IMG/VR virus record: IMGVR_UViG_3300046777_000900
Location: 1 to 31,769 of that record
Strand: one strand, 5' to 3'
DNA from: a virus
Taxonomy: Duplodnaviria; Caudoviricetes
Length of the DNA stretch: 31,769 nucleotides
The notes below the pieces were generated by a model that was given only the letters and a program-made list of their open reading frames with translations, had not been told where the DNA came from and made no database searches. Of the stretch, positions 1 to 31,769 are shown in pieces. Every line of letters begins with the position of its first letter. Within the stretch, counting starts at the first letter, position 1. The translations under genes and the position numbers were made by a program.

Positions 1-384
1 GTACTCATAAAGCTCCTCATCTTTTTGATTACCACCTACTAATGCGAAACGACCTGTGAATTGGAATCCACCTAAGCCATCGCTAACACCCGGCATAAAG
101 AATCTTTCCTTGCCCGGCTTTTCACCATCCCACCAATCAGCTACTACCACATCTACCCATGCATCTTTACCTTGTTTAGCTAGATAAGGGTCTTTAATCC
201 TATCTCTAGTAGGGATGTTTGCTTTTGGATAAAGTAATGGGTTTCTTTGTCTTTCTTTCTCATCTGGGTCGTTATTTTTAACCCCCGTAAGCATTTCAAA
301 AGTTACAGATTGACCCGGCTCTAGTGGCGGAATCGCTCTTTTTAATTCTTCTGAAATTCCGTTGAATTTTCCAACAACTTGCAT
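1..384 (-). CDS. Hypothetical protein downstream of the capsid gene, truncated by the window edge; probably structural
   Basis: Not in the ORF track. Hand translation from ATG at 384 is open to position 1 (MQVVGKFNGISEELKRAIPPLEPGQSVTFEMLTGVKNNDPDEKERQRNPLLYPK...DEELYEY), with an A-rich leader. The structural role is inferred from position only. Confidence 0.8.
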   Translation of the reverse strand, partial: MQVVGKFNGISEELKRAIPPLEPGQSVTFEMLTGVKNNDPDEKERQRNPLLYPKANIPTRDRIKDPYLAKQGKDAWVDVVVADWWDGEKPGKERFFMPGVSDGLGGFQFTGRFALVGGNQKDEELYEY

Positions 385-409
385 ATTTGTGTTTTTTTTG
401 GTTTAAAAT

Positions 410-973
410 TTAGGCTACATGAGCCCATTTAGTTCCTTTTATAATTTTTTGAACGGTAGTTTTACCTATATCAAACATCAAAGATAAATCCCATAGTGAA
501 AAATTACCACTTTTATATAGCAATTTTATTGCCAAAACCTTTTTTTCATCCAAAATGGCATTTTTTCTTTCGGTTCCTTTTAATATTTTTAATTTTCCTG
601 CCTCAATTGCGTGTTTTGCATTTCTGCTATGGTCGCACCATTCTAAGTTTTCTGCCCTATTATCAGACCTATCACTATTTAAGTGATTTACAATCTTGAA
701 TTTTTCTGGATTTGGATTATCAACAAAAGCTTTGGCAACTAAAACATGAACATTTTGCATCTTTTTAATTCCATCTTTCTTAAAAGATACTACTTTGTAT
801 CCATGACTATTACTTCCGGCTACAATCTTTTCTTTAGAAACCCTCATGCCCTTGCTATGTCTTAATAATCTAGGCAGCATTTTTACCCTACCTAAATTAC
901 TTATCTCATAATAACCATCGTATAAATCGCCTTTAACGCCTATTATAGGCTTCCAAATTTCTACAGGTACCAC
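410..973 (-). CDS. NUMOD4-HNH homing endonuclease, free-standing
   Basis: N-terminal EIWKPI...YEISNLGRVK is the NUMOD4 pattern. VHVLVAKAF...VNHLNSDRSDNRAENLEWCDHSRNAKHA is an HNH motif, and the C-terminus is HTH-like. GTG start. Confidence 0.92.
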   Translation of the reverse strand: MVPVEIWKPIIGVKGDLYDGYYEISNLGRVKMLPRLLRHSKGMRVSKEKIVAGSNSHGYKVVSFKKDGIKKMQNVHVLVAKAFVDNPNPEKFKIVNHLNSDRSDNRAENLEWCDHSRNAKHAIEAGKLKILKGTERKNAILDEKKVLAIKLLYKSGNFSLWDLSLMFDIGKTTVQKIIKGTKWAHVA

Positions 974-983
974 GGTATTGATT

Positions 984-1021
984 TAAAAAAATAAAAGAAA
1001 GGGTGGCATTTAACCACCCTT
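984..1021 (-). terminator. Rho-independent terminator after the major capsid gene
   Basis: Minus strand AAGGGTGG-TTAAATG-CCACCCTT (8-bp stem, 1021-999) is followed by TCTTTTATTTTTTT and begins about 10 nt after the capsid stop codon. Confidence 0.88.
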
Positions 1022-1030
1022 CCAATTGAT

Positions 1031-2386
1031 TTATGACAACACTTGTTGACGTAAAAAGTGCTGCACACCGAGGCACTCGAGCCCCTGCGCAGTTGTCCAA
1101 GAACAAGTCCAGTTCATTGCATCTCCGTTAGGATTTACTGGAGAAATTGCACCGCTATGGATTTCACCAATCATATCGTTACCGAATTTAGTTTGAGCTG
1201 GTACGTATCTTACACGCATTGCTGAATCATAACCACCACCTTGTACTTTAACACGGTTGTTGTAAGGAACATAGTATGCACATTTGTTAATTACAGTTTG
1301 ACCGAATAATACTGGTTGGTCTTGGATTGGCATAGCCATGTAGTTAAGGGTGAAACCACCGTAACTTACTTTGTCTACTTGTAAATCAAGTTCTTTACCG
1401 TCAACAACGATACGAACTGATTGTACGCCAGAAGAACCTAACGCCTTCCAATAGGTGTCATGAGCTCTCTTAACTGCACTTGAACCGAATACTAAATAAT
1501 CTTTAGGAGATTTAGCTGCGATAAGTGTATCAAGAGCATCATCAATGTTTGCTTTTTGTACTGTACCTAAAGTACCGTTAACGATTGTGTTACCGTACAT
1601 CTCGATGTATTTGTTTAAACCACGAGTTGTTTGTACTGGTCCACCACCATCACTACCAGAAGTATTACCATCAGTAAGGATAGGGTTAGTATCACTGAAA
1701 GTAGTAACTGACATATCACCAGCGATGAAAGCAGCGTTGATTTTACCTTTAAGTAAAATTGCTTTTTCAAGATGGTCTTTAACGATAAATTTGTTTTGAC
1801 CGTTGAATTCAACTTCAATAGTTGCAGCGTTTTGAACGTCTGTAATTTTTGAAATTTCACGGAAGATTTGGTACTTGTTAGTGTACTTAGTTAAACCGAA
1901 ACGTAAGTTAGTTTGGCTTACTGAGTTTTCACCAACAGCTACTGAGAATAAAGATAATTTATCACCAGCAGTTAAAGTCATGTTAGCACCAGATACAGAT
2001 TTAATGTATACAGTGTCAACACCTGAAGTTGTTACTACGTTTGTAACGATAGCAGAGATAGCACCAGTTGGAACTAGAACTAAATCATCTTTACGAGCTT
2101 GACCTGAAGTCGCAGTAGTACAAGTAAAGTTGATAGAAGTTGTACCAGAACCATTTACAGTACCACCAGTTGTATCAAGAAGTTTGAATAAAGCTTCGTT
2201 TACAAAAGTGTAATAAATAGGTTGACCAGTCATGATAGGCTTCTTTCTGTCGCCTAACCATAAGATGTCTGTTAAAGCGTCATCGTTCTGAATATCAGTA
2301 ACGAGTTTGTTAATCTCTCTCGTATCAAGCACAGGGTCGATTGCGCTGACGTAGGATTTGGTAATGTTACCTAAATTGTTTGCCAT
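1031..2386 (-). CDS. Major capsid protein (HK97 fold with insertion domain)
   Basis: 451 aa, located after the portal and an acidic scaffold-like gene and followed by a terminator. It has capsid-like segments (NKYQIFREISKIT, TTRGLNKYIE, TTAQGLECLG) and codons typical of high expression (CGT, GGT, AAC, TAC). Confidence 0.85.
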   Translation of the reverse strand: MANNLGNITKSYVSAIDPVLDTREINKLVTDIQNDDALTDILWLGDRKKPIMTGQPIYYTFVNEALFKLLDTTGGTVNGSGTTSINFTCTTATSGQARKDDLVLVPTGAISAIVTNVVTTSGVDTVYIKSVSGANMTLTAGDKLSLFSVAVGENSVSQTNLRFGLTKYTNKYQIFREISKITDVQNAATIEVEFNGQNKFIVKDHLEKAILLKGKINAAFIAGDMSVTTFSDTNPILTDGNTSGSDGGGPVQTTRGLNKYIEMYGNTIVNGTLGTVQKANIDDALDTLIAAKSPKDYLVFGSSAVKRAHDTYWKALGSSGVQSVRIVVDGKELDLQVDKVSYGGFTLNYMAMPIQDQPVLFGQTVINKCAYYVPYNNRVKVQGGGYDSAMRVRYVPAQTKFGNDMIGEIHSGAISPVNPNGDAMNWTCSWTTAQGLECLGVQHFLRQQVLS

Positions 2387-2428
2387 TTTAAGTCTTTTTA
2401 ATTTTTTTTAAGTAAAAGTTTTTAATTT

Positions 2429-3568
2429 TTACCTGCCTATGGTTCCCATTTTAGCCCTTGAGCCAAAAGCTTCACCTAAAGATTCATTGGGTTGGGCAGG
2501 TACGCTACCAACAGGTCTGCGTGCGTTTTGTCCTTCTTCAATGATAGCTTTCAATCCCAATGACTTTCCATAATTCACAAGGTCTTTCTCATAGTTTGGA
2601 TTAAGAGCGACTAATGCAATTTTTTGCAATTTAGCCACATCTGGAATAAGCTTTGCTGGGTCCGCCTCTTGCGGATTTACAGAAATTGCTCTTTGCCACT
2701 TTTCTCCATCCAACGCTACTGCCATTAAATTTTCAGGTTTATCAATATTAAAATTGAATTTGCCATTATCTCCTAAATCAATCGCAACTCTTTTGCTTTC
2801 TAGTAAGGATTTTGTGGCATCATGTTCCCTGAAAAACTGGAGAACTTGTTGTTGTTGTTCTGCAAGAACTCGCTCCTGCTCTGCATATTGAAGTTGGTTG
2901 TCCACCTCTTGTGGCCTACTAACCTCTGGTATACGGAACTGTTGCTGTTCATAGATTCTTTTTTGTCTAACTAATTCCGCATCTGCTTCTAACTGAATCA
3001 ATCCAATTTCTCTATCTTCATCAGACGCAAAATCGCTTTGCTTATATCTTGCTTGATACAACTTCTCAATCTTATCATCGCTAAGATTAGGATATTGTAA
3101 TTTCAATTCGTCAAAAACTAAATCAGTGTGAGATACATTATTCCAATCAAAAGCCTTTGCTTCAAGGAACTTATACGCATCACCACCATTTTTTCTAAAT
3201 TCTGCGAAATCGGCAACAAATTCATCATAACCTAGTTCTTTTAAAATTTCTTTAGGGTCTGACTTTCTTAATTGCTCTTTCCAATCAGTTACTTGAACTT
3301 GTGCAGAAGATTGAGATTCTTCAGTGCTATCTTCAACAGATTCTTCACCAAAGCTAGGCATAGAAAATGCTGTTACATTTTCTTCCAATTGAGCTTCAGG
3401 CTCCGTTACAACTGTAGAAGAAGGTTCTTCATTAACTACTGGCTCTGCACTTTCAGCTTGAATAGGTGCGGCAGGCTCTACGGACTCATCTTGAGGCATA
3501 GGAATACCGGTACTCATTCTATAAACTGGTTTTTGTTCTTGTGGTTGTTCTTGTTCTAATTCTGACAT
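2429..3568 (-). CDS. Putative capsid scaffolding protein
   Basis: Very acidic, low-complexity N-terminus and a helical Q/E-rich middle; lies immediately upstream of the capsid gene. Confidence 0.62.
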   Translation of the reverse strand: MSELEQEQPQEQKPVYRMSTGIPMPQDESVEPAAPIQAESAEPVVNEEPSSTVVTEPEAQLEENVTAFSMPSFGEESVEDSTEESQSSAQVQVTDWKEQLRKSDPKEILKELGYDEFVADFAEFRKNGGDAYKFLEAKAFDWNNVSHTDLVFDELKLQYPNLSDDKIEKLYQARYKQSDFASDEDREIGLIQLEADAELVRQKRIYEQQQFRIPEVSRPQEVDNQLQYAEQERVLAEQQQQVLQFFREHDATKSLLESKRVAIDLGDNGKFNFNIDKPENLMAVALDGEKWQRAISVNPQEADPAKLIPDVAKLQKIALVALNPNYEKDLVNYGKSLGLKAIIEEGQNARRPVGSVPAQPNESLGEAFGSRAKMGTIGR

Positions 3569-3585
3569 AAATGTGTTTTTCGTTA

Positions 3586-3593
3586 CGAAAATA
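3586..3593 (-). promoter_or_regulatory. Bacteroidota -7-like promoter box (TATTTTCG) upstream of scaffold/capsid
   Basis: One mismatch to TAnnTTTG, in an intergenic gap 17 nt before the ATG at 3568. Confidence 0.5.
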
Positions 3594-3622
3594 ATAAAAT
3601 TTAGTTAAAAAAATAAATTTAT

Positions 3623-4117
3623 TTAATTTTTTCTCATACCCTTGTCAAAGAATAAAATCTCTTTGTTTTCTTCTGCTATTTTATATTTAGCTAACAAGTC
3701 ACCATACTCACCTACAGCCTTTCTTTGAATTTCCATAAATTGCAATAAGAACTGAGCAACCACACAATCTTCTTCTTCGGCTTCTTGGTAAAACTTCTTA
3801 TACTGATTATACACTTCCAACTCTGTTTCATATCCAATTTCCAAAGAATCACCAAGTGTTTTAATCTTGTCTGTAATTGCGTCAATCTTAGGAACGTCTG
3901 CGCAATCGCCCATGTCGTTCATAAATTCAACAATCATTTGGTAGTGAGTCAATTCCTCTGCACTTTCTGCTAAAAAATATGATTGAGTACCAAACAAACC
4001 TAATCTTTGCAATTGATTTGCTAGGCTTTTCCATAAGTTAGATTGATATAGCTCTACATACAAAGCATCTTGTAGACCCTTTCTCATTTTACCGCTAAGT
4101 AATGATTTAACTTCCAT
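3623..4117 (-). CDS. Ferritin-like protein
   Basis: 164 aa with ELYQSNL, YFLAESAEELTHYQMIVEFM, ETELEV and QFLLQFMEIQ in the spacing of the ferritin four-helix bundle and its ferroxidase ligands. Confidence 0.88.
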   Translation of the reverse strand: MEVKSLLSGKMRKGLQDALYVELYQSNLWKSLANQLQRLGLFGTQSYFLAESAEELTHYQMIVEFMNDMGDCADVPKIDAITDKIKTLGDSLEIGYETELEVYNQYKKFYQEAEEEDCVVAQFLLQFMEIQRKAVGEYGDLLAKYKIAEENKEILFFDKGMRKN

Positions 4118-4124
4118 CTTATTT

Positions 4125-6452
4125 TTATTTTTTATTGTTGTTAACTGTTATTTTAGCTTCTGCTGAAATTCTTTGAGCAATAACTTTTGCATCACTTTGA
4201 ATCTTAGCTTCTTGAATATCGCTTTCTTTCTTACCCATTTGGATAATATACTCCCATTGCTTCTCAGCATTTATCTTAGCAATATCAACTTCTAACTGTG
4301 TTTGTAAAGTAGTTCTTCTTTCTTGTTCCGCAACCTGAGCCGCCTGAGCGTTACCTTGCGTTTGTTGTTGAATTTTTTGTAACTCAAACTGCTGCATTTG
4401 CTCTCTGCGCTTTTTGATTCTGTAAGCCAAAATCATAGAAGCCATTTTCAAATTACGGCAGCTCATTACTAAAATCTTATCTTCAGGTTCAATCAAACCT
4501 TGAGAGTCACGAATATTTAATTCCTGAATCAATTGTTGTCTTTCATAATCTTGAGGTGCATCTTCAATAAAAATACCAAACTCATGAATAGATAGATTAG
4601 GATTGATTTGTAAAAACTTAACTGTTTCTTCACCCAAAGCTTTAGCTACACCCTGAACCTTTCCTAACTTAACAGCTATCTGAACTTTTGCAACAACTGC
4701 ATCTGCTAAAGATTGAATTAATTGCTTATCTGCAAAGCTTAATAAATAAAGAGCATTGTTTGTACTTTCCATCGCTGCATTTGCAACCGGAACCAATGTT
4801 CTTGCATTTGGAGTAGAGCCATCTGTTAATTCATTCAATCCAGACACTTGACGCATTAAATCAATAGTGCGCATTAAGTCATCATACAATTGTCCGAATA
4901 CAGCTAGTTGACCTGAAGCTTCAATACTTACGGGCTTGTAATTAGGGTTTTGGCTTAACAAGTCTGTTGAACGATAAGGAACAACAAAGTTTGAGAAAAT
5001 GAAATCCATAACTTTAGTAGGATTCATTTTTTCTCCACCGCCGCCAAAGTCTACGCCCTCAAGCGCATTAAGGTCAATATTGATTAAGTACGGAATAAGC
5101 TTATTAGCCATATTCTGTAATCTAAACCAAGCTAAACAAGCTTTATCTTCTAATGGAATAAGTCTTTCTGTAACACCAGCAAAACGCATCTTATAGAAGT
5201 TCCAAGCATATAACTGAATATTCAATTGAGTATCCCACCAAGATGATGGTTTTCTAATTTGGTTTTCAGACATACCCCAATCATACATGAAATCAGTCAT
5301 TACAACCCACTTACACTTATAAACAACCTTTTTGGTTACAGGCATAAAAACAGGTTCTGCTTGACCTTTACTTTCAGTTTGGCTCATTGGCTTATTAAAT
5401 TCAGCTTCTAGTGAGCCCAATTGATTAACAGCCATTCTTGATGCAGCCTGATATTTTGTTTTACCAAATCTTATATTACCACGACCATCTACTTCTTCTT
5501 TGTAAGTATAATCGTTCCATGATAAAAATTCAAAATCTAAAACTAATATTTTAAATCTATTCCAATATTTAGAATAGTCAGTTCCGTACATAAAGTTTGA
5601 TGGGTTACCAAATCTTCCTGCAACAGAAGTAACCATTTGATTCATTTGGTCTGCTGTAAAATACGGAGCTAAATCTCCTATATACATTTCTCTTACTTCA
5701 CCCCAATGCACTAAATCAGAAAAATCACTTTTTGCACAATAAGATAAAACCATGTTTTCAGGGTTAATTTCTCTTATTTTAACGTGACCATTTTCATCAA
5801 TCCATTGAGTATAACCACCCATCCCAAAATCAAATAGATTTTCTATAGTTCTTTTTCGCTTGTCATCAAATTTATTTTGATAAAAAGCTAATGATACAGC
5901 TTGCTCTGCCTCCATAGACATTACGTGCTTGTATCCAAACTGTTGTTCCATTTCTAATTGCTCCATATCCTGCGGCTCTCCGGGAGCTGGTGCTAATACA
6001 GGGCTATCTGCAAGTTCTTCTCCTCCAGCTTTCTTCAATGCTTCACGCATCATAATCTTAACCTTCATTTCATTGAAGTAAGCATCTTCTTCACTTTTAG
6101 CTAATGGGTCTACAGCAAACGCTTGAATATCATATCTCCTTTGCACCAATTTTGAAATAGCAATCTCCCTAAATTTAGTCAAGAATGATGGCGGAGTCCA
6201 GTCAATATTCAACCAGCTTTTATCTGTTTGCTCATCAGCGAGCAACATTTTTTTATATTTAGTTGTACTTTGTCTACCTAATGCATACTCTCTAATTTCG
6301 TTCATTTTTGATTGACCGAAATTGAGCATATTGTTTGGTACATAACCACGGGAATCACCCCAAGCTGCCTTTACATAAGATAAAATCCAATCGTAACCCT
6401 TTTCTCTTGGGTCTATCTGTTGATTGGGATACGTATTCGTTTGTTGCTGCAT
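4125..6452 (-). CDS. Portal protein
   Basis: Large helical protein with REYALGRQSTTKYK, WLNIDWTP..FLTKFREI and MRQVSGLNELTDGSTP, plus a Q-rich coiled-coil C-terminus, as in Bacteroidota phage portals. ATG at 6452 (MQQQTN) is preferred over the track's start at 6479. Confidence 0.88.
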   Translation of the reverse strand: MQQQTNTYPNQQIDPREKGYDWILSYVKAAWGDSRGYVPNNMLNFGQSKMNEIREYALGRQSTTKYKKMLLADEQTDKSWLNIDWTPPSFLTKFREIAISKLVQRRYDIQAFAVDPLAKSEEDAYFNEMKVKIMMREALKKAGGEELADSPVLAPAPGEPQDMEQLEMEQQFGYKHVMSMEAEQAVSLAFYQNKFDDKRKRTIENLFDFGMGGYTQWIDENGHVKIREINPENMVLSYCAKSDFSDLVHWGEVREMYIGDLAPYFTADQMNQMVTSVAGRFGNPSNFMYGTDYSKYWNRFKILVLDFEFLSWNDYTYKEEVDGRGNIRFGKTKYQAASRMAVNQLGSLEAEFNKPMSQTESKGQAEPVFMPVTKKVVYKCKWVVMTDFMYDWGMSENQIRKPSSWWDTQLNIQLYAWNFYKMRFAGVTERLIPLEDKACLAWFRLQNMANKLIPYLINIDLNALEGVDFGGGGEKMNPTKVMDFIFSNFVVPYRSTDLLSQNPNYKPVSIEASGQLAVFGQLYDDLMRTIDLMRQVSGLNELTDGSTPNARTLVPVANAAMESTNNALYLLSFADKQLIQSLADAVVAKVQIAVKLGKVQGVAKALGEETVKFLQINPNLSIHEFGIFIEDAPQDYERQQLIQELNIRDSQGLIEPEDKILVMSCRNLKMASMILAYRIKKRREQMQQFELQKIQQQTQGNAQAAQVAEQERRTTLQTQLEVDIAKINAEKQWEYIIQMGKKESDIQEAKIQSDAKVIAQRISAEAKITVNNNKK

Positions 6453-6476
6453 TACTATGCTAAATTTAAGGTTACC

Positions 6477-6484
6477 CAAAAATA
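6477..6484 (-). promoter_or_regulatory. -7 promoter box (TATTTTTG) upstream of portal
   Basis: Exact TAnnTTTG match in the intergenic gap, 24 nt before ATG 6452. Confidence 0.55.
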
Positions 6485-6530
6485 CTTAAAACTATGTTAA
6501 AAATACAAAATAATTTATTTAAAAATTAAT

Positions 6531-7076
6531 TTAATATAATTCACGTCCTTTAAGCAAATCGTCATAATTCATATCCATCTTTGTATTATATGAAAATCCA
6601 TTATATTGGATGGCTATAAATGGGTTACAAACATAGTATTTTCCCAAATTCGACAATGCCCTATCTATATGCTCATCATCAGGAACACTTAAATATTCAT
6701 CATAAAATCTTTCATTAACTATATAACAATGAAAACCTGTAAATGATTTAACAGAATTGTCATCTAAAATTTCACCTAAATATATCCCACTTAAATAAAT
6801 ATCAAAATCTTTTGGCTTATTTTCCAAAAAATACTTAAAACTATTAGGATTTGTAAACCTAACATCATCCTCCATTATACATATTTCCTTGAGTCCATTA
6901 TCTTTTGCAAACTGAACGCATTGTTTATGAGCTAGATTAATACCTTTCATAACAGAATATTGGTCATGGATAGCCGGAAATATCTGATAATGTCTTATAT
7001 CTTGTCCAATAAACTCCTGCATAAGCCTGTCAAACCTATCGTGAGAATCAAAATTGTGGATAACCGCTATCTTCAC
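6531..7076 (-). CDS. Glycosyltransferase, GT25-like (second copy)
   Basis: GINLAHKQC, ICIMEDDVRF, FDIYLSG, GFHCYIVN, HIDRAL and PFIAIQYNGFS match the GT25 pattern. Its GTG start overlaps the upstream TGA stop. Confidence 0.8.
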   Translation of the reverse strand: MKIAVIHNFDSHDRFDRLMQEFIGQDIRHYQIFPAIHDQYSVMKGINLAHKQCVQFAKDNGLKEICIMEDDVRFTNPNSFKYFLENKPKDFDIYLSGIYLGEILDDNSVKSFTGFHCYIVNERFYDEYLSVPDDEHIDRALSNLGKYYVCNPFIAIQYNGFSYNTKMDMNYDDLLKGRELY

Positions 7077-7876
7077 TTTTCTAAAATCTTAATTATGTTA
7101 TTAAGCGCTCCTTCGTAAGTATAATACTCTTTGTATATTTCACCTATTCTTTCTTGTTTATCAACTATTTCTAAATTAGAAATACTTCCCAAGATTTGCT
7201 CTATCCTATCAGCATCCCTTTCTTCTATTATAATACCAAAATCTCTAAAGTCTAAATCAAAAGGATTAACAAATTCATCAGATATATATACCGGTATGGT
7301 TAAATATTGCATACATTCTGCTATCCTAAAGCTATTTAATCCATAACCCCTAGGGCACAAGCCAAATAAAGATTCTGATATAATATCACAAAACTGGTTT
7401 ATATCATGACCCCTATCTGATATGTAGTAGTCTGGATTCAATATATTAAATACGTGTTCACGGATTGGATGAGTATGCGTTCCAATAAACGAAGCGAATC
7501 TGCGCTTACGCCCATCCCATTCAAAAGAGTGAGGCATACAAAGAAGTGGTATTTCTACGCCCACCTTCTTACTCATGCTAAACTGAAGAACATCTAAGTC
7601 TTTCAGGTCAATAATAATACCGTCATCATATTGGCAAATTGTCCAATACTTTTTATCTCTTGGTAAGTTGTCCACATATTTCTGTAGTTTATCAATAGCC
7701 TGCTTGTCATTGCCATAACTATTATTAACATGGTATGCGGTCCATTGTATTGGCAAATACTCTCTTTCTGTCTGAGGTATATATTGCCTTGTTACCCAAT
7801 CTTCAAAAATAAAAATATTTTCAAAAGGATAAATAGTATTTATCGTTGGTGTAAATTCTGAAGGTACATTTATCAT
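7073..7876 (-). CDS. Exostosin-family (GT47) glycosyltransferase
   Basis: C-terminal SLFGLCPRGYGLNSFRIAECMQYLTIPVYISDEFVNPF is the exostosin/GT47 signature. ATG at 7876 is preferred over the TTG at 7894. Confidence 0.85.
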   Translation of the reverse strand: MINVPSEFTPTINTIYPFENIFIFEDWVTRQYIPQTEREYLPIQWTAYHVNNSYGNDKQAIDKLQKYVDNLPRDKKYWTICQYDDGIIIDLKDLDVLQFSMSKKVGVEIPLLCMPHSFEWDGRKRRFASFIGTHTHPIREHVFNILNPDYYISDRGHDINQFCDIISESLFGLCPRGYGLNSFRIAECMQYLTIPVYISDEFVNPFDLDFRDFGIIIEERDADRIEQILGSISNLEIVDKQERIGEIYKEYYTYEGALNNIIKILEK

Positions 7877-7878
7877 AA

Positions 7879-8502
7879 TTATTTTTTTATCCAAATAGCA
7901 TCACCCCAAGAGTGATAATGTGAGGCCCACTTTGTTTCTACTCTGTGAAATCCAAAAGGCAAAAGAAATTCATCTAACTCCTCTACCATAGGACAACCCT
8001 TATAAGTTTCCTGTCTATTAACTTCTAAGTACAATAAATCAAATTGAGGTAAAACACTTTGAGAGCCTTTCAGAACTTCTAGCTCGTAACCCTGAGTATC
8101 AACCATAAATAGATTGTACCATGTTGGGAATCCAATGCTATCCAATGTAACTATCTTAACAACTTGTGGGTCACCATTAAAAATTACTTCAGAGTGTTGT
8201 TCCAAATGCACAAATGGCTCTAGCAGGCTGTTGCTTTGTCCTTGATTAGTCGTATCTACACACATAACACCCATATCTTCTTTACTTCCGATAGCTACGT
8301 TTTCTAATTTGACGCTAGGGTTACCTGCAAATTTTTGAACTAAAACTTCAAATGCTTCTTTGATTGGCTCTACATATAAGAATCCTTTTAGACCACAATC
8401 AATGTAATCGTCATGTTCTTCAGCCCAATGAGCTCCAACGTGAACAACTCCATTCAATTTAATATCATACTTATCAAGTACGGGTTTTAATGGTATTAAC
8501 AT
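7879..8502 (-). CDS. FkbM-family SAM-dependent methyltransferase
   Basis: VVHVGAHWAEE, YVEP, VTLD, MVDTQGYELEVLKG, LYLEVN and WGDAIW. ATG at 8502 lies just after the epimerase stop. Confidence 0.9.
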   Translation of the reverse strand: MLIPLKPVLDKYDIKLNGVVHVGAHWAEEHDDYIDCGLKGFLYVEPIKEAFEVLVQKFAGNPSVKLENVAIGSKEDMGVMCVDTTNQGQSNSLLEPFVHLEQHSEVIFNGDPQVVKIVTLDSIGFPTWYNLFMVDTQGYELEVLKGSQSVLPQFDLLYLEVNRQETYKGCPMVEELDEFLLPFGFHRVETKWASHYHSWGDAIWIKK

Positions 8503-8503
8503 A

Positions 8504-9493
8504 TTATACTTTTTGATTAATCCAGTTATATAATTTCTCCATTCCTTCACGAAGTGGTCTTGATGGTTTCCATCCTAACTTTTCTTCTATTAGTGTATTG
8601 TCAGAATTTCTACCACGTACTCCAATAGCATTTGATTCTACATTCTTTATACTTAAGTTCTTGCCAGAAATATCAATAACCATTTTGGCTAAGTCATTAA
8701 TAGCAATCATTTCATTTGAACCAATGTTAACAGGGTGAACATAATCACCATGCAATAATCTCATTACTCCTTCAACAGCTTCATCTATAAAAAGAAAAGA
8801 CCTTGTTTGCTTTCCATCTCCCCATATTTCTATCTCACCACCTTCTTCAGCAGAAGCAACTTTGTAACACACAGCAGCAGGTGCTTTTTCTTTACCATTG
8901 TTATAACATGATTCAGGTCCGAATATGTTATGGAATCTACAAATTCTAACATCTAAACCATAGTTCCTTCTGAATGAATCAAATAGTATTTCACTAAATA
9001 TCTTTTCCCATCCATAAGGTGAATCAGGATTTGCAGGGAAACAGTCACTTTCTTTTAAAGCTGCAACATCTTCCCTATCCTGTATATGCTCAGGATATGC
9101 ACAAGCTGAAGATGAAAATAATATCTTCTTTACTTTATTCTTAGTGCAATAGTGAACCATGTTTAGATTAACCAATGCAGAATTATGCATTACGTTAGCA
9201 TCATTATCACCTGTAAATATATATCCAGCACCGCCCATATCAGCAGCCATCTGAATAACTAAATCAAAAGACCCATGTCCACCATAAATATCACTTTGGT
9301 TTGGGGCAAACGTAACTCTGCTTACAAGCTCTGGATTTCTTAAATCACCGACTACAAAATGGTCTGCTTCCGAATCCGAGTATTCTGGTCTTTTTAAATC
9401 AACACCTCTTACCCAATAACCTTCTTTCTTTAATCTTTTTACCATGTGGCTGCCAATGAATCCACCTGCGCCACAAACTAATGCTGTTTTCAT
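8504..9493 (-). CDS. gme: GDP-mannose 3,5-epimerase-like extended SDR
   Basis: GAGGFIG Rossmann motif, AADMGGAGYI, SSACAYPE, YGWEK, RFHNIFGP, EKAPAA, EIWGDGKQTRSF and GVRGRNSDN all match the GME subfamily. Confidence 0.88.
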   Translation of the reverse strand: MKTALVCGAGGFIGSHMVKRLKKEGYWVRGVDLKRPEYSDSEADHFVVGDLRNPELVSRVTFAPNQSDIYGGHGSFDLVIQMAADMGGAGYIFTGDNDANVMHNSALVNLNMVHYCTKNKVKKILFSSSACAYPEHIQDREDVAALKESDCFPANPDSPYGWEKIFSEILFDSFRRNYGLDVRICRFHNIFGPESCYNNGKEKAPAAVCYKVASAEEGGEIEIWGDGKQTRSFLFIDEAVEGVMRLLHGDYVHPVNIGSNEMIAINDLAKMVIDISGKNLSIKNVESNAIGVRGRNSDNTLIEEKLGWKPSRPLREGMEKLYNWINQKV

Positions 9494-9495
9494 TT

Positions 9496-10083
9496 TTATT
9501 TATTTAGTTTTAAATACCATTGTTTTCTAAACCACCAAACTCCAAAATCATTCAGAGTTGTTTCTGATTGCAATACATTTTCAGGATTAAAACTCCTGTC
9601 GCCAATATCATCTCTTACAAATACTTTAGGCACAACTTCTTCAACAGCTCTACGTACTTCATCTGCATTATAGTCATGCCCGGCTAATATGTATTCATCT
9701 TTAACTTTTGGGTACCAAGCTCTAATCTCTTTTTTAGTTTCTTCGTACGTGTGTGATGAATCTATATAGCAAAAATCCAAGTATCCATCATTAAACATCT
9801 GCGATGCTTCTAAGCTACCAAAAGGAACCACTTCTATAAATTCACCTAATCCACTTTTAATTATGTTCTGGTAAATGGTTTTCATTTGTAGGTACTTACC
9901 GTAATCCATATTATCAACCATATACAACTTAAACTTTTTACCTAGCCTATTTAACTCTTGAGCTAAATACAAAGCACTATCACCATCTGCAACCCCAACC
10001 TCGCAAACCTTGCAATCGTTTGGTAGCTCTTTTGCTATTCTTTGATAGAAGTGCGGAAAATCAAACATTAAAAAATCACTCAT
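9496..10083 (-). CDS. Class I SAM-dependent methyltransferase (Methyltransf_24-like)
   Basis: VCEVGVADGDSA, LDFCYIDSSHTYE and WYPKVK...LAGHDY. Confidence 0.88.
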   Translation of the reverse strand: MSDFLMFDFPHFYQRIAKELPNDCKVCEVGVADGDSALYLAQELNRLGKKFKLYMVDNMDYGKYLQMKTIYQNIIKSGLGEFIEVVPFGSLEASQMFNDGYLDFCYIDSSHTYEETKKEIRAWYPKVKDEYILAGHDYNADEVRRAVEEVVPKVFVRDDIGDRSFNPENVLQSETTLNDFGVWWFRKQWYLKLNK

Positions 10084-10085
10084 AA

Positions 10086-10823
10086 TTACATCTTTATAAA
10101 ATAAGGTGGAACAATATCGCTAGTATCTAAACCATCCCATCCGGGACTAAACCAAAATGTAGGGAATATAACTTTCTTGTTTTCGTTTCTATTGAGCCAT
10201 CCGCCCCACCAACTGAATGTACTTGGGCTACATATCTGATGCTCGCACCAACTCATTTCTAATAGGTCTGATACCTCATCAGTGTTACCAGAAAATTCGC
10301 AATCATTTCTGTGCTTAAAGTTCTCCATACACCATTCAATGTCATCAGAAAAGAATTTAAACTTGTATCCCGGGAATTCAGCCATAGCTTTTTCATACCA
10401 TTCTACTTTTACTTCAGGGTGCTTATCCCTTAATTGAACGTAATCTCCTCTACGGACATGGCAAGCAACATATCCTTCTTTTTTATTGTATGGAAAATTA
10501 AACAAATAAAGTATTTCGTTTCTGTATTCGTCAAAGTATTTAGCAGTTTGCCTATAACCCTCTATTGAAATATTCTTATCTCTCCATTCTTCATTAAAAG
10601 GCAGTTCTTCATAACTATGTTTACCTTCCCATAAATTAATCTTCTCTAAGTTAGGATTATAATTTGGGTTAACCAAGTGTAAACAATATATAGGATTCCA
10701 TTTAGGATGGTCGCTATGAGATGGCACAGTAAAATCTAGGTCATGCTTTAGTGCATAAGCTATAGCAGTCGCTGCTTCAAAGCACCAGTTACCCATTCTT
10801 CCAGCGTTTGTAAATGTTACCAT
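10086..10823 (-). CDS. GT11 alpha-1,2-fucosyltransferase-like protein
   Basis: GRMGNW, IEGYRQ, CHVRRGDY (GT11 HxRRxD motif), FFSDDIEWC and STFSWWGGWL. Confidence 0.9.
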   Translation of the reverse strand: MVTFTNAGRMGNWCFEAATAIAYALKHDLDFTVPSHSDHPKWNPIYCLHLVNPNYNPNLEKINLWEGKHSYEELPFNEEWRDKNISIEGYRQTAKYFDEYRNEILYLFNFPYNKKEGYVACHVRRGDYVQLRDKHPEVKVEWYEKAMAEFPGYKFKFFSDDIEWCMENFKHRNDCEFSGNTDEVSDLLEMSWCEHQICSPSTFSWWGGWLNRNENKKVIFPTFWFSPGWDGLDTSDIVPPYFIKM

Positions 10824-10825
10824 AA

Positions 10826-10935
10826 TTAAAAGCCCCCTACGACAAGACGGCTTAATTCACGCAGGGGGGCTTGAACGTCTTGTTTTCGGGGGTATGTCTT
10901 ATTTAACAACTAACCATTTATTTATGAATTAAGCG
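10826..10935 (-). ncRNA. Candidate structured leader or small RNA of unknown class
   Basis: The only large gap in the cassette. It is locally GC-rich and has three complementary pairs: 10925-10934/10850-10859, 10876-10883/10842-10849 and 10860-10872/10830-10841. A -7-like box (TATTTTAG, 10939-10946) precedes it. Confidence 0.5.
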
Positions 10936-10952
10936 ATACTAAAATAATTAAT

Positions 10953-11648
10953 TTATTTCATATTCCTCAATTCTTCTTCAACTTTTTGATAAAATTCTGG
11001 GTCTATGTTACAATTTAGCTTGTAGTGTGACTCATCATGAACCAAGTGTTCATATTGCATACCCGGCACTATGTACATTTTATTGCCCCACTTAAACCAA
11101 TTCATGTTTTGATATATACTATCTGAGCTATGTGGGTCCGTATTTGCATCCCAAACCTTTACATAATCCATTGCAGAAACAAAATAATTCATGCAATTCA
11201 AACAGGTGGCAAAGAATGGTCTATCCATATATTTTGCTACATTTTCCTTAGATATTGTTAACCCACTAAATTCTGTGTAATCAAATAATGGTTTTGCAAA
11301 ATCAGGAGCTAATATGGTTTTCTTATCCCAATTTTGAGAATATATCTTATCTATGTATGTTTCATCTATCTGATTATCGCTATCTAAAAGTATACAATAA
11401 TCAGTTGGTGAATAACTAACGGCTACGAATTTATTTGCATAACAGTCCTGATTTGTGACGTTTCTATAAAGCTTAACCTTACTTAACTTATCACATTCTT
11501 CTTTAAGTCTATTATACACATCAATATCACTAGCATCATCTACTATTACAATAGTGTCTATTCTAGCGTCATCATAAACTTTTTTAAAGCTATTTAGGGT
11601 CATTTCTACCCTATTCCAAGTTGGGATACAAATACTTATCTGTTGCAT
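10953..11648 (-). CDS. GT2-family (GT-A fold) glycosyltransferase
   Basis: ISICIPTWNR, IVIVDDAS and CILLDSDN (DxD motif). Confidence 0.9.
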   Translation of the reverse strand: MQQISICIPTWNRVEMTLNSFKKVYDDARIDTIVIVDDASDIDVYNRLKEECDKLSKVKLYRNVTNQDCYANKFVAVSYSPTDYCILLDSDNQIDETYIDKIYSQNWDKKTILAPDFAKPLFDYTEFSGLTISKENVAKYMDRPFFATCLNCMNYFVSAMDYVKVWDANTDPHSSDSIYQNMNWFKWGNKMYIVPGMQYEHLVHDESHYKLNCNIDPEFYQKVEEELRNMK

Positions 11649-11650
11649 TG

Positions 11651-12274
11651 TTAAAGGTTTGATTCAGAAAATTTTTGATAATATCGCTGTTCTATAAATG
11701 GTTGCCAATTTATTTCAGTTCTACCTATATCACTATACCCCGGTCTTTGCGTACAAAGTAATGGGTATGTTATATATGTATTACCTTTTGGTTGTACCGT
11801 TTTTACTACACAGTTGTCTATAGGGGCTTCTAGTCCTGCTGCTAATATCTCCTTCATTCCGTCAAGAGATACAGCCCATGCGTGTGTTGCAAATGCCATA
11901 TCTAATAAAAGTAAATTATTTGTAGGCTTTGCCTTGAAACCGTTTGTGCATTGGGCCCCTAAATACAATATCTGCCAAGTAGGAGGCAATTGCTTTACAA
12001 CCTGCTCCATAGTGTCATTAGGGTTACCGCAGCTATCTACAAACATTGCGTCATCTTCAAATATTAAAACAGATTTTAAATTAGCTGCTACTGCATCTCT
12101 GAATATCTTTTCTACAGTAATCCTTAATCCTTCCGCTCCATTGTCATGCGGAGTAGCGTTAACTAACTCGTATGGTATACCCCACTTATAAAGTTCTTCA
12201 GCTATCTGTAATAGCCGGTCAGTTCTGCTTGGCAGATTTATAACAAGTATTTTATCAAAAAAATCTGTCCACAT
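11651..12274 (-). CDS. Glycosyltransferase, GT25-like (first copy)
   Basis: FDKILVINLPSRTDR, VLIFEDDA, LPPTWQILYLG, THAWAV and PLLCTQRPGYSDI. Its start overlaps the terminase stop (TAATG). Confidence 0.85.
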   Translation of the reverse strand: MWTDFFDKILVINLPSRTDRLLQIAEELYKWGIPYELVNATPHDNGAEGLRITVEKIFRDAVAANLKSVLIFEDDAMFVDSCGNPNDTMEQVVKQLPPTWQILYLGAQCTNGFKAKPTNNLLLLDMAFATHAWAVSLDGMKEILAAGLEAPIDNCVVKTVQPKGNTYITYPLLCTQRPGYSDIGRTEINWQPFIEQRYYQKFSESNL

Positions 12275-14325
12275 TAGCGTGTTGGTTTCATAGCGAAAAA
12301 ATCAGAAAGCTTAGTTTTATTCTCCACCTTTTTCAAATTCACCTTTTTATAATAATCTGCAAATAAAGTCCATCCGCCTCCCATTACCAAATCCGATACT
12401 TCCGTATCGTTAACATTGAACTTTAATAATCCATCATATTTATCATCTATCAAATTAGGGTATATTATCTTACCGTCTTTACCACTTGTAAGTATATACT
12501 GCTCCCATAAGTTAACCATCAAAGCCTTGTTATCAGCATTAGGGTCAACACCATAGGTATCCTTATTTGGCAACTTCATCAGAAACATTTCTAAGTAATT
12601 ATCTACAAAGAACTTCCTTAAACCACCGTCCATTTTAGCCTCCACAAGTAATTGACCTCCGTATGCAAAGCATTGCAAAGCCATATCCATATGAAATAGC
12701 TCTACCATTTTAGGTCTAGCGTGGTACTTTGAAACTAGCATCCTGTCGAATATAGGGTCATTATCTCCTTTGTCGTATCTGTTCATCACAAAGCTACTAG
12801 CCTTAGAACCTTCTCCTGATTCAACTACCGAGTTTTGAAAGGGGTCAACCGCACTTACAAACTGAACATAGTTTTTTGGTATAAACAAGCTACCTCTTTT
12901 CTCGTACGTTTCTTCTGGTGTCTTAAAATCCTTAGCTCTATGCCATCTTGCACTTTCTTTATCACATTTATGCCAAACAGCTTTTGTAAATGGTATACCA
13001 CCTTCCCAAACATAATTACCATATTCAACAGCAGAGCTTTCGTTCACCTTTGCTAGTTCATACAAGTCATTCAATACAACGGCATCGAAGTGACAATTAT
13101 TGTTCCGAAGCATAAACATTTCCCTTTCATCAAAAGGGTTCATCCTTATTTCTTCTTCTAATTGTACGCCTTCTAGTTGCTTTCTTTTTTCCTCTAAATA
13201 TTTCTTAGCACCTAATTTTATATCATTTTCATCCAAGTCACCGGCTCCAACATAGTATTCAACTAGAAACTTATATTGTTCTTCTGTAGGCTCATTAATA
13301 ACACTCATTCCGAACTTGTCAATAAAACCTAAGTACCCATCATAAGCCGGAGCAAAGTATTTAACCAATCGGTTAGGTGTCTTTGGGTATTTGAAGTGGT
13401 CTGCCCCGTCCCACACGTTCTTAAATTCTTCACCACCACTTGTCATTGAGTTTGATGTAGAAGGACATTCTATAAATCCTACTCTTTTAGCACCCTTTAC
13501 AAGAGTTTTACTTACAATTGATATAAATGTAGAAAAAGGGTTTTCTTTAGCCCATTTTCCGCCCTCATCAAATAACCCTCTACTTAGTCGACCTGAGTCA
13601 TAAGAGTTTAAAGAAGGGGCTCTATAATCAATCCTAGACCTATGTCCTGTATCTGTATCTACTATGCTTCCCTTGGCTCCCCTTACCTCTACTGATTTGT
13701 GAGCAAACACCAATTCACTAACGCTATCTTTATTATTTAATTGCTTTGGTTTTAAAAATACTGGCAATTGTCTGTAACCAAAAGAAACCATGTTTGTAAA
13801 TGCAGCCTTAGCATCCACCTGAGTTTTACTCGTTAAACCGCAGAAGCTATTTTTGTAAAATATACATTCGTAAACCAAGTTAGAAGTAGCTACCGAAGTA
13901 GCACCCTCACGTCTTTTCTTACCTCTTACAATACCTAAGCACCAAGGGGTTCTTTCCCAATGGTCTAAGAATAAAAAGTATCTTCTATCTGTATCCCTGT
14001 AGTCTGGATATATGTCATCCTCTAGTTTCCAAAAGCTTAAATAAAAGTAGTTTTTGCCTGTTATGTAAGTCGGAACACCATTATTGTAAAACCAAAACCC
14101 TTTCTTACATCTTAGAACTTCTCTATTAGCATAGGCGGCTTGCTCTGCGTTTAACAGGGCATTACCTTCACTATCGTATTCTACAAGAGATAAAAATGCG
14201 GGTATTTCTTTTCTTCTCCAATACTGTTCATTAGGGTCATCTGTACCCCAATTTTCTATATCAGATGCATCAGGTTTTTCCGGAAGTTGAATTTCCGTGC
14301 CGTATATTTTTATGGTTTCTAGCAT
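12274..14325 (-). CDS. terL: Terminase large subunit
   Basis: YITGKNYFYL, a Walker A-like KKRREGATS, Walker B GLFDEGGKW, and nuclease acidic motifs SAVDPF, LLVEA and DTEVSDLVM. Confidence 0.9.
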   Translation of the reverse strand: MLETIKIYGTEIQLPEKPDASDIENWGTDDPNEQYWRRKEIPAFLSLVEYDSEGNALLNAEQAAYANREVLRCKKGFWFYNNGVPTYITGKNYFYLSFWKLEDDIYPDYRDTDRRYFLFLDHWERTPWCLGIVRGKKRREGATSVATSNLVYECIFYKNSFCGLTSKTQVDAKAAFTNMVSFGYRQLPVFLKPKQLNNKDSVSELVFAHKSVEVRGAKGSIVDTDTGHRSRIDYRAPSLNSYDSGRLSRGLFDEGGKWAKENPFSTFISIVSKTLVKGAKRVGFIECPSTSNSMTSGGEEFKNVWDGADHFKYPKTPNRLVKYFAPAYDGYLGFIDKFGMSVINEPTEEQYKFLVEYYVGAGDLDENDIKLGAKKYLEEKRKQLEGVQLEEEIRMNPFDEREMFMLRNNNCHFDAVVLNDLYELAKVNESSAVEYGNYVWEGGIPFTKAVWHKCDKESARWHRAKDFKTPEETYEKRGSLFIPKNYVQFVSAVDPFQNSVVESGEGSKASSFVMNRYDKGDNDPIFDRMLVSKYHARPKMVELFHMDMALQCFAYGGQLLVEAKMDGGLRKFFVDNYLEMFLMKLPNKDTYGVDPNADNKALMVNLWEQYILTSGKDGKIIYPNLIDDKYDGLLKFNVNDTEVSDLVMGGGWTLFADYYKKVNLKKVENKTKLSDFFAMKPTR

Positions 14326-14328
14326 AGG

Positions 14329-14640
14329 TTACTTTCTGCTTTCAGCAATGGTTTCTACAAATGGTTTCTTAGCAACGTCTTTTTGCTCATCACCCGTAAC
14401 ACCGGCAGATATACCCAAATCCCTAATAGCAGTTGATATGCTTGCGCTATCATTCCATAAAATCTTCAATCTTTCAAACGTCTTGTCGTTCTTATCTTCT
14501 AATTGTAAATGGGATAAGTTTGTCTTATTTAACAAATCCGCCATTTCATTAGCTTTACGATTCAAAGCGTAGAATAACTTAGCCGCTCCATTTTGTTCGT
14601 AAAGTAGTAGTTTTTGCTTTAGTTCTTCAAGTGTTTCCAT
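14329..14640 (-). CDS. Putative terminase small subunit
   Basis: 103-aa helical protein directly upstream of terL. The call rests on position and size only. Confidence 0.5.
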   Translation of the reverse strand: METLEELKQKLLLYEQNGAAKLFYALNRKANEMADLLNKTNLSHLQLEDKNDKTFERLKILWNDSASISTAIRDLGISAGVTGDEQKDVAKKPFVETIAESRK

Positions 14641-14643
14641 GTG

Positions 14644-14865
14644 TTAATTTAGTATTATACCCGGCAATCCTACATTATACTTACCTCCTTCATTATGGTC
14701 GCAAGCTGTTAAGGATATTACCGTAATTTCATGATTATCATTAGTTAAATCCAAGACAGCGCTATCCTCTATACATATAGGGAATAGCGTGTCTTTTGCA
14801 AATATATACATTTCTGTGTCACCATCAAGGTCTGCTGTCAATTCTCTGAAATCATCTAATGTCAT
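14644..14865 (-). CDS. Small acidic hypothetical protein
   Basis: 73 aa, fills the gap exactly, with a TAATG overlap with the giant gene. Confidence 0.7.
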   Translation of the reverse strand: MTLDDFRELTADLDGDTEMYIFAKDTLFPICIEDSAVLDLTNDNHEITVISLTACDHNEGGKYNVGLPGIILN

Positions 14866-17800
14866 TAGTCAAATCTTTTACGTGCTCTTGATAATCTTTT
14901 ATCCTCCATTTTTTCTTCTCTAGTTTTCTTTTCCTTACCAAAAAGCTGCTCTTTTGACAATCTTGTTGCTTCGGAAGCTATTGACTTTTTAGCCTTCTTA
15001 ACTTCTTCTTCTGTCATATCTTCAACCTTCTTAGTAACCACATTTCCCTTATCTAATGTAAGATTAAATTTTGACTTACCATCATATAATCTCCTGATTT
15101 CTTTTTCTATATTAGCATCTCTTAATTTAGCTAATTCATCAAATTCTTTTTCATTAATTAACCTTCCGCCATCTTTATGATTCTTGATAAGCTCAGGATT
15201 CATCTCATCTGAGTTTAACATTCTTTCTAATGAACTTTCTAATGATTCTTTATTTGCCTGATTAGCATAACTTCCATAACCAATACCTAAAATATTTGGA
15301 GCAAGAACAGTAGCTAATGAAGTAATGCCTTCATCTTTTAATGCTTCCGCAAAATCATCAGCATACATTGGATAAGCTTCTAATACTTCATAAGGGTCAA
15401 AATCTTGATTTAAAGTATTCTTACCTAAAGCCATATTAACGGCATATCCTGTGTTTGGAGCCAATTTATTTCTAAAAAAATTAAACAATGAACTACCAGC
15501 TCTTTCTATTTTTTTCTGTTGATTATATTTATTATCAGTAAATCTTGAATATAATGCAGATGTCATTCTAAAGAATGTCCTTAAATAAGCCGCCTTACCA
15601 CCAGTAATGTCATAAACTTTATCACCAAATCTAATTTGTAAAAAATCTGGTTCATCTGGGTCCATCTCTACTTTAGCTCCTGCGGCAGACGCAGCAAGCA
15701 TTATTCCTGCTGTAGTAGTAACGTATGATAACATATCTTTCATTACTTCTTTTCTAACGCCCGGAGGGAGTTTGTAATATTTTACAGGATTTAAGCTATT
15801 AATATTTGCAGCCATTAAACGAGCACCATAAAAAGTATTACTTACAACCTTATTAGCTTTACCTGATTCTAAAAAGCTAACTAATTTACCACGACCTGTC
15901 ATATTCATAACAAGGTCAGCCATTTTCTTGTACGCTTCAGGGTCCGATTGCCTAGTAATACCCTGCTTTAATAATTGTTTTTCATACTTTAAATACAATT
16001 CATACCTAGCCGTATTTAAAAATCCATCAGCAGCTCTTTGAGATGCTAATAATGGCTCTGTAATTAATTGTCTTACAACCGGTATCTTGATACCGTAAAG
16101 GAAACTTTTTTGAAAATCTTCGTTTCTTTCTTCATTCTTTAAGGCATCAAGTTCATTGAATTTAATACCATCTTCTAGCATTTTATTGTATTCGCTGGAA
16201 TTATGTATGTCATACATCAAGCTATTATACTTCTTGTCACTAAATGCGCTTTTCATTTGATTACCAAAAGCTTTAGAAAAAACATCCCATTTTCTAGGAT
16301 TAAAAGCAATTAAAACGCCTTGACGTAAAGAAACAGATAAGTCAAATGCGGTTTGCATAACCCTTCTAATGCCGGTAATTTGATTAATATGGTCAAGTGC
16401 TTTTTCTGTTTTGCTCATTTTTTTATAAGCATCCTTTTGTCTTTCTGCCTCTATTTGCCTTTCCATTTTAATAACCCTATCCTTTAATAGCTGAGTTTTT
16501 CTATCTAACTCAAGTTTAGGTGGGGCTTGCTTTTCTTCTAAATATCTTTTATTTTTAATATCATCCTGAAGCTTTTCTATTCTCTTTGTGAGCATCCTTC
16601 TTTTAGAAGCAAGTGCTTCATCTTCGCTTTTTGATGCAAACTCTGATTCAGTAAATTCTTGAGGTACACGGTCCCTTTCTTTATTAAGCCTTTTTACCTC
16701 TTTTATTTTATCTTCAAGCTCTAATATTCTATCGTTCTTTTTAATTTTTTGAGCAGGATTCTTTTCCTTCTCAATACCCTTTCTAACATTTTCAAGTTCT
16801 TTTAATAAAGCAGCCTCTTTTTGTAATAACCTTAATTCTTCAGTTTTTTCATTTCTTGTTCTTGGTTTTGATTCATCGTACTCACCGTTAAATATATCTA
16901 GTATATCTTTTTTAGTTATACCATCTACTATATCTTTAAACTCAGCATAAGTATCATTTACAATATCATCTAGCTTATTAGCACCTTCTTCTACCAAGCT
17001 TTTAATATATTTTTTAACGTGAGGTGATACGGCTTTCAATTCTCTCAAGTAAGGAACAGCTACAGCGGTAACCCCTTCTTCTCCAGTTCTTAACTTTCTC
17101 AAAGCTTCACGTGCATCAGCTAGTGATTGCTTTCTCTCAATAACATATTCTTCTCTTGTCTTTTTAGCAGCTTTTTTAGCGGCAGCCCTAGCTTTATTAA
17201 CTCCCATTTCGGCAATTAATTTAGCATTAGCTTCTTCGCTTTTTTGTAACGCTTCTTTTAAAGCATTTTTTTCTTTTTGAAGCTCCTCAAATATTCTAGC
17301 TTGGTCTTTTATTTCAGATTCTGTAAATGGATAACCTCTATCATTTTCTCTCATTAATAAGAAATCAGGTAAAGTATCTTCTACCTGTTTAACTCCTTTT
17401 CTAGCAACTAATGATTGACCGACTAATCTACCGCCAACATTGTTACTAAGTTCCATTATTCTTTTAAACTCAGCTAGATTTTCAGGTGTTGGATTTGCAT
17501 TAATCTTTGCTTTTGCAGATGCTATAATATTAAGCATCATTCTTTGCTCAACAGGCGTAGGTATATCGTTTTTCTCGTATTTATTAATAAGCTTTTTTGC
17601 GGCATCAGGGTCTTTAGCTAACCTTTCCTTAGCTTCAGCATCCCACTGTTCAACTGTTTCTGGACTTACTTCATATTCTGGGAAACCTAATTCACGTGCT
17701 ACCTCATTTAATTGCTCATGGGTAATACCAATTACTTCGCCTTCCTCAGTACCCTTGGGTTGTGCTTCTTTTGTTGTTTTGGCTTTGCCTTCTCCGGTAG

Positions 17801-20800
17801 GCTCATTCCCTTGCTTTCCTTGTTCCACTCGTTTACGTCCACCCCCTGTGCCTCCATCTCCTTCCTGTTTACGTTGAAGTACTTCTGCTGCGCTTTGCTT
17901 TTGTACGGCATCTTGTATATTTTTAATTGTTTTTGAATCAAAATTACTATCTACTATTTCAGACATTTGGGCTTCTGTTAATTCATCTGCCAATGGCTTA
18001 AATTCTTCAGGTAGATTGTTTCTTACAAAATCCTTTTTCTTTTTATTAGATTTTATTTTTTCGTATTCTGCCTGTCTTTCGCTTTTAGTAGGTTCAGACG
18101 GTTTAGCCTCTGAAGGAACTCCTTCTTTTGCTCCGGCTTCAGTTGGTTGAACCTTTCCTTCAGGTCCTGCTTCTGTTGTTTCGTATTCATAAAGTAAATT
18201 TTCTACGTTATCTAATAGGTCTTGTTCTTCTTCAGGAGTAAGTTTTGATTCTTCATCTAAGAATTTATTCAATGCAACCTCATCCATTGGCTCTCCAACA
18301 ACTTCTTTTTCAATACCCAATTCAGCTCTAATATCAGCCAATTTAGGAGCGAATCCACCTCTACCTTTATCATATAAAGGGAAAGCGTCCTCTGCAATAC
18401 CTTTTTCTAAGGCATCTAAATATTTATTAGCACGCTTGCTTGGTATACCTTCATTAATATCCTTAATAGCTGCTTCTACTTGAGTAGCACTCATTCTTTT
18501 TCCAGATTCAGATTCAACATCTAAAAATACTCCTGAATCAGTAAGTTCTTCATATACTTTTTGAGTATTTATATCTCTATCTCGTAAGGTTTTAGCATTT
18601 GGCTCAACAACAGCTTCACCATCGGCTTTGTTATTATATCTAACTTTTGTAGGTCTACCTGCTTTATTAGGCTTAGTTACAGCATCTCTTTCGGTATCTA
18701 TTGTTAAACCATTCTCTCTTGCCTTAATTCTTAAATTATTTAATTCAGCTCTACCTTCTGCACTATTCTTATAATTTCCACTTTTCTTAAAATAAGATTC
18801 AGCAGCTTGAACTATTTCATTATCAGATACCACTTTATCAGAAACCTTAGTGTCTTTTTGTCTTTGTCCAATAGACGCTAATCTTTCCGCTTCTGTTTTA
18901 CCGCTTAATGTAACTATAGTTTCCCCTTCTTTTTGAGGAGGCTCTTGAGATGACAATAGTTCTACAGTTATCTTTTGTTCTGACGGCTTCTCTAATAAAG
19001 GAGATATTAACTTATCGTATTTATTATAAACTTCATCAAAAGCTTTTATATCTTCTTCATTAGTTAGCTTGGCTCTATCTACCTTACCATCTACTCTATA
19101 TTGTTCTGCATTTGGTATTTTAGAATCAAGTTCAGCTTGTTCTTCTGCTCTTAGTTGTTCTACAGTCTTTGCTTCAGTTGGCTTTTGTTCTAATTCTAAA
19201 GGATTTTCTGAACTTTGTTTTAAATCTTTCAAAATTGGTTCTAGCTTTCTTTTAGCCATATCCATAGCATCTTGCTCACTATAGCCATCTCTAATAAACT
19301 CTTTTGATAATTCTTTAAAAACGTCTATGCCTCTGTTTTGAGCTTCTTTTACAGATTCCCTTAACTTCATACCATCAGAATAAGAAGAAGTTGGATTACC
19401 AAACATTGCATCCTTATAGTCTTTTATTATTTCTGAATCCGTTAAGTCTTTTACATTTTCTTTTGAATATTTATTAGTAATTGATTTTAATACCCTAGCA
19501 TCAGAACGCTCAATATAAGAACCAAACCCACTTGGCTGTTCTTTATCTTTTTTAATTAAATTATCAACAACTTCATTAACCCTATCTAATGGAGCATCAA
19601 AAACACTTCTCCATTCTCTTTTTTCAAGTTCTTTATCAATATCATTAAACTCTTTATTTTCCGGAGTTCCTGATTTTGAACCTTCAATTTCTAATTGTCT
19701 TTTTTCTAATTCTGATTCTGTAAATTTAGATAAATCTTTAACTTCTTCTGTTACTTTAACTTCAGTAGGAGCAACCTCTCCTTCCATTACAGGTTCTTTA
19801 CCTGCATTAGCATCTGGTCTATTTTGATTAAACTTAACTTCTGCTAATTCATTTCTAAACTTCTCTGCATTATCTTTTGCCTCTCTTGCTTGAGCCTCAA
19901 GTTGAGTTCTTTCATTTGGGTCTTGAGATTGTTCTGCTTGTTGAGATAACTGAGAAAATAAATCTTCAGATTCTTTTATTTTATTATCTAAATCTGTCTT
20001 TGCTTTTTCAAATGGATTTAAAAGTTTGTTTATTTCTTCTGCCTTTTGTAAAAACTCTTTTTTAGCACTATCAGGTAGGTCGCTTGCTTTAAATTCTGCA
20101 AATCCATCATTATTATTAATAACCATGTCAGCAACCTGCTTAACACCAGCAGCTCTACCAAGAACACCGGCCTCTGCCGTATATTGGGCTTTCTTTTGCA
20201 AATCGGTAGTTTGTCTTGCTTTTTTAGCGGCTTCAAGTGCTCTTAATTGAAGCTCATCAGCGCTACCCTTTGAATTATAAACTTCAACGATACTTTCAGG
20301 AGTAGCATCTACAAAGTTAGATATAGCAACACCCTGCTTAACAGCTAAAGTTTCTTTTATTGCCCTATTTAATTCTGCATTAGATTTAATATTTTCCGCT
20401 GCGCCTTTTAATCTAAACAATGCCGCAACACCTGTTCCATTCGCTATTTCCTCACCCGTTGCCGCCCTTCCTTCTAATGCTGCATTAGCAAACGGACTTA
20501 TTATACCATAAGCAAGAACATCTGTACCTAAATTAACTAGCTCTTTAGCGGCCATTCCTTTTACTCCGGTCAATCCTATTTTTTCAGCCTGAGTCATTAT
20601 TGATTTTGTAGCCAAATTACTACCAGCTCCAAGGATTGCCATTTCCATACCCGTTGCCATACCACGACCAGTTCCTTTAACACCTTCTAACGCAGCTTCA
20701 CCAATATCTTTTCCTTCTTTTCTAGCTTCACCATATCCAGCTAAACCTTCTTTAGCCATCATGTATTTGGTAAAATTATTAAATAACAAGTTACCAGTTT

Positions 20801-21464
20801 TAGCTAAAAAACTTGCACCTTGAGCTAACTTAGCTTCTGGTAACAATGCGGTAGCTGCAATATCTGGAGCAAAACTAGCAACAGATGATACTGCCTTACC
20901 CCAAAATGTATTTGGTAACGGATTATTGGCAATAACTTGCTGCATCCTTTCTTGATTACCATGCAACCCTCTGATTACATTACCAAATGGGTCTAGTTCC
21001 CAAGGAGTAGGAGCAGCTTTTTCTGTTTCTGTTCTTGTAGATGGCACATTAGGAGCATACGGATTTGCGGCTTGATAAAAATCTTTAGCCAATGTAGTAG
21101 CATTTGCTGCTAAATCAGTACCAGCTTTCTCAAAATTAGCAAAAACATTCTGAACAATATTTGACCATTTACCTTCAGGAGCAGCAGGCTTTGCAGGTCC
21201 TTTAGGTATAGATTTACTAATCTCCTTTAAAAAACTATTATCAGCTAATGAAGCTCCTTGCTTTAAAAAATCAGGCTGACTTGGTAATGGTGATGGTGTA
21301 ACCGAAGATACTACAGGAGTAGATTTTTTTTTTAAACTACCTCCAAATTCAGAAAATGGATTATCTTCTTTTTGTTTTATATTACCACCAAATTCAAGAA
21401 AAGGATTTTCTTGCTTTTGACCTACATTACCATCAGATTCAGAAAAAAAACTATTATCTTCCAT
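14865..21464 (-). CDS. Giant (2199 aa) probable internal virion/ejection protein
   Basis: Last of three genes of increasing size after the tail genes. It has N-terminal NPFxEFGG repeats, an A/G-rich amphipathic region, long coiled coils and a C-terminal helical domain with a hydrophobic stretch (YVTTTAGIMLAASAAG). Confidence 0.7.
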   Translation of the reverse strand: MEDNSFFSESDGNVGQKQENPFLEFGGNIKQKEDNPFSEFGGSLKKKSTPVVSSVTPSPLPSQPDFLKQGASLADNSFLKEISKSIPKGPAKPAAPEGKWSNIVQNVFANFEKAGTDLAANATTLAKDFYQAANPYAPNVPSTRTETEKAAPTPWELDPFGNVIRGLHGNQERMQQVIANNPLPNTFWGKAVSSVASFAPDIAATALLPEAKLAQGASFLAKTGNLLFNNFTKYMMAKEGLAGYGEARKEGKDIGEAALEGVKGTGRGMATGMEMAILGAGSNLATKSIMTQAEKIGLTGVKGMAAKELVNLGTDVLAYGIISPFANAALEGRAATGEEIANGTGVAALFRLKGAAENIKSNAELNRAIKETLAVKQGVAISNFVDATPESIVEVYNSKGSADELQLRALEAAKKARQTTDLQKKAQYTAEAGVLGRAAGVKQVADMVINNNDGFAEFKASDLPDSAKKEFLQKAEEINKLLNPFEKAKTDLDNKIKESEDLFSQLSQQAEQSQDPNERTQLEAQAREAKDNAEKFRNELAEVKFNQNRPDANAGKEPVMEGEVAPTEVKVTEEVKDLSKFTESELEKRQLEIEGSKSGTPENKEFNDIDKELEKREWRSVFDAPLDRVNEVVDNLIKKDKEQPSGFGSYIERSDARVLKSITNKYSKENVKDLTDSEIIKDYKDAMFGNPTSSYSDGMKLRESVKEAQNRGIDVFKELSKEFIRDGYSEQDAMDMAKRKLEPILKDLKQSSENPLELEQKPTEAKTVEQLRAEEQAELDSKIPNAEQYRVDGKVDRAKLTNEEDIKAFDEVYNKYDKLISPLLEKPSEQKITVELLSSQEPPQKEGETIVTLSGKTEAERLASIGQRQKDTKVSDKVVSDNEIVQAAESYFKKSGNYKNSAEGRAELNNLRIKARENGLTIDTERDAVTKPNKAGRPTKVRYNNKADGEAVVEPNAKTLRDRDINTQKVYEELTDSGVFLDVESESGKRMSATQVEAAIKDINEGIPSKRANKYLDALEKGIAEDAFPLYDKGRGGFAPKLADIRAELGIEKEVVGEPMDEVALNKFLDEESKLTPEEEQDLLDNVENLLYEYETTEAGPEGKVQPTEAGAKEGVPSEAKPSEPTKSERQAEYEKIKSNKKKKDFVRNNLPEEFKPLADELTEAQMSEIVDSNFDSKTIKNIQDAVQKQSAAEVLQRKQEGDGGTGGGRKRVEQGKQGNEPTGEGKAKTTKEAQPKGTEEGEVIGITHEQLNEVARELGFPEYEVSPETVEQWDAEAKERLAKDPDAAKKLINKYEKNDIPTPVEQRMMLNIIASAKAKINANPTPENLAEFKRIMELSNNVGGRLVGQSLVARKGVKQVEDTLPDFLLMRENDRGYPFTESEIKDQARIFEELQKEKNALKEALQKSEEANAKLIAEMGVNKARAAAKKAAKKTREEYVIERKQSLADAREALRKLRTGEEGVTAVAVPYLRELKAVSPHVKKYIKSLVEEGANKLDDIVNDTYAEFKDIVDGITKKDILDIFNGEYDESKPRTRNEKTEELRLLQKEAALLKELENVRKGIEKEKNPAQKIKKNDRILELEDKIKEVKRLNKERDRVPQEFTESEFASKSEDEALASKRRMLTKRIEKLQDDIKNKRYLEEKQAPPKLELDRKTQLLKDRVIKMERQIEAERQKDAYKKMSKTEKALDHINQITGIRRVMQTAFDLSVSLRQGVLIAFNPRKWDVFSKAFGNQMKSAFSDKKYNSLMYDIHNSSEYNKMLEDGIKFNELDALKNEERNEDFQKSFLYGIKIPVVRQLITEPLLASQRAADGFLNTARYELYLKYEKQLLKQGITRQSDPEAYKKMADLVMNMTGRGKLVSFLESGKANKVVSNTFYGARLMAANINSLNPVKYYKLPPGVRKEVMKDMLSYVTTTAGIMLAASAAGAKVEMDPDEPDFLQIRFGDKVYDITGGKAAYLRTFFRMTSALYSRFTDNKYNQQKKIERAGSSLFNFFRNKLAPNTGYAVNMALGKNTLNQDFDPYEVLEAYPMYADDFAEALKDEGITSLATVLAPNILGIGYGSYANQANKESLESSLERMLNSDEMNPELIKNHKDGGRLINEKEFDELAKLRDANIEKEIRRLYDGKSKFNLTLDKGNVVTKKVEDMTEEEVKKAKKSIASEATRLSKEQLFGKEKKTREEKMEDKRLSRARKRFD
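17732..17911 (-). CDS. Nested small basic protein (MPYKSKAQ..., 59 aa) in the +1 frame of the giant gene
   Basis: ATG at 17911 with an A-rich leader and an exact TAATTTTG box at 17939-17946. The sequence resembles, from memory, stand-alone phage MP(F/Y)KSxAQ proteins. Confidence 0.65.
   Translation of the reverse strand: MPYKSKAQQKYFNVNRKEMEAQGVDVNEWNKESKGMSLPEKAKPKQQKKHNPRVLRKAK
17939..17949 (-). promoter_or_regulatory. Intragenic -7 promoter box TAG-TAATTTTG
   Basis: Exact TAnnTTTG match with the same TAG prefix as the intergenic boxes at 23722-23732, 30498-30508 and 31612-31622; 27 nt before ATG 17911. Confidence 0.55.
18053..18190 (-). CDS. Possible second nested small basic protein (45 aa), same +1 frame
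   Basis: Hand translation gives MNTKQQKQDLKERFNQLKPEQKKEFLQRLNRLNLLKAKDRQNTKK*, with an amphipathic helical pattern and an AT-rich leader. Confidence 0.4.
   Translation of the reverse strand: MNTKQQKQDLKERFNQLKPEQKKEFLQRLNRLNLLKAKDRQNTKK
21339..21410 (-). repeat. Tandem peptide repeat ENPFLEFGG / DNPFSEFGG at the N-terminus of the giant protein
   Basis: Residues 19-27 and 34-42, with a degenerate third copy (DNSFFSESDG) at residues 3-12. Confidence 0.7.
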
Positions 21465-21466
21465 TT

Positions 21467-22975
21467 TTACTGTCTTTTTGCGTTTGGATATTTTTTCTTA
21501 AATGCTTCCCAATTTTTTTCAGGAATCTCTCCAATTTTACCATTTAAAATAACTGAAATAGTATTATCTTTTTTAGGAGCAGGTTTAGGAGTTTCGCCAA
21601 CTAAACCTTTTTCTGCTTTAGATGAAGGACCTGTAACATCTTGATATAAGCCTACAAGTTGCGCTCTTAAATTTGAAGCGTCTGATTTTATAACCCTTTT
21701 AACAGGTTCATCATATTCGTCTTTCAAAATAAATTCTACACCACCTATTGAACCATCTGCTTTTTTTAAAGGAACAGCAGATTCATAAATAAACTTACCT
21801 CCTCTAAGTCCTGCTAAAATATCAGTAAGGGATGACAATGATTGAGCGTCATTATTTTTTATTGAACTTTCTATCTTTTTTATATAATCATAATCAACGG
21901 TTTTAGATGGAGTTCCAGAACCACCCACATTAACCTTTGTTACATTAGGAGTTTGAAAACCTTCTAAATTAAATCCAGTTTGGTCTACCTTTGTAATTAT
22001 ATCATATAATGTGCTTTTTTGTGCATTAGCCTTATCTTCATCAGATAATGTATTATATGCCGGCAATGTAGTTCCATTAAATCTTTTCTTGGTTGCGCTA
22101 ATTATTTCAGCCTGATTAGAAGGTGATTTAGCAAACACCATAAATACATCATCAGGAACAGCAGATACTGGAGCACTTACACCTGAAATAGCTCTTTTCT
22201 CTGATTTAGGAGCTACGGCAGGAACGGTTCCCGGAGGTAAAAGTCCCTTACTTATATCAACATTTGGCTGTTCCCAAAATCCTATATTAGCTCCATATTT
22301 TTTAACATCTTGGTCATTTTTACCAACAAATGCATATTTTCTTTCACCTTCTTTTTTAGATTTTAATACATCTACAATACTAGAAATATCATTAGTGTAA
22401 TCAGCTAAATATTCTGGGTTAGCTAAATTTTCTAAAATTTTAGATTGCTCAGGAGCTTTATTGAATCCAGTTCCTTTTACATATCTATTTATTAAATCAC
22501 CTTTAAAATTCTGTCTTAATAAATCTGTATTAACACTTTTAAATTGATTTTTTACAGCAGGAAGCATTTGCTCAAAAGCCTTTGCCTCATTCTTCATTGC
22601 GGTTGTTGCACTAACTAAATCACCAACTTCACCTCTTAATGCATCAGCAAGAGTTACAGGGTCTAATTTAAGAGTTCTATATTTATTGTAAATATTATTC
22701 AAACTATCTTTAGTAAGAGCATCAGCCGCATCTATACCTGTTTGATATTTAGATGGGTCTGTATATTCTTGCAAATACTGCATCTTACGAAACGCTTCCG
22801 CCTCATCCTTCTCCTGTTGCCTTAAATCATATTGTCTTTTTCTTTCAGCAGCTTCTGCTTCATTAGCTAATTGTCTTTCTCTTTGAGCAATAGCTGATTG
22901 CAAAACTTGACCCGGAGCCGGGAAGTAGTTTGGCAAAGTAAATGCGTAATCTGCGCTGTTATTTCCGTCTGCCAT
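21467..22975 (-). CDS. Probable internal virion/ejection protein (502 aa)
   Basis: N-terminal coiled coil; lies between the pilot-like gene and the giant gene. Confidence 0.55.
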   Translation of the reverse strand: MADGNNSADYAFTLPNYFPAPGQVLQSAIAQRERQLANEAEAAERKRQYDLRQQEKDEAEAFRKMQYLQEYTDPSKYQTGIDAADALTKDSLNNIYNKYRTLKLDPVTLADALRGEVGDLVSATTAMKNEAKAFEQMLPAVKNQFKSVNTDLLRQNFKGDLINRYVKGTGFNKAPEQSKILENLANPEYLADYTNDISSIVDVLKSKKEGERKYAFVGKNDQDVKKYGANIGFWEQPNVDISKGLLPPGTVPAVAPKSEKRAISGVSAPVSAVPDDVFMVFAKSPSNQAEIISATKKRFNGTTLPAYNTLSDEDKANAQKSTLYDIITKVDQTGFNLEGFQTPNVTKVNVGGSGTPSKTVDYDYIKKIESSIKNNDAQSLSSLTDILAGLRGGKFIYESAVPLKKADGSIGGVEFILKDEYDEPVKRVIKSDASNLRAQLVGLYQDVTGPSSKAEKGLVGETPKPAPKKDNTISVILNGKIGEIPEKNWEAFKKKYPNAKRQ

Positions 22976-22981
22976 GATTTA

Positions 22982-23701
22982 TTATGGGTATTTAAATGAT
23001 TGAGCTGATTGAGGCACTTGATATGGTGACATTTTTAATCCACCCATTCTGTTTCCAGTTCCAAATAAAATATTTTGAGTCAAAGCTGGATTACTATTAA
23101 CTAATGGATAACCTTGCGTTGACTGAGTTCCCATTCCTGTTCCACTACCCATTCCTTTAAACATACCATATTGCATAAGGCCGGCTCCAATATCACCAAT
23201 TCCACCAAATATATTTTGCTGTCCAGCATTTCTCAATGCAGCTTTATCTTGCCTATCTATTTGATATTTCTGAAGCATACTTTCATAAGCCTTATCTCCT
23301 TCTGAAATTGCACCTCTATATGCTTGACCTAAGCTGGTAAGTAGTCCGGCTTTGCCCTCAGCTTCTTGAGCAGCTAATTTAGAAAATGCTTCGTTTGTTC
23401 CACCCTGCAAGCCGGCTCCAACAGCTAATAATTGAGAAGCATCAGTTGCTCCTCTTTGTGCGCTAGCTAATTGATTTGATTGAGCCTGCATTACATTCGA
23501 TTGAGCTTTTAAAGATGCCGGGTCGGCTCCATAAAACATATTTTTATTTACAGCCAAATTTTCTTGCGCTAATGGGTTTTGTTGATATTGCTGGAATACA
23601 GGATTTATTTTATTAGCAAGCCTATTCTGCTTTGCTCCTGCAAATACTTTTCCTAACGCTCCAACGCCGCTTACTAGAGCTCCTATTGTAAATGGGTCCA
23701 T
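22982..23701 (-). CDS. Probable pilot/ejection protein (P22 gp7 / T7 gp14-like role)
   Basis: G/A-rich hydrophobic N-terminal helix (MDPFTIGALVSGVGALGKVFAG), Q/A-rich body and a G-rich segment near the C-terminus; directly after the tail stabilisation gene. Confidence 0.6.
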   Translation of the reverse strand: MDPFTIGALVSGVGALGKVFAGAKQNRLANKINPVFQQYQQNPLAQENLAVNKNMFYGADPASLKAQSNVMQAQSNQLASAQRGATDASQLLAVGAGLQGGTNEAFSKLAAQEAEGKAGLLTSLGQAYRGAISEGDKAYESMLQKYQIDRQDKAALRNAGQQNIFGGIGDIGAGLMQYGMFKGMGSGTGMGTQSTQGYPLVNSNPALTQNILFGTGNRMGGLKMSPYQVPQSAQSFKYP

Positions 23702-23721
23702 GTATTTCTAATTTAGATGTT

Positions 23722-23732
23722 TAAAATTACTA
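23722..23732 (-). promoter_or_regulatory. -7-like promoter box TAG-TAATTTTA upstream of the ejection genes
   Basis: Intergenic 11-mer identical to 30498-30508; 20 nt before ATG 23701. Confidence 0.55.
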
Positions 23733-23750
23733 TTTATTTTTCAAATTTAA

Positions 23751-26700
23751 CTATTCAGCCAAAATAAAATTTTGACCTCTTGATAAGTTAAACCCTACGT
23801 CTACAAAATTAATATAAATTATTGATGAATACTGCTGAAATTCAGCCATTATTTGAGGTATTTGTGAAATAACTATATCCCCGTTTAATAGCTTTTGGTC
23901 AACCGAACCTGATGCGTTTGGAGATAATCTATCTCTAAACAATCTAGCATACAAAATGCCCTCTTGGTTGATATAATCAGTATTTATCAAGTCTGTGATT
24001 TGGGTGTTAGGCAATGTGGTATAAACTACCGTAAAATCAGGAGCTACACTACTTTCCATAACTATCTCAGACATATCTTTTAATCCGCTTAATGGCTTAT
24101 TTACCACCCAACAAACCCTAACTGGATATTGAACACCAAACCAAGTGTTCCACGTGGAAGTATTTGTGTTAAACTCATAAGGAGCACCATTTTTGAAACC
24201 AAAGAACCTGTTGTCAAAATAATCATATTGCTCACCCATAAACTGATAATCACTTACCCACTTATTCTCAGATAAGTTAAAAACTACTGTTTTAGCCAAA
24301 TTATCCGATATATCAAATCTATTGATAATAGAACTTGCATAAGAGGGGACTGTAGCGTAGCTAGGCAATGTGGATGCATAGTTTTCGTAAGTCAACCCTA
24401 CTAATGATATACCAAATTCCTTATGGAATGGGTCAATAAATGTAGGTAAATGGTGAAATCCATTTATATTATCTAGGTTGTTATTATTAGCTGCTAAATA
24501 TCCTTTTGCGTAATTCTTAAATAAACGCTCCATTTTAAAGCTACTAATAGGGAATAGGCCATTTGAGCTGTATTGAACTACTTGACCATTATTCAAATCA
24601 TACCAAAAAACATTACCTAAATATTCAACAACAGTTTCTGGTGATGTAGTTCCAAACATACCTTTTAGTACGTTTATAGTACCAATTACAGAAGGGTCTT
24701 GAGCTAAAAAAGCATTTTGAGATGAGCCAACTAATTGAACCTCACCTAGATAGCATGATGCTGTTTGGAAAGCGCATACAGCCAACATAATAACGCCTTG
24801 CTCTGCCGTTTTTGAAGCAAGTTGTAATTTCTGTATAGAACCGGTTCCTAATGGAACATTTTTGAAGTTTAATGCCTCAAAGGTACTTAATCCATTATTT
24901 GCAGTTCCAGCAGTATATACATTTGAATATCTTATTTCGTGCTCATTTCTAGTCTGCCCCAAAGTTGTAATAAAATTAGGCCATCCCGTGTTTGTATTCC
25001 AATATTGCCACATACTATCATTAGGTGACATATTTTGAGTATAATATAAAGTAGAAGAAGTATCTGTTCTTTCTAAAGTGTAAACATCTCCACTTAATTG
25101 ACCAGTAAGTGTACCATATTCCCTTAATGCGGTTCCCGGATTATTTATAGCATAAGAATCTGAAACCTCAAAGAAAGGTTCATTTACAAATGTCTTTTTA
25201 GGGGTATATATCTCAATAAAAAAGTTTGATGTTGTTGCGTTCAGTGCCCCAAAATCATATCCGTCAACTAATATATAATTACCATCCTGTCCTATTATTC
25301 TTAAATTAATAGTTGGAGTTGATGATATATAAACCTTTACCATATCACCCTCTTGATAGTTATAACCAATACCAATTGAGTTTAATGGAGATATATTTAA
25401 ACCAACAGCATATATACCACTAGAGTAAGAATTTCCGTAGGTTAAGTCTGTAGTACTTGTTGAACGAGTTGCATATTGAGCTCCTGCTGTTTTTACCTGC
25501 AAGAATGATGTACTATTAAGATTCTTTGTACTTAATATTTGGTAATAGTGAGCCCAATCAGGTATTTCTTCAAGAGCGTTAGTGTTACTTACGGCCCAAT
25601 TCAAATAACTAACAAATGATGATTGCCCATAAACGTATTCGGGTATATTATAATTTACATACTTACTTACAACACCACATTTTCTTCTAAATCTATCATA
25701 AAATGCTATAGATATATTATAAGAGGCTCCTGTTTTATATAAATTTTGAGAAATAAAAGTTCCTGTATTATTATTTATAGTAACAAAATAACCTCTAGGC
25801 AAAGTGTAAGCTGCGGATAAATTAGCATAGTCCCAATCATACCCCGTTGTATTAGGGGTATATGTAGATGTAAAATTGTTCAAGAAAAAAGTTAAATTAT
25901 AATCTTCAATAGTCACATCTGCCAAATTCAATGTACTTGGTATAATAGCCGGAGGGGTATTTCTGTATGTGTTATAATAAAGAACCTTATTGAAGTAAGA
26001 TGAAGTATACATAAAGTTAACTTCTTCTACTGTTGTGTCAAATGGAAATGTTGTCCTTTTGATAGGTATATAATAACTCGTAACCTCTGATGTAAACGTA
26101 TTACTTGCAGGTGATGTATTAGTAGCTGATGGTATAGACAAGCTAGTTTTTTTAGGAGTGTCGTAACCTGAAAGGTTATTACCCATAAACAATCTACTTG
26201 TAGCCGACTCTAATGTTTTTGTCAAAACTGGTACTGAATCAAAAGGTATACTAGATTGGCTTGAATCTAAATTTGAACCTGCTATATTATTATAAAAATC
26301 AACTCCTAACTGAGCAGTTCCTGCATTGTGAGCATTAATAGCCGCTAAATCATCGGCGTTTGCTTTGTCAAAAGTTTTTACTATAAATACTACATTATTT
26401 AAAACATCTTTAGCGCATATATTGATTCTTTGTATTTCATCTTCAATATATTCAGTGTAAGGCAAATCTGCGTTAATATAATTTGTAGTTTCATTAGGAG
26501 AGTTAAAATTCAATAAGTCGCTAAAAGCAGAAAGTCTTGATTTTTCATTATCGACAAACTCATAATAGTAACACATTTGAAAAGCCGACCTTTCTATAAA
26601 ATTATTTTTATAGTTAGAGTCTGTAGCCTTAGAAACTTGTAGTGAATAAAATGGAGGCCTACGAATAACCGTTAGTGTTGTATATGGAATACCATTTGGG

Positions 26701-27206
26701 TACAAATCATAAGCTGTTTCTTCTGTAGTATAACTTGCATGGTTTGTTTTTATTCCTTTGTCTATATTTATCTTCTTAGGCTCATTGTAATTATCAGACC
26801 AGTAAAGTATATTATCTATTACTCTACAGTTTTTATCAATTCTGTGATTTTTATTGAAATTTAAACCCTCTTGAACCTGACTATCATAAATAACAGCATA
26901 AACTTGATTATCTACAAAATCAAAACAATAGATACCGTGGTCACCAAATGTGTTACATATAAACCACAACATTCTTTGACCCTCAGTATCTATACAGCTA
27001 CCAATACAAATATTAGTTCCGTATGGAGGATATACAGCTTGTGAAATTAAAGTAGTACCCGGCACATTTTCAACTCTAGCATTACGGCCATATTGAGTCA
27101 CCCCAACACGACCATTCATTAATCTTAAATATTGTGCATCTTCTAATAAATGCAACGAATCATCCTGATTCGCACCTGCTGTAAATATCTTTTTACTTCT
27201 AATCAT
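23751..27206 (-). CDS. Tail stabilisation / muzzle-like protein (P22 gp10-like role)
   Basis: 1151 aa and beta-rich. The N-terminus FTAGANQD...LEDAQY, LYWSDNYNEPKKINI, IRYSNVY...NGLSTFEALNF and GSIQKL resemble this protein in Bacteroidota podoviruses. Confidence 0.75.
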   Translation of the reverse strand: MIRSKKIFTAGANQDDSLHLLEDAQYLRLMNGRVGVTQYGRNARVENVPGTTLISQAVYPPYGTNICIGSCIDTEGQRMLWFICNTFGDHGIYCFDFVDNQVYAVIYDSQVQEGLNFNKNHRIDKNCRVIDNILYWSDNYNEPKKINIDKGIKTNHASYTTEETAYDLYPNGIPYTTLTVIRRPPFYSLQVSKATDSNYKNNFIERSAFQMCYYYEFVDNEKSRLSAFSDLLNFNSPNETTNYINADLPYTEYIEDEIQRINICAKDVLNNVVFIVKTFDKANADDLAAINAHNAGTAQLGVDFYNNIAGSNLDSSQSSIPFDSVPVLTKTLESATSRLFMGNNLSGYDTPKKTSLSIPSATNTSPASNTFTSEVTSYYIPIKRTTFPFDTTVEEVNFMYTSSYFNKVLYYNTYRNTPPAIIPSTLNLADVTIEDYNLTFFLNNFTSTYTPNTTGYDWDYANLSAAYTLPRGYFVTINNNTGTFISQNLYKTGASYNISIAFYDRFRRKCGVVSKYVNYNIPEYVYGQSSFVSYLNWAVSNTNALEEIPDWAHYYQILSTKNLNSTSFLQVKTAGAQYATRSTSTTDLTYGNSYSSGIYAVGLNISPLNSIGIGYNYQEGDMVKVYISSTPTINLRIIGQDGNYILVDGYDFGALNATTSNFFIEIYTPKKTFVNEPFFEVSDSYAINNPGTALREYGTLTGQLSGDVYTLERTDTSSTLYYTQNMSPNDSMWQYWNTNTGWPNFITTLGQTRNEHEIRYSNVYTAGTANNGLSTFEALNFKNVPLGTGSIQKLQLASKTAEQGVIMLAVCAFQTASCYLGEVQLVGSSQNAFLAQDPSVIGTINVLKGMFGTTSPETVVEYLGNVFWYDLNNGQVVQYSSNGLFPISSFKMERLFKNYAKGYLAANNNNLDNINGFHHLPTFIDPFHKEFGISLVGLTYENYASTLPSYATVPSYASSIINRFDISDNLAKTVVFNLSENKWVSDYQFMGEQYDYFDNRFFGFKNGAPYEFNTNTSTWNTWFGVQYPVRVCWVVNKPLSGLKDMSEIVMESSVAPDFTVVYTTLPNTQITDLINTDYINQEGILYARLFRDRLSPNASGSVDQKLLNGDIVISQIPQIMAEFQQYSSIIYINFVDVGFNLSRGQNFILAE

Positions 27207-27210
27207 CTAA

Positions 27211-27999
27211 TTAGTATTTAGGAGATGCTTGACTATTCTTTTGAACAATTCTTTTAATTTTCTCAACGCTCCAATCAGCTTTTCTAGCTCTTAGGATTTT
27301 TCTTTCACGAACGTATTCGTTTTGGGCCATTTGTCTTTCGCCCATATTATAATTTCTATTATTCTCTCTAGTCTGCCAATTAATATAAGCCTGTATTGTT
27401 TTTATAGCGTATGGGTCTATTTGGGTAGCTGCATCAGCTTCTTGCCCATCAGATACATATTGTAGAACTATATTTTCAACAGAGTAAGATTGGTCTAATT
27501 GAATCTGATTTCTTTCTTTGAAAATTTGGAAAGTATCTTCTTGATGACCTGCGCCAAAACCAAAGCTTCTACCGATATTTTCACCATAATCATTATATCT
27601 TACAGTAAACCATTGAGCATAAGGAAGTGCACCATAATATAATTGAGCAGAGTTTGAATCCGAAGAAGTAACATTTTCATTCCAAGGTTGCTCTGCAAAA
27701 TTTAAATTTTCATTCAAGTTGATAAGAGGATTTAGTGTACTTGTAGGTGTTAATGGTCTAATTCTTTGTCCAACCATTACACCTACTGTTACATAATCCT
27801 GATAGTCACTTGGTAATTCTGCCGCATTAATCGTTTGGTCTACAGGTAATATTTTTGTATTAATTACACGCAAATCATCGAATGTAATATCACGCAAACA
27901 ATCTGCTGCGTAAACCAAAGACTGCATATACCAATGCAATGGGTATCCTTTTTTAAGTAGGAAATTTTTTACTATATAATCTAGTGATGCGGTAGTCAT
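27211..27999 (-). CDS. Tail ring / head-tail adaptor-like protein
   Basis: 262 aa with ELPSDYQDYVTVG and IVLQYVSDG, in a helix-beta-helix layout; adjacent to the stabilisation gene. Confidence 0.65.
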   Translation of the reverse strand: MTTASLDYIVKNFLLKKGYPLHWYMQSLVYAADCLRDITFDDLRVINTKILPVDQTINAAELPSDYQDYVTVGVMVGQRIRPLTPTSTLNPLINLNENLNFAEQPWNENVTSSDSNSAQLYYGALPYAQWFTVRYNDYGENIGRSFGFGAGHQEDTFQIFKERNQIQLDQSYSVENIVLQYVSDGQEADAATQIDPYAIKTIQAYINWQTRENNRNYNMGERQMAQNEYVRERKILRARKADWSVEKIKRIVQKNSQASPKY

Positions 28000-28001
28000 T
28001 G

Positions 28002-28643
28002 TTAATTAATTTTATTTGTTGCTGCGCTATAGTTATCTACTATTCCGGTTTCTGGTGTAACTATTGCAAATTTAGCAAATACTTTTTCTATGATTTCTTC
28101 TTCAGCACCAGCAGGAATTGGTAAAGGGTCTGTGTTTGAATAAAGTGAAATATCCATAACAACTAAGTACATATTTACCGAGGTAACTCCCAAAAGAGTA
28201 ATATCTTTAGAAAAAACAACAGTAAAGTTTCTTAATTCATACCAAACACTGCCTAATAAATCATTCAATAATTTATCTGCCTTAATCAAAGCTCCTTGTC
28301 CTAATGGAACCGGTATATAATCGTTATCATTTTCATCGGTAACACGATATACACCCATATTTCTAGGTAGTGATATAGGCATTACAGGCAATGTTGCCTT
28401 AGCTTTATCTCCGTAACTAGAAACAGGTATATTTTCATAAAACGCAACCATTAAATTATCTGGTATTGTTTCGCCAGTAGGTAATGTTGCAGAATAGTAT
28501 TGCATTTGAAAAGTTGAATTAACAACTTGCTCAATTGCTTTTACAACATCTTCCATTTGAACGGGTTGGTTGTTATCTCTATAACCACCAGCAAGCCTTA
28601 ATAAGACTTGTTCCGCCATTAAATATTTAGTAGTACCTGCCAT
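28002..28643 (-). CDS. Tail ring / adaptor-like protein
   Basis: 213 aa with the same helix-beta-helix layout (ending PLPIPAGAEEEIIEKV); middle gene of three tandem genes of similar size. Confidence 0.55.
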   Translation of the reverse strand: MAGTTKYLMAEQVLLRLAGGYRDNNQPVQMEDVVKAIEQVVNSTFQMQYYSATLPTGETIPDNLMVAFYENIPVSSYGDKAKATLPVMPISLPRNMGVYRVTDENDNDYIPVPLGQGALIKADKLLNDLLGSVWYELRNFTVVFSKDITLLGVTSVNMYLVVMDISLYSNTDPLPIPAGAEEEIIEKVFAKFAIVTPETGIVDNYSAATNKIN

Positions 28644-28645
28644 TT

Positions 28646-29287
28646 TTATTTAGTTTCTTGAGTTTGAAGTTGAGCAAATTGCTGAATATCTTGTTCAGCC
28701 ATATTAATACCCCAAAACTTCAACGCTCTTGATATAATATTGTTAATATAAACATCCGTAAACTCTAATTGAGTACTTGTATTAGGGTCGTATGTAATAT
28801 TTCTTCCGCTTTGAGTATAACCCAATACAGGAGTTGCTGGCCTTCTTAAATAATTATAAAATCCAGCTTGTGTGGCAGCAGGATATAATCTAAAACCAAC
28901 TGATGAATCTATAGCTATAGGGTTACTGGTTGAAACCGGTCTTAACTGACTTTTTAGCGCTAGAGCCAACTCATCTTCATTTAAAAATCTTACGTTATTA
29001 ATCGTACTACCACTTACGGTATAAGCGCCTCCAATCATGTGAAGATAGTCTGAATCAAATGTTACCAATCCTGTTGAATCAGAAGTAAAGCTTTTTTGTA
29101 CTCTAAGCTTTCTAATTGCATCATGAATTATTTGTGTTGTGCCATAAGTTGAAAACCATTCTTCAACCGCTTCTAATTGTGCATTATCTAGCGTTTGCAT
29201 AGCTTCAGGTATAGTCACAAAAACTCCACGTTCTTTACGAACAATAAATATCATTTGATTGTATATGTCATTTATGTTATAAGCCAT
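28646..29287 (-). CDS. Tail ring / head-tail adaptor-like protein
   Basis: 213 aa with NINDIY...IVRKERG, YLRRPATP and STQLEF...IISRALKFWGIN. Confidence 0.65.
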   Translation of the reverse strand: MAYNINDIYNQMIFIVRKERGVFVTIPEAMQTLDNAQLEAVEEWFSTYGTTQIIHDAIRKLRVQKSFTSDSTGLVTFDSDYLHMIGGAYTVSGSTINNVRFLNEDELALALKSQLRPVSTSNPIAIDSSVGFRLYPAATQAGFYNYLRRPATPVLGYTQSGRNITYDPNTSTQLEFTDVYINNIISRALKFWGINMAEQDIQQFAQLQTQETK

Positions 29288-30128
29288 CTTCTTCCTCCCA
29301 AACTCCCAGAGCTCTCCGGGATTTTATTAAATAATAATTTTTACCGTTGTATTCGTATTTCTCCAAATACTTCTCCTCAAAACCAACAACATCACCTACT
29401 TTTAAATCAGAACCTTCTGGTGCTGAAATAACTTTTGCTCTATCGCCAAGTCTTGCTTTAAATGTACTTTGCGGCAGTTCTATCCCCATTTGGGTCAATA
29501 CTTCTTTTGGAATATCTAAATCTATTGGTTCAAGAATAATTCTATCACCAACTGTTTTTAATTCATCTCCTTCAAACTTTGCATAAATATCTCTATACGA
29601 AGCTTTCCATACATCACCTTTTCCTGTATCTAAAAGATTTGTAAAAAAGAATTGCTGTGTTTCTCCAAAACTAAATTGAGATTTCCACCTGCTTAATTCA
29701 CTTTCTGAACCCTGACATCCATGAACAAAATTACCTCTATTATCACTAAAGGTCCCTGACCAAGTGTGAGTAATTTTACCCGGCATTGCTACAATAAATA
29801 TTTTCTCACCTTTACCATTAATAAATTTTTGATAATAAGGGCTGTCTTTAGTAACCTCAGTAAAATAAGCTCCATCTGATTCAAATTTTCTTTCAGCAAC
29901 TACTGAATAATCAAATAAAACTTTATCGCCAACTTTTAATTTAGAAACGGTTTCAGCATATTCACCTTTAGGATTTTCTGGCAATGCGGCTATTTCACCG
30001 ACAACTGTTGCGTTCCATTCTGGACGAAAAGAACCGTCTAGGTATAACTCTAAATCACCTATTTTGATTGTATCTTGAATAGGCTTGTCTAAATTAAGAA
30101 AAATATGGTTTATCGGTTGTGCGCTCAT
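29277..30128 (-). CDS. Protein with two GroES-like domains
   Basis: N-terminal PINHIFLNL...GEIAALP...LKVGDKVLF and C-terminal VGDRIILEP...GIELP...AKVISAP...LKVGDVVGF...EYNGKNYYLIK. The start is ATG 30128, because the track's start at 30194 lies inside a terminator. Confidence 0.7.
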   Translation of the reverse strand: MSAQPINHIFLNLDKPIQDTIKIGDLELYLDGSFRPEWNATVVGEIAALPENPKGEYAETVSKLKVGDKVLFDYSVVAERKFESDGAYFTEVTKDSPYYQKFINGKGEKIFIVAMPGKITHTWSGTFSDNRGNFVHGCQGSESELSRWKSQFSFGETQQFFFTNLLDTGKGDVWKASYRDIYAKFEGDELKTVGDRIILEPIDLDIPKEVLTQMGIELPQSTFKARLGDRAKVISAPEGSDLKVGDVVGFEEKYLEKYEYNGKNYYLIKSRRALGVWEEEDGL

Positions 30129-30161
30129 AGATGGTATAAAATTAAGTTTTTTATAGGATAT

Positions 30162-30197
30162 AAAAATAAAATGCCCCCAAAATTTTGAAGGCATTTT
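30162..30197 (-). terminator. Rho-independent terminator after groES
   Basis: Minus strand AAAATGCC-TTCAA...TTGGG-GGCATTTT stem, extended by G-U pairs on this strand only, followed by ATTTTT. Confidence 0.75.
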
Positions 30198-30215
30198 GAA
30201 TAATGGGTTAAATCA

Positions 30216-30482
30216 TTAAATTATTGCGTCAATATAAAGCTCATCAGGAATAAGTCTAAGTTGCTGCCCATTAACCTCAATGTCAACTCCTACGCTACTA
30301 GCAAACATAATTTTATCCCCTTTTGATACATTTTCAGCTTCTTTGCCAACATTTTCAACAACGCCAGTAATAAAGTCTTTTTGAGCCGTTTCAGGTAAAT
30401 ACAATCCGCTGTCTGTTCTGTCTTTAGGGGCATCTAGCTTAACTAGAACCCTTTTACCTAATGGTGTGAATTTTTGTTTCAT
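30216..30482 (-). CDS. groES: Co-chaperonin GroES (Cpn10)
   Basis: FTPLGKRVLVK, mobile loop TDSGLYLPETAQ, GVVENVG, VSKGDKIMF and GVDIEVNG. Confidence 0.93.
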   Translation of the reverse strand: MKQKFTPLGKRVLVKLDAPKDRTDSGLYLPETAQKDFITGVVENVGKEAENVSKGDKIMFASSVGVDIEVNGQQLRLIPDELYIDAII

Positions 30483-30497
30483 TTAATTTAATTTTTG

Positions 30498-30508
30498 TAA
30501 AATTACTA
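30498..30508 (-). promoter_or_regulatory. -7-like promoter box TAG-TAATTTTA upstream of groES
   Basis: Intergenic, identical to 23722-23732; 15 nt before the ATG. Confidence 0.55.
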
Positions 30509-30510
30509 AT

Positions 30511-30729
30511 TTATTTCCAATTATGAGGTATATCCATATCAATTCCCATGCCATTCATTGCGTTTCCATAAACCCTTATATCTTCAGAATAATAATGCTT
30601 AACAACGCCACCTTTTAGCCTAACTAACCAAACCGAGTTTATGTTTAACCCATAGTCAATCAACAAGATACACTCGCCTGCGCCATGAGGCGTATGTACT
30701 TTTACTGGTGTCGAAAATTCATGTATCAT
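30511..30729 (-). CDS. Small hypothetical protein (72 aa, beta-rich)
   Basis: MIHEFSTPVKVHTPHGAG...IDYG...W. ATG 30729 overlaps the upstream stop (ATGA). Confidence 0.75.
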   Translation of the reverse strand: MIHEFSTPVKVHTPHGAGECILLIDYGLNINSVWLVRLKGGVVKHYYSEDIRVYGNAMNGMGIDMDIPHNWK

Positions 30730-30878
30730 AAAACAAAATATAAGTATAAAACAAACCAACTAATTGTTATCGAAACCGCTACCCCTAAAAAAAAAGATAA
30801 AATGTTAAATTGGGTCTTTTGGTGTTCTCTACCAGAATGAAAGCCCATTTGATAATATTTTTTATAAATATCCTTCAT
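30726..30878 (-). CDS. Small membrane protein (50 aa), absent from the ORF track
   Basis: MKDIYKKYYQMGFHSGREHQKTQFNILSFFLGVAVSITISWFVLYLYFVL*, with a TAATG overlap upstream, an ATGA overlap downstream and one C-terminal hydrophobic helix. Confidence 0.75.
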   Translation of the reverse strand: MKDIYKKYYQMGFHSGREHQKTQFNILSFFLGVAVSITISWFVLYLYFVL

Positions 30879-31153
30879 TATTTGTTATTTAGAACCCTAA
30901 CCGCATAGTATTTGCCATTTATTGCTTTGATTCTTTTGCCAACCTTTCGGTTTTTAAATACAGAATCAATCTTGACTCCTAATAGGGCCGCAACTTCGGC
31001 TGCCGAATCCAATGTGATAACCTTTTTCTTACGTTCTTCTAAATCCAAGGAGCAATCATAAACCAAGTGTGTTAGCTCTTTTTCTATTTCACCAACAAAC
31101 TCTGCCTTGCCTATATACTGCCTTGGATTATTTTTACTTGATTTAAAAGCCAT
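30878..31153 (-). CDS. Small protein with a NUMOD1-like HTH
   Basis: VYD...TLDSAAEVAALLGV...SV resembles NUMOD1/HTH DNA-binding modules. Confidence 0.55.
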   Translation of the reverse strand: MAFKSSKNNPRQYIGKAEFVGEIEKELTHLVYDCSLDLEERKKKVITLDSAAEVAALLGVKIDSVFKNRKVGKRIKAINGKYYAVRVLNNK

Positions 31154-31435
31154 TTATCTACCTGTTTCTTTTTCTAAATATTCTTTCATTTTCTTGGTTG
31201 CAGCTCTATTAACGTCTATCCTAGGATTGAAACGATAATCATACCACATAACGTAATTACCAAATTGGTCTTTACCTTCCATTTTAACCCTACTAACAAC
31301 GCAACCAAACGGTTTTTCAACCTCTCTTGGTATCTCTCTAGCAGGATTGCTGTAACCAGTAAGCTTAATAGAATTACTTACATTGATGATGTCGCCTTTT
31401 AAAAGCGATTTAATTAAAGCGCATTTTTTGTTCAT
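31154..31435 (-). CDS. Small winged-helix-like DNA-binding protein
   Basis: LLKGDIIN...LTG..NPAREI...FG..V...YDYRF resembles phage winged-HTH proteins. The family call is tentative. Confidence 0.5.
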   Translation of the reverse strand: MNKKCALIKSLLKGDIINVSNSIKLTGYSNPAREIPREVEKPFGCVVSRVKMEGKDQFGNYVMWYDYRFNPRIDVNRAATKKMKEYLEKETGR

Positions 31436-31455
31436 GTGTGTTTGGTTTAATTTAG

Positions 31456-31578
31456 TTATTTTCCCTGACCTCGGTACTGAGAAACGGCTTTTTGTTTTGG
31501 TCCTCGTGTTTTTTGTGCTTTTCCGCCTTTTCTTTTCCCGAAGCTCAGTTTAGTTGAATTTCCTGTAGCCTTTGCCAT
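31456..31578 (-). CDS. Very basic 40-aa protein ending YRGQGK, absent from the ORF track
   Basis: MAKATGNSTKLSFGKRKGGKAQKTRGPKQKAVSQYRGQGK*. It is a GC-richer island between AT-rich spacers, downstream of a TAnnTTTG box. Confidence 0.8.
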   Translation of the reverse strand: MAKATGNSTKLSFGKRKGGKAQKTRGPKQKAVSQYRGQGK

Positions 31579-31611
31579 AAAATTAATTTTTAATAAAATT
31601 AATCATTTTTA

Positions 31612-31622
31612 CAAAACTACTA
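31612..31622 (-). promoter_or_regulatory. -7 promoter box TAG-TAGTTTTG
   Basis: Exact TAnnTTTG match in the AT-rich gap after ssb. Confidence 0.6.
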
Positions 31623-31649
31623 AAATTTTTAATTTAATTAATAATTAAT

Positions 31650-31769
31650 TTAAAATGGAACTTCTTCTTCTTTTTCAGATTTAGAACTTGAAAGAAGTTG
31701 TAGGCTAGAAACCCTAACAGATAATTGAGGAACAATTTCGTTTGCGCTGTTAGAATAAGTCTTTGCTTC
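31650..31769 (-). CDS. ssb: Single-stranded DNA-binding protein, C-terminal fragment
   Basis: ...EAKTYSNSANEIVPQLSVRVSSLQLLSSSKSEKEEEVPF* gives the last OB-fold strands plus the acidic tail ending in PF. Confidence 0.8.
   Translation of the reverse strand, partial: EAKTYSNSANEIVPQLSVRVSSLQLLSSSKSEKEEEVPF

Follow-up and report, generated by a model that had tools for sequence, protein, structure and literature searches.

Does the small open reading frame that lies in the +1 frame of a 2199-codon gene in this viral DNA constitute a gene of its own, and if so, which of the two frames is the older? The window is the whole stretch of DNA that was analysed (31,769 nt), and its relevant features are collected in Table 1. 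The reading we favour, at a probability of roughly 80%, is that the small frame, here called S, is a conserved small gene starting at its own ATG and having a probable role in the head, which the frame around it reads as a linker and which was engulfed at a module junction.

Table 1. Features at and around the nested gene S, in window coordinates.
Feature	Position	Strand	Description
Host giant gene, 2199 aa	14865..21464	-	After virion structural genes, before terminase; mosaic of N- and C-terminal modules
C-terminal module of giant gene, residues 1241-2192	14889..17744	-	Homologous to separate genes
S, nested small gene	17732..17911	-	59 aa, +1 frame of giant gene, MP(Y/F)KS family
Module-swap point	17732..17733	.	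blastn identity ends at S stop codon
S leader, A-rich, unstructured	17912..17938	-	A at -3 and -11 to -13
Candidate internal promoter box TAGTAATTTTG	17949-17939	-	Contains TAnnTTTG; 27 nt between box and ATG
U, nested +1-frame gene, 45 aa	18053..18190	-	Net charge +9; ends 141 nt upstream of S start
Intergenic TAGTARTTTT copies	23723..23732, 30499-30508, 31613-31622	- (23723..23732)	Comparison set for nested box

The frame of S runs from ATG 17911 to TAA 17732 on the minus strand, exactly as the first-pass annotation had placed it and with the same 59-aa peptide, and lies wholly inside ORF 21464-14865 in a shifted frame, starting 3553 nt into that ORF and overlain by host codons 1185-1245. 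The host frame across the overlap reads DAVQKQSAAEVLQRKQEGDGGTGGGRKR, and the overlap is GC-richer, as had been noted (49.4% vs 34.2% across the whole giant gene). The open frame alone is weak evidence because, outside overlaps, 262 of 2177 30-codon blocks of +1 frame in host genes of this kind are stop-free anyway, at 0.073 stops per codon. Chance is excluded by homology to called genes (E about 1e-14), and S is likely a working hidden gene. Its protein has a net charge of +10 and a pI of 10.2, contains neither Cys nor a hydrophobic signal, and has predicted helices at residues 6-14, 16-21 and 26-33 followed by a K/R-rich tail (structure model pLDDT 82.7, pTM 0.53). The model found no match at Z>=2 among PDB representatives and none at E<=0.001 in BFVD, and sequence searches of Pfam, PHROG and PDB for the family gave nothing informative. 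PHROG 1375 weakly matched 13 of the 28 members of alignment A2 (best E 6.7e-5), its profile giving no match to the S protein itself, and DUF3008 (PF11450), the nearest named Atlas cluster (0.87), gave no HMM match to S at E<=1 (cut-off 24 bits); both are, like S, small basic phage proteins, and both are of no assigned function. The A1 and A2 profiles matched at 99%, a partly circular value as A2 includes MPY-type rows. Matches of A2 to designed beta-propellers were discarded as repeat-summed noise (2.5-3.7 bits per stretch), and an antisense 145-aa ORF at 17440-17877 was rejected as a gene, its open length being only 51-114 codons in the six closest relatives.

The S family comprises 62 called proteins and 951 representatives at E<=0.001. 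Among 130 distinct viral contigs with S, 98 hold it non-nested (91 small genes, which bear out the free-standing phage homologues expected in the first-pass annotation, and 7 N-terminal fusions), 31 hold it nested in the same frame of large genes, and in one the other frame carries a 162-codon ORF over S. A motif scan added a further 114 nested copies, most of which lie in a scaffold-position gene, an unrelated host. The nested hosts are scaffold-position genes or giant genes. The DA(V/I)Q(K/E)QS linker was rightly suspected to be the shadow of a nested gene, since 114 of 120 pattern matches were nested, and a recurring 'motif' of giant phage proteins is thereby explained. The nested fraction in unbiased samples was 32 of 47 terminase-picked and 25 of 80 scaffold-picked loci. 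The same shadow frame is stop-free in just 1 of 66 free copies, with typically 4-6 stops per 42 codons. Free, fused and nested states all occur within the family, even between sister phages, a relation taken from a quick terminase tree with long-branch warnings and clades without a support test. Free copies were found in Streptomyces and Synechococcus phages, gp48 of Streptomyces phage FlowerPower being one such free-standing homologue, and the cultured Elemovirus phages carry a nested relative (inside gp18, at 52379-52507 of NC_055853.1) that is unannotated in 68 GenBank Elemovirus records. Against GenBank phages, tblastn with the peptides of S and of the copy in L019 gave no match, and a tblastn-type search with MPF-type queries did obtain matches; three near-complete relatives and Maribacter phage Panino had no match to S. 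Decayed-looking remnants of S were seen in a few scaffold genes (L311, L291).

The surroundings of the free small copies bear on what S does. Sixty of the 91 have a terminase, portal or head gene no more than 2.5 kb away, 19 lie beside a giant gene, and 12 are near no identified head or giant gene. S is N-terminal in nearly all fusions, and the fusion proteins are enriched in K-x-A (305 vs 224 expected); long proteins with an N-terminal S may resemble processed cargo. S would be made as a basic, predicted three-helix protein, probably acting in or on the phage head, and we give even odds to its being, more specifically, a late, nucleic-acid-binding or cargo-leading head protein. A product that instead targets the host cell or gene regulation, through nucleic-acid or ribosome binding or counter-defence, is a lesser but serious possibility. 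It would fit with some complete genomes doing without S, with unrelated basic peptides being able to replace S at the same site, with the 12 copies away from head and giant genes, and with the polyvalent-protein conflict domains of giant hosts (LPD1, LPD38, ART-PolyVal and ddrB-ParB), which a scan of 15 other giant hosts found in 4 (L167, L072, L101, L119) and which are absent, as LPD/PolyVal domains, from the giant protein of the window. The adjacency of 79 of the 91 free copies to terminase, portal, head or giant genes, and the N-terminal position of S on long K-x-A-enriched proteins, nevertheless argue for the head.

The start of S was assessed from its leader, which is A-rich as quoted in the first-pass annotation, contains no Shine-Dalgarno sequence and has an MFE of -0.4 kcal/mol. 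It ranks 1 of 102 among the +1-frame ATG contexts of the giant gene, and with a second scoring 0 of 98 were higher. Among 72 distinct AT-rich nested leaders, 67 scored above the median of other +1 ATGs but only 9 above the 95th percentile, and the S leader came out best in just 11 of the 32 giants and 8 of the 66 scaffolds. At 47-69% GC, nested copies instead show Shine-Dalgarno pairing (-6.3 to -11.8 kcal/mol) in 8 of 8 cases, at initiation spacing. From the leader quality and this switch between A-rich and Shine-Dalgarno types, independent initiation of S at its own ATG is very probable. Upstream of S only 4 of 60 columns vary among seven close relatives, and part of this conservation may reflect a host-frame helix common to L084 and L008. 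A +1 ribosomal frameshift out of the giant's frame into that of S, which would fuse the N-terminal module to S, is improbable: database protein P0138 does run in frame from a giant-like N-terminus into S, and A-runs precede the ATG, but ATG-CC begins 32 of the 32 nested copies listed (from searches that partly selected for ATG-CC), the GC-rich copies have their Shine-Dalgarno sites where initiation needs them, S is N-terminal in nearly all fusions and the same peptide is a stand-alone gene elsewhere.

Whether S also has its own promoter, as had been claimed, is more doubtful. The box was correctly located, and TAGTARTTTT occurs 5 times in the window vs 0.75 expected, a number reached in 0 of 100 shuffles. 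Of the five, three lie between genes on the coding strand, the S box is another and the last is antisense at 14605. In intergenic DNA the box is enriched, at 1.21 vs 0.026 per kb. The Bacteroidota sigma-ABfr promoter has a -7 TAnnTTTG and a -33 TTTG with the start 4-5 nt downstream, according to the portion of PMC6847099 available. The -7 element is present at the S box as TAATTTTG (17946-17939), a motif that is common, with 28 copies on the same strand. A -33 TTTG is absent from the 35 nt upstream of the box, a sigma-70 scan was at chance level (3 found vs 2.0 expected), and among nested copies the box is limited to this clade, with its first base changed in one close relative. The intergenic enrichment and the TAnnTTTG element thus speak for the promoter claim, the missing -33 TTTG and the narrow distribution against it, and an internal promoter driving S in this clade is only tentatively proposed. 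Without it, initiation of S would occur on the long late message. Six RNA runs share 6-10% of the words of the stretch. RNA contigs from four runs, chosen with this stretch, were scattered over many genes among the pieces listed, and two of them span the S promoter region without ending there, although assembled contigs cannot mark starts.

Purifying selection in the overlap acts on the S frame and not on the host frame, which is kept stop-free with its residues unconstrained. In giants, pN/pS was 0.37 [0.26-0.45] in the small frame vs 1.40 [1.07-1.85] in the host frame, computed as all pN/pS values here from disjoint pairs of existing sequences on raw differences without multiple-hit correction, and the predicted selection on the small frame was thereby borne out. 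Three scaffold groups gave small-frame values of 0.25-0.40, one of them also with host-frame constraint (0.61 [0.35-0.93]), and a non-overlap control gave the opposite result, 0.90 in the small frame vs 0.24 in the host. Variable columns in the overlap fall 12/6/2 by host codon position; the changes sit on small-frame third positions and alter host residues. In 324 of 325 pairs, not independent of one another, the shadow was less conserved than the S protein. That S is a fossil, a swallowed gene which has lost expression and survives as linker DNA only, is strongly disfavoured: a few scaffolds do hold decayed-looking copies, but small-frame pN/pS is well below 1 in all groups, including relatives 93-98% identical (0.26 [0.00-0.72], 3 pairs), 0 of 114 nested copies stop before codon 37, and a second copy to supply the function was absent in 50 of 50 genomes, all chosen for holding one. 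Hardly credible is a conserved host-protein motif or RNA/DNA element with the +1 ORF as by-product, since the DNA of the region is indeed conserved and a recombination point lies there, but its changes spare the small frame at the cost of host residues, and the same protein is present where the shadow frame is full of stops.

The product of the giant gene had no Pfam or PHROG match and is inferred to be an ejection protein. Its C-terminal module has homologues that form a gene of their own, about 1020-1040 aa long, in L011, L016, L017 and L025 (26-28% identity, E 1e-53 to 1e-63), and a search with the C-terminal part of the giant gave three close relatives only. There is no host-frame Met between residues 1167 and 1309, so the C-terminal module is likely made only by reading through S. 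S and the second nested gene U both lie where two modules meet, and in three relatives the change of module falls exactly on the S stop, DNA identity with L002, L005 and L006 ending by blastn at 17732, 17733 and 17733. No genome was seen with a free S between both modules; split genomes carry S after the second one. Judged from the sequences, the S frame is likely older than the linker frame of the host, which is why engulfment is preferred to overprinting. A pre-existing small gene would have come to lie inside a fusion of the two modules, and the shifted frame would have been tolerated as K/E/Q-rich codons, when read one base earlier, encode a hydrophilic E/G/Q/K linker, with shadow-frame stops largely removable by changes silent in S. 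Ribosomes on the giant frame would then read S DNA as a flexible linker between two modules, and the conserved S DNA may act as a crossover point for module swaps.

This arrangement partly resembles known systems. Like lambda Rz/Rz1, it has a small gene that lies entirely within another, in its +1 frame, and is missed by annotation, and embedded, overlapped and separated spanin architectures exist; in the accessible text of PMC6139136, on which this comparison rests, Rz1 never occurs without its functional partner and no family mixes embedded and separated members, whereas members of the S family may stand free, be fused or, at many positions, be embedded in hosts of two or more unrelated families. 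S as an embedded o-spanin of the Rz1 type was rejected, as it has no lipobox Cys and no hydrophobic signal and its host is a 2199-aa gene. The same-strand internal +1 overlap also recalls phiX174 E in D, where disorder in one frame eases constraint, and in overprinting the nested frame is new and narrowly distributed (PMC8227390, available sections). Nested S is, on the contrary, the widely distributed, constrained frame over an unconstrained linker, and with that distribution criterion the label 'overprinted' had to be given up, S being likely the ancestral frame and the host linker the new one; because 98 of the 130 contigs hold a non-nested copy and the family has 951 representatives, an overprinted de novo gene was rejected. 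E. coli ORgenes, in which a protein segment is read from the alternative frame of another family, with out-of-frame fusion proposed (PMC8788219, in the part consulted), share with the giant protein such a borrowed segment, but here the composite leaves its donor S whole and still selected, and several donor families show the same pattern. E. coli GndA in gnd is likewise a same-strand frameshifted small protein inside a larger gene, shown by experiment in a constrained enzyme gene (PMC11230408, as far as its accessible text goes), whereas S lies in a linker and has free-standing homologues. The usual rule for overlapping genes would be reversed, the nested gene being old and the host linker a by-product, and the mix of free, fused and nested states in one family makes the origin of embedded architectures directly testable. 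No paper on the S family or its arrangement was found among listings and abstract openings from a mostly open-access literature; nor was Elemovirus proteomics, and PMC7077304 does not, in its available part, treat these phages.

U may be a second passenger of the same kind as S. Its leader ranks 9 of 102, weaker than that of S, and among five close relatives 6 of the 7 sites that vary leave the U protein unchanged and alter that of the host. Diverged homologues are nested in L001, L016, L017, L409 and L515, and the search for free-standing U found none, its five loci being four close relatives and the nested L515. Three other +1 ORFs of at least 30 aa in the giant gene had no counterpart in relatives. 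With S, U and other candidate families nested, the proposal that large virion-module genes often hide small basic genes holds up. A broader reading, to which we give slightly less than even odds, is that acidic linkers, in the giant virion-module and scaffold genes of podophages that infect Bacteroidota and other hosts, form a slot for older, interchangeable small basic +1 genes (S, U, T and others) with their own start signals, which move between free, fused and nested states, the conserved DNA being a crossover anchor for module swaps and S a portable head-cargo module. If true, abundant aquatic phages would have a hidden gene layer, and genes could fuse by a route that leaves the gene between them unharmed. 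Such nested ORFs are dropped by gene callers, and searches of annotated proteomes could not find the Elemovirus copy. U and the scaffold host family were absent from the first-pass annotation. Elemovirus on Flavobacterium sp. BAL314 is a cultured phage-host pair that carries a nested relative of S.

The first-pass annotation had described a 59-codon ORF, here called S, in frame +1 of the giant gene. The ORF is present in the sequence, together with its leader and a box located 27 nt upstream; the translation of the host frame and the rise in GC content (49% at S against 34%) are also as described. These observations are confirmed, and the interpretation placed on them is partly supported. An antisense ORF over the overlap is not conserved in relatives and was therefore treated as a by-product.

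Features of the window and of one related locus
Feature	Position	Strand	Description
Giant (host) gene	14865-21464	-	2199 aa
S	17911-17732	-	59 aa, frame +1 of the giant gene
U	18190-18053	-	second +1 ORF, 45 aa, basic; its end lies 141 nt ahead of the S ATG
T	L293:2780-2902, among other loci		basic ~40-aa peptide nested in scaffold linker, alternative to S
Antisense ORF	17440-17877	+	145 aa
Acidic gene	2429-3568	-	379 aa, ahead of probable capsid gene (scaffold position)
Ferritin-like gene	3623-4117	-	after portal
Inserted cluster	6531-12274	-	glycosyltransferases, methyltransferases, NAD-dependent epimerase; between terminase and portal
Small ORF	14644-14865	-	73 aa, between giant gene and 103-aa gene preceding terminase

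Used as a query, S retrieved 62 called proteins of 45-103 aa, and its profile matched 951 representatives; S belongs to a genuine protein family. A census of 133 loci, representing 130 distinct contigs, found S nested in the same frame as in the window in 31, under a short ORF in the other frame in one, and not nested in 98, of which 91 were small genes and seven the N-terminal parts of longer ORFs. Free-standing homologues, as mentioned in the first-pass annotation, do exist. In free copies the frame of the giant is closed, being stop-free over 42 codons in just 1 of 66. Shorter relatives, of the MPF type, stand as free genes in four GenBank phages, among them Streptomyces phage FlowerPower and Synechococcus phage S-CBS2. 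None of 50 genomes, all chosen for holding S and 18 of them at least 90% complete, had a second copy, so the nested copy is the sole one. All 68 Elemovirus records carry an unannotated S match under a giant 'structural protein'. S is not universal: three near-complete relatives lack it, as does Panino.

The 21 bases reading D/N-A-V/I-Q-K/E-Q-S in one frame and M-P-Y/F-K-S-K-A in the next matched at least 120 stretches, and S was nested in 114 of the 120 matches listed (72 in hosts of at least 300 codons, 42 in shorter, mostly truncated frames). The inner ORF was 37-68 codons long in all 114, the pattern itself fixing the first seven codons only. The recurring linker motif of giant proteins is thus the shadow of a nested gene, as had been proposed. 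At least 65 hosts among the matches listed belong to a second family. Its acidic genes, ~400 aa long, are located between the portal and major capsid genes, presumably the scaffold position; with the overlap masked, these scaffold hosts show no similarity to the giants. S was nested in 32 of 47 loci picked by terminase (18 distinct proteins; the remaining 15 loci include truncated ones) and in 25 of the 80 picked by scaffold. Neither sample was chosen for S, although the scaffold query was built from carriers.

The inner frame is the one that selection favours. Over the first 42 codons, the variable columns among seven close relatives are distributed 12/6/2 over positions 1/2/3 of the host codon, which puts most of them on third positions of S. 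Across 13 disjoint pairs of giants, pN/pS was 0.37 [0.26-0.45] in the S frame against 1.40 [1.07-1.85] in the host frame, a value above 1 signifying only the absence of visible constraint. In three scaffold groups the values were 0.29, 0.25 and 0.40 for S (pattern-fixed bases excluded) and 0.61, 1.09 and 1.49, respectively, for the host frame; in the control, the scaffold's ordinary C-terminal domain, they were reversed (0.90 in frame +1, 0.24 in the host frame).

With 367 unambiguous gene starts as its training set, a start-context matrix places the S leader first among the +1-frame ATGs of the giant, and its start region is unfolded. The effect is real but modest across AT-rich relatives, where 67 of 72 S leaders exceed the median score and 9 of 72 the 95th percentile. 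Eight nested copies in phages of 47-69% GC have a Shine-Dalgarno site ahead of the ATG, equalled by at most four other +1 ATGs per gene. The case for an internal promoter is less secure than that for the start signals. The proposed box, TAGTARTTTT, is over-represented in the window and enriched in intergenic DNA, and across 18 related loci the S leader accounts for five of its ten genic copies, but a -33 element is missing upstream and the box is absent from other nested S clades; it therefore stands as a candidate. The RNA data covered were assembled contigs, two of which run through the promoter region with no end in it. Translation of S would likely start internally, at its own ATG. Ribosomes producing the giant would likely pass through the same DNA as a spacer; the open host frame and the lack of a Met with which the downstream module could begin suggest such read-through.

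The S product has a net charge of +10 and is predicted to form three short helices and a basic tail. Of 91 free copies, 60 have a terminase, portal or head gene no more than 2.5 kb away and 19 adjoin a giant gene. In fusions, S forms the N-terminus of long proteins that carry DUF6321 (9 of 62) or a ferritin, NUDIX or SET domain. The charge, predicted structure, head-gene neighbours and N-terminal fusions suggest, with a probability of about 50%, a late protein associated with the head, where it would bind nucleic acid or lead cargo. The main rival, a host-directed or regulatory product, is somewhat less probable; fold and family searches with S gave no match in support of either role. S is the N-terminal 45 aa of K-x-A-rich proteins of 200-1000 aa (L028, L050, L092, L099, L123, L125, L127; P0075-P0211), often ending in DUF6321, in several, mostly large phages; these are possibly processed head cargo. 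P0138, a giant-like N-terminal protein, continues in frame into S and terminates there, as the result of either a frameshift in the assembly or a fusion that exists in nature.

S lies where two modules of the giant meet. In four relatives a gene of its own, ~1020-1040 aa long, matches residues 1241-2192 of the giant. The DNA identity shared with L002, L005 and L006 breaks off at the stop codon of S. In U, six of seven variable sites are silent while the host residue is altered, the same substitution signature as in S. Diverged U homologues are nested in L001, where one replaces U at the same position, in L409 and, close to where the first module ends, in L016 and L017. Relatives without S at the junction have other +1 ORFs, common to more than one genome. 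Shared +1 ORFs of 39-80 aa occur in the giant genes of L011, L023, L024, L025 and L393, and of L401/L409, L406/L407, L013/L036/L040, L034/L049, L048/L054 and L381/L382; they are candidate extra nested families. In scaffolds, T takes the place of S at 22 of the 73 loci parsed, and three others were scored as both. It has 184 called homologues, is nested at 75 of the 77 loci parsed, shows a pN/pS of 0.14 [0.08-0.21] and is weakly similar to DUF7230 and PHROGs 6310/18092/2701. Degenerate S-like remnants were seen in frame +1 at the scaffold N-terminus of L311 and L291, one with an early stop, possibly reflecting decay after nesting.

A quick terminase tree of 48 phages requires at least nine changes of S location. 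Its near-identical sisters G045 (S free) and G028 (S nested) have differing S proteins, which points to a module swap. Embedded genes as such are known from Rz1 in Rz (PMC6139136), E in D of phiX174 (PMC8227390) and GndA (PMC11230408), and out-of-frame fusion has been proposed (PMC8788219). S differs in that the inner frame is the old, constrained one, that several unrelated hosts and passengers are involved, and that one family mixes free, fused and embedded states. A literature search of limited scope found no published account of S.

The 31.8-kb record has an estimated completeness of 43%, and all its called genes lie on the minus strand. They include portal (phrog_6547), large terminase (phrog_6681), three virion structural proteins, GroES, a ferritin-like gene and a glycosyltransferase cluster; a family search with the giant gene gave no match. 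The terminase matched 85 GenBank records, none of them reaching 60% identity; 84 are from phages of Flavobacterium, Cellulophaga or Maribacter. These matches, together with A-rich leaders lacking Shine-Dalgarno sites, taken as a sign of Bacteroidota following PMC6847099, suggest a Bacteroidota host. The acidic 379-aa gene holds no S copy, since the genome has one S match only. The 73-aa ORF is common to the closest relatives only, and the ferritin-like gene lies between the two halves of a split giant gene in L011, L016, L017 and L025.
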